This document shows, piece by piece, positions 1-64,000 of a stretch of 64,000 nucleotides of DNA; position 1 is the stretch's first letter; every line of letters starts with the position of its first letter. The translations under genes were made by a program, and so were the position numbers. The notes beneath the pieces were generated by a model that searched no databases, was not told the DNA's origin, and worked only from the letters and a program-made list of their open reading frames with translations. This stretch comes from Podarcis vaucheri (lineage: Eukaryota), in assembly GCA_965113315.1 (NCBI GenBank), contig OZ220374.1; one strand, written 5' to 3'.

Positions 1-489
1 CCTTGCCAACAAAAGACTGTATAGTTAAAGCTATGGTTTTCCCAGTAGTGATGTATGGAAGTGAGAGCTGGACCATAAAGAAGGCTGATCGCCGAAGAAT
101 TAATGCTTTTGAATTATGGTGCTGGAGGAGACTCTTGAGAGTCCCATGGACTGCAAGAAGATCAAACCTATCCATTCTTAAGGAAATTAGCCCTGAGTGT
201 TCACTGGAAGGACAGAACCTGAAGCTGAGGCTCCAATACTTTGGCCACCGCATGAGAAGAGAAGACTCCCTGGAAAAGACCCTGATGTTGGGAAAGATGG
301 AGGGCACAAGGAGAAGGGGACGACAGAGGACGAGATGGTTGGACACTGTTCTCGAAGCTACCAGCATGAGTTTGACCAAACTGCAGGAGGCAGTGGAAGA
401 CAGGAGTGCCTGGCGTGCTCTGGTCCATGGGGTCACAAAGAGTCAGACACGACTAAACGATTAAATGACTAACCGACTAAACAACAACA
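1..489 (+). mobile_element. BovB (RTE-clade LINE) 3' fragment, cut by the window edge
   Basis: ORF 3-464 matches the BovB RT C-terminus (VFPVVMYGSESWTIKKA...AFELWCWRRLLRVPWTARRSN...VHGVTKS); short CAA tail. Confidence 0.95.
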
Positions 490-705
490 TACATCGAATG
501 CAACCTAGCATTAATTATTTGCATGACTGGTGACTAGTCAGTGGCTATGCTCAATGTTTTGTCTTCAGAGTTTATGGAAGGTTGATGCACTTCTCTATCT
601 TGGCACATGAGTTTGCAAAAGCGGGTCAGTCAAAATTTTAGCTTGTGTTATTAATTAATTAACAAGAAACTCTGGAAACTGCAGTTCTGGAAGTAAGGAT
701 GGAAT

Positions 706-706
<1 letters not shown>

Positions 707-738
<32 letters not shown>
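707..738. repeat. (GT)16 microsatellite
   Basis: Direct reading. Confidence 0.95.
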
Positions 739-740
<2 letters not shown>

Positions 741-1207
741 CTGATAATTCTTTGCATACACATTAAACTACTGTTCCCAGGAATCTTTGCAGAGCACCAT
801 CACAGTTAAACTGGTATAGAGGCCATTATCAGGAGGCGTTTTGCTGATCATTTCCTTGGGAAAATGTATGTGCACAGACATGAAGGCAATTTAAACTATT
901 ATGTTCAATCCATTCCTGACACAGAAAGACATCTTTCCTATAGAAAGCATATGCATTTTAAGAGTAGAAATGTAACCATTGGAACAGTTGCTCCATGGCT
1001 GTTTATGTGGCTAGGATTGCACCATAAATCTTCAGTTAAATTATTGCAACAGTGCCTTCTTTCTGATTTTGTTAGTTCATTTCTGTAGCCCCACTGTGTC
1101 TTCTTTTCACAAGAATTCATTATTCATGCTCATGTAAGATGCCCTGCACAAACATCTCTTTTTGACAGTTATAAAGGTACAGTCTACCAACCAAGAACGA
1201 AGCTTCC

Positions 1208-2148
1208 AATAATAATAATAATTTATTATTTATACCCTGCACTCTGGGTGGCTTCCAACAGAATATTAAAATACAATAGTCTATTAAACATTAAAAGCTT
1301 CCCTAAACAGGGCTGCCTTCAGATGTCTTCTAAAAGCCTGGTAGTTGTTTTTCTCTTTGACATCTGATGGGAGGGCGTTCCACAGGGCAGGTGCCACTAC
1401 TGAGAAGGCCCTCTGCCTGGTTCCCTGTAACTTGGCTTCTCGCAGTGAGGGAACTGCCAGAAGGCCCTTAGCACTGGACCTCAGTGTCCGAGCAGAACGA
1501 TAGGTGTGGAGACGCTCCTTCTGGTATACTGGACCGAGGCCATTTAGGGCTTTAAAGGTCAGCACCAACATTTTGAATTGCGCTCGGAAACGTACTGGGA
1601 GCCAGTGTAGGTCTTTCAAGACTGGTGTTATGTGGTCTTGGTGGCCGCTCCTAGTCACCAGTCTAGCTGTCGCATTCTGGATTAGTTGTAGTTTCCGGGT
1701 CAACTTCAAAGGTAGCCCCACGTAGAACGCATTGCAGTAGCCCAAGCAGGAGAGAACTAGAGCATGCACCACTCTGGCAAGACAGTCCGCGGGCAGGTAG
1801 GGTCTTAGCCTGCGTACCAGGTGGAGCTGGTAGACAGCCACCCTGGACACAGAATTGACCTGCGCCTCCATGGACAGCTGTGAGTCCAGAATGACTCCTA
1901 GGCTGTGCACCTGGTCCTTCAGGGGCACAGTTACCCCATTCAGGACCAGGGGGTCCTCCACACCTGCCCACCTCCTGTCCCCCAAAAACAGTACTTCTGC
2001 CTTGTCAGGATTCAACCTCAATCTGTTAGCCGCCATCCATCCTCCAACCGCCTCATGACACTCACACAGGACCGTCACCGCCTTCACTGGTTCTGATTTG
2101 AAAGAGAGGTAGAGCTGGGTATCATCCGCATACTGATGAACACCCAGC
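1208..2148 (-). mobile_element. L2-clade LINE 3' fragment
   Basis: ORF 1284-2087(-) has L2/CR1-group RT C-terminal motifs (LRLNPDK, LGVILD, HITPVLKDLHWLPV, RAFSVVAPALWNALP); (TTA)n-type tail at the left end. Confidence 0.9.
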
Positions 2149-2602
2149 TACCAAGAGCTTCAGAAATTATCTAGGTAACAAATGAGCATGTCCTGATGAG
2201 TATGTTCTACAGCAGGGATGATAAACCTATGGGCCACATTTGCACCTACCAAATGTGCCTGTCCTGATGAGGACACTCTGTAAAGAGAGATGGTGAATCT
2301 CTGACCCTCCAGATGTTGTTGTACTACAGCACCCAGCCCTTCATCCTGCCAGCTGAAGATGAGTCAACAACCTCTGGAGGTACAGAGGTTTCCCATCTGC
2401 GTGGTATAGGAAGCCATGACCAATTGTTTATTCCTGTGCCATGGAGTTGCAGGAAACACTTATTTCCAAACACAAATAGCAGGGCAAAGAACTGCAAAAA
2501 GTATTTCGGGAGTCCTAAGGAGGTTGAGATTTGGCTTCCATCAGCAGCCCTTTGTGCAACATGGCAAACTGCTCTTGAAACTTTGTCAGTTCTTTCTCTT
2601 GC

Positions 2603-2831
2603 GGCATGACTAAGCCACTTCTGGCGAACCAGAGCAGCGCACGGAAACGCTGTTTACCTTCCCGCTGGAGTGGTACCTATTTATCTACTTGAACTTTGAC
2701 GTGCTTTCGAACTGCTACGTTGGCAGGAGCAGGAACCGAGCAACGGGAGCTCACCCTGTCGCGGGGATTTGAACTGCTGACCTTCTGATTGGCAAGTCCT
2801 AGGCTCTGTGGTTTAACCCACAGTGCCACCC
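2603..2831 (-). mobile_element. Sauria SINE, partial
   Basis: Reverse complement of the tRNA-like head and body seen in the copies at 16255 and 25285. Confidence 0.85.
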
Positions 2832-3333
2832 CTTACCTGATGTCATACAGGTAAGGAAAAAGCTTGACCAGAAGGGCACAGCTTGCCCAAAGCCACTATG
2901 TGCCGCTCCCAACAACCAGCCGAGCCTTTGGGGACCCTGCGCTAAGCACATTTGCTCTCCCTGAAGGACTTTAAACTTTCAAATTTCAGTGGTGCCCTGT
3001 ACAATGCCAAAATTCAGTGCTCCCTGCCTCTCACCTTCTGTTCCAAGTTATTGTTGTGCCCCCCTTCCAGCTCGGTGCTCATTGTGGGCAAACTGGTTGT
3101 GATCCCTTATATTCACCTCTGGGAGATGGATGCTGCTGAGGTCTTGGGCAGCAACACAGAGGAGGAGTTAAGAAACAGGGGGAAATGGAGTAAGCAAAAA
3201 AGGGTGACGCGGCAAACACGTTACAAGTCATGTAAGCAATTAAAAAAACCACTTTTTGCATCACCATCGATTACTTGATTTTAGTTCCAGAAAAACAACT
3301 TGCATGTATCACCTAGTCACAGTAGAAATATTG

Positions 3334-3424
3334 TGTGGTTCCTACCCAAAAAATGAAGGAAGGAGCAAACCACAAGGCAAAGTTTGAGATGGTGTGTGGT
3401 TAAGCCCTCCGTCCTTCAACCACA
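3334..3424. promoter_or_regulatory. Candidate leukocyte enhancer/promoter: four RUNX sites plus an ETS core
   Basis: TGTGGTT 3334-3340, AACCACA 3368-3374, TGTGGTT 3395-3401, AACCACA 3418-3424; AGGAAG near 3357; about 1.4 kb upstream of the CCR coding exon. Confidence 0.45.
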
Positions 3425-3831
3425 TTCAAGCTTGAAAAATGTAACTATAGCTCCTCCAAATGGCAGAAAAGTAGTTGCAATGTAGACTCTTCCGTTTCTA
3501 CACGGCTGACTACTAAAGAAATCCTCAGTGAAATTTTGCCCAGTGACATACTGTACACATTTACTAACACTCTTTGTCAGGGAGTGGAGTGAGAGGAGAC
3601 AACACTTCACAAGATAACCATTTCATGTTGATTTTTCTGAGCTTTGTTACAGCTACTGGGCACCCAACAGTTTCTTCATGTTTTGTTAAGATACATTTCT
3701 GGGCTGTACAAAATTTTGGTCAACATCCAAGGGTGATTTCATATGGCCATCTTTTTTGGGTGACTTTAATGAAAATGAAACTACTATATACTAACAATGA
3801 TGAAGATGCTTTTATTCGGCCTCTTTCATTT

Positions 3832-4237
3832 CGTTTTGTTTTTTTTAAAAGATATTTATTGAAAGAATTTTTGAATATAATAAAAAATAAAAAATAAACA
3901 TACAAAATAATAAGCAGTTAAAAACAAACATTAATTTTCAATAGCATAACTTCCATACCCTTATTTCCTCCGACCTCCTCATACTTCCCTTCTTTGTATT
4001 CCATTTCAGTTTGTTAGTTCAGCAAATCCTTACCATTAAACTTTTACCCATTTAAAATCCTTTTTTCATATCTCCTAAAGCATTACAGCTGGAAACCGCT
4101 TAGTTTCTATCCAACATCTTTCTAACATTCATTCATTTTACAATATTTCTTTAAATAGTCTTTAAATTTCTTCCAGTCTTCTTTCACCGACTCTTCTCCC
4201 TGGTCTCGGATTCTGCCAGTCATCTCAGCCAATTCCA
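3832..4237 (-). mobile_element. 5'-truncated L1-like LINE with a 16-bp TSD
   Basis: TSD TCGGCCTCTTTCATTT at 3816-3831 and 4238-4253; minus strand reads MELAEMTGRIRDQGEESVKEDWKKFKDYL (L1 ORF2-like C-terminus), then AATAAA and an A-rich tail. Confidence 0.8.
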
Positions 4238-4807
4238 TCGGCCTCTTTCATTTTGGATACGGTATGACACTTTTTTCAACAGAGGATGCTCATTTGTTAA
4301 ACTATAAGTGATCGATGTAGAGTGATGCGATGGGTTTCCAAGGTTTACATTAGACTACCTGTAATTTCTCTCTCACTTCATGATTGTAATTATGTACAAA
4401 ATATACGTACCGTACAATGTGGGATTCAGAACGTGCTGGAACAGTGCTGGGTTACCAAGCAAACTATAATGGAAAGAATGGCATTTTGGCAATAGGCTCA
4501 CTGATTATAATCACTCCTATGCAACTGCCTCTGCACAGATACACAATGTTGTTATTATTGAGTTGCATAATTGCATATCTGCAGATTGGTGAAGTCCCAG
4601 CAGTTGCTGATCTTTAATAAGCGTGTGCCCAAACATGAAAACATCTGCATGAACAAAATCTATTGTTTTCTGCATTTTGATTTCTCCCCTCCTGTGTTTA
4701 AAGTTCAGTATATTCTCCTATGTGCGGAAACCAGCATGTTATGATTACTGTGCATGCAGTGTGGATGCGTAAATATAAATATATCTTCTACAATTGCAGG
4801 GAACAAG

Positions 4808-5887
4808 ATGCCTACTGCTACGAGCACAGCAGACTACGACAAAGATGTAACAACCACAGAATACGTTTATGACGAAACAGCAGAACCATGCCCAAGTGCC
4901 AGTGTTAATGAATTTGCTTCCCAGTTCCTGCCACCGCTTTACTCTTTGGTGCTCATATTTGGCTTGCTGGGCAACTCACTGGTGGTGCTGATCCTCATCA
5001 GATACAAGAAGCTCAAGAGCATGACTGATATCTACCTGCTCAATTTAGCCATCTCGGACCTGCTTTTCATCTTCACACTCCCATTTTGGGCTTATTATGC
5101 AGCGCACGAGTGGGTATTTGGAGATGCAATGTGCAAAATTCTCTCTGGGATCTATTACGTAGGCTTCTACAGCGGAAGTTTTTTCATAATCCTTTTGACC
5201 ATCGATCGATATCTAGCCATCGTCCATGCTGTGTTTGCATTAAAAGCCCGGACAGTTACCTATGGCATCCTCACAAGCGTTGTCATGTGGGGCGTGGCAC
5301 TCCTAGCCTCTGTGCCGGTAATGGTCTTTAACAGATTACAAAAGGAAGACAATCGTTCAGTGTGCACTCCTCATTTTTCTTATGAAAATCAGATTGTCTG
5401 GAACCAGTTCTTTACACTGAAAATGAACCTTATAGGGCTAATCTTCCCAATGATCGTCATGACCTTCTGCTATGCACAGATCATAAACACTCTAATGAAA
5501 TGCAGGAATGACAAGAAGAGCAAAGCGGTCCGGCTGATTTTTATCATCATGATAGTTTACTTCATTTTTTGGGCCCCATACAACATTGTTCTTCTGCTAC
5601 AGACATTCCGAGATGCATTTGATCTCAGCAATTGTGCCTCCATTAGTAATTTGGCTATAGCAGCGCAAGCGACAGAAACAATAGCAATGGCTCACTGCTG
5701 CATCAATCCTGTGATCTACGCTTTTGCTGGCGAGAAGTTCAGAAAATATGTTTGCAGCCTTTTCCGAAAGCATGTGGCTCTCCACCTTCCAAAAACATGC
5801 CTCTCTCTGTATACAGAGCCCCTGGAACGTGCCAGTTCCACATACTCCCAGTCTACTGGGGAGCATGACATGTCGGCGGTGTTGTAG
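4808..5887 (+). CDS. CCR5: C-C chemokine receptor, CCR5/CCR2-like (359 aa)
   Basis: 7TM protein with [53 protein letters not shown]; C-tail [22 protein letters not shown] resembles CCR5. ATG follows the acceptor ttgcag|GGAACAAGATG, so the ORF-track start at 4754 is intronic. CCR5 versus CCR2 orthology is uncertain. Confidence 0.85.
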
Positions 5888-6491
5888 TGGCTTTCCAGAG
5901 AGAAAAAGTAAAACTTACTTCTGCCGGTGCAACTTACCAGATCCATTTGAGCTTCGCAGTCTAAACTCAGTTTAAAAGGGCTGAGTTGCTTCCGACAAAA
6001 GCTGCTTTTATGGCAAGAGAGACGATCTGGGTCAGATGTATACTGTAACTGCTTGGCTTACATCAGCTCACAAGCTGAGTGATAAACAAATGTTACATGC
6101 AAGGACACCGGAGATATTATGAACATCACCAGGGGTTTAATATCAAGCACATCTTATACGCTGCTCTCTTGTTGCCTTTGAAATGCATGTGTGTCTTTTT
6201 TAATGCAAATGTATGCCAAATCTAATCTTATACGAATGTCTGCACAAATTAGCATGCTATAGTTCCTTGCACAAGTGAGCCTATTGCTCTGTCCTTAAGG
6301 ACACTGAACACCCTGCTCCCACACCCAGTTTGTTTTCTGCAAGGTCATGCATTAACAGACAAAAACCATGTCTTCATTTCACCACCTGCAGCTAGAATGT
6401 GGGAAGGGAGCAATGGCTATCTAGCGCCTTCCTGCTTAACATGATCATCCACTTTCCGGTCCCCGACAGATCAAACTATGCATCTAAACTA

Positions 6492-7364
6492 CCGTATTTT
6501 TCGGACTATTGGACGCACCGGTCCATAGGACGCACCTAGATTTGGGGGGGGAAATAAAGGCAAAAAAAATTTATCCCCCTCCCGCCAGGCGCGGGGCTGG
6601 GGCGGGGAAGCCCGAGCTTCCCCCTCCCCCAGAACGGGACCCAGAGCCATGCCGAAGCTGCGCGCAGCTTTGGCATCGCTCTGGGAACTTGCGGGGCTGG
6701 GGGAGGAGGAAGCCCTCCGCCAGCCTCCAAACCATGTCGGGAGACAGCGGGATGGCGCGCTGCGCCTCTCCCGCTGTCCCCCGAGTTTGCGGGGCTGGCG
6801 ATGGGGAGGAGCAGGCTTCTCCCCCCGCCAGTCTTCTAGACAAGTCGGGGGACAGCGGCAAAGGCGCGCTGCGCCTCTCCCGCTGTCCCCCGAGCTTGTG
6901 GGGCTGGCGGTGGGGCTCTCCTGAAGCCTGGAGGCTCCCCCCCCCAGCCTCCAGATCAGGTCGGGGAATAGCGGGATGGCGGAGCGCCGCCATCCCGCTT
7001 TTCCCCGACCTGATCTGGAGGTTGTGGGGATGGTGGGGGGGAGAAGCAGGCTTGCTTCTCCCCCCGCCAGCCTCCAGATCAGGTCAGGGAATAGCGGGGT
7101 GGCGGCTCTGCGCCTCCCCGCTGTCCCCAGCTTTTGGGTGCAGGCTGCTGCCCGCAAGCCTTGCGAGCCCGCGGGACATCCCGCCGGGCTTGCAAGACTT
7201 GAGATAGCTTCCTGAAGCCTGGAGAGCGAGAGGGGTCGGTGCGCACAGACCCCTCTCGCTCTCCAGGCTTCAGCAAAAGCCTGCATTCGCACCATAGGAC
7301 GCACACACATTTCCCCTTCATTTTTGGAGGGGAAAAAGTGCGTCCTATAGTGCGAAAAATACGG
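6492..7364. mobile_element. Non-autonomous Tc1/mariner (Tc2/pogo-like) element with a GC-rich internal minisatellite
   Basis: TIRs CCGTATTTTTCG...CGAAAAATACGG, TA TSD on both sides; internal palindromic units GGGGACAGCGG...CCGCTGTCCCC. Confidence 0.85.
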
Positions 7365-7649
7365 TATGTTGCATCTGAAGCAAAGGGAAGGTAGGTGCAC
7401 CAGGAAAGCTGGTTGCAGAGTAAATAGCAGTGCAATTTCCTTCTTAGTTCCAACCATGGCAAACTGAGCCATTGGAATGCAGACAACCTACCCGCCAACT
7501 CTGCCCAAGGAAATTATACTGGGTGCAAGATCATTGCACTTAATGTCTGGTCTAATGTTGGTTCGAGGCCTTATACTGTTATGATGTCACAAGCCTGATT
7601 GGCAGTAGTTTTCCTTGACAGCTTCTGTGAAGAGAGAGAGGGGAATGTA

Positions 7650-7899
7650 CAGTTGTACCTTGGTTTTTGAATAGCTTAGTTCTCAAATGTTTTGGCTCCC
7701 GAACGCTGCAAATTCGGAAGTGAGTGTTTCGGTTTATGAACTGTTTTTGGAAGCCAAACTTCCGATGGGGCTTCCGCCTCTTCTGATTGGCTGCAGGAGC
7801 TTCCTGCAGCTGATCAGAAGCCACGCTTTGGTTTTTAAACGTTTTGGAAGTCGAATGGACTCCCGGAACGGATTCTGTTCGACTTCCAAGGTACAACTG
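7650..7899. mobile_element. Tigger/pogo-like MITE (family A)
   Basis: TA|CAGTTGTACCTTGG...CCAAGGTACAACTG|TA; related inverted copy at 9935-10171. Confidence 0.85.
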
Positions 7900-7926
7900 T
7901 ATTAGGCTGGGCCTGGAACAGGTATA

Positions 7927-8152
7927 CAGTGGTACCTCAGGTTACATACACTTCAGGTTACAGTCTCCACTAACCCAGAAATAGTGCTTCAGGTTAAGAA
8001 CTTTGCTTCAGGATGGGAACAGAAATCGTGCTCCGGTGGCGTGGTGGCAGCAGGAGGCCCCATTAGCTAAAGTGGTGCTTCAGGTTAAGAACAGTTTCAG
8101 GTTAAGAACAGACCTTTGGAACGAATTAAGTACTTAACCCGAGGTACCACTG
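7927..8152. mobile_element. Tigger/pogo-like MITE (family B)
   Basis: TA|CAGTGGTACCTC...GAGGTACCACTG|TA; other copies at 34528, 36500 and 57213. Confidence 0.9.
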
Positions 8153-9206
8153 TATTCATTCAGATTGATCTGGGTTATAACACATTGACAGGCTGGAGTT
8201 CCTAGTCAGCTGAGAGTCAACTGTCAGGGAAAGGAAGTTAGATTTTTGCGGGAAAGTGAGTGGATCAGAAAGGTTTGAGGGGAAAGGTCCGAGAAAAAGG
8301 CTAATGAGAATAGCTAAAGTCTGGATACGAATGTCAGCTTGTTATTAATACCTGTCTGATGAAGATCAGGAGAAAGGAGTCAGCGGCGGAGGTGATCTGA
8401 AAAAGCTGCCTTGGGCAAAAGTCTTGCCAGAGGAAGGTTACACAAATGGGTTTTTTAAGTTGGCCTAATTGTCCAAGCAGCCAGAACTACAACCAAAAGA
8501 GCTTTGGGGTACAGAGGCAGACTGTCCCCCAACAGAGGCTGGATTGAGTTGTCAAGAGTATTTTGACTGGGGTGGAAGTTCAGGGAATTCGGCCTGAGAT
8601 AAAAGCTACTTAGAGGCTGGTGTCAGCAACGGGACTTTAAAGTCTTCAGAAACCATAAACGAGTACCTTTAAGACCCCAATGCAAATATCAGAATTCCCT
8701 TATGTACATAGTACCTTTTAATAAACCAACAAGCTTAAAGTTCTACCTATCTCTGGTGTTGGCATCCATCTCTTGCCTAAACTTATTATATCAGCTACCA
8801 GGCTTTGAAACTGGTGGCCGCGGAATATTAAAGAACAGCTATACAAATGCGGGTTTTGTTAAATGAGAAAGAGGGAACTGGTATCTCTGACACAAGCCAA
8901 TAAGGTGAGCGTAATAAATGGAGAACATAGTGCTGTTTATGAAGCTGAACTGCTTATTCAGCTGTGAAAAGTGGGATAAATGTTCACCTAAATGTGCTCA
9001 GGATTGACTTGTTATAAATCCAACAATAAAAGCTTGTTTTGTACTACAATATACACGTGTAGTCATTAAATTTTGCTTCCTCGTGTTTTGGAGTTCTGAA
9101 GATTATATGTTTTGCCTGTAGTTTAATGGGATGATGGCAACTAAACTGGATAATAGGAGAGTTTACTCCTTTATGCGACGGAAGCTCATATCAATATACA
9201 GTATAC

Positions 9207-9437
9207 CAGGGGTCAGCAAACTTTTTTAACAGGGGGCCAGTCCACTGTCCCTCAGACCTTGTGGGGAGCCAAACTATATTTTTTGGGGGGAAATAAATGA
9301 AGGAATTCCTATGCCCCACAAATAACCCAGAGATGCATTTTAAATAAAAGCACACATTCTACTCATGTAAAAACACACTGATTCCCAAACCGTCCGTGGG
9401 CTGGATCTGGCCCCCGGGCCTTAGTTTCCCTGCCCAT
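9207..9437. mobile_element. hAT-type MITE
   Basis: CAGGGGTCAGCAAAC terminus; closely similar copy at 15884-16113. Confidence 0.75.
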
Positions 9438-9934
9438 ACATAAAATCTGCCTCCAACTCCTATGGGGAAAATAATGAAGCGCAGTTGCTGTGACCCCCCC
9501 CCAATATTTCCCATTCACTACTTCAGCATCAAATTGTTGTATATTGAGGCCCTATATAATGTAGATTAAATCCTTCCTCTCCCAATAATGGTGTTTGCCA
9601 TCTTTTTATTTCCCCAACATGTTTTTCTGGAGTCACCTCTGTCACAGAGCTAGAAACTTAACCAAGACTGCATGGGGTGGTAGAAGTAAAAATGCAGGTC
9701 CCCAAACATACCCTGCTTATCGTATATTCCCAGAATATATAATATAGTCAGTACCTAATAGCTCTTTTCTTTTGTTTTCCTCAGGGACCAACACTCATTG
9801 TGTGGGAAATGGTTATTATTTATTAAATGTATATCCCGCCCTTCTTCCCAAAGGAGCCCAGGGAGGCAAACACCCAAACCAATTAAATCTCTGCAAACAA
9901 TTGCAATGCAGATGCAGACTGGGAAAGATCTCTA

Positions 9935-10171
9935 CAGTGGTACCTTAGTTCTCAAACTTAGTATGTTCTGGGAGTCCGTTTGACTCCTGAAACAGTTTGA
10001 AAACCAAGGTGCGGCTTCAATGGGCTGCAGGAGCTTCCTGCACTCAAGCGGAAGCTGCGTCAGATGTTCGGCTTCTGAAAAACGTTCACAAACCGGAGCA
10101 CATCTGGGTTTGTGGCGTTTGGGAGCGGATTTGTTTGGCAGCCAAGCAGTTCGAGTATCAAGGTAGCGCTG
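9935..10171. mobile_element. Tigger/pogo-like MITE (family A) inserted in an old L2-like remnant
   Basis: TA|CAGTGGTACCTT...AAGGTAGCGCTG|TA. Confidence 0.8.
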
Positions 10172-10409
10172 TACTTAAAAGTACTTTTGGAAAAGGAAGG
10201 TCTTCAGTAGGTGCCAAAGAGACAACAGAGACAGTGCCTGTCTAATATTTAAGGGGAGGGAATTCTGAATTGTGAAACAACCTTAAGGCCTGGATCTTAT
10301 AATGTGCAGAACAGTCCTCCCGATAAGATGGTATCTTCAGGAGACCCTCACCTGCAGTGATTGGTCAGGTGAGACAATCTTTTGGGTATCCTTGTCCCAA
10401 GCTGTATTG

Positions 10410-10539
10410 CAGGCATAGGCAAACTCGGCCCTCCAAATGTTTTGGGACAACTCCCATGATCCTTAGCTAACAGGACCAGTGAGGGATTATGGGAACTGTA
10501 GTCCCAAAACATCTGGCATGCCGAGTTTGCCTATGCCTG
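10410..10539. mobile_element. Short palindromic hAT MITE
   Basis: TIR CAGGCATAGGCAAACTCGGC / GCCGAGTTTGCCTATGCCTG. Confidence 0.85.
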
Positions 10540-11348
10540 CCGGAAGAAATATCAACAACCTCAGATATGCAGATGACACAACCTTGATGGCAGAAAGTGA
10601 AGAGGAATTAAAGAACCTTTTAATGAGGGTGAAAGAGGAGAGCGCAAAATATGGTCTGAAGCTCAACATCAAAAAAACGAAGATCATGGCCACTGGGCCC
10701 ATCACCTCCTGGCAAATAGATGGGGAAGAAATGGAGGCAGTGAGAGATTTTACTTTCTTGGGCTCCATGATCACTGCAGATGGTGACAGCAGTCACGAAA
10801 TTAAAAGACGCCTGCTCCTTGGGAGAAAGGCGATGGCAAACCTAGACAACATCTTAAAAAGCAGAGACATCACCTTGCCAACAAAGGTCCGTATAGTAAA
10901 AGCCATGGTTTTCCCAGTAGTGATGTATGGAAGTGAGAGCTGGACCATAAAGAAGGCTGATCGCCGAAGAATTGATGCTTTTGAATTATGGTGCTGGAGG
11001 AGACTCTTGAGAGTCCCATGGACTGCAAGAAGATCAAACCTCTCCATTCTGAAGGAAATCAGCCCTGAGTGCTCACTGGAAGGACAGATCGTGAAGCTGA
11101 GGCTCCAATACTTTGGCCACCTCATGAGAAGAGAGGACTCCCTGGAAAAGACCCTGATGTTGGGAAAGATGGAGGGCACAAGGAGAAGGGGACGACAGAG
11201 AATGAGATGGTTGGATGGTGTTCTTGAAGCTACTAGCATGAGTTTGATCAAACTGCGGGAGGCAGTGGAGGACAGAAGTGCCTGGCGTGCTCTGGTCCAT
11301 GGGGTCACGAAGAGTCGGACACGACTAAACGACTAAACAACAACAACA
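10540..11348 (+). mobile_element. BovB LINE, 5'-truncated, open RT frame
   Basis: GRNINNLRYADDTTL (RT YADD motif) through VTKSRTRLND*, (CAA)n tail; very similar to the copy at 1-489. Confidence 0.95.
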
Positions 11349-11586
11349 AATCAGTATGGATAACCCAACATGTTTATTTTCACTTCAGAACAGCAGAGCT
11401 GTTTTACTAAACTAAAGACAGCTTTGAGAACATCCTGTCAGGCCCGTGGCCCATACAGTCCAGCATGCTGGTCTTACTGTGGCCAACCAGATGCTTATGG
11501 GAAGTGTTGCAGGAAACCTCCCCCCCAAATCATTCAGTTTGTAGAAACTTGACACACTCACTCACACACGACATACGCGACACTTC

Positions 11587-12229
11587 TGTTATAAATTCAT
11601 AGAAAATCACCCATATATCGGATCTGCACTGTTCCACTTTTATTTTACCCCATGAAGGAAGGACTACAAAATGGGGAAGGTTTGATAGAGGGCAGCCATA
11701 ATCCCTCGAGCGTACCAACACCTACCCAGTTGGCACGCCAACCTTGATGGTCCCAGACAGAAGACCATCAGACTCACAAAGGACCTGCATATGGGAGTGG
11801 ATTCAGCACGGACTGAAACAAAGGACAATGATCAGCTCTCCCCTCTGGGGACAGGAAACTGCCAACTCCCCTTTGTCCTCTGGAATTTACTCATGGGGAG
11901 GGGGGAAGGTGGAACCGGCCAGGTGACAAGACACTCAGGTTACCTCCACAACTCCTCCCTCAACCCCTCCTCTTTGTGATGTGTCAATGATGTAGTCGTG
12001 ATGTTATGATTCAGTCTTGGGGGCGTAGCATGGGGGATTCGTAGCTAATAAAAGTTGGAGTCTTCTTTTGTTCGGGGCTTCCATTTTGTTTCACCTGGTG
12101 GCAGGTGGGAGTTCTGTCGCGACAGTCTTCAATAAAGACCAAGCCTACTGGCTGCTGTTTTGCTCTGGTATTCCTGGCTGGTATCCTTGTTTTTTTGTCC
12201 AAGGGAGCCCTCAGATTTCTCCGTTAACA
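11587..12229 (+). mobile_element. Probable solo LTR
   Basis: TGTTA...TAACA termini; TATA-like TAATAAAA near 12046; AATAAA at 12131 followed by a GT-rich U5-like stretch; no direct TSD. Confidence 0.55.
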
Positions 12230-12541
12230 GAAGACCATAAGCAGGAGATGAGCTTGATAGCACTTACTCCTGCAATTGGCATTCAAATTACTGCCTCCAG
12301 CTGCGGAGACAGATCAGTAAAGAAGCAGCTAGTTGCCCTTTTCAAATACTTTTGCCAATTACTCCATCCCGATTATGCCTCACCAACACTATAACTGAAG
12401 ACTTTTGTTGAAGTCTCTCTGGTTCAACTCTGACTGACCTAAGAACCACAGGCCTGTTCTTTGCTGCCCTTTTGCCATCTTCCTCTGGCTCTCCCACCAG
12501 ATACCAGAGCCTACCGTTCTCCTAGCTTCCTTGGTCTACCA

Positions 12542-13403
12542 CAGGGTTACCAGATGTCCCTGGTTCCTGGGGACAGCCCCTGGATTTGCAAATCTGCAAA
12601 TTCCGTCCCTGGAATGTCCCCAGATTTGCAAATCTGTCCCCGGGAAAACGTGGCAGCAGCAGACTGGAGCCAGCCTGGTAGTGCAGTTGGCTCTGGCTGG
12701 CTTCAGGAGCTGCTTGCTACTCTGGTACCTGCCATTTTTCCTCACTGGAAGTCCCCATATGATGTGTCTTGTGTGCAACACACCATATAGGGACTTCGGG
12801 TGAGGAAAAATGGCGGGCACCATGGCAGCGAGCAGCTCCTGAAGCCAACTGCACTACCAGGCTGGCTCCGGACTGCTGAGGCTGCCACAGCTGCCCCCAC
12901 TGCCAAAGAGGAACCGGGGACGTCTCGCGGTACAGATCTCCTGCCCCCTCCCCCCTTTGTTTTGACTGATTGAGGGCAGCCATTGCCCAGTTTTTTAAAC
13001 ACTGCGCATTACGTTTCACAGGGTGGGAAAGAAGCGCTTTGCACCTTGCCTGGCAGAGAAACCGCGCACCTTGAGCCCCTCCTGGGCAACGGCCACTCAC
13101 CTGCCACTCCCGAGCCTCTCCCGATCTGTCAAAACAAAGGGGGAAGGGGGCAGGAGATTGGGGAAGGCTCAGGAGTCACAGGAGGGTGGCGCGCCATTGC
13201 ACAGTTTTTTAAAAACTCTGCGCATTTATGTTTGACAGGGTGAAAAAGAAGGGCTTTGCATCTTCATACAATATGCATGTGTGCTTAGGCCCAGGGTCTT
13301 TTGTCTCACCATCCTCACTACTGACTCCCTGTTGCTACTCAGCTTCCAAAAAAAAAAAAAAAAAGTGTCCCTGGATTCATTGAAAAAAAAGCTGGTAGCC
13401 ATA
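12542..13403. mobile_element. Non-autonomous hAT (Blackjack-like) element with a long internal inverted repeat
   Basis: Termini CAGGGTTACCAG / CTGGTAGCCATA; 8-bp TSD GTCTACCA / GTCTAGCA. Confidence 0.75.
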
Positions 13404-13560
13404 GTCTAGCACCAGCCAATCACACTGTCCAATCAAACATTCTAAACCTGCAACCACCAACTGGAATATGGATCCTTCTTTTGCATACGGAGAGTCCTAG
13501 ACAGAAGACTCCGCCTCTCACATCAAATTCATCACAATACAAATGGCAGAATGTTAAAAC

Positions 13561-13896
13561 CAGTGGTTCTCAAAGGGTTTGGCAGGAGATATTCCTGCAC
13601 TGCAGGGGGTTGGACTACATGATCCTTGTGTTCCCTTCCAACTCTACAATTCTATGATTCCATGATTTAACATTTCAGCATGGTATGGTATAGTATCAAA
13701 ATATTTTTTTATTTGCAGAATATGGATAGGTATCTTTTCAAAATTAGATGCAAGTGCATCAAGTTATACCGAGGACAATCCTACTTGTGTTTTCCAATGT
13801 TATTCCTTATCAATAAAAAAAATTTGGTGTGTTGTGGCCTAAGCAAATTTTTATTGTGAAAGTGTGGCTCAGAGAAAAAAAGTTTGAGAACCACAG
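13561..13896. mobile_element. hAT MITE containing a CR1 3'-end fragment (about 13580-13668)
   Basis: CAGTGGTTCTCAAA...TTTGAGAACCACAG; internal GGGTTGGACTA...CCTTCCAACTCT...ATTCTATGATTC CR1 tail. Confidence 0.65.
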
Positions 13897-14473
13897 TGTT
13901 GAATAATACCCATTAAACCACAGTTTGAACAAACAAGGCTTCTTCACACAACCTCACAAAGAGCTTCTTGACTTCTCACCACTGATGCTTAGCAATCTTA
14001 CCGGTTCAAAACCCTTAAAACCGGCAAATGCGCAGCTCCCATCCGTCCTCTTAGCTGGGAGCTGGGCTACCCACAATGAACCAAAACAAGCTCCTAAACC
14101 AGGGCGTACTTTGGTAATATGCCCCGTCACCCCACGCTCCCAATATTTGTTATTTTCACAATAATTCCTTTTGGTACATGAAATATACTTGGAGTCAAGT
14201 GTGGATTTCATGCTCTTTCTTCAGCTCAGAGTAGTGAGGAATGGAAGTTCCCCCGAAATGTCTGCTTTGTATACATTATTTACACAATGGGCCCCACCTG
14301 ATTGGCTAATTCTGGGATTCTCCTGTAGGCTAATCTGATTGCGGATTCACTTGCACCTGGAGTTGGATTGGGTGGCTCCTGCGGACCAATCAGACTCCTG
14401 CATTCTGGAGCCTATTGTTCTAGGACCAATCAGACTGCTGCATTTTGGATCCTATTCAACTCAGTACATAACA
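13897..14473 (-). mobile_element. LTR-like repeat with repeated CCAAT units
   Basis: TG...CA ends; duplicated ~39-bp GGACCAATCAGACT unit; no clear TSD. Confidence 0.4.
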
Positions 14474-14544
14474 GTACAGTTGCTTTTTTATAGATCTTCT
14501 CAGTAGCTACCCATATATGTATAGGCTTTATTAATTATTACTAT

Positions 14545-15620
14545 TAGCCCCCTCCGCTCGGCGCCCTGCACCGGGAAACCGCCAGCACCGCCCTAAAATT
14601 CTGCGCTGCTCTAAACAAAAACCAGGATCCTATGATTCTAAGAAAATATGCCCAACAAAACTGCATGACCAAGTGACTTCCGCGCGCGCGGTAGGACCCC
14701 GCCCCCCCTGCTAAAGCACCACGGGCTTGTGCGCCACGCTTCCTTCCACGAATAATAAAACAAAACATTATTATTATTATTAATGTTATTATTATATACC
14801 CCGCCCATCTGGATGGGTTTACCCAGCTATTCTGGGCGGCTGCCAACAAAACACGAGCACGGCGTGGAGCTCGGCCGCGCATTCACACGTGAACCAAACA
14901 CGTGAACACCGCTCCTCCCTTAGCGATGTACTTCACAAGCCTCCTAGGCAAGAGGGGATTGCCCGGCGGCTGCCGCTCCCACGCTGCGCTTTTGAACCCG
15001 GCGCTTCCCTTTCCGCGACGTCGCGGTGCATTTTTAAAAGGGGCCGCTCTCTCTCTCTCTCTCTCTCTAGCTCGCTTTCCGGCTCTCGTCCCTAAAGGGA
15101 GGAGCCGCGAGAAGCAGCGAAGGAGTTAACAACAACAATAAAGAAGCGGGGCGGGGAGAGGGCGCTCGCTCGCTCGCGAGAGAAGCGCTCAGGCGTCATT
15201 CACGCATGCGCACTTTAGGCTCCTCGTCTTCTCCCGCCAGCCTTCGGGAGGTTATGATTCTGGATTCCTCTGAGGGGAGGAAGGAAGCAGCGGCGGAGAG
15301 CTGAGGCGACGGGGTAAGCGGAAGGGGAGCGTCGCCTCGGCCTTTTTTCGCCCCTGTAGTGGGCGGGCACCCCACCCCGTCACACTTCTTCGCCCTCCCT
15401 GCCCAGTTTGCCTCAGTCGTGGTCGGGGCTTTCGGCTATGAGCCGTTCGAGGCAAGGAGAGGCTGAGGGGGGAGCGGAGGCCTCCCAGGGCTCCCAACCC
15501 CCGTCGCAAGGAAGAGCTTTCTGAGGTGTTCGGTGGGGGCTCCTCTCCCCGGATGGCCGCGTCTGCCGTGGATGCTTTGGCGAGATTCCCGGGTTGGGCT
15601 AGATGACCCTTGGAGGTCCC
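14545..15620 (+). promoter_or_regulatory. TOPBP1 CpG-island promoter
   Basis: CpG-rich; GC boxes near 15146-15156, CTCGCGAGA 15173-15181, NRF1-like GCATGCGCA 15204-15212, E2F-like TTCTCCCGCC 15229-15238. Confidence 0.8.
15240..15313 (+). other. TOPBP1: Probable non-coding exon 1 of TOPBP1 (5' boundary approximate)
   Basis: Strong donor GGG|GTAAGC inside the CpG island; the ATG exon at 17296 has its own acceptor. Confidence 0.55.
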
Positions 15621-15883
15621 CCTCCCGCTCTCCACTTCTATGATTCACGCACCCAAACCAAGCACAATGCCTGCCATGTCCCTTTACCTGCCATATGATG
15701 TGTGGGGCAGGTGGCCGTGGGTCCGTCCCACTGTATCCCCACAACCTGAATCGAGTCCCCTCAGCGCTGGCTTCCTGGTGCGCTTGAGGACAATGCACCC
15801 TTCCTTGCAAACGGCGGTGCAGGATGCTGGACTAAGATGGGCCTTTGACCCCGACCCAGCAGGGCTCTTCCTTGGTTCTTAAG

Positions 15884-16113
15884 CAAGGGGTCAGCAAACT
15901 TTTTTCAGCAGGGTCCCTCAGACCTTGTGGGGGGGGGGCGGACTATATTTTTTGGGGGGAAATGAAAGAATTCCTATGCCCCACAAATAACCCAGAGATG
16001 CATTTTAAATAAAAACACACACTCTACTCATGTAAAAACACGCTGATTCCCGGGCCGGATTTAGAAGGTGACTGGCTGGATCCGGCCCCCGGGCCTTAGT
16101 TTGCCTACCCATT
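15884..16113. mobile_element. hAT-type MITE (same family as 9207-9437)
   Basis: Shared internal sequence; imperfect TSD TTCTTAAG / TTCTTATC. Confidence 0.75.
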
Positions 16114-16254
16114 TTCTTATCTGTGCTTAGCTTGGAACCAGCCGGCGCCTAGACCAGTGGTTCCCCACCTTTTTTGGCCATGACCCTCCTAAGCATCTCT
16201 AAAATCCTAAAGCCCCCGCTCGTGTGACGTAAAATACTTACTATAGTATTCAAG

Positions 16255-16590
16255 GGGGATGTGGGTGGCACTGTGGGTTAAACCACAGAGCCTAGGACTT
16301 GTCGATCAGAAGGTCAGCGGTTCGAATCCCCGCAACGGGTGAGCTCCGGTTGCTCATTCCCTGCTCCTGCCAACCTAGCAGTTCGAAAGCAAGTAGATAA
16401 ATAGGTACCACTCCGGCGGGAAGTTAAGCGGCGTTTCCATGCGCTGCTCTGGCTCGCCAGAAGCGGCTTAGTCATGCTGGCCACATGACCCGGAAGCTGT
16501 ACGCCGGCTCCCTCGGCCTATAGAGTGAGATGAGCATTGCAACCCTAGAGTTGGCCACGACGACCTAATGGTCAGGGGTCCCTTTACTTT
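16255..16590 (+). mobile_element. Sauria SINE, full length
   Basis: tRNA-like head with GGTTCGAATCC box B, GTAGATAAATAGGTACC core, CCTTTAC tail, imperfect TSD. Confidence 0.9.
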
Positions 16591-17302
16591 TTTTTTACAG
16601 TGTTCAAAAAGTGAGCTCCTATTCACGTGGAGGGAAGCCTAAAAGGCCATTAACTTGGTCTAAACAAGCTACCAAATTGCCTCCCGCCCCCATGGGAACC
16701 ATGGGCCTCTACATAAGATTGTGCCTAAGATACACCTGGCCATTGTTTGTTTTTGCCTATGGGGTTTGGAGCCAACAGCAGCCTCCCATTTTCCTTCCTC
16801 AATGTATGGCAGAGGAAGTGGACAGGTGTCGTCAAGCACCTGGCCTTCAGCAGCAGTCCTACCTGAAGGGGGATTGTTGGGAAGTTGCAACATCCTTGCC
16901 TTGCCTGCCACATCAGGCTACATTGGGGCGCAAGCCTGGGCAATGTGTGCGCCTCCATCCTGAACTGCCCAGACAACAAACATAAATGCAGGCTGTATAT
17001 TCTCATAAAGTCTTTTATGAATAACTGATAGGAATATAAACAAAGAGAACTAATCAGGAGTAATCATCGTTAGTAAAGAGGACATTGGGATTTTTGTCAA
17101 ATGGGTTGTTACTGTATTTTAAAGTAAGCAGAAAACAGGTGCTTCCTAACAGCCATCATAGTTTGGTAAAAACTGGTCTGTGCCATAGTATCCGCATGCA
17201 TAGGTTTCCACTAGCAATTGATTTTTCCACTAATCTGTTCATAATAGTTTTCCTTTCTAAATAAAGCTAAATCTGCTTTCCTATTTCTTCATTAGTTGAA
17301 CA

Positions 17303-17383
17303 ATGAAAAATAGCAAGGAACCATATTTTGTGAAGTTTATAAAGTCTGCAGAAAACTCAGAATTTTTCCTTCAGGCCCTTGAG
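17303..17383 (+). CDS. TOPBP1: TOPBP1 coding exon 1
   Basis: MKNSKEPYFVKFIKSAENSEFFLQALE; acceptor ends 17295, donor GTAAGC. Confidence 0.9.
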
Positions 17384-17859
17384 GTAAGCTTATTTAGTAT
17401 GTGGAGTTGATCTGTGAATGTAATGTGATCAATGAATACCTTTTTATATGTATTTTAAATATTAAGTTTTGTGTGTTGAAAAAGTAAACAGCAATTTTAT
17501 GGTTTATCTCACTGTAAACAAAGCACAAATTGTAGCCAAGATTTGCTTTATGACTTGTCTCTTGTAGTTTGTCTAGAGAACGTAAACAACAAGCCCTGGT
17601 TCAGATGTAATTCTAAGTTAAACTATGGTTTAGTGCAGCAGCTGCAATCTTCTCTCTGAGAACCTAGATGTTTGTAGTAGGCTATGGTTTGGCTTACAGT
17701 TATTTCTGAACTGGCCCAATATTTTGAATTGAATGTGAATATGTTTTTAGTAAGTATAACCAGGTACAGGCATATTTCAGTGCAACCACCGTTTATATTC
17801 AAAGAAACTGTTTACAAATCTACAGAATACTTGCCTACTGCTTTTGTTATATTTTGCAG

Positions 17860-17994
17860 TCCATCAAAGAATTTCAGTCAGAAGAATCCCTCCAGATTCT
17901 TGAAAATACAGCTGCACTGAAGATACAAGAGAATGACAAATCCCTTTATATTTGTGATCAGTTCAGTGGCATTGTTTTTAATCACCTTCAAAAG
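17860..17994 (+). CDS. TOPBP1: TOPBP1 coding exon 2 (BRCT0)
   Basis: SIKEFQSEE...SLYICDQFSGIVFNHLQK; AG/GT. Confidence 0.9.
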
Positions 17995-18780
17995 GTTTGT
18001 GTTTTATTTACATAGTGACTTTGTTAATGCAGTATCTTGATAAATTCTAAAGGAATTGAAAATCTGTTCTTGTAATTAACACACACACACTAATGTTATC
18101 GGGTGGGGAGGGAAGTGGATGTAGATGTATCTCACCTCTGTTTTTAATTATTTCACGGAGAGCAGATTTATGTCAGTATTTCTGTATGTTCCTGTGGGAA
18201 TCAAGTGTAGGCTAGCACGGTGTTCTGCAAGATGCTGTTTGACTCCAGCTCCCATCATCCTCCGCCAGCTTAGCCAATGGTCAGGGATGATGGGAGTTGG
18301 AGTCCAACAACATCTGAGGACCCAACATTGAAGAAGACTGGACTAGCAGAACCTAATGTGGATACTGGGACTATAAATGGGATGAAGAAATAGATGGTTT
18401 ATATGTCATTATTTGCCTTCTGAAATAATCCAGTGTCATCTGATTGAACAGTTGTCCACGTGTATATTGTTAGTATTGCAAGATATGTACTGACACACAA
18501 TCATAGATTTGTAGAGTTGGAAGGGACCCTAAGGATCATCTAGTCTAAACCCCTGCAATGCAGGAATATGCAGCTGTCTCATTTGGGGGTCAAACCTGCA
18601 ACCTTGGCACCAAACTTGTCTGACCCCCTCCTTTGGCAATCCACACAGAACTCTAGCTCAACGGTTGCCATTAATCTGATTTTAATTGATTTTATAATGA
18701 AATGATTTTAGAATGTATCATTTTAATGTTGTTAGCCACTCTGAGCCTGGCTTCGGCTGGGGAGGGCAGGATATAAATAA

Positions 18781-18832
<52 letters not shown>
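18781..18832. repeat. (ATT)n microsatellite
   Basis: Direct reading. Confidence 0.95.
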
Positions 18833-18939
18833 GCTTTTTTTTTTTAGGCGTGCCATGTGTATTGGAAGTGTGGGAGAACAGTTTTTCTAAGGAAAAAGTT
18901 CCTATTTACCATCTTGTTTTGTCTTATCTCTTGTTTCAG

Positions 18940-19083
18940 CTTGGTTGCAGAATTGTTGGACCACAAGTAGTTGTCTACTGTATGCAGAACCAGCGATGTG
19001 TGCCAAGGGCAGACCATCCAGTATTTAATATGACAATGGCTGATGTAACTGTATCCTGTACAAGCCTTCAAAAAGAAACTAGG
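18940..19083 (+). CDS. TOPBP1: TOPBP1 coding exon 3
   Basis: [11 protein letters not shown]...[23 protein letters not shown]. Confidence 0.92.
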
Positions 19084-19846
19084 GTAATTCTTTTTTATTG
19101 GTGTGTTTTGAAGAGTTGGGTGTTCATCTTATTGTAAGCATCTAGTCATAACTAGGAGTCAAATTGTCTTTTGATATGTCACCATTTCAGCTAAATAGAT
19201 AGATTTGCCATTGATGCCTTGAAATCAAGATCAGAAGGGCCAAAACTCTTCATTGCAGCAAGAACATTACCTTGCTTAAAACATCATTGATAAATGTCTA
19301 ATTTTGTAAACCACATCAATTTTATACCTTAAGAAAATATATTCCGTTGCCCTTCTCTTTGATTTAGGAACGCTTTAGTAATATGTAACACAGATCTGTT
19401 CTTTGCTAATTTATACATATTAGTAGTACTTGTCCTTTTCTTTTGACAGTGCGGAAAGGTTGTCAGACATTTCAAGATTATCATGAATCTTCCCTGTCTT
19501 CTTTTTCTGCAGTCTGAAAATACCTACTTTGAGTCTGCTATTTTATATATTTATTGAAACATTTATGTACCACCTTTCATCTAATCTGGATTTAAGGGTG
19601 TTTTACAACAAAAATGTGCATCGCAGGCATGCTTTTTATTTTTATTTTTGCTTTTCCTTGAATCATCTTAAGTCTGCCAGTATTGTCTACTAAATGCGCT
19701 GTGCACACCTGACACTATTTCAGCTGTACTTCTGTTAGCTTTATGATACCATATTATTGTTTTTGTTTATAGTGTTTTGCTAATCCTCATTTGATCTGCT
19801 TTGTCTTGGTTTATTTTCATTTGCTGCTGTTTTTTCTCTTTCATAG

Positions 19847-20028
19847 GAAGAAGTCCACAAGTATGTGCAGATGATGGGCGGCCGTGTATATAGAGATCTT
19901 AATGTGTCAGTAACACATCTTATAGCTGGAGAAGTTGGAAGCAAGAAATATTTAGTTGCTGCTAACTTAAAAAAACCCATTTTGCTTCCCTCCTGGGTAA
20001 AAGCATTGTGGGATAAATCCCAACATAG
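19847..20028 (+). CDS. TOPBP1: TOPBP1 coding exon 4 (BRCT1)
   Basis: [38 protein letters not shown]...W. Confidence 0.93.
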
Positions 20029-20753
20029 GTAAGACTACATTCGTGCAATTAGAAAAGTAATACTATTTGCAGTGTTTGAAACTCCCGTTGTTTTAGGTGC
20101 ATTTTGCGACAGGGAATTTCATTAGCGTGAGCCGTTTCTGAGCTCTGGGCACCTAAGATTTCATATTAAAACTGCAGAGTGGAAGGAAAGGAGGACCTTT
20201 TTCTGCCTCCCCACTTCCAGCTACTCTCTGAAGACTGGAGAAGAAACCCTCTTAAGAATATTAGAGGGGTGAGCAGGGGAAGGACTAGACCATGTGAAAA
20301 ATGAACATAATATTTTAGCTGCATTTATTCATTTTCAGCTTTGTATTCTCGTTATAAAAAAGTGCACCTAGACATTCTGTTGTTGCACCCATGACCTAGG
20401 TTTCAGGTTCTATTTAGCTCCTAGCTTTCATATTTCGGTTTCTAACACTGACTACTTGAAAAATTCTGAGCTATGGTACGGTATTCTCCAAATAGTAATT
20501 TAAACTTATATGTTAGTTGATCATGTTGCAAAGTGCAAGCTTCATACCATTGACATAAAAAAGACATACTGTGTTGTTCTTTACTTGGATTTATAGGAGA
20601 AGGTTTAAACACCTAAGAATGATGATATATCCTTGACTCTGTTGCATAGCCACTAAATTCTGTACTGGCTTTACTTAACTCATGCACAACTCTTTTTTTC
20701 TGCTAATGAAGAGAAATGGCAAGACATACTTTTATTGCTCTTGTTCCCAACAG

Positions 20754-20947
20754 GATGTTTAGATATACAGACATCAATATGGAAGACTACCTATGCCCTT
20801 TGTTTCTTGGTTGTACAATCTGTGTGACTGGTTTAAGCAGTGCAGACCGAAAAGCAGTCCAGCGTATCACTATCGAGAATGGTGGTCAGTATACAGGGCA
20901 ACTTAAGATGAATGAATGTACCCATCTTATTGTTCAAGAACCAAAAG
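20754..20947 (+). CDS. TOPBP1: TOPBP1 coding exon 5 (BRCT2)
   Basis: [25 protein letters not shown]...[12 protein letters not shown]. Confidence 0.93.
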
Positions 20948-22357
20948 GTAATTTTTTTAAAAAAATTGTTGAATTCAGGAGGATTCTTGTGTATTTGTGT
21001 AAAATAATTTGGTTTCACATCTTGAATGCAGGCAGACTCGTTTCAATTTGACATGCTGCAAAACATGTCAAATAGCAAGCTGTTTATGCTGCCATCTATG
21101 GTGTGCTGTCTGACAAATCAATGAACAGAGTCCTCATGGCAACAAAAATGCCATGCAATCCATTGTTCACAACCACTTCCAGCATTCCTTTCCTTCCTTT
21201 CTCCTTCCACATGGAGACTGGGAGTGAGCCTCTGGCTTTCATGCTTCCGTTTTCACTCTGTATAGAGAAGAATTTTCAGTATCAAGGGTTAGGGAATATC
21301 TCACATAAACAGAAGGAAAATGCTTCTCTTTTCCCAAAAGAAGGACACTAAAAAAACCCCACTGAACCACTTCATTACTTTGGAAAAGTGGAAAATGCTT
21401 TTTCAAGTACTCTCACAAGCAACCATTTTATTCCCTCTACACTCTATGTGTTAGGGGTAGATACCCCTTTTGAAGTTGAGGACCACATTATCTTGGAGGG
21501 AAAACAGTTGTGGGCACATACTGCTGGTGCGTGAGCCCAGAGCTGGCAGTGAGTAGGACCAAACTTGGAAAGGAGATGGAGCACAACTTCATCACTCTCT
21601 TTACCATATCTCTCATCTCCTTCAAGTATTCATTTTCTCTCTCCCCACTCTATACACAAGCATGCAATTTCATTCATTGTCCATTCATTTCACCACCATT
21701 ATTGGCGTAGAGGGATGCCAGAGGGCAAATAGGTAAGAAGGGTCTTATTGCCTGTGGACTGAAGGCTGCCCACCTGTCTTATCACTAACAGGACTGCATT
21801 TGGCCAAATTTAGAACAGCTTTTTCCAGAGCCTGAAAATGATGCAAGGAATTTAATTCAGTGTGTAAAATCTGCATATGGTTTGGCCAGAGAGTGTAATG
21901 GGATCAGGCATATGTATATATTTGAGTAACAGCAGCGTGATAGATTGAAAATAATAAACTAAGGCTGCCATGCATTTGCACATTTATTTGGACATACATT
22001 CTATTGAAATGAAGAAACATCATCTGGATGCAAATTGACAGTATGTTAAAATCACAGTTGATAATTACAAAAAAGAATGCATTGTTTTCTGCTAGCTGTG
22101 TTTTACTTCCTGCATTGCCAGAATGGTTAAACCAACACTTAAATCATTGTGGTTTGACTGCAATGTTTTGTTTCTTCAGGGTTTCTCTTAAGGATGTGTT
22201 TAAATCTTGGGTGCTGTATCACCCCAAACAAGAATTAAGAAACAAAAGTTTGCTATTTTTTTTTAAAAAAATGCTTGAATATCTGTCCCTATATATTTAT
22301 CTGAGGAACTTATTTTAATATTAACTTTAACTGTATTTGTTTTTGTACTTGGGACAG

Positions 22358-22537
22358 GGCAGAAATATGAATGCGCAAGAAGGTGGAATGTCCACTGCAT
22401 TTCAGTCCAGTGGTTTTTTGACAGCATTGAGAAGGGATTTTGCCAGGATGAATCCATGTACACAGTCGACCTTAAAGCAAAGCAAGAAAGTGCACCAAGC
22501 ACATCAACTCCTACTAGCCTAACTTGCAAGCTCGATA
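22358..22537 (+). CDS. TOPBP1: TOPBP1 coding exon 6
   Basis: [35 protein letters not shown]. Confidence 0.93.
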
Positions 22538-23675
22538 GTAAGTATTAAGTTCTGTAATGTGTTAACTTCTCTATGAACAGAAAAATTAGAGATCTTTATA
22601 GCATTATGATTTGATTTATCACTTTTAATGTCTATTTTTGCAGATTTTTTGGCTCATAAACTTTGACAACCTGTGTACTAGTCTAGGTTTTCTATTATTT
22701 TGGAAATGTTTGGAGCCCAAGGCAAGAGCAGCCTTGTTGTGTTTTTCAAGTAGACAAGTAGGGCTTGCAAAAAAAAGTTGTAGCTTGGAGTGCTCTTGTT
22801 TAAGGTTCCAGCCATGGCTTTCCTGAGCCTGTTGATACCTCTCTGTTGTGTATGGATGGTGTTGTTTAGGCTTTATAATAATCCACACTTTGAGAATGAG
22901 CTTGCTGTTAGTATGCAGGATGACTACAATATCTTGCCATAGTTCCAAGGGGAAAACAAGGCCTCTGGTTGTTAGTAAACTGAGGATTAAATGCATACAG
23001 AGTACTTACTCAGTAGTAAAAATCCTTTGTATTGTATTCATTGGGCTATACGTGCTAGTATGTGTGTTAGGATTGCAACCTTAAGTGTTCTCTGTAGTTA
23101 AAATAATTCATCCATATATTGTTTTTGTTCCATATTTAAATCACTGTATGAAATACTGTATGAAATCCTTAAAGCCTTAAAATATATTTAGAATAATAGA
23201 ATCATGGAGTTGTAGAGTTGGAAGAGACCACAAGGGTTATCTAGTCCAACCCCCTGCACTGCAGGAATCTTTTGCCCAACCCTGAGATTGAGAGTCTCAT
23301 GGTCTTCCAACTGAGCTATCCTAGCTTGAAAAACAAGAATTCCCTTAAATTTATTGTCACTTCTTTCTTTGGTCCACATTCTCTCCTTAAGGACAGAAGA
23401 AAATTCATAACTTAGGAAATAATTATTTTGAGTAATCTGTCTTCTTGGAGGGACCTGAATAAGCATTAGGAAGCAGAACGTGAGTTCTGTCTATATACAA
23501 TAGCAGACCACTATATTCAGTGTGATGGAACTGGGCTAGTTGTTAATAAATGCTAAAATAAATAATAACCTTGGGATTTTACCCTTTTTTCTTATACCAA
23601 AATAAAAAGGTAGTAGATATAACATTTTCTCGAAATAACTCCTAACTTTTGTCTCTATCTGCATTTTATTCAAAG

Positions 23676-23845
23676 GTCGAACACTCTCAGATGTCAGCCA
23701 CATTTCAAATATTAATTTAAGCGGTGTTAATGAAACCTCTTGTAATTCTACTATGAATAGCAGGCTGGATCCCTCTTCAGATGACCTGAACAACTTGGAT
23801 ACAAGTTCTTTGCAAGCACCTGAAGATTTACTAGATGGATGCAGA
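23676..23845 (+). CDS. TOPBP1: TOPBP1 coding exon 7
   Basis: [13 protein letters not shown]...[11 protein letters not shown]. Confidence 0.9.
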
Positions 23846-24062
23846 GTATGTCTAAATGTGCATGTGCATATTTACCCAAGTAATAAATGTTGATGATGAT
23901 ACTGATGATGAGAATACAGCCATTTTGGACACCTCAAACTATATAGTTTGTGAGTTTTGCTGAGCAGAATTAGGTATTAAATTCATGAGTGACTTGCTTG
24001 GGAGCATTGCTGTCCTAAAGTCAGGATAGGTAGCTAAAAGGTATTAAGATGATCTCCTAGAA

Positions 24063-24389
24063 CAGTGTTTTTCAACCACTGTTCGAGATGTTGCCTGGTG
24101 TGCCGTGGGAAAAATTGAAAAATTCGAAAGATTTTTTTTTTTAAAAAAGTCAAATTTTCGCCCACTAGGCGGGTGCTGGACTGTGTCCACCCTATTTTCC
24201 ATCCATCCTGGGTGGGGATCAGATTGGATGGGATCGGATGAGAGCGGACAGGCGGTCCGCTCTCATCCGATTCCCCATAGAGAGCAGCGGGGCTCTGACA
24301 TCTCCCTCTCCGCACACAGTGGTGGTGTGCCTCGTGATTTTTTTCATGAAACAAGTGTGCCTTTGCCCCCAAAAGGTTGAAAAACACTG
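24063..24389. mobile_element. hAT (Charlie-like) MITE with a perfect 8-bp TSD
   Basis: TIR CAGTGTTTTTCAACC / GGTTGAAAAACACTG; TSD TCCTAGAA on both sides; ends shared with the element at 57885-58388. Confidence 0.9.
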
Positions 24390-24679
24390 TCCTAGAACAC
24401 CACTCACATAGCCTAGCTGCTTCCTTTGTGGTTTTCCTTGTAATGGAATTAAACGCAATCAAGATTAGTTGTCTTCATGCATTTGGTTACTGATACCCTG
24501 TAATTGTAAAAGTTGACAATCAATAGGAGACATAGGTACAGAAAGTGATGTGTACTGAACAGTGACTTACAGATTTAGTAGTGGAAGCTGCTGGAGAGAA
24601 TTTAAAATAAAGCTGCGACTGAATTTGGAGTCTCTCAGTGTGCCAGTAAACCACGATTTTTCTCTACCCTTTCTTGTAG

Positions 24680-24846
24680 ATTTACCTTTGTGGCTTTAGT
24701 GGCAGAAAATTAGATAAGATGAGAAAGCTTATTAACTCCGGAGGTGGTGTTCGTTTTAATCAACTCAATGAAGATGTGACACATGTCATTGTGGGTGACT
24801 ATGATGATGAAGAACTTAAACTGTTTTTGAAGAAGACCACACAGAG
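24680..24846 (+). CDS. TOPBP1: TOPBP1 coding exon 8 (BRCT3)
   Basis: [40 protein letters not shown]. Confidence 0.93.
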
Positions 24847-24883
24847 GTACTGATAATAACATGTCTTGTAGTGCAATCCTAAA

Positions 24884-25259
24884 GGGACGCGGGTAGTGCT
24901 GTGGTCTAAACCACTGAGCCTCTTGAGTTTTATAATCCAAAGGTTGGCGGTTTTAATCCATGCAAAAGAGTGAGCTCCCATTGCTCTTTCCCAGCTTTTG
25001 TCAACCTAACAGTTCGAAAGCATGCCAGTGAGAGTAGATAAATAGGTACCGCTGTGGCGGAAAGGTAAATGGCTTTTCTGTGTGCTCTGGCACTCGTCAG
25101 TATTCCATTGTGCCAGAAGCAGTTTAGTCATGCTGGCCACATGACCCAGAAAGCTGTCTGTGACAAACGCTGGCTCCATCGGCCTGAAGCGAGATGAACA
25201 TCCATAGTCACCATTGACTGGACTTAACTGTCCAGGGGTTCTTTACCTTTACCTTTTTT
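24884..25259 (+). mobile_element. Sauria SINE
   Basis: GGGACGCGGG head, ACCTTT tail, imperfect TSD TAGTGCAATCCTA / TAGTATAATCCTA. Confidence 0.9.
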
Positions 25260-25284
25260 TAGTATAATCCTATACATATCTATA

Positions 25285-25660
25285 GGGACGCGGGTGGCGC
25301 TGTGGTCTAAACCACTGAGCCTCTAGGGCATGCCGATCAGAAGGTTAGCAGTTCGAATCCCCGTGATGGGGTGAGCTCCCGTTGCTCGGTGTCAGCTCCT
25401 GTCAACCTAGCAGTTTGAAAGCACACCAAAATGCACAAGTAGATAAATAGGCGGAAAGGTAAATGGCGTTTCCATGCCCTGCTCTGGTTTCGGTGTTCCG
25501 CTGCGCCAGAAGCGGCTTAGTCACACTGGCAACATGACCCGGAAAAAACTGTCTGCGGACAAACGCTGGCTCCCTTGGCTTGTAAAGTGAGATGAGTGCC
25601 GCAACCCCAGAGCCGTCTGCGACTGGACTTAACTGTCAGGGGTCCTTTACCTTTACCTTT
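25285..25660 (+). mobile_element. Sauria SINE
   Basis: GGGACGCGGGTGGCGC head, (ACCTTT)n tail, TSD TATACATATCTA. Confidence 0.92.
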
Positions 25661-26214
25661 TATACATATCTACTTAGAAGTAAGTCCTGTTGTATTCACT
25701 GGAATATACTCCCAGGTAATGGGTATAGGATTGGAGCCTTAACTTCTGCCAGCATACGGCCCTAATATTAAAATATTTATAACAATAAATTGTCTCCCCA
25801 TTGCATATCCTTTTGTGTGCAATGATTCACATTTTGACGTGTATATTTCAGTGTAAATTACTAAAAAGGTTTTAGAGAGTTAAATGAAAGTGATTGTCTT
25901 ATGGGCTTTATTCTCTGTAACGGTGCTCCTGTCCAAAGAAGTAAATGTAAGCCCTCTGATTTCACTTGAACATATAGGGACAGAAACATGGATTATGACT
26001 GCAGATCATGTATTACACATCTTTTCCCAAGATAACATCTTTATTGTTACAGTATCAAAGGGTGTGTTTTGGACACATCTGTATGTGCCACTTCTTTATA
26101 TTTAAAAAATTCTCCTTGCCTGTGCTTCATTGCAGCAATGTCAATGTGGTTGCTCCTTTATGGAAGCCTATAGCCTCCTGCCCATAGTAACTTATTTTTT
26201 GTTTTGTTTTATAG

Positions 26215-26447
26215 GCCATATATTGTGACAGCTAAGTGGTTGTTGGAATGTTTTAGAAAAGGTTATTTACTACCTGAGGATCAGTACACTTCGGCAAACT
26301 ACCAGCCACTTGACAGTCCAGTTTTAGAGCAGCCTATCTTTCCAAAAAGAAGCAGTCTTTCAAAGAAAGAAGTTGTGAGAACAGTGCAGGCTCCAGAAGC
26401 AGACGAAGCTCTACTGTCTCAGTATTCAGCTAATGAGTCCACAGTAG
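26215..26447 (+). CDS. TOPBP1: TOPBP1 coding exon 9
   Basis: PYIVTAKWLLECFRKGY...EALLSQYSANESTV. Confidence 0.9.
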
Positions 26448-27421
26448 GTAAGATTGCCACGCAATGTAGCCTCTTCTGCTTGTTCCAGTATCCCCACCTA
26501 TCTACAGCTCCCTTATGTTGACCTCCCTCACTATTCCACCAGAACCTTACAATTTATCTTATCCTTAGAGCCTGTGTAAAATTTCCCAGATTTTCTTTCT
26601 CTAGTTGTCCTGTTTCTTTTCATTTGCCACTGCATTCCTTTGGCCTTCTGCCACCTCTGTTAATTGTTCTCTGAGGACTTGCTTTTCAATCATCTCCCTA
26701 TTTTGCCTCCCTTCCCCCAGTCACCCTGATTCTTAGGGAAACTAAGGGGCAAATATAGCCCATCTCGTGGAACCTCTTCATATTTTTCATTTAAATACGT
26801 GCATTTTGCTTCTAAAATGTGGGGCATGATTTACTTGGTGCTTCTTTGGCTGCTACACAATCACATATATTTTTTTAAAAAACTGGGGCTTACTAAAGAG
26901 TCCAGCATTTTCTCTCTTAAAAAATAGTTTTTATTAAAGATTTTCTTGTGTTACTAAACAGACAAATAAGCAGAGGAAAGTACAGTGGGGGGGGGGAGAG
27001 AGAAGGGAGGGAGAGAGATGGGGGGCTGCTGTTCTTTCATTCTACAGAAGTGTTAGTATAGGGGCTATATCAGCATCACGTGGATAGGACCAGTGTTTAT
27101 ATATATTAACATTGCGAGAGGTTAGGGGGGTCCAGAACTTGGTTGGTTGTGTTCAGTTGGTTGCAGTGTAGCTTGTTTGTATGTTGGAGGGGTGTAAGTC
27201 TTGAGTTCAGTATTTGCTAAAATGAGAGACAGTTGTGTGGAAGAAGTGCTTGGTGGATTGCAGTAATTAAAGAAGGTAACCTCTTGAATGTGTAAAGAAG
27301 TGATAGGACTCCAGTTCAACATCTCTTCAGCCTAGTAACTTGGAGAACGTTTTCTCATTTCCACGATCAACACATCTTCACTTTAATATTTGTTTTGAAG
27401 CAACATTTCCCCCTCTTCCAG

Positions 27422-27726
27422 TTGATGCCAATAACTACAGTGATATTGATCACACTGCCTTTCGAGAAGAAAAAGAGTTCAGTGCCAGCCACAGTTCCTT
27501 GGCAGACACTTCTACAGTCATTGAAGGAGCCTTGTTCAACAGAAAGAGGTTCATCCTTCTGGGTTTTGGTAAAGAGGATGAATCCTGCATGAGGCCTCTG
27601 ATTGAAGAGAATGGTGGGAAGGTTCTGCCTCAGCAAAGTAAAGCTATTGCTGACTATGCTGTGGTTCCTCTACTTGGCTACAACGTGGAATCAACTGTAG
27701 GAGATGTGGTTACAAATACATGGCTG
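27422..27726 (+). CDS. TOPBP1: TOPBP1 coding exon 10 (BRCT4); an alternative in-frame acceptor at 27401 is possible
   Basis: LFNRKRFILLGF...ADYAVVPLLG...VVTNTWL. Confidence 0.85.
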
Positions 27727-27823
27727 GTAAGTGTAAGTCATAGGATAATACATGTGCAAAAAGAAAAGTTGTCAGTAAAGAAAAAATGTTGTTGCCAACT
27801 TTAAATTTGCATTGAGGGATGGC

Positions 27824-27962
27824 NNNNNNNNNNNNNNNNNNNNNNNNNNNNNNNNNNNNNNNNNNNNNNNNNNNNNNNNNNNNNNNNNNNNNNNNNNNNN
27901 NNNNNNNNNNNNNNNNNNNNNNNNNNNNNNNNNNNNNNNNNNNNNNNNNNNNNNNNNNNNNN
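27824..27962. other. Assembly gap (N run), intronic
   Basis: Run of N. Confidence 1.
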
Positions 27963-28448
27963 GAATCTTAAATGTGTATTTTGTGTTTCTGTTCTATTTA
28001 TCACTGTTCCAATCACAAAAATCATGTGCTGCAGATATCTGATCTGTCCACACTCATAAACTGAACCCAGAGACACACTGGAAGATGGTTAACAAATGTC
28101 ATCCAGCAATTGCTACAGCTAATTGTTTGATACATCTGAATAAAGCAGATGAATTGTGGTGCCAAATATTATGACAATTACAAAACAATAAATAGTAGCT
28201 TTATGTACTGAACCATAGTTTAATTTCCCAGTTGCATTAAACAACTAGACAGTTACCAAATAAATATGTGTAACAGCATTACTACAGTCCCAGAAAGTTG
28301 GATATAGAGTGTATTGCACTGTCTCCCAAGATGGATGGATTCCAGCAACATTGTATATAGAGTACAGTGGCTTGTTGTCTCAGAACTTCTGTATTGTAGT
28401 TGAAAGAACGTCTAGGTTATTGGTTAATCTTTATTTCCTCATCTTTAG

Positions 28449-28621
28449 GTGACATGTGTGGAACAGCAGTCCCTATTAGATCCCCAATCGAGTCCACTTT
28501 TCACACCTGTGCCAGTGAAGGAAGGAAACACTCCGTTACAACAATGTGTATTGTCTTTCAGTCAGTTTAATGGGGCAGAAAGAGATTCTTTAATATATTT
28601 GGCACATTTGCTTGGGGCAAG
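28449..28621 (+). CDS. TOPBP1: TOPBP1 coding exon 11
   Basis: [21 protein letters not shown]...[16 protein letters not shown]. Confidence 0.92.
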
Positions 28622-29111
28622 GTATGTAGTTATGTTTTTATTTTTTTGTTAATTTTGTACAATCAAGTTGTAATGTTTCACCTCCAAAATATCAAAAGGG
28701 TAAGAATCTGTTGCTCAGAGCCATGGCCCACCACAATTTTATACATCTATAAATACAGAATACGTACAAAAATACAGAACAGTTTAACATATTTCATCAA
28801 ACAACACACCTAAAAAGGAACAAAAAAAGCAAGACTTTCCCTCTGATACAAAAGGGACACAACCCTCCCCATAAATTAATTCATAGATTTTGGAGAGAGG
28901 AGAAAACGTGTAAGTTTTTTTAAAAAATAAATAAATTCAGCGATGGAAATTGCTGTTGAAATGTACTTACTGTGATTTATCACTTTAAATCACTGTGTTT
29001 GTCTTAAGGAGGCGAGCATATTGTGAGCATATATGAAGTAGCGTTCAGATCTTATTGTAAGGTTAATGTAGTGTGGCTTGGTATGGAAATGTCACCTGGC
29101 TTTGATTACAG

Positions 29112-29323
29112 AGTGCAAGAATTCTTTGTGAGAAAAGCCAACCCAAGGAAAGGAATGCTTGTCAGCACCCACCTGGTGGTGAAAGAGCCGGAAGGTTCGA
29201 AGTATGAAGCTGCCAAGAAGTGGAACCTTCCTGCTGTTACCATGGCTTGGCTGCTGGAGTCTGCAAGGACAGGAAAGAAGCCTGATGACAGCAAGTTCCT
29301 GATTGACAATGTAGACACTGAAG
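29112..29323 (+). CDS. TOPBP1: TOPBP1 coding exon 12 (BRCT5)
   Basis: [10 protein letters not shown]...[26 protein letters not shown]. Confidence 0.93.
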
Positions 29324-30156
29324 GTTGGTTCATTTGAAGCTTTGTAGGTGTGTTCAGTAGCATGATTGCGTAAGGCAGACGTATTCTGTGCTTACTAATC
29401 CTGAGCATCTACTGGCAGCATATTGATATGTGAAATGCTATGAGTGATCCAACATTAGTCATTCTTGGGAGCAGAGCCATTGAAATCAATGGACCTAAGT
29501 TATTTATGTTGCCCTAGACTCCATTCTTGGAGCTGTTCAGTATTGAGACTGTAAGATTTTAAGAGAGATTTTTTAGGAGCTTAGAACTTTTACATGGTGC
29601 TTCCTAATCTATGCAATATGGATTCCTTGTTTCAATAAATAAAATATTTAAAATGATGAATATGAGTTGCAATTTGACTCTGCTCACTTGGATAAATTAT
29701 CTGTGTGCCCCCCCCCCACAAACCCCTGGCTAACCAGGGCAAACATATAAGTAACCACTCATCACCCTAATTTCCACACAACCCTCACTATAAGCGGAAT
29801 TCCTTTCCCCCCCCTCCACCCCCCAAGTCTTGGTAGCATAGGTGCTGAATTGCACAGTCTTTCACAGTTATAAGACACAACCAGAAAAGGCCTAGAATGT
29901 TCACTTCCATCTGTGAAAGGAGAAAAGCAGTGTTAGCATTGGTCTTCTGCTGGTAGGTTGGGACCCACTATTGGTTCAGATCTTTACCAAAGGTGGGTTG
30001 TAGCATCATCCCTAGCACCATACAAAAGCCGAAAAATGTGTTAGCTAAAAGAACCTAATTAGATGCTCTATTACAAAAACTGTATTCAAAAGAAATAAGT
30101 AAAAAATAATGATGGTGCTTTAATTTTATTTTTATTTTTTACTCAACAAAAACAAG

Positions 30157-30446
30157 AGTGTTTCACAAATCATCCAGCTGAGGCAGAGATGGATTCTGCA
30201 TCTCCAAATACACGTGACCCTCCCAGCAGTCTCCTTGAAATTGGGAGAAGAACAGCTGTGACACCTCTGGATATGAATCGGTTCCAGAGTAAAGCTTTCC
30301 AGAGGGTTGTCTCACATCAAATTGGTAGCAAGCCAAGCCCTTCACAAGCGGGGAAATCAGTACAGAAGGAACCATCCCTGCATCTTGACACACCATCCAA
30401 ATTTTTATCTAAAGACAAGCTGTTCAAACCTTCTTTTGATGTAAAG
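30157..30446 (+). CDS. TOPBP1: TOPBP1 coding exon 13 (acceptor at 30157 or 30178)
   Basis: VTPLDMNRFQSKAF...KEPSLHLDTPSKFLSKDKLFKPSFDVK; both acceptors keep the phase. Confidence 0.8.
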
Positions 30447-30670
30447 GTAAATACCTTGCAAATCTTCTTTGGCCTATAACAGCCTCCCTCTTTTATCCCT
30501 TTCCTTTCTATTCCCAGTTTATTTATTAGATGACGACTACGATTATCATTGAATTAGAAGAAATGTGTAAACTACCTTTAATAACTTGTAAAACATTTTT
30601 ATCGCATGAACATCCCTTTGAGCAGAGAACCTATGCACAGTTAAATGAGTGCATTTTAATTGCTTTTCAG

Positions 30671-30844
30671 GATGCGCTAGCAGCTTTGGAAACTCCAGGG
30701 AGCTCTAATCCACAAAAAAGAAAACTGAGTACTCCTCTTTCAGAAGTCATTGGCAGGAACTTAAAAGTGGCTTTGGCAAACAGCTCTCGGCAAGCAGCTG
30801 CTCTCACTGCAAGCCCTCAGTTGAAAGTTGCAACTCAACAAGTG
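30671..30844 (+). CDS. TOPBP1: TOPBP1 coding exon 14
   Basis: [27 protein letters not shown]...ASPQLK. Confidence 0.92.
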
Positions 30845-31615
30845 GTAGGCTTGGGTTTTAGATTGATTGGGCATATATAGCATAAATTGGGTGCTGCTTG
30901 TTTGTACAGAAAGATTGGTTAAATGCAGCAGAATTCAAATTGCATTTGGAAGTAAGCATGGCTCAGTGGGGAGAGGAGGGATGTGACCATGGTTGTGTGT
31001 CAACTGGAAGAAGTGAAATTACACACGTTGGTTCTAATCTGCAAATCAGCCATGGGCTCCGCCTGTACTTCCTGAACATGTAGATGACCAATGTTGTCTC
31101 ATTTGACATTGCCAATCACTTGTTATCAATAGGCAGTGGAAGGGGTCACCTCAATTTACTCCCACCCACCCCAAATCCTTTAACCCGCTCACATGTCCTT
31201 TTAAGATCAGTGGAAACAGTTGGTCTTGGCAAGTATCAACCACCCTCCATTCCAACCTGATAATTGCCACCTGCCTAACTTGTCTGAATTAATTTTAAGA
31301 TGTATTTTAATTGATGTCTGTTTTTATGCATATTGTGTTGTTTTTATGATGTTAGCTGCTCTGAGCTTGGCCTTGGCTGGAGAGGGCGGGATACAAAAAA
31401 AAATATTATTATTATAATTATTAACAAATAATCAGTTCTGTCATAACTGGCACTACATTTCTAGAGATACCTTCATGAATTTGGTATTGCTGAACTATTG
31501 CATTGAAGGATAAAGGAAGGAGAATAACTTTTCTTTCATTGCATTACAAACAAAGTGAATTCACCCTTGAAAATGTGACCCTGAACTACATTTCTGCTAA
31601 TTCTACTTTGAACAG

Positions 31616-31725
31616 GAAGAGGAGCCAAAGCCTCTAGCTGATGTTGTCATATGTGTGAGTAAGAAGCTCAGTAAAAAGCAGAGCGAGCTGAATGCCATTG
31701 CTGCTTCCCTTGGAGCAGATTACAG
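31616..31725 (+). CDS. TOPBP1: TOPBP1 coding exon 15 (BRCT6)
   Basis: [36 protein letters not shown]. Confidence 0.93.
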
Positions 31726-31880
31726 GTACGTGCAGTTAACAGAATTCTTCACTGATAAGACTTTGACATCTAGCTCTTGAAATTATTATAGTGATTCAAG
31801 TGCCTAAAATTTTCTAGTTGCTATACAAAGATAAAAAGCAGTAATGGTCCTGCCCTCAGGTTTACAGTCTAGTACACATA

Positions 31881-32214
31881 CAGTGGTGCCTCGCAAGACG
31901 AAAAGAATCCGTTCTGTGATTCTCTTCGTCTAGCGGTTTTTTCGTCTTGCGAAGCAAGCCCATTGATGGATTAGCGGATTAGCGCTATTAGCGGCTTTTA
32001 GCGGCTTATCAGCTTATCGGATCAGCTGATAAGTGGCTTAGCGGCTTAGAAAAAGGGGGGGAGGGGGAAAAACCCGCAGGAACTCGCAAGACATTTTCGT
32101 CTTGCGAAGCAAGCCCATAGGAGATTCATTTTGCAAAGCACCTCCAAAACGGAAAACTCTTTCGTCTAGTGAGTTTTCCGTCTTGCGAGGCATTCGTCTT
32201 GCGGGGCACCACTG
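31881..32214. mobile_element. Tigger/pogo-like MITE (family C)
   Basis: TA|CAGTGGTGCCTCGCAAGACG...CGTCTTGCGGGGCACCACTG|TA. Confidence 0.9.
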
Positions 32215-33182
32215 TAATTCAAAAAGGAAAATGGAGGGAGGAATTTGAGGGTAAGGCAATTTATTTCACTGGTCTGGTTCACAAGTCACACTGAACCATA
32301 GGTAAAATAAATTGTGGTTTTATGTGAATGAACAGTATGCTGGTGCATATTCCTCACCCCTGCTGCACTGGTGGAAAAACAGCCATTATCTGGCTTGTGT
32401 CATCCGAACCTTGGACTCATGGTTTGTTTCTAAACAAACCATGAGCAGAAGCTAAGGAAGAAGGAAACCTATAACTAGATCTAGGTTGAATAGAGATATC
32501 AGATTTACTGTATCTGAATGAAAATGGAGTATGATTTGGAACTCTGTAAAGAACTGTTCACTGAGCCTATCAATACAGAAAGCTCAGTATATACTATTAT
32601 GGTGATATCTGACACTTGCTAGTCTTAATAAAATTCACGTAGATGCATGTTTCTGGTGTTGGAAGCCTTCAGCTATAAATGCCAATTTCTTACATATGTG
32701 GTGGGAATGCCAGATGACATGTGACTTTTAGAGACAAATAATTGGTGTTATATGGCTATGATTGGTATTAAGCTCTACGCTGATTTAATGGATAGGAGCT
32801 GATGTGTCAAAGAATATGAAATTTCTAATAACAAATTTATTAATTTTTTTTTAAAAAAAGTCTGGGTGTATAAGTGGAAAAACCCACAAACTCCAACTAG
32901 ATGGGAATGATAGTGCAGAGAGGGACAAATTAATAGATATGATGCATATGAGAAGTGGTCGCATTCAGTATACTATATTTGTTGATAAGTGGCTGTGCCT
33001 TGTAAGTTATTGGAATCAATGCAATGGAAGCTTGAGACTTTCTGTGATTGTTTTGTGTAACTTGCAGACCATAAAACTTGCAGACCTGTAACTCATTTGA
33101 GAACCTATTTTCTAAAAGATTGAATAAATTAATTAAATTTGTTACAGTTTTTGAGTGTAACATATATGTAATATAACCCTGG

Positions 33183-33353
33183 GAAGGAGCCATTGCTCAG
33201 TGGTACAGCATCTACTTTGCATACAGACGGTCCCAGGTTCAGGCTCTGGCATTGGCTGGAAATATCTTCTGCCTGAACCCCAGAGTGCCATTGCTAGTAA
33301 ACAGTAATGAGTTAATGGGTGAATATGTCTGATTCAGTATAAGGCAGCTTCCT
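33183..33353 (+). mobile_element. Degenerate tRNA-derived SINE
   Basis: GCTCAGTGGTACAGCA box A and CCAGGTTCA box B, then TATAAGGCAGCTTCCT tail shared with 36248-36764. Confidence 0.6.
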
Positions 33354-33748
33354 CCGCTGCCTTAGAAAGATGTCCATCAAAATGTGACTATTAAATTTGA
33401 ATTACCAGGTGGACATTTATTTTATGTTTCTGAAAAACAGATCATGGTTTTGAAGGATGATTTTAAATCACCATGTTTGTCGACTGATTGATTCTAAAAA
33501 AAAAATATTATTGGCATATTTACCATAGAAAATGATCAGCATCCCTGGTCTTCTCGGGGTGAGGCATGTGGACCCGCCTGCATGTGATAATGGTGGATGT
33601 TATTTCTAAGAGCTGTTCCAGTTTGGGGTGTGTACAGGTGTTAGTAATGTTGAGTTGGCATCATGATAACCACAAGTCACCCCGCCCCCCATTCCCAGAA
33701 CTGGAAATCACTTAACGTGGAGTTTAACATGTCTTTCGTATCTTTTAG

Positions 33749-33872
33749 GTGGTGCTTTGATGAAACTGTAACTCATTTTATCTACCAAGGAAGGCAAAAT
33801 GATAGTAACCGGGAATACAAATCTGCTAAAGAAAGGGGCATACATGTAGTGTCGGAACACTGGCTTTTGGAG
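33749..33872 (+). CDS. TOPBP1: TOPBP1 coding exon 16
   Basis: [41 protein letters not shown]. Confidence 0.93.
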
Positions 33873-34527
33873 GTATGGAGAAACAGGTTTTTCCTAACAC
33901 AAGGATGGGGAAAGGGGAAGGTTGCACAACATGTCATTACTGACTTCTTTTTTTAATGTGAGTTGAATCTGTTTTAAAAATCGGGCATATATGGGGTGAC
34001 AGCCTACATTAATCATATTAAGGCTAAAGTCAATTGATTTCAGTGAGCCTACTCTGAGTTTAGTTGGATATCATTCATAAGGAGTATTCTGGGCATGCCA
34101 GTCTACAAGCAATATAAGGCTATGCAATATAAGGGTTCAGCAAATAAAGTGCCATGTGTGCTACTTCTGTTTCATATATCTATAAATGTAGCTTGCCAAT
34201 ATTTGTGTGCTTACACTGCAGTTCTTCTAAGGTCCATCTGTATTTCAAAAGCTTGATTGTGTTTCAGCAAGACTTGTCACCTGCTGCTTGTATGCTACTC
34301 AGTATGTCGCTGAAGCACTGCACTAAAAGAGAATGAGGTGAAAGTGCTATTAAGTGAGAAACACAGCCTCTGAGTCAGCGGTTGCCAGTATGCCAGCCAC
34401 CATATTTTGTTAGATTCAAAGTCTCATTGTCCCTTACTATTGGCTACGCTAGCTAGGGGCTGAGGACAGTTGGGAGCCCAGCATCTAGAGAGCACCACAT
34501 TGGCAACTTGTACTCTTGAGTAATATA

Positions 34528-34755
34528 CAGCGGAACCTCGTGTTATGTACTGTCCTCCTTACAAATGCTTCGGGTAATGAACTCCACTAACCTGGAAGTA
34601 GATGCCCCTAGTTGCGAACTTTGCCCCGGAATGCGAGCGGTAGTGGCACAGCAGCAGGAGGCCCCATTAGCGAAAGCACGCCTTGTGTTAAGAAAGGTTT
34701 CGGCTTAAGAACAGACCTCCAGAACGAATTAAGTTCACAACTGGAGGTCCCACTG
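34528..34755. mobile_element. Tigger/pogo-like MITE (family B, diverged)
   Basis: TA-flanked; shares GCAGCAGGAGGCCCCATTAGC and GTTAAGAAC repeats with 7927-8152. Confidence 0.75.
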
Positions 34756-35857
34756 TATTTGTGATTTTAAGGGCAGTGCTGTTTCCATTGGTGTGGCAGT
34801 ACTAAGTAGCCAATGACTGGTGTAGGACCAAAAAGGAAATAATAGAAGACCCTGCAAAGTAGCAGCCAGAAATACATACACTGTAAACAGCACATTTTCC
34901 TGGATATCTATTCCTCTACCATTCAGCCCTTCAGTTCATTTCCTGTCTTTCTTTCAGCTCTCCAAAGTGTATTTGTCTTCCAACTCAGGTGTCTCTCATC
35001 TGTCTTGTCTTCTGTCCTTAGTTACTTGTGTGGCTCCCAGTTTGAGTTCCCCCACTCATCTATCCTCTGGCTCCATTGCCCTGGATAGGCTTTTCCTTTT
35101 ATTTTAAAGCCTCTGTTTATCACTTAATTACTATCATTTTTAAGTGGCGTGCAGGCAACGCACAATTTACGCTAAGGTTATGTTTCACACTTCTGTGCAT
35201 GCAACTGAAATTGCTTATTTTGGGAGCACCCTGGTGAGTCCTCCTGGCTCGCGAGGAGACCTTCCCCAGAGCCCAAAGAGGACATCCTCTTTGGGCTCTG
35301 GGGACGGTTTTCTTGCAAGCCAGAGGCGTAGCGGGGCTTTGCTGAGGCCTCCCGCCTGACAGCTGATGTACAGGGTAGAGCAGCAGCCGCCACTGCCACT
35401 TCCCCACATGTCAACTGTGCAAGCCGCGCTGTCCCTGCAACTCGTGTGACTTGCGCAGCTGAGGTGTGATGAAGCAGTGGCTGCTGATGCTTCTCTAACC
35501 CACATGTCAGCTGTTAGGTGGGAGGCCTTCGCAAAGCCTCACTGTGTCTTGCGAAGAGACCCTCCCCAGAGGGTCCCACCTCTCCCCCCCCCCAATCTCT
35601 GGTAACAGAGAATAAACATTTCATGCATCCAGTGAAACAGTTTCTAGTTCATGGAAGCTTATTCCGCAGCAAAATTTTTAATTTTAAAGGTGCCACAGAA
35701 TTGTTTGTTTTACCAGCAAAGTAACATTTTTGAGGAACATATTTATTCTTGGCTGGGCAGAAAAAGAAATGTTTCCTTAACAAAAATAAAATAAAATTGC
35801 TCACTTCCTTGCTCTACGTTTGTAGCATTAATTCCTCTCCCTACTAACTCTTTCCAG

Positions 35858-36001
35858 AGTGCACAAGAATATAAACGGCTGCCTGAATCTCTCTATCCTT
35901 ACACATATAACCCTAAAATGAGTTTGAATATTAGTGGTATTCAAGATGACAGATTCTCAGATCGGCTAGATTCATCTGAAAAAACAGGGAAGGAAGACGA
36001 G
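35858..36001 (+). CDS. TOPBP1: TOPBP1 coding exon 17
   Basis: SAQEYKRLPESLYPYTYNPKMSLNIS. Confidence 0.92.
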
Positions 36002-36247
36002 GTATGGTAGATGCAATTTGTGTGTGTATGTTTTAAAATCATTATGGTAACCTTAACCTGGATGAATAAATAACATAACAGTGAATGGCTTTCTGCAATT
36101 GTTTTCACTTAGATTATGCTAATTCTGTAATCTAATAAATGCCGAAAGTTTCAATTTATTGTAGATATGGCAGTTAGTGTTCACAACATTATGAAAGTAA
36201 AAGGACTAAACTATTTGACTGCTATATGACCACATTCAGCTACTTGG

Positions 36248-36764
36248 AGGAAAGGCCAGAGCTTAATGGCAGAATATCTGTGGTGCATGTAGGTCAGCCC
36301 CTGCATCTCCAGGTAGGCTTGGGAAACATCCCTGGAGATCTGCTGTCAGTGTAGACCACAAGTGGGGACCCTCCATATGTTGTTTGCCTTCAACTTCACT
36401 GTCTCCCCAGTTAGAATGGCCAGTGTTCAGGGGACATAGAAGTTTCAGCCCAGGCACATTTGGGGTGCCATTGGTTCCCCATTCCTAGTGTAGACAATAC
36501 AGTGGTACCTCGGGTTACGGACGCTTCAGGTTACAAAACCCCGCTAACCCAGAAATAGTATCTCGGGTTAAGAACTTTGCTTCAAGATGAGAACAGAAAT
36601 CGCATGGCAGCAGTGGGAGGCCCCATTAGCTAAAGTGGTACCTCAGGTTAAGAACAGTTTCAGGTTAAGAACGGACCTCCAGAACGAATTACGTTCTTAA
36701 CCCGAGGTACCACTGTACTGAACGAGGTGAGCCATTGGTCTGACTTGGTATAAGGCAACTTCCT
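36248..36764 (+). mobile_element. Nested TE cluster: old SINE containing a hAT MITE (36357-36487) and a family B Tigger-like MITE (36500-36715)
   Basis: 8-bp TSD GTGTAGAC at 36349-36356 and 36488-36495; TA|CAGTGGTACCTCGGG...CCCGAGGTACCACTG|TA. Confidence 0.75.
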
Positions 36765-36952
36765 GTGTTAATGTCATAGTGACAATCTGGAAGTAGATTT
36801 ACTTTTGTTGGACTGTTGAATATTTTTGTTAGGTTTATTAGTAAAGTTTGTATACAGTTCTCCTTGCATCAATAATGAACACAGGACAAATTGCCATACT
36901 TTTTCTGTTCTGAGATATGACTTGTGTAAGACCTGAACATCAACTGTTTCAG

Positions 36953-37064
36953 AAAATGTCATTGGATGCTAAAATGTCATTGGATGCTAATGATATAGAA
37001 GATGTTGCTATGGATCAAGTGACTGAGGCAGTTTCTGTCGAAAAAGAAAATGCATCAAAAGGAG
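36953..37064 (+). CDS. TOPBP1: TOPBP1 coding exon 18
   Basis: KMSLDAKMSLDANDIED...KENASKG; AG/GT and phase fit both neighbours. Confidence 0.8.
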
Positions 37065-37408
37065 GTAACTGTTTGTTTGCATTATTGTATTGTTTGGCGT
37101 CTACCATCCGTTTTTGCCATATGCTGAAGACGCACTTCTTTACGCAGACCTTTTGGAACCCACCCTGTTCTTGTGATTGTAATCTGTTTTTAATGTTGTA
37201 TTTTTAATTTGTGTGACCCACCCCTGGGACCTTAGGATGAGGGGCAGAATTTTCAGTGAGTTCTTGAAATGTACGGAATATGGAGGGGCAAAGTATGCGT
37301 AACTAATAAGCAGTGAAGAAGGGGCCCACATGGCTTTTATTACATGGCATTTGACATATTTTAAGTAGAAAGAGCTGTTATTTATTTACATTTCTTTTGA
37401 ACCTCCAG

Positions 37409-37601
37409 TTTTAACACAGACACTGGAAATGAGGGAGAACTTTCAAAGGCAGCTACAGGAAATCATGACTGCAACATCACTAGCAAAGTTTCAAGGACAA
37501 AGAAAATCTTTGTCTAGGAACGGCTTTGACAATTCTCCGACAACTCCAGATGGCCCTCGTTCTGTTCGTAACGGCCGTAGCCGAGTCTTGGAAGCCCTAA
37601 G
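37409..37601 (+). CDS. TOPBP1: TOPBP1 coding exon 19 (ATR-activation domain)
   Basis: [23 protein letters not shown]...[10 protein letters not shown]. Confidence 0.93.
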
Positions 37602-38087
37602 GTACTATGTGACATTTTGAACACATCTTGAATTTCTGGGCTACCATCCTAGGAAGCTACGCATAGGCAGCCAGAGGTGTCTTCTGAGGTTTTTGCTGCA
37701 GCTGCTTGTGTGACTGAATGACAAATTTCTAAACAGAAAAGTGACTTGTCTGATCAGCTGCGCAAGTGTCTGCAACAGAAACTTTAAATGCCCAGCTGTG
37801 AATGCAGTTCTCCCATGCTACTGCACAGGAGACTAACTTATCCCATTGACTGCATTGTAACCTAAGTCCAGCTAACCTAAGCTTGTTCTAATCCAATATG
37901 TTTCATTACTGTTGCACAAGGTTAGGGAACCTGTGACTCTGCAGATGTTGCTGGACTTCAAACTGCCAACAACTCCAGAAAAGCATAGCTGAAAACCAGG
38001 GCCAGAGGTTTTCCAACTCTGCTGTACAGAGATCTCTGTATGCTTATTAAAGCAGTGCACATCCTCATTGTTCATTTTGGTCCTTAG

Positions 38088-38311
38088 GCAGTCACACCAG
38101 GTAGCAATGGATGTCAACACAGAGCCATCACAGAGTGAACAGATTATTTGGGATGACCCCACTGCAAGAGAAGAGCGGGCAAGGCTTGCTAGTAACCTTC
38201 AGTGGCCCAGCAGCCCCTCACAGTGTTCTGAACAAATTCAACCTATTGCAGTAAACGCTGGAGACCTCTCGCTCACAAAATCCTTTACCGATACGGAAAT
38301 TGCTGAAATGG
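38088..38311 (+). CDS. TOPBP1: TOPBP1 coding exon 20 (AAD core Trp)
   Basis: [33 protein letters not shown]. Confidence 0.95.
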
Positions 38312-39447
38312 GTAAGAAGAGAAAACAGTGTGATTGAGTTGAAATAGCTGGTTTTCATGGTTAAAAAAATTCCCTGGATTTTGCTCACTTAAGACTGTAG
38401 ATGTGTAGTTGTATTATTGAAGGTTTCCCTGTTTTTGTTTTGTTTTTAAATGCTGCGTGTCTGGGGGGAAGTCTAGGTTAGAATTAAGCTCAGGCATATT
38501 TTCTATATATAATGAAGATTTCCTTTGTATAGTGGAGTCCTCAGTCATGTGAGTCCCCACCACTGGTACAATGATAAGAATTCATAAACAGTTTTACCAT
38601 CTGATGTACAATTATTATTTTTTGCTAGGCCCAATCTAATAGTTACACAGTTTTGTTTCTACCAGGAATTGTGTATTCCAGTGTAGTTTGTTGTCAGCTA
38701 ACTATATACTTGCTTTGTGTCAGAGGATACCAATGATGATCCATTTAAAAAACAACCCCTTGCTTTTTTTATTCATGTATATTTGAAACACCTTCCTCAC
38801 ACCAAATATTTAGGGGTAGGAAGGAATTGAGAAATTGGCCTTAAGGATGTGTCTGGAACAGAATATGGGGGCAAAGGAAAGGTTGAAGCTGTCTTAGGTA
38901 TCCAGGGATAGAAGGAGGGCTTGATTAACCAAATGTTCACATGATAGAATTATGAATAAGAGATTTTTTTTATACTTTGTATGGTTTATGTGGCACTTCA
39001 GAAGCATTAAGGATACATGATAATTTTGTTCTACAGTCTCTTCTCATGTGTAGGCAAACACAGGCGACTCCCGATTTAGGCGCATCTGAATGATGTGTGA
39101 TCACGCACACTCGTGTGGCACTGAACCAAAAAGTAGCCCTAAAACATCATAAAAAGGGGTGGAGCGGGCTTACATGGGCTCTACCGACACAAATGGGGGT
39201 CTGGAATGGAACCCCTGTGTAAAACAAGGATTTCCTGTAAGTTTAGGCTGCAGTCTTGATCATTTATAGGCTATTTAAATCAACAGGGTTACATGTTTTG
39301 GATTGTAGCTGCCACTTTTGAAGGTTCTGATTTAAATAATACATTATTTTTTTCTCTCCTTTTCATTTTCTGCTTGGCTTCCTTTGAGAACTGTTCAGTT
39401 TTATATTTGCCTGCTTTAGTGATTTGATGGGGTTTTTTTCTTTGTAG

Positions 39448-39614
39448 AAATTGATGAACCTGCAAAAACAGATTGGGTTGAGGTCCCAAAGCTTCCAGGC
39501 TGTAGAAATCCAGAAATCCCTGTGAAAGAAGATAGTCTGATCCCAACTCCGCTGGCTCCTGCCATTGCCTTTCCTTTGGCAAATCCTGCTGTGGCTCCTC
39601 AGCCAAAAACAAAT
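39448..39614 (+). CDS. TOPBP1: TOPBP1 coding exon 21
   Basis: [24 protein letters not shown]. Confidence 0.88.
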
Positions 39615-40289
39615 GTATGCCTTATGACAGCATGCTGATTCATATATTAATATTTGCATTGAGAAGTTGTACTCCAGTGTTCGTTTGAACTTTCATTTGA
39701 AGTTGGTAGTAGTTTAATATTAACATACAGATAATAGATTGCAGCAGACATTAATCATTTTATCCCTGTGGCTTCTTGGCAATTACTTTAAATCCCATAT
39801 GCAACCTGTTTTTCCTGCCAGCTCAAGAATAATGGAGAGGTTTAAGGAAATAGGAAGTACCTGTGATTTGTTCTGTTAAAATAATTTCATTATTGGGACT
39901 AGGAGTTCAGGAATGATTTCAAGGGTCTGACATATTGGTTGAAATATCTGGAGGTATTTAATTTCATGTAGTGCTTGTTGACTTTGTGCTACCTGCTAAA
40001 TTACTGTATAATGCATATTTCATATAGATAGACTTCAGCTCTGATACATTCAGCTATACTTGATCAGAATAAATAGCTTCTACTGTATACCTTGCCATTT
40101 AGTAGAGACTCGGGCAAAGATATCGAATGATTTTTTAAAATAACAAATATGTAACTCAAGTCTCTTTAGGGGCTTATCATACAGGTTTTTAAAAAAATGT
40201 GACTGAATTAAATGGATAATGGGACAAACTGCTGGGAATCAATGACATCTTTTTGTCCTTTCCTCTTTCCCCCAAACTTACCGTTTCAG

Positions 40290-40404
40290 GTCATTAGAGT
40301 AGACCAAATGACTGCTGAAGAACCAAAAAAAGAGTACAGATTCCAGCTGTCTTCTGTTCGCCCTCAGGCACGGATTGATTATTACCATATGATTGAAGAG
40401 CTGG
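40290..40404 (+). CDS. TOPBP1: TOPBP1 coding exon 22 (BRCT7 start)
   Basis: KKEYRFQLSSVRPQARIDYYHMIEEL. Confidence 0.92.
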
Positions 40405-40557
40405 GTAAGAAATCGGTGACCAGAGCATATCGGAGCTCCATCTGCTGGTGGTGGTTGTTGTTGTTGTGTTACAAAACACCTCATCACTTTCTATGTCTGA
40501 CCTTCCCCTAGTAGGAATTGCTTGTAAAAATAACTATATTTAAAATCCATTCTTTAG

Positions 40558-40721
40558 GTGGAGTGGTGCTTGAGAAGCAGTGCTTTGACCCTAGGTGTAC
40601 CCACACAATAGTGGGGCACCCTATTGGCAATGAGAAATTCTTGGCATCAATGGCAGCTGGAAAGTGGGTACTTCATTGTTCCTACCTGGATGCATGCAGA
40701 ACAGTACAATGCTTTCTACCG
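40558..40721 (+). CDS. TOPBP1: TOPBP1 coding exon 23 (BRCT7)
   Basis: [39 protein letters not shown]. Confidence 0.93.
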
Positions 40722-41367
40722 GTACGGCATACCTTTAAGTAAATTTTAGTCTGTTTTAAAAACTCTTTTAGTGTTGTATTTGTTTTTGTTTTTAAATGTG
40801 TAACCTGCTTTTCCCCACATCTGTGTCAGCAGCTTACAAAATGAAAACATACGATATACAAAATTCAAAACTTAAATATCAGAGATTAAAACATCAGAAC
40901 ACCATTCATGGTGCAAAGCCATAAAGGAAGCTGATATAATTTACAAAAGCAGCATGTGATCAGAAAGCAAATGATGTGGTCAATTTGCTGAAGCTGAGTA
41001 GGTCTGGGTCTGGGCAGTGTCTAGATGGGAAACTGTACATATTCTGCCTTGAGTTCCATGGAATAGAGGCAGGGATATACATGAGGGGAAAACAATGAAC
41101 CGAAATCTTGCCTCACCGCAATGTTTTAAATGACTGAATCCCACTTTAATTAGCTACTCCATGGATTTAAGCTGAGAATTCATTATTTAGGTTGAGTGGT
41201 GCTTGAACTTGGGTAATTAAAAAAAATATCTCAAAGGGCACCCAGTGTAAATGTTACATGTATTTTAATTGTTTATAAAATACTGTATAGGTTTCTTGTT
41301 TTTGGGATTTTTCTTGTTTCATGTTGTTGACTGAATTGCAGTGAATAAGAGACTTTCCACCCATTAG

Positions 41368-41508
41368 GAGGAAGATTTTGAATGGGGAAGTAATTCCATA
41401 CTCAGTGCTGCATCTGAAATAACTGAATCCCAGAGGAATTTAGCAGTTGCAGCAATGAGGTGGAGGAAAATAATACAAAGACGGCGAGAGGAAGCTGGCA
41501 TTACTGAG
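41368..41508 (+). CDS. TOPBP1: TOPBP1 coding exon 24
   Basis: [12 protein letters not shown]...[10 protein letters not shown]. Confidence 0.93.
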
Positions 41509-41888
41509 GTATTTTTCCTGAGGAGTAGTGTGTTTTTTGAAAGTAGCTCTCAGCTTTTTATTTATTTATTGATTGACACTTTGTGGCTGTAAAGAGAGAT
41601 GCAATTCATTTTATTTAATTTTTTAAAATTGAAAATATTCCTTTCCTGAACAAAATAAAATAGAAACAAAAAGTGAATAAAGAAATAAAAAGGTATGTTA
41701 TATCACTATATATTCAAGAGATGTACTTCAGTGTAGTAAAACAGCATTCTGACTTACTAACGTTAAGCATTCTAACTTGTTAAACTACTTTTAGAAAATG
41801 TGTTGCTAAACTTGCTTTAAAAATTTGTAGCATTTTATAAGTATGTGTTCATGTGTATATACACATATTAATAGCTCTATCTTTGTAG

Positions 41889-41978
41889 GGCGCATTTCAG
41901 GGTTGGAAAGTTATTTTGAATGTTGACCCAGCCAAGGAAGCAGGCTTCAAACGTCTTATAGAGTCAGGTGGAGCAAAG
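41889..41978 (+). CDS. TOPBP1: TOPBP1 coding exon 25 (BRCT8)
   Basis: [30 protein letters not shown]. Confidence 0.93.
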
Positions 41979-43553
41979 GTATGTATTCTGTTCATTTGCC
42001 AGTATTGATGCCAGTGGGTGTTGAATTGCTGCTTTCTGCATAAGAACATAGTATCTTAAAATTTCTTATTAGATCAGAATGATGAATTGTTCCAAAGCAA
42101 GGAACTGGTTGTGTCACCAGAAACTTTTTGTCCTGTGATGCAACACACATCCATTAAGCGTACTCCAATGTTATTTTTCCATTAATTTCAGTTAAAAGTA
42201 TTGTAGTGTCTATTGTTCCAGATCCACTTGGGGGCGGGAGGAGAAATCAATCAGTATTTTTGTTTTACAAATAAGTATTATGTAAAAATTGAGCAAATAA
42301 TTTAGGCAGGTGCGGGGAACCTTCGGCCTTCCTGATGTTGCTGAACTACAATTCCCATCATCACTATCCATGGCCATGCTCACTGGGGCTGATGAGAGTT
42401 GTTCAGTAACATCTGGAGGGTTAAAGGGTTATTCACACCTCTCTCCAGCTACTTAAACACAAACGTGTGTGTGTGGAGTTATCTATAACGACAATGGTTA
42501 TTTTACCAACCTTTTTTCTATTTCAATCTCTCCAAGTTCATGTAACTAACAAAATGGCAAGAGATCTTTAAAAAAGTATTTGAAATAATAATAAACCAAG
42601 ACTTAAAGCTAATATACTCATGATGGGGGGAAATGGAGGTTTGTTTGTGCCAAATTTGCAATTGTATTATATGTACAAACTCATATATGTATATGAGGGA
42701 GGAAATGGAAGAAACCATTGCAGAAAATGAGGTGGGGGAATAGAGCTAATAAAAATAAAAATAATTTTATGGTACTCAGTTGGCTAAATATGTGGGATTG
42801 ATATGTCTGGTAAGCCCAAATATATTTCCTCCATAATTGCTATTAGATGAGTTGCATCCTGATTACTGCTTTAAATTGGAGAAATTGTTAAATACAAGGA
42901 TTTAATAAGAAGGTACGATTAAATTCTCAATTGTTGGAAATACCTGGTATTCTGGAAAGCTGAATATTTTCAAGTAATGGTTGAACACCCTCTTAACAGA
43001 ACAGGTAGATTTTTGTCTGTATAATTCAGACTAGGGTAGCCACTTGCTAGGTTCTCTGTGGCAAGTAATTTACTCACAGACCCCTCAATTCCACATTCTC
43101 TCCTTAGCCATTGGCTCTTTTAGACTGGATACAAGACACTGTGTGCATAGGCTCAAAAATAGTTTCAGAAGCTGCATGTGACATGGAGAACTACCACCCT
43201 TTGCACTGTGCTGTAATATTGTGCAGTATCAATGGCACTTGTCCAGCCAATTTCCTTCCTAGTATTCTGGGAGAGTGGAAAATATGCTTAGAGATAGGGT
43301 AAGGTGTCAGAGGAACATAGTCATGGGGGCTTAGCCATGTGGAGATGTTGTACAACCACTGCACCCTATTTTGACAATGTAACAGTTAATATGTTTTTAA
43401 TTTTGCATGCCACTTCCAGGGCCATCCTGGAAGCTGCCAGCAGGGCTGGCGGTTCACCTTCTGAAATTCTGCTGGCAAGGCTAGTTTAAATGCTAATAGT
43501 ACGCATGTACCATATATATAAGTAATTCAGTGTCTCTGTGTTTGAAATTACAG

Positions 43554-43715
43554 GTGCTGCCTGCTCATTCTGTCTCTGCCTTTAGAGAAGCCACCCATCT
43601 TTTTGCCGATTTTAACAAACTGAAGCCAGAGGATTTAAGAGTTAATTTAGGAGAGGCTTCTGCTCATGGAGTGAACTGCCTGAAGCCAGAATACATTGCT
43701 GACTATCTTATACAG
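43554..43715 (+). CDS. TOPBP1: TOPBP1 coding exon 26
   Basis: [25 protein letters not shown]...[13 protein letters not shown]. Confidence 0.93.
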
Positions 43716-44392
43716 GTCTGCATGCCAGTAGCACAATGTGACTTTTGTTACTTTTAAGAAAACTTGCCACATCTCAAAAATCAAAGCTGTTGCAGCAACT
43801 ATGTGCAGAATTTTGTGTGCCTAGAGCAAGGATTAGGAAACCTAGGGCAATTCCCAGTGGCAGTAGTCAGCATGGCCAATGGTCGGAGGTGATGTGAGTC
43901 AGGAACACCGGGAGGACCACAGGTTTCCCACAAGGCCTTTCCCTTTGTATGACCAATAGGAAAACTGTGTGTCTAGCGGTAGAAAAAGATAGAAAACCTG
44001 TTGCCTACCCAAGGCTATGGATTGTGCCTCAGGTGCAGAGATGGTGATGATTACTTTGCTCTTGACCCATTTTCTTCAGCTTAAAAGATGACATTTCAAG
44101 ACAAGTGGATGTTGTCTTTTTCTTTGCCAGAGCTGGTTAGAACAAAAAGCAAAAAGGGCTAGGTCTGCAGACAGGGCAGACTTTAGCCAGTATTCCTGCT
44201 GAAATGCTAGGGTAATAAGTAGGGAAAGAGAATGTCTGATAATGAATTCAAGGGTGCGATATTTGAGAGGAAAACTTAAAAGCCGGAAGCATGTGTTCCT
44301 ATTGTGGGTGGGTGTGCATGTCTTGGTAATGGGCACACCTTAAGAACGTCCTAGGTAAAGAAATGTGGGACTAGTGATGGTTTCGATCTTTA

Positions 44393-44426
44393 TAAACTAA
44401 ACTAAACTAAACTAAACTAAACTAAA
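44393..44426. repeat. (TAAAC)n pentanucleotide microsatellite next to the last TOPBP1 acceptor
   Basis: Direct reading. Confidence 0.9.
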
Positions 44427-44440
44427 ATCTTATTTTGAAG

Positions 44441-44482
44441 GAGCAACCACCTCAAATGGAAGGTTATCGTTTGCTGGTATGA
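44441..44482 (+). CDS. TOPBP1: TOPBP1 terminal coding exon, truncated (EQPPQMEGYRLLV*)
   Basis: Acceptor ttttgaag|; resembles the recalled human [11 protein letters not shown]; TGA at 44480-44482. Confidence 0.75.
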   Translation, partial: EQPPQMEGYRLLV

Positions 44483-44584
44483 AGATAGGCAGCAGCGTCT
44501 GGCAGAGAACATGAAACCGGGTTATCTTAGAAGCAGATATCTCCTGAAGAAACACGCCCGATAAAGCAAGCCTGAGTATGTTGA
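44483..44584 (+). pseudogene. Fossilised ancestral TOPBP1 C-terminal tail, in frame but interrupted by stops
   Basis: R*AAASGREHETGLS*KQISPEETRPIKQA*VC* aligns to the recalled human ...[26 protein letters not shown]. Confidence 0.75.
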
Positions 44585-44646
44585 TACCTTAAAAATATTT
44601 TTTCAAATTTCTATTTATACTTGTTTTCTTTCCACATAAAAAGGTC

Positions 44647-44652
44647 ATTAAA
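44647..44652 (+). terminator. Candidate TOPBP1 polyadenylation signal ATTAAA (AATAAA alternative near 44876)
   Basis: Followed by a T/GT-rich tract. Confidence 0.4.
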
Positions 44653-45068
44653 TGTTTTTTGTAATATTTTGTGTATATTGCTTTTAAAATGAAATTTGGT
44701 TGCTCAGAAACTAGACTCCACTGATTTTTGCTGCCAGGGTAAAGTTGGTTCTTTGAATATTTTAAATTTATTCTTTATTTTCTTAGTAGATTTATGTCCC
44801 TTTGTGTGGAGCCCAGTCATGCTTCCCCATAGCATATTTTCATCCCTTTTCGGCTGCTTTTACATTTACTTCTAGAATAAAGGATGTTGGACTTACTGTG
44901 AAGGTTAGTTCTGCTCAGCTGGAGGTCAGTGATGGAGGATTCCTCCATTTCTGGAGGCTGGACTTCCAGAACCTTCTACCTGTAGGAGCTCCCTCAGTTC
45001 TGGAATGTACAGCATTCTTAATAAATTCTAGAAGCCAGGCACTTCAGTATATTGAATGAAATGCAGTA

Positions 45069-45423
45069 CAGTGGTGCCTCGCAAGACGAAATTAATTCGT
45101 TCCGCGAGTTTTGTCGTCTTGCGATTTTTTTCGTCTTGCGAAGCACGGTGTCGGAAAAGTTTTGGAAAAGCTTCAAAAATCACCAAAGTCTTCAAAAACC
45201 TCAAAAAAGGCTACCACACCACGTGCTATGAGTTGCTCCTCGAAGTCAAGTCGCAACTGTATTAACGGTTTTAAGAAAAAGGAAACAAACTTGCAAGACG
45301 TTTTCGTCTTGCGAAGCAAGCCCATAGGGAAAATCGTCTTGCGAAGCAACTCAAAAAACCAAAAACCCTTTCGTCTAGTGAGTTTTCCGTCTTGCGAGGC
45401 ATTCGTCTTGCGAGATACCACTG
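45069..45423. mobile_element. Tigger/pogo-like MITE (family C)
   Basis: Same ends as 31881-32214, TA TSD. Confidence 0.9.
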
Positions 45424-45994
45424 TATGTTTAATAAGAAGCATAGGAGGGCATTTACTCTCAGTGCAGAACTTTTCTTAGCCCCTGCCCTATTCAGTCATT
45501 ATTTGCATTTTGAGGCAACAAGAGACTGCTGGACCATGCCTTTAGCCCCCTGCCCTCATACTTAATAAATAGTAATTTTATTATTTATACCCCACCAACC
45601 TGGCTGTGTGGCTTACAGCATATACAAAAAAAAAAAAATATATAAAACACCAGACGTTTCCTGATTCTTGTGTTCTTCTGGCTTCCCATGGGCTAAGGGC
45701 AATAATTGACAGCAGCAAAACGGCTGTACTTTAGGCTCCCCATGTAGGTATCTCATTGCTGATTGCAGTAAACAGATGGGAAGCCAGGAGCCATTTGACA
45801 ATGAGAGCAGGGCTAAAGGTGTGCCCTGGAAACTGCTTGCTACTCGCAGAGTAATGATTGAAAAAGGCTCAGCTAGTGCAACCTGAACAAGTTTTGAGGG
45901 GAGGAAATAGCGTATTGTATCCTACTTTCCAAATGTTTCTGGGTAGAATGCTTCTGTTCAGGATTTCAGCTGCTCCATTCCACCACCACCCCTT

Positions 45995-46066
45995 CCTTTT
46001 TTGTGTTATAGCATCTTGGGTTTATTGGAACCTTTTTTGTGTTATAGCATCTTGGGTTTATTGGAA
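45995..46066. repeat. Perfect 36-bp tandem duplication
   Basis: CCTTTTTTGTGTTATAGCATCTTGGGTTTATTGGAA twice. Confidence 0.9.
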
Positions 46067-46742
46067 GTGAAATCAGCTTTCCCCCCTTAATATATTGATT
46101 TTCCATTGATTTATTTTGACAGCACTCGCTTCTGTCACCAGGTACATTTTCCCCCTAACCCCCTTTTTTGCTATTCTGCTGGAGAGGAAATGACCTGTTC
46201 ATACTTTTGAGGTTCTTTCTACAAAATTTAAGATCTGTAAGCCACTCTCCCTCCTTCCTATGCAACCATCCAGATTCATTCTGCCAAGCAGCTCCTCTCA
46301 ACATTCCATGCCATTTATCCTAATTGGACTGTTGTTGGAGGGACTCCCCCCACCCCATAGACTACCTAACCACTGTGAGAACAAGATACTGCATTAGATG
46401 GATCTTTGGCCTGATGAACAGGGCTCTTACGTTCTTAAAGAAAAATAGTGTCTCATTGTTCACAAGTCTCTATGTAGTTAGTATGACCAGGGGGTGTTAA
46501 GACACATGTTAACAATGGACAGTTCCTTATTTTAAACCAGAGATGGGGGACCTGTGACCTCACCCCCAATGTTGTTGGGATTCTAATTCTCATAAACACT
46601 AGAATGATCAACCAGCAAGGGGTGGTAGGAGTGTGCCCCAGAAACATGTCGGGGGGGGCACAGGTTCCCCCATCCTGGCTTTAAACATACACTTAAAAAC
46701 AGTAGATCATACCAGAGGGATAACAAACAGTGTGAACATAAG

Positions 46743-46748
46743 TTTATT
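46743..46748 (-). terminator. Candidate distal CDV3 poly(A) signal AATAAA
   Basis: Minus strand reads TTTTTTTGTAAACTCCCTGAATGAAATAAAC at the end of a repeat-poor, UTR-like tract. Confidence 0.45.
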
Positions 46749-49210
46749 TCATTCAGGGAGTTTACAAAAAAAAATAATGATAATTGATCTTAAGTAATTT
46801 CCATGCAAAACCCAAAAACCTTGTTAATACAATTAGAGCTGCACAGTTAATCACATAAAACCAGAAAGGGGATGCATAAAGATTGAAAACTCAACCATGC
46901 CTTCTTGCAAAGTCCATTGTTACATGATCCATACATTTAAATAATGTTTTGTAAAGAAGCCTTCTATAGTAGTAGCAAAATACTGTAATGAAAAAGTTGA
47001 ATAAGGTGACAGAATCAGCCATCAGACGTTGGCCGATTAGTTATATGTTGTGCACTTCTATAGCACCTTCCATCAGGAAAACTCAAAAGCATTTTACAAT
47101 GAAGTCAGCCTCACAACACCCCTGTGAGGTAGGGAAGCATTATCTTTACAGCCTAGAAAACAGAGGCACAACCAGACTTCCATCCACTCCTATGCCATAC
47201 TTGCAGCAGACTATGCTTTCATCCTTGCAATGGTTTGGGATCAGATTCTTTTCATTGATGTTCATGGACTTGCCCTTGGCAAGTATGTTAACATTTTAAA
47301 TCGAAGCAAGTGGTCTATATACCAGCAACGTTTATGGTAATTCATATTCTAATAGAAATGTCAAACTTTTTTTAGTTCTTAAAGTTACTTTATATATATT
47401 TAGAAGTAACTAATCTTTCATTTTAGTAACCCCCATTTACCTAATCGCAGCTTGAAGGCTCTGGAGGTTCATATTTGCAGAGATAATACATCATCCTAAA
47501 GTATTTCTTCCAATTGTTACTTTCCTCTGATAACTATTCTACAGATTTGGCAGAATAGGAATGACAGAATTCTAAAGTTCTTATTACAGGTTGGGGGCAC
47601 TTTTCAAATACTCTCCTCTATATGAAGCTTCATATAGGGCCTGGCAAGACCCTATATATTTTTGTTTTCTACTTATGGGGAATGTGGAGGATCATTAAAA
47701 ATACAAGCTACCCACCCCTGCACATAGAGCTGGTATGATTTATTCTTCAGAATTTTCTGAGTCCTCTATGAGCAATTCAAGTATTTTTCTGCAGTTCCTT
47801 TTTAGTATCTGTGTTGTTTCAGACACATTGAATAAAAATGCAGTTTTATAGCTGCATCAGTGCTTTGGGACAAGATTACCTCAAGGATGAAGTGAATCAA
47901 TTCCTGGGCATTTTTATGTAGGTATTATGTAAAATAAGGATATTGCTTTCCAGGATAGAATTCTTTTACATTTTGCACCTTTTAGTCTTACTCCCCAGGA
48001 AAGTTTCATGTAATGCTTACTATCAACTTTTCTTTATGTGGGCTCTTTTGAGCTAATAAAACTATACAAAGAAGCCTACTCAATGTGGCATATATTTTTG
48101 CACTTGGATTTTTGCCTACCTTGCTTTAAAAACAGCTTCATGAAAACTATCAGTTCTGACTCTATAGTTATCTAGGCCTAGGCACAGTTTATCCAAAATA
48201 ATGCAGATTTTGTTTCACTCTTCTAACATTACTTGCAGCCGTCCACACTTTCAGCTATAACATGGATTATCAGGGATACAGCAGTCTAAGGCCTCATCAC
48301 TAAACTTTTCCACATACAGGTCCCACTGAAGTCAAGTATTAAGAGTATATAGAAGACACTGTCTATGCAGACATGGCTTTAACAGTACAGCCTGACAGGT
48401 GGTGGTGGGAAGCTGAGGAATGACCCTGCTCACCTGATGCTAACATACTGGATCTCATATCTGAATGGGAGCCTATGCATGTAGAACCCAATACCTCCAA
48501 GTCCTTGGAGTAAAAATTGTGCTATTTGGGCCTATGCAGGTTGGGCAATATGCACATAGTCCCCTATTCAAATGAGACTCCAAATATACAGGTATCAAGC
48601 AGATGCACCAGCAGTGCAAGGGCACTCATGACCCCCTAAAGTTTGTGAGTGCTGCTGTTAAGAGCCACATCTGCATAAAGCTTGCATTGCAACCACACCA
48701 TTATAGCATTTGTACAGACGCCTCTGAAAGTGATGCAAAGGCTCTCAGGCACTCCTAATGCTTCCATGGAATGAACACCCACTCCATAGGATCTCTTTAC
48801 CATGCATCACAGATGCATTAAAAATGATCCAACCATGTTTGGAATAAAAAGCTCTACCATCAACACATATTTCTTGTTATGCTTTCAAAAGTTCAGATTA
48901 AAACCCTATTTTATTTAAGCCTGGCTTATTTGACCCTCACATTCCTTTCTTTGCGTGAAATTGGCTTTCAAGTGCTTTACTGAATAGGTTACAACTATTA
49001 CGCCTGCTTTGAACAAGATGATGTCATGAACATTATAAAGTGTCAATAATGCAGTAATACAACTAAATATTTTTATGACCAATTACAAATATGGTGCATG
49101 TTCTGCCAAAAGTCAGTCTTACGTCCATTCACAGAATAGCTACTGGAACACAAATAGAAAATGGATTGCACAAGACCAGGTTTGATTTCGGGGATAGAAA
49201 TGTTCCTATT

Positions 49211-49237
49211 GTGCTTGCTTCAGCAGCACATATACTA
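49211..49237 (+). pseudogene. U6 snRNA 5' fragment, tailless retrocopy
   Basis: GTGCTTGCTTCAGCAGCACATATACTA versus U6 GTGCTCGCTTCGGCAGCACATATACTA (two CpG-type changes); TSD TAGAAATGTTCCT(A/G)TT. Confidence 0.85.
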
Positions 49238-52200
49238 GAAATGTTCCTGTTGGGGCATTCCTGAAATTTAGTGCGTGGCTGCTAGAAACAAAAAGCAGGG
49301 CCAGATTTCTTCATGCTAATAACTAAAACTTCACCATGGAAGTTTACCAATAACGAACTGGCAACAGATGTCAAGAAAGAACCATTGCTCACTTCCAATC
49401 TCGATATGCCTAAATTAATCTTCCTTTCCTTTTAGCCTATGGATCATAAACTGTAAAGTAGTTCTATAACAGGATGTATCCCATCATATAGGTAAAATAG
49501 GCATACATAAGGATCCAGCAACTTCACACAGCATTAAAGGTTAGTCACAGACTGCCTCTATGCATATCGGCCTACCAAGGAAGTAGGACTACACTTTGTC
49601 CTAAAAGCGATTCAGCAGTATGAAAAGAACTATACGCCATGTTTCTTTGAGCTGTATCTTGGGTTTTGGAAAATATTTGTGACTTAAAGAGACAATTCAG
49701 AGGCCTAGTGCTTCAATGGCCTGATTTACACGTCATGTTAAACCATAGTTAAAACTGGTTTATTGTGAATATGCTTTCTTTCCTCTCACATCTGCTGCTG
49801 CCAGGAAATAAGCCAGGCCCTTGACTTTTTCCCCAGAAATGCACTCTAAGCAGTAAGTTAATAATCTTGGTTACTGCTCATTGTTTGCAGGGAAATGGGT
49901 AAGAACCCCAGGTGGTGACATCACAACAAACCAGACTGTGGCTTTCCCAGCAGCAGGAGTGGAGCTTTTCATAATTGTTCAGCACTGTGCACCAGTGTGC
50001 TGTACCCTCACATTAAACCAGGGTTTGTTTTTAACAGTAGTTGAATGTGAGATGTGTACTGGGCCAATGGAATCAAGTTCTTCTATGTGAAATATTTCTC
50101 TTTGAGGCTTCAGACTCTAAGGAATGGGCAGCCAACATGGTACCTCAAGATGCTGCTCCAGCTCCCATCAGTCCCAGCCAGCATGTCCAATGACTACCCC
50201 AGATCTAGGACTTCAGAAGGCTGTCCAACTGGGATTAGTGATTGTAATCAGCGGCTCTGATTACAAACCTCAGCACTTCTAGTTCCTCACCATAGCAAGC
50301 AATCAGCTTACTTGCTACTTCCCATTAGTTTGTGGCTTTTGTTAATAGTAGTACATGGGTGAGGTAGACAGTAAGCAGACAAAGCTAAACGAAGATCACT
50401 CCTCATTAGCAACAGCTGCTTTGAAGTCCCAATTCTGTGCACATCTACTCAGAAGTAAGCCACGCTGAGTTCAATGGAACTTACTCCCATGTCATGTAGA
50501 AAAAATTGCAGCCTCGAGTTTCAACTTCATGATCATTTATCAGCTTTGCCATGCTCAGTTTAAATGACATAGCATCATAACTAAATGTACAGATTCATTA
50601 GACTCCAGAAGCCATGTACATTGCCATGTATTATATTTATTAATGTTACAATGTTATCTTGCTTTGTCGACCATGCCCAAGAACTCAAGTAAAGATACAA
50701 AGGACAGCTTCATCCTACCCTAACATACAGTATATTAAAACTTGATTCATGTGTAGTAACAACCTTCATAAAATGCCAAAGTTGCAATTTTAAGTTTTTG
50801 CTATGTCATTAAGTGACATACATATACACATAATCTTTAGCTTTAATACCCTGCCAATGTTTTGTTGGCAAAGAAACACACTTTGAGGAAGATACACAAC
50901 TCAATGGTGTCAGCTGTAGATTTACTTCAGTGATATGGACATCTAGTGGCCTAGCTTTACAAAAGGCAACTATTTAGTAGCGTTTTCTTTCAATTATGCC
51001 AAGCAATTCTTTGATCACAAAGCCAATGCAATTCTAGGCAGAGGGGGAAAGTTCGTTACCCAGAATATTAATCATTTCACATCATAGCCAGTCGTCGAAT
51101 GCAAAGTCACCCCATGTTTATAACTAAAGCTGTTTCCTATGAATGTATTTTACCTACCCATCTCACAAAGCTATATGCTCTGAGGATGTCTGAATTCCTG
51201 CTCAAGAGTCAAGAAAGCAACAGGACTCTTGAAAAGACACAGTAGCAGCAGCCACATCAAGATTTAGTTGAGAAGAAGATGTATGGAGGATTACCTTCTG
51301 TACCCCAGGTATCTCTTTGGGAGTTGGTTTGAATTCTATTCACGATCAGTGTCATACTGTACAGTAAAGCACAAATCTTAGCATATAAGTGTTATTGTAC
51401 TAGTATCTCTCCAAATGTCACACAGCTGGTCAGAAGACTGATCTTTGACTGAAGTTTTCACTTAATCTTTGGGCAACAGACAAAAAACTGTCATAAGTGC
51501 AACACATTTCCAGAATATTTCCATGTTTCAACCAGTAAGAAACCACAACAAATGACATTTTTCACTAGACATATAATTACTTCCATCCTGCAAATACAAT
51601 AGTGTGTGCGACCAACAGCTGATACTTGCCATAATACATTGTTAAGGTTAAGTATACGGCTTGAATTTTTCAAAAATGAGCTCCACAGACTAGGGGCGCA
51701 TAGACATTTGTTGGCCATTGAATGCAAATCTACAGAAATCCTAGTCACTTGAAAATAAAGAAAAAATAATGTATGGATAGTCTGCATAATCCATACTGCT
51801 ACTTGACTATGCTGCAATTTCTCAAGCCAAAAAAAGGCATTTAAAAAAATAAAATAAAAGAGTTTACATAGATGAAACCAGTTAATATACGCAGACTAGT
51901 GTCCCTACCTAAGTTTTCTATCTGGATGGATATTTATTTTCTGGAAACCTAAATTGAAACATAACCCAAACAAACAGCTCAACACTACACTGCATATTTT
52001 TGAAAGTGGTATATGCTAGAGGTTCCTAGTAAGTTATGGCTACATATGAAAGGATGGAATAATAAATGGGGGCACAGGACAAATTGCTCATTTAAGGTCA
52101 CTTAAATTTGTCATTTAGAATAAATCAGAACCCAGATGGCTGACTTCTGCAGGATTTCTGAGAGGAATCCAGTAGAGCTGGTTTCGAGTTTCAGATGGCC

Positions 52201-52292
52201 ACTAAAGAGTTGTAACCTTTTCCAGAAGTTGTGATCCACATGGTGTCCACAATGAGTGCAGCAAGTCTGAGGTAGTCAACCCTTACGAAGGC

Positions 52293-52299
52293 TCAGTAT
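52293..52299 (-). CDS. CDV3: Candidate alternative CDV3 terminal exon giving ...RKY*
   Basis: Minus strand ttttttatgttcag|A TAC TGA, phase-compatible with exon 4. Confidence 0.5.
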
Positions 52300-52573
52300 C
52301 TGAACATAAAAAAATTTGAAATAACCACTGGCTGCCGATAGCTTTTGCAGAGTAATCAAAACACTGGGGACTCTTGTTCGACCAGTTACATTAATTTCCC
52401 TCATATCCAAAAGAAGTGTCAGATGTACCAAATTAAGCATACTTCCATAGAGCAAATCACTTACGTCAAAGAGGTCTGCACTTGTTGCAGTAGATCCAGC
52501 AGATATAAGACGGCATTGTTCATAATAGGTGGTTTAGTTACCTTAGACTGGAAAGGTATCAAATAACCATTCC

Positions 52574-52599
52574 TTAATTGTAATGTGTGTACAGCTTTA
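52574..52599 (-). CDS. CDV3: CDV3 coding exon 5, visible 3' end only (rest in gap)
   Basis: ...LYTHYN* resembles the recalled human ...HSQYN*; acceptor presumed inside the gap. Confidence 0.65.
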
Positions 52600-52747
52600 N
52601 NNNNNNNNNNNNNNNNNNNNNNNNNNNNNNNNNNNNNNNNNNNNNNNNNNNNNNNNNNNNNNNNNNNNNNNNNNNNNNNNNNNNNNNNNNNNNNNNNNNN
52701 NNNNNNNNNNNNNNNNNNNNNNNNNNNNNNNNNNNNNNNNNNNNNNN
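52600..52747. other. Assembly gap (N run) covering most of CDV3 exon 5
   Basis: Run of N. Confidence 1.
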
Positions 52748-53865
52748 TAACTGTCTTACACACACTTGCCCCTTAGTAATATTATTTCAATGACACTAGT
52801 TTTGGCTGCAAAGTTCCATGGCTAGGGCCACTGACAGAATGGATATATGGCCCAGAACCCAGGGGGCTATTGTAGGCAGAGTCAAGACTTCTGCATGTTA
52901 AGTGGGATATTTCTCTGAACACAAAGCCTCAATGGCATTAACACAAACTGCTTTCAAAACACCACTAGCAGATTATCTTCTGTTCAAAAAAACAAGCTCA
53001 AAGCTATGCTGAAGAGTGTGTTAGTGGTAGAGTTTGCTGAACTGTGGCCATAAACAAACATGCTACTTCACACTCCCAGAGGTTTGAACACTGCAATACC
53101 ATAACAATTGTAAATATTTTAAAGTAACTGTTCTAAAGCATTGGCCTATATTCCAAAAAAAACCCCTACAACTAGTTCTGCATGCCCAAGAGAGGTTTAA
53201 GGAAAGCCTCTTTCGAAATGGGGTGTTCAGGTTTCAAAAACAGTTTGTGATATGGCATTGGGTGTATGTGTGTGTCTGACAGTCAAAGAAAAGCATTCCA
53301 CCAAGCACGCCCAAGGCCTTGGGAGCCCTTAAAGTAGCTCTCAGGATCACAGTCACAATCACAGTCTCAGGGTTAGTGAGATTGTGATGAATGTCCTGCA
53401 AATGCCATCTTTGTTAACATACTTTGTTCCACAGGCAGACAAAATTGCAACAGGGCTTAAGCTGTAGTTTAGCCGAGCAAGTCAACTCTGAGGCATAAAA
53501 TTATTTCTTCTGCTGAGAAAAGAAAAGCACTGAAGTCCTGCAAATGGCACACTGAATTTAAGATCCACACAGGACTGTGATTTGTTATGTGGAATTGGCA
53601 CACATCATGCCTTTCAACATTCTACCACCCAACCCCTCAGAACACTTTCCTGTAAAACAAATTAAAAGCCTCTTGACCAAACTTATGCAGGCAGTGCTCC
53701 TAGAATAACATATCTGCAATTAAAATCCACTTGCTTCTTCTGGTGCAAATAACACCACAAACTTGTTTATGGTCTCAGTGGACAGGTTTATGAAGCTTTG
53801 AACCAATGATTAGGGGGGGAAAGAGATTTTAAAGCAGATGTGCAGAGTCCTATTTCTATACTTAC

Positions 53866-54019
53866 TTTCTAGTATCTACATGCTTGGCAGTGGCCTGCAA
53901 CGATGGGAATTGTGTATCACTATAAATCTCTGGCGGTCCTTGTGGCACTTTCCTTGTTCTAGTTTCTCTTGCTCCGGGTGGCCTATATACTCCACTGGAC
54001 TGGACTGGCTCTGGGGCTT
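53866..54019 (-). CDS. CDV3: CDV3 coding exon 4
   Basis: SGVYRPPGAR...PQGPPEIYSDTQFPSLQATAKHV; AG/GT. Confidence 0.93.
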
Positions 54020-55389
54020 CTGCAAATAAAACAAAAAGAGCATTAGAAATAGTCATGTGTAATTAGATTAATATGAAGGACTCTGCTGTTTTTTAACCAT
54101 CTTGGCATACTTTGATTATTATATGAACCTGTTACAATATTCCAGTTTAATATATTCAGTCTGGATTTAAAAAATCATCTGGTATAGCAGAGTGCTGCTA
54201 GCAGGCAACCTATTATCAAAACTAATCTTAAAAACAAAGAATCCCAACTGCTTTTTTCAGGAATAATGATAAATCATGGTTTGTGGTTACATCAATGTTG
54301 TCTCTACTTCAAGAAATGGGCAGAACCTGAAACTTCTATTTCCAGTTCAGAACAAACTATTGTCTCCCTGCTTTTGCCAAATATGGAAACTGTTACCTTA
54401 CAGAAATTCGTTCACAAACTGGGATATCAGACACAGTGAGAAATGTGGTTTATTCCAAACTACAAATGGAAACTTCAAATTTCCTCTTTTTTGAGTGAAA
54501 AAATGAAGGCAAGGGGGAAGTATGCGAATCCACCTAAATGTCGTGTGGCGCTGTGTGTGGCAAGACGCTTCCAAGACACTTCCTAGTCTTTCTTTTTTTA
54601 CTTAGCCACATCAAGAAAATATTTATTAGTATACATCAGCATTCGAAAACAGCTTGGCGCCAGTTGTGACTGGCAACCGGCCTTTTTCGACTGGAGATGC
54701 CACACTGTCAAGCAAATCACCTGGTCTGCAGGGTAGTGTGGCAGCAAAAAAGAAAATGCCCAAACCCCAGGTCCCAAGACCTACAGGGCACCTAGCTTTC
54801 CTATCCCAGTTTCTAACGCTGGACATAAGGGCATCTTGTCTATGCATGAGAAAAACATATTTGCACATCCTTTTTAAGCAGAGGCAAATACAGCTATGTA
54901 TACTACCAAGGTAAGCAACAGTAATCTTATGTACTGCTTTCATTATCTCCCTGTAATACTATGATTTTCCTCTCAAATGAAGAAAATGTTTAACAAATAG
55001 TAACTGTTAGGAATTCTGGCACCTAGGGAGCTTGAATTTTTTTTTAGCTCTTGGTATTAATACTGTACAGCAGGAGCAACACCCTACACCTATTGAGCGA
55101 TGGCTATACTGCATCACACACACTACTTACCCTTGCATCGGTAAACAATGCTTTAATTTTAACAAACCAGATTACTTTCCCTCTCCTTAGTTCTGTCAAC
55201 TTGTTTCACTTTTTCCATAGAAGACCAACCTTATTAATTTGTATGAATCATGCTACATAACACTGAGATGTTTGTATCCTGCAATTAAATTTTGAGAAGC
55301 AATGGGAAGCTCAAATAACAGAAAGCCCAATACATGCCATTTCAATCAATATACCTTTAAAATAAACAGCGAAAAAACCAACAACTCAC

Positions 55390-55526
55390 CAATAATTTCA
55401 GCAACAGGTGTCTGTGTAGGAGCAGATCTATTCCAAGGACCTGACAACTTATCCATACCCCCACCTGGTTCTTCACTGTTATCCCTTGGCTCTTCCCTCT
55501 TTTCACCATCTTCATCATCTTTTTCA
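55390..55526 (-). CDS. CDV3: CDV3 coding exon 3
   Basis: SEKDDEDGEKREEP...SGPWNRSAP; AG/GT, phase fits. Confidence 0.92.
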
Positions 55527-56195
55527 CTGAAATAAAAACGAACGTGAAATACATGTTCATCATTTTCGTAAAGCAAGAATGTATGACACCATGCACATTT
55601 TGCATATTATGACATTAAGTACAGTTCTCCACCCTGTGTGAATTTACAAAAGTATCAACAGAGTCTGGCAATTTAAAAAATGGGCCTGTAGTTAGGAAAG
55701 GAGGGACAAAGATTTAGAATTACACAACTCAAGGGATAGCAAAGGCAAATAATTCCAATATAATTCTGCCCATATTTGTTTTAAGAGACATGCTTAAACA
55801 GCATATTACCCAGCAAAAGGAAGTACAGTGGACAACCACAGTTTAGTTCTTTAGGTTTGACAATTCCTGAGAAGTGACAGAACACCCATAAACATGTTTA
55901 AAGCATTCAAGTGCTTTCCAAGCCATACAAAGCAGCAGAACTTCAAGGAAACATTTTATAAAAGTGGCTAAGATGCACAGATAGATTGTGCTGATCGCTT
56001 CAAGCCATTCTGTGGCAAGTCTAGGGATATGACTTTGTTAGTGCCTTTTCTTCAGCTATTAAGCTGTTGTATATTACTTGCAGCCTCATGAAATAACTCA
56101 TGAGGCTGCAAGTAATATCTCTATCAGTGAGGCACATCCAGAGTTGATAAGTACAATTATATTTTAACAAGTATGTCTTTTTAAGACAGTAATAC

Positions 56196-56275
56196 CTAAT
56201 TTGCATGGAGTGAACTCTGAGACCACTGTAGTCAATTACTTCTTCTTGCTCAAATTCCTTCCACTCATCCTCCTC
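56196..56275 (-). CDS. CDV3: CDV3 coding exon 2
   Basis: EEDEWKEFEQEEVIDYSGLRVHSMQI. Confidence 0.93.
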
Positions 56276-57212
56276 CTGTAAGAGAGACAAACATTATGTA
56301 GACTCATTATCTGCTCTTAACAGAAGACAACCAGCACAATAAGCTCTAAAATTATTGTGTAATATAAAAAACAAAAAAGGTATTAAATTGTACAATAGTA
56401 AAAACCCCCTCACAGAATGCAAATATTTCTATTTCTTTGCAATGAAGTAAACACTGCCTACTTTAGGAGCACATAATACATTTCAAGTTTCCAGAGAATT
56501 TCACATACATTTCTTATTTCTAATTAATATACAAGATTACCTCAATTCTAACATATTAGCTTAAGCTAGTAAAGAAGAGTGCATATAACTTGTGTTTCTG
56601 CCTAAGCATTTTGTTTTTATTATCCAACCTGGCCCTATTGGAATAGACTTCAATAACACTTTGCACTTATTTCCTAATATACTCAAGCCTCTTCATGGCA
56701 GGCATGATTACAGTGTACAATGTGTGCAAGTGTGGGTTCATAAACTAGTGAAGTTTCCCCATGATGCAGTGGAATCCTTGAGTCTACAGGAAATAGTTTG
56801 GATCCAAAGACTCCACAGTTCAGCTTGAGCAAGAGGTGATGGGAAAATAGGCTCTTCTTGGCTCTCTGGAGTTAGCTTTTTGAGGACTAGAGATAGTGGA
56901 GAGAAAATTGGCAACAACACCCTCTCTTACAAGTGGAAGGGCTTTCCACTTTGGATCCACGCCACTGTCTTCCTTTAAATTTCGGCCATCTATTAAGCAG
57001 AGGATTAAATTTCAGCTGGAAAGTTACTATCTACGGCCAACAGATCTTACCCAAGAAGAAAATACTGATCTGAAAAGTATTTGCTAACAGGAAATCTACA
57101 CTCTTATCTTCCAAAAAAATGAGACACAGATGGACAGCATTCTAGACTGGTAACTTGTAGTCCATCAAAGCAACACTCTTTCAGTAGATGGGTCCATCTT
57201 TTATTACCTATA

Positions 57213-57438
57213 CAATGGTACCTCGGGTTAAGTAATTAATTCGTTCTGGATTTCTGTTCTTAACCTGAAACTGTTCTTAACCTGAAGCACCACTTTAGCT
57301 AATGGGGCCTCCTGCGGCCGCTGCACCGCTGGAGCACGATTTCTGTTCTCACCCTGAAGCAAAGTTCTTAACCCGAGGTAATATTTCTGGGTTAGCGGAG
57401 TCTGTAACCTGAAGCATATGTAACCCGAGGCACCACTG
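57213..57438. mobile_element. Tigger/pogo-like MITE (family B, inverted)
   Basis: Reverse complement of 7927-8152, TA TSD. Confidence 0.88.
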
Positions 57439-57639
57439 TATACTCATACCAATTATTTTTATAGTGCTCATGTTTATGTAGCCAAAGCAGCACCATCAAA
57501 GCACATTAGCAGATCAGAGTAACTTTGATGTATGGGTATGTACCACAAAATCTATAGGGAAAAACAGGTGGACCCCAAAGAAGCACCCTGAGTTGCACAG
57601 AACATTGTGAGAGAAGGGAAAGAACCTAACAGCAGCTCC

Positions 57640-58631
57640 CCATTAGAAAATATTGCAACTTTTTGGGGGTGGGGGTTTAGCCTAGAGAAAAGGCACATGA
57701 GGTGACATGGTGTAAATCTGAAAAACTGTGCATGGCATGGACAATTTTTCCCTCTCTGTAAACTCGTGGACATCCAATGAAGCTGAATTAGGGACAGATA
57801 AAGTATTCCTTCATGCAGTGTATAGTATAAACTAACTTGTTCCCACAGGAGGCAGTGATGGCCACCAACTTAGATAGCTTAAATCAGTGTTTCCCAACCG
57901 GTGTTCCGCGGCACACTAGTGTGCCGTGAGACACCGGCTGGTGTGCCGTGGGAGGGAGGCGGGCGAGTCGGGCGGCGAGGATCCGCGTCGAGCCGGGGGC
58001 GGCTCCGCGGTGGTGGTGCCGAGCGGCGGGGCAGCGCGCGCAAAAGGGAGGAGCGCGAGACAGCGGAGGAGGAGGAGGCCGGCATGTCCGGGCAGCAGCA
58101 GCAACAGCAGCAGCAGCAACTCCCGGCGACGGCTCCTCCTCCGCCCGCTATCGCCGCCACCACCACAACAGCCGCCGCCGCCTCAGCTGCCGCCGTCCCT
58201 CAGTCCCTCGCTCTGCTGCCTCCACCCACCCCGGCAAGGGGAAGGGAAAAAACTTTCACTTTTGTGCGTCCCTCCCGGCGTGACGCTGCGCGCTGACGTC
58301 ACGGGGCGGGGCTTTAATGGTGGTGTGCCGCGAGATTTTTTTCCGGTAAACAGGTGTGCCGTTGCCCAAAAACGTTTGGGAAACACTGGCTTAAATAAGG
58401 ATTGGACCAATTAAAAGAGAATAAGGCTAGCAATGGCTACTAGCTGCGATTGCTCTGCCTCCATTGTTGGAGGCAAGAATGCTTCTGAACACCAGTTGCT
58501 GGAAGCCACAGGAGGAAAGTGCTCTTGTGCTTGGATCCTGCTTGCTGGTTGCCTATAGGAACCCGGTTGGCCAGTTTGAGAACAGTATGCTGGACTAGAT
58601 GGGTCTTTGTCCTGATTTAGCAGGCTCTTCT
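57640..58631 (+). mobile_element. Old CR1 3' fragment interrupted by a hAT element (boundaries approximate)
   Basis: CAATGAAGCTGAAT...GGCAGTGATGGCCACCAAC...GGATTGGAC...GCTGGACTAGATGG 3' motifs. Confidence 0.7.
57885..58388. mobile_element. Young non-autonomous hAT element carrying CpG-rich cargo
   Basis: Perfect 13-bp TIR CAGTGTTTCCCAA / TTGGGAAACACTG; perfect TSD GCTTAAAT at 57877-57884 and 58389-58396. Confidence 0.9.
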
Positions 58632-59499
58632 AAAGAGGTGGAATAGAATAGAGTGGCTTGAACAGGAGACAACACACACACACACATATATATTAAAGGA
58701 CAGAAAGAAGCATCTGATTGCTTGGACAGGCCTCCTGGTTCACACGGAAAATCTATTTTTCAGTGTCCCCAGGGACAGAAGACAGCTGCTCAGTGTTGGG
58801 GGAGAAGGGATTGAAAGAGACCAAAAAATAAATAAATTCCATACCACAGCATTTTGTTGCAGGCCCACCTATGGCTCCCTAATGTGGATTTCTCACCAAA
58901 CTTATTCCCTCATCTTAAAAAATCATTGCAATGTTGTCCAAACATTTGATCTAGAATCACTGCATTAGGTTAAGAACAGCCTGCTGAGCATCCTATTCTC
59001 ACAGTGGCCACCCAACCACAAGAGGATGAGCCTCAATGTGACAACGGCCAAACGTAGAATTAGATTTATAGATATATATAAATCTGCCCTGTCCCTGAGC
59101 TTTATAAAAACTGCAGTGTCTCAAATATTGAAAGCTACTGACCAGATAAAACAAGAAAGCAGCATTGTGTGCAAAAACCTCAATGTGCCAGTGAGAGCTG
59201 TTTAATCCATGTTACACAGCTCCAATGCAACTTAATGAAGTACTTCGAGAACCATTTTTGGAAGGCAATGAAAAGCACCGGAAGAAGTTGCATTACCATT
59301 TACTTCTACGGCTGAAGGTAAGCACTCAGTGGCACGACTGGACGATTACACAGGAAAAAAAATCCCTGCCTGCCAGCATGAAGGCACAGCTCAAGGGAGA
59401 GAGCCACGGCCTCAGTTACTACGGACATGCCTCAAATGAACAGAGGCTGCTGGGAACAAAGCAGTTTATGCAAACTCCGGCGCCGTTACAAAAGAGCTA

Positions 59500-61120
59500 G
59501 AACATGCCGGGGGTGGCGTGGGTGGGGGCGCAAGACGACTATTTCAAGCCCATTGATTTGGGCTCCACATCGGATATCTACTTATCGCTAAATACGAGAG
59601 TCCTAAACTCTGCCCTCGTTCCCACCCCATCCGCCGGGAGGGTTAAGGAGTGACCGATGGGTGCGACTTCCACGCGCCCCACGCCAAGGCCACGGCGGCC
59701 GGGCTGACCCCGCAAAGGCGCCCTCTGCTGACAGGAAGTCACCAACGCCCACAGGAAGCCGATAATTCCCTACTTCTCTCTCTCTCTCACCGCCATCCCC
59801 CCCCCCACGCCGCCCCATGACTGGTCATGCTGGAACCCACCCGGCTCAGCCCCGCAGCCGCCGCCCTGCCTGCTCACCTTAATCCCACCCTTCGTCGCGG
59901 CGGCGTGGGCATTGGAGGCCGTCCCGGAGCCGCCCTCGCCCTGCCGGCTCCCCCCGCCCCCACCCCCGCCAGAAGCGTTGGCAGGGGCGTTGTGCGAGGC
60001 CGCCGAGGAGGCGGCCGTTGCGGAGGCGGCCCCCCGGCTGCTCTTCTCTTTCCGCTTCTTCTTGTCCCGCTTCGCGAAAAAGTCGTCCAAGCTCCTTTCC
60101 TCAGTCTCGGCCATGGCGGCGGCAGAAGCGGCGGCTCCTCCTCGCGCTCCGGTTCAAACCGGTTGTGGCTGACGGGACGTGTCTTCCTCGCGCCTGACGG
60201 CGGTTGGGCGCCTACCAAGCCGACGCGCTGCGCCGGGGGCGGGGGAGTAGGCGAGCGGGCGAGCGACCCCCTCACAGGTGCCCACCAACAGCAGCCCTCA
60301 CGTGCGCCTCAATGGGGGTGGCAGTCGCTCGCCCCTTCCGCGGCAGGCGAATGGTACAGTCCTCAAACCGCCAGCTGCCCGCGCGCCGGACGCCTCTCTC
60401 CCTCCTCAGCTCACGCGGCGGCGGCGGCTTCCGCTCTCCACGTTGGTGGCCGCCGCTTGACACAGCCAAAGGAAAAGTGGGGGGCGAAGGAAGAGAGGAG
60501 GTGGGGGCGGAGCCAAGCGGCAGGAGCGTTTTCTAACGTGGCACCTTATTGGGCATGGCGGCGCAGAGGCGGGAGGCCGCGCGCGCCTCCTTCCGCCGGG
60601 GCCAACCCGCCCAAAGGGAACAAACGGCCCGGGAGCCAATGAGAGGCAAAGGAGGCCTCGGTGACGAACTTTGGGTGCGGCAGAAGCGTCAGCAGCCCCG
60701 TCTGTGATTGGCCCGGCGGCCCGGAATGTGGGAGGAGAGAGAAGGCAGAGGGAGTGCGCTTGCGCGAAGTCGACGCCTTTGGGCGCTCCGGGAGTGACGA
60801 GGCAGTACAGCGCGGGCAGATGTTCGTTACGGGCCAGGCTTTGATCTTTCTGCTCTCCCTCAGCGCAGAGATAGCGGGCCTTGGTTCTACGCGCGCTTTT
60901 TTTTTTACTCGCCTTCCTTCTGAGGGGGGCGCGTTGAGCCCTCGAGATGCTGCCGCCCTCCCCTTCTGACGGGATTCGGCAGCTGCGCACGACAGGCAGA
61001 AACGCAACCGGTGCAGCTGCGCCCCTTGCCTCTCGTGAGGGAGAAAAACCGCACCTGCGGGGTTGGCTTCTTTAGGGTGTTTATATCCTGCTCCTCAGCC
61101 AAAAAGACCCCCGCAGCGAC
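59500..61120 (-). promoter_or_regulatory. CDV3 CpG island and promoter
   Basis: Very CpG-rich; GC box near 60503, CCAAT boxes near 60548, 60636 and 60707. Confidence 0.8.
59878..60114 (-). CDS. CDV3: CDV3 coding exon 1
   Basis: MAETEERSLDDFFAKRDKKKRKEK...; Kozak GCCGCCATGG; donor AAG|GTGAGC. Confidence 0.95.
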
Positions 61121-61409
61121 TTATGAGAAATTAAATACGCTCCCTTACAGTCTTATAATGAAAAAGGAATACAACGCCCAAGAGGACAGGGGAAAATAAA
61201 TCTCAAAAGTTTAAGCACCAATTTCTAGAGACAGTTGTTCCTATGCTGACCAGCTGGCATAGTTAACAGGCAGAAGGTGCCAAGGGGAGCTGGGCCTCCA
61301 GCAAAGTGGATGCAATGAACCAGCTTCCTCTCTTGCGCTGAGACAGGGTGATGGAATGCCTCCACCCAGGTGACAGTTGAAGGTGAGGAGGCCTGATGGA
61401 ATGAGTTGT

Positions 61410-61885
61410 CATAAGATTGGAGAATTGTAGAGTTGGAAGGGGCCCCAAGGCCCATCTGGTCCAACTCCACTGAAGGTTTTTTAATAGTGGTTGAATGGCC
61501 ATTGGTCATGGATGCATTGCAAGGAGTTGGACCAGATAATATTAGATATCTGAAGATGGCTATCATATCTCCTTTCAGTCTCCACTTTACCAGGCTGAAT
61601 GTACCCAACTTCCTCAACCATTCCTCATAAGGCTTGATTTCCAGACCCTTGATCATCTTGGTCACCCTCTGCACACACCCTAGATCCTTAAATTATAGCG
61701 CCAAGAACAGGACACAGTACTCCAGGTGTTGTCTGACCAAGGTACTATGACTTCACACCATACATTGTTGATGTAGCCTGCAATAGCATTAGCTATTTTT
61801 ACTACTGCATCACACTGTTGACTCACATTAAACTTGTGGTCTACTTAGACTCCTAGATCCTTTTCCTAAGTACTTCTGGCAAGCC
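61410..61885 (-). mobile_element. CR1 LINE fragments
   Basis: Minus strand QRVTKMIKGLEIKPYEEWLRKLGTFSL...LKGDMIAIFRYL (CR1 ORF2 C-terminus) plus a CR1 tail. Confidence 0.85.
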
Positions 61886-64000
61886 AGACACTATTGTGTG
61901 AAGGACTCAATAGCCGCAAAAAGCCTGTTGGTTAATTAAATGTAGACTTGTTTAGTCTCAGTTCCAATTTAAGTGTGTCCTTGAAGTGTTTCCTGAAGTA
62001 TAGATTTTTATCTAGGTAAAGGAAAAGCCCTGGACAAACAGTGAACCCATTACCAGTCCCAGCACCTAAGTTGAGTAAAGCTCCTGTGAGCAGATGTGTA
62101 ATATGCTATCTAAAGTGGCAGGTGAGGGCCAACCATGAATAAATTTACTTGCAATTAACACAGTAATCTTTGATATTTGCAAGTAAATTTACCGTTAATC
62201 CTTGTACTTTTTGGTCTGTTATGTAAGCAACACAAGGACAAAGCAGGGCCACAAAAGGCAAGTCATAAACAAAAAGCAACAAGCTTAGCTGCAAAAAGTA
62301 GATTTACGCAAAATGGATTCACCTGTGTTTGGTGTGGCTTCTGCTAGGTAATGTGCATATGATTGTAGTCTAAATAGGCAAATTTTGTAAGCTGCTGTCC
62401 TGATACCAGGGCTTTTTTCCCCCCAGCCGAGCTCAACGACTCAGTTCCAGCACCTCTCAAGTGGGCACCATTGCCATTATAAGAGAACAAAGGAGGAGTT
62501 CATGGTGAGTTATGGCACCTCTTTTTCTAGGAAAAATAGCACTGCCTGATACTATTGGTCAGTTAGCAAAATTCTACACCGCTGTTCCCTTAGGATTCAG
62601 AGAATGCCTCTGCCCAGCTTGTTCAGTAACAAATGTGGCTTTAGCAATTAAAACTAATCCATAAGATAAGGTTGTAAGATACAGTAAGTAGCACTAGCAG
62701 GGACTTTGATAGGCTGCAATTTCTTTAAGCATTTTTCTAACTAATGTTTTTTCTAAAATCAACTTTTTTGAAATCTCTTAAGTCATGTTTGATTGGGTGT
62801 TGTTGTTTTTTAGCCTTTTCTGCACCAACTTTATGTGCAACAGATTGTGATTTCTTTTATAGTATGGATTTGGCTCCTATTTGCTAGTTTGTTTAGAAAT
62901 GCATTTGAAGACAGTGCTTTTTGTGGAGACCTTACTGCTTAAAAGCAACAAGGAAAGCTAATAAGGTTCATGAGAAAGACATTCTTTAATTGGGCCCATA
63001 AGCTCATGCCTTTTGTGAAATTACTTTGGGGCATTATAGTCAAAGCAGGTCTGCAGAGTAGTTTGGAGGAATGTATATATACCTGTGTTAAGGCCACAAC
63101 ATTGAACTCAGCAGGTCTTACTGCTGACTAGACATGTAGGATTGTGCTGTGTAGGGTGTAGGGTAAGTCTGCATTCTCCATCTTCCAAGCCTTAAAACTG
63201 ACTAAATACTGTACAGCCTTGTGGTGTCAATATCAAGAAAACTTTTCTCCCACTTTTTGGGTGTGCTGCTTAGCATCCAGCTCGAAGTAGATTTCTGAAG
63301 AACTAGAAAGCTTGCTTATAATTTTGTGACATTTTGGTTGGTAATAGTTAAGGTATTTTCCAACTGTGGATTTTGAAGTCTTTAGAATGGATCACAACTT
63401 TCCATGCTTTTTAGTGTCTAGTTTTGCTAGTGACCCTGGGGTGTTAGGCTAAAGCGAGGGCTAAGGGCTCTTCAGAGAATTCCAGGAAAATTATAGTATG
63501 GTTTAAACGATTTTCATCCAGTATCCTGCCCTCCCTCCTTCGGCCATATTAACATATCTTCACAACTATATAGCTTGCCTCTACTATTTATGCTCTCCTT
63601 TTTGTGAAAACACTTACAGACTTTCAGTAAAGTGAAAGACCTACTGTCAGGGTATTGGCGTCAAAGCATTAATTGTTTGGGTATAGAACTGTTGCTTTCT
63701 CTACACATTGGTTTACCTGGCCTGAATTTAGATAAACTAAAGGAACAAATCCCACACATCCGCAGAGTGGACCTATTGTGTGCACGTTCCTCAGAGATCC
63801 AAATTAATTTAAAATTAAGGCATCATTGTAAACTGTGGTGTGGTTGTGAATGTCTGCGCAGGAGCTTTGTACACCATGATGAGAGATGGACAGATGGGAA
63901 GCAGCTGAGAAGTATTACTGGTACTGGGCAACTCAGTGTGAGTTGTGTGACAAACACCAAATTTGAGAGGATTAGTGGTGTGGCTTAGAATGTATTGTAG

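Follow-up and report, generated by a model that had tools for sequence, protein, structure and literature searches.

Background

The C-terminal basic signal of TopBP1 is treated as the nuclear import signal of the protein. Human TopBP1 deprived of its last 17 residues is 'almost exclusively cytoplasmic' (PMC4539992), and the Xenopus signal is RKRK, bound by importin beta, according to the passage of PMC5955436 that cites Bai et al. 2014. In the stretch of DNA analysed here, 64,000 nucleotides of contig OZ220374.1 from Podarcis vaucheri (hereafter the window), the last coding exon of TOPBP1 carries in-frame stops where this signal is expected. How has the signal been lost, is the gene still a working one, and by which route could its product enter the nucleus? 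An earlier note, made from the letters of the window, had described the exon as decaying, with its tail fossilised behind four in-frame stops. From the analysis below we put the probability at about 0.8 that a micro-inversion truncated TOPBP1 in an ancestor of Lacertidae and Rhineura, that the gene is otherwise functional and that the truncated protein is made.

Gene structure and the last exon

The exons of the window were searched singly, and the full-length comparisons were made with database proteins of other lacertids. A tblastn comparison with Sphenodon, Podarcis and Lacerta TOPBP1 gave a collinear multi-BRCT series over the full length of the protein, that is a TOPBP1 orthologue with 27 coding exons at 17303-44479. 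Single TOPBP1 exons gave BRCT matches in Pfam, and matches to TopBP1 BRCT7/8 were found in PDB. The window is around 94-100% identical to the lacertid TOPBP1 proteins over most exons, and identical to none of them. The 26 coding exons upstream of the last one (17303-43715) have the order found in TOPBP1. All 26 had been reported as open, and 24 are so by direct translation, while for exons 7 and 18 the statement is carried by ungapped tblastn matches covering them. A run of N at 27824-27962 is intronic in TOPBP1.

Exon 26 closes on a complete codon, and the acceptor AG of the last exon is located at 44439-44440. Translation in frame 1 from 44441 reproduces exactly the string given previously, with stops at codons 14, 16, 30, 45 and 48. 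The positions are collected in Table 1. The final three residues of EQPPQMEGYRLLV, the 13 codons that precede the first stop, are encoded by the segment that we describe below as inverted, read on its new sense strand. Every lesion falls 3' of the stop in use, the upstream exons are intact and the gene is transcribed, which is not the picture of a unitary pseudogene; the gene in the window is an orthologous, functional TOPBP1.

Table 1. Features of TOPBP1 with their positions in the window.
Feature	Position	Strand	Remark
Internal QKRK, coding exon 14, BRCT5-6 linker; candidate replacement NLS	30713-30724	+	Derived in Lacertidae and Rhineura
Exons 22-23 (BRCT7), clade-specific changes beside the phosphopeptide pocket	40290-40718	+	Gly at 40626-40628 for the human R1314 equivalent
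Exon 24 (BRCT7-8 linker), clade-specific Y>F and divergent loop	41368-41508	+	
Coding exon 26 (end of BRCT8)	43554-43715	+	Phase 0 end ..ADYLIQ; donor gt at 43716-43717
Last exon, coding part, 13 codons EQPPQMEGYRLLV	44441-44479	+	Identical RefSeq protein end in Podarcis muralis
Micro-inversion	44470-44506		Minimum 35 bp (44471-44505), maximum 37 bp; also contains the second stop, TAG 44486-44488 (codon 16)
Stop codon in use, TGA (codon 14), attributed to the inversion	44480-44482	+	
Collinear fossil, tail codons 23-48, now 3'UTR	44507-44584	+	Includes TAG 44528-44530 (codon 30), TGA 44573-44575 (codon 45) and the ancestral TGA 44582-44584 (codon 48)
Likely poly(A) signal ATTAAA	44647-44652	+	Inferred; RNA depth 0 after 44754

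In the last intron, an (AAACT)n microsatellite occupies 44397-44427, 13-43 bp upstream of the acceptor, and 44387-44437 was skipped as a repeat in the read mapping. Just downstream of the 3' end of TOPBP1 lies a very high-copy interspersed repeat (44952-45580) with a contig depth sum of 10^5-10^6 and abundant RNA from both strands. Further on, opposite-strand RNA over 46725-47700 (depth 11-50) belongs to a convergent neighbour gene. A minus-strand ORF at 59770-60114, beginning with MAETEERSLDDFFAKRDKKK, gave no match in Pfam; it resembles the first exon of CDV3, and if it is this gene, its tail-to-tail arrangement with TOPBP1 would be conserved synteny. Upstream of TOPBP1, at 10467-11333 on the plus strand, there is a LINE fragment with an open frame of 289 amino acids (RVT_1, E 2e-10).

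Homology of the stop-containing tail

We judged the homology of the tail against database proteins, and not against the human tail given in the earlier note; human sequence was used only through alignments to PDB chains. One search with exon 26 and two region searches retrieved TOPBP1 of birds, turtles, crocodilians, tuatara, amphibians and 27 squamate species, where the squamates were reached via a region of the Sphenodon protein in which birds diverge more. The live tails have 45-49 residues and share a common pattern, which comprises YxLPEAxxYLQNSK and, further on, a stretch of 21 residues.

Codons 14-47 of the exon agree with the tail of Elgaria at 12 of 34 positions in an ungapped alignment. 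Shuffled sequences are expected to reach 2.2, and none of 20,000 reached 12. For 12 other sauropsids the agreement is 7-11 of 34. The fossil shows no net indel, and its final stop is in register. With these counts, the earlier claims that the tail is a recognisable fossil, and that its length and frame match those of an intact exon, are upheld on live tails. The conserved element that follows BRCT8 in these tails, (Q/R)KRK-x9-KRSR, persists only as a broken fossil, where QKRK has become stop-KQI and KRSR has become KQA-stop. The stop at codon 30 aligns to Q and the stop at codon 45 to R, and both look like later point changes in the present 3'UTR.

An inverted segment within the exon

When the whole window was searched with the live tails by permissive tblastn, the expected forward match was joined by a second one inside the same exon, on the minus strand. 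On the opposite strand, 44470-44505 encodes LPDAAAYLHTSK, where the ancestral sequence is LPEAAAYLQNSK. Compared with the tails of Elgaria, Python and Thamnophis, LPDAAAYLHTSK agrees at 9 of 12 positions, whereas the forward reading agrees at 1 of 12. The three mismatches (D/E, H/Q and T/N) are each one base change away. The inverted 12-mer is the sole match of at least 7/12 when some 128,000 six-frame positions of the window are compared, and it is found exactly in place. When 44470-44506 is read on the other strand the exon runs ..YR-LPDAAAYLHTSK-EHETGLS.., collinear with the live tails. An in-place reverse complement, collinear flanks and an unchanged length are thus all present, as judged against the protein tails of other species, and by this comparison codons 11-22 are inverted and not collinear with the ancestral tail.

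The exact breakpoints are ambiguous, because the end bases t/a are complementary. A search for inverted repeats at the breakpoints gave nothing meaningful. The first two stops, at codons 14 and 16, arose because one inversion of 35-37 bp switched the strands of this segment. That the inversion left the length unchanged explains both the absence of a net indel and the preserved frame of the fossil downstream of it. One of the earlier claims has to be divided at this point. Transition decay had been proposed for all four premature stops; point changes are retained for codons 30 and 45, and the stops at codons 14 and 16 are better assigned to a single inversion. Poor alignment of 44483-44584 to orthologous tails had been named as a ground for refutation; the fossil is collinear with them from 44507 onwards, and codons 11-22 are inverted.

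Distribution of the truncation

Codon 13 of the last exon is also the last codon of the RefSeq TOPBP1 proteins of five lacertids (Podarcis muralis, P. raffonei, P. lilfordi, Lacerta agilis and Zootoca vivipara) and of the amphisbaenian Rhineura floridana, as expected from the proposal that the C-terminal NLS tail has been lost in the lineage. The truncated RefSeq models of Podarcis, Lacerta, Zootoca and Rhineura have 1469-1476 amino acids. Their ends are ..YRLLV, ..YRLLL or ..YRLPL in lacertids and ..YRLLF in Rhineura. For the relatives we could use these protein ends for a comparison with the inversion. The Rhineura end, LLF-stop, can correspond to just four tetrapeptides when it is back-translated on the other strand, and the ancestral QNSK is among them. 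The opposite-strand readings allowed for the others include HNSK for LLL-stop of Lacerta, HNGK for LPL-stop of Zootoca and HTSK for LLV-stop of Podarcis and the window. These ends fit the same inversion, and from them we infer that it is common to Lacertidae and Rhineura.

Outside this clade the tail is intact in the teiid Salvator, in 20 other squamates, and in Sphenodon, turtles, crocodilians, birds and amphibians. The squamates with an intact tail include geckos, a skink, a cordylid, anguimorphs, iguanians and nearly all snake models. The models that have no tail, from Candoia, Erythrolamprus and one of Varanus, end early or in unrelated sequence. An end of the form KRK..K(K/R)x(K/R) is present in 145 of 168 TOPBP1 sequences of at least 1300 amino acids. 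Of the 23 without it, 15 are from Lacertidae or Rhineura and two are from birds with one-residue variants, and the rest have early or unrelated ends. Some deposited P. lilfordi TOPBP1 models (P0196 and P0199) run past the donor of exon 26 into the intron for a stretch of 15 residues, and look like annotation artefacts or isoforms with intron retention. A short C-terminal fragment from Crotalus (246 aa) is missing an exon.

Rhineura is sister to Lacertidae, with a disputed split date (PMC2719621), and one recent timetree dates the split between Teiidae and Lacertidae to about 188 Ma (PMC12961865). As the truncation is found in lacertids and Rhineura and the tail is found in Salvator, the event falls on the stem between the Teiidae-Lacertidae and the Lacertidae-Rhineura splits. 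Furthermore, its presence in five other lacertids and in Rhineura means that it predates the split of Lacertidae and Amphisbaenia. The exon can for this reason not be said to be decaying as a current process: 13 of its codons are in normal use, and the rest is 3'UTR.

The sequence of events would then be as follows. In an ancestor shared by Lacertidae and at least Rhineura, 35-37 bp within the last exon would have been inverted in place. The inverted segment would have held the 12 codons LPEAAAYLQNSK, and its new sense strand would have read LLV-stop-R-stop. The protein would from then on have ended 13 residues into the last exon, missing 34 residues that include the (Q/R)KRK-x9-KRSR import motif. 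Nonsense-mediated decay is not expected for a stop in the last exon, so the transcript would have escaped it and a truncated protein would have been produced. With its length preserved, the downstream tail would have been left in frame as a 3'UTR fossil, where two more stops would have been gained later.

Expression and independent sequence

Stranded RNA reads from a related species cover exons 25 and 26 and the last exon at a depth of 2-5, on one strand. The coverage ends by about 44.75 kb, and the absence of depth beyond 44754 agrees with the poly(A) signal ATTAAA given in Table 1. DNA contigs (Logan) from another sample and from another related species list no difference in 44441-44584, and RNA reads from a third source list none in the last exon. 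Position 43579 is C in the window (Ala, ..HSVSAF..) and T (Val) in both DNA runs and in both RNA runs; the Ala is shared with Lacerta agilis.

An error of assembly or sequencing, or an allele that is private or polymorphic, would also place stops in this exon. Nothing speaks for an error beyond the general prior for any single assembly, and we consider the probability of this explanation negligible, as the protein ends at one and the same codon in six species with independent assemblies and the contigs and RNA reads of other samples and other species concur. The earlier note had likewise called sequencing error unlikely.

An alternative terminal exon, or a second copy of TOPBP1, could provide the tail with its NLS. 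The analysis is based on one window and on RNA of low depth, and the joint 43715>44441 falls outside the joints displayed from the RNA mapping, which leaves some room for such a product. Against it, the 64 kb window contains no second tail-like sequence on either strand, and downstream RNA on the plus strand was seen only at the high-copy repeat. In addition, all RefSeq isoforms from five species end at this stop, and the protein database holds a single cluster of lacertid TOPBP1. A substitute tail of this kind is very improbable.

Changes in BRCT7/8 on the same branch

When scaled to the remainder of the protein, the divergence of BRCT7/8 from Sphenodon amounts to 1.0-1.2 in the clade and to 0.68-0.87 in other squamates. 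Ten substitutions are common to all five clade sequences at columns where the other 19 sequences show at least 90% conservation. All ten are located in BRCT7/8, so that 10 of 130 conserved columns are affected in these domains and 0 of 604 in the rest of the protein. Fisher's test gives p = 2e-8, and the result does not depend on the conservation threshold. The same pattern was absent in every other squamate clade.

We placed the changes on human BRCT7/8 chains from PDB, with a numbering derived from the spacing of the published S1273, R1280, R1314 and K1317. The mapped changes include L1275V, N1276R, E1279A, L1313I, R1314G, R1331C and E1335D. The residues that bind phosphate in BRCT7 (human S1273/S1274, R1280 and K1317) are kept, as seen in FQLSS..QAR and NEKF. 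The Arg for specificity at +3/+4 (human R1314) is replaced, with GHPIGNEK in the clade versus GHPLRNEK in 19 of 19 other tetrapods aligned. In human, R1314 helps to form the +3/+4 pocket and is required for the binding of BACH1 and PHF8 (PMC7641741, PMC13440399). Lacertids and Rhineura share all ten derived states, which argues for a shifted optimum rather than for decay. Residues that line the BRCT7 phosphopeptide groove changed on this branch and were fixed thereafter, and this points to a C-terminal module that has been re-tuned and is not decaying. The changes also hint that BRCT7/8 of these animals binds FANCJ, PHF8 and similar partners with a different specificity.

The same data bear on whether TOPBP1 as a whole is losing function, as an incipient pseudogene in which the BRCT7 changes reflect relaxed constraint. 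The raised relative divergence of BRCT7/8 and the loss of the pocket Arg for BACH1 and PHF8 would be in line with this. They are outweighed by the conservation of the ten derived states since the lacertid-Rhineura split, by the retained phosphate-binding Ser-Ser, Arg and Lys, and by the lack of any clade-specific change in the 604 conserved N-terminal columns. Together with upstream exons that are intact (24 open, two ungapped) and a gene that is transcribed, this makes a general loss of function highly improbable.

In a predicted complex of Elgaria BRCT7/8 with its own tail of 47 residues, a control outscored the pair, so the prediction speaks neither for nor against a docking of the lost tail on the remodelled domains. 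The TOPBP1-A-like protein of Odontesthes bonariensis (P0207) matched Rhineura BRCT7/8 with 476 bits and 59% identity, above the lacertids, maybe through repeated matching stretches.

Nuclear import and the internal QKRK

The 34 residues that are lost from the truncated TOPBP1 include both basic clusters. For a possible replacement, 24 full-length TOPBP1 proteins were aligned and scanned for basic clusters. A strict scan with K(K/R)x(K/R) for new internal NLSs found none, and a looser scan for basic clusters showed a change in coding exon 14. At this site the ancestral Q(K/R)xRK has become P(Q/R)KRK in the clade, the one clade-specific difference in a basic cluster. The ancestral NQRNRKLSTPL, just after a conserved stretch of ten residues, has been replaced by another sequence of 11 residues in lacertids; Podarcis muralis has KPQKRKL here, and Rhineura has its own form of 11 residues. 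The QKRK of coding exon 14, which the earlier note had proposed as a fallback for import, is thus present and, additionally, derived and specific to the clade.

A contiguous KRK at this site is found in 17 of 17 sequences from Lacertidae and Rhineura and, among about 158 other tetrapod sequences (about 175 in total), only in Python. The new tetrapeptide is the same as the lost one, being QKRK in lacertids and RKRK in Rhineura. From these alignments, nuclear import may now proceed via the internal P(Q/R)KRK, made on the same stem branch, with the C-terminal signal either redundant or replaced; we hold this to be a serious candidate at somewhat less than even odds.

The truncation could also be real and import independent of the QKRK in exon 14, through piggy-back transport on a partner, an unrecognised signal or access to chromatin in mitosis. 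QKRK was gained by a single substitution event on a single branch, which may be a coincidence, and Python has KRK at this site yet an intact tail. Furthermore, a cytoplasmic human mutant without the NLS still rescued mitotic DNA synthesis in DT40 cells after breakdown of the nuclear envelope (PMC4539992), and a basic stretch of ten residues occurs in the BRCT7-8 linker of all species. Against coincidence stand the identity of the new tetrapeptide with the lost one and its fixation throughout the clade sequences. It is also established that the S-phase functions of TOPBP1 require access to the nucleus in interphase. An import route of this kind is a tangible alternative, although we think the odds are against it.

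If the internal signal is the functional one, the inversion may have been tolerated because (Q/R)KRK had already arisen in the BRCT5-6 linker, a relocation of the NLS that would have been accompanied by a re-specified BRCT7 groove (R1314G and its neighbours). Under the same proposal the inversion would also be a rare genomic change in favour of the molecular clade Lacertidae plus Amphisbaenia. We offer this combined scenario tentatively, as something less probable than not.

Comparison with known systems

The lizard gene resembles the engineered NLS mutants of TopBP1, that is the human protein with its last 17 residues deleted (PMC4539992) and the mutant of the Xenopus motif (Bai et al. 2014, in the part of PMC5955436 that refers to it), in that the C-terminal importin-dependent basic motif is missing. 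It differs from these laboratory mutants by being natural and fixed in a clade for tens to more than 100 million years, with 34 residues gone from a gene that is conserved and expressed. The laboratory mutants are cytoplasmic. The clade has been without the signal since at least the Lacertidae-Rhineura split, the date of which is disputed, and it can be regarded as a natural experiment in the nuclear entry of an essential scaffold, with the derived internal QKRK as a testable candidate.

RefSeq TOPBP1 proteins of Podarcis, Lacerta, Zootoca and Rhineura have the same end as the window, and the truncated product is in this sense already part of public annotation. In the literature searched, we found no paper that links TOPBP1 with lacertids, and none that mentions the loss of the tail, the inversion, the QKRK of exon 14 or the substitutions in BRCT7.

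Micro-inversions of less than 100 bp serve as rare genomic changes in vertebrate phylogeny. The present one is a discrete character for squamate systematics, whose state can be read from any genome; if confirmed in amphisbaenian DNA, it marks Lacertidae plus Amphisbaenia. It is like known micro-inversions in being an in-place reverse complement with collinear flanks and the same length, and unlike them in lying within a coding exon of an essential gene, where it creates a stop that is in use.
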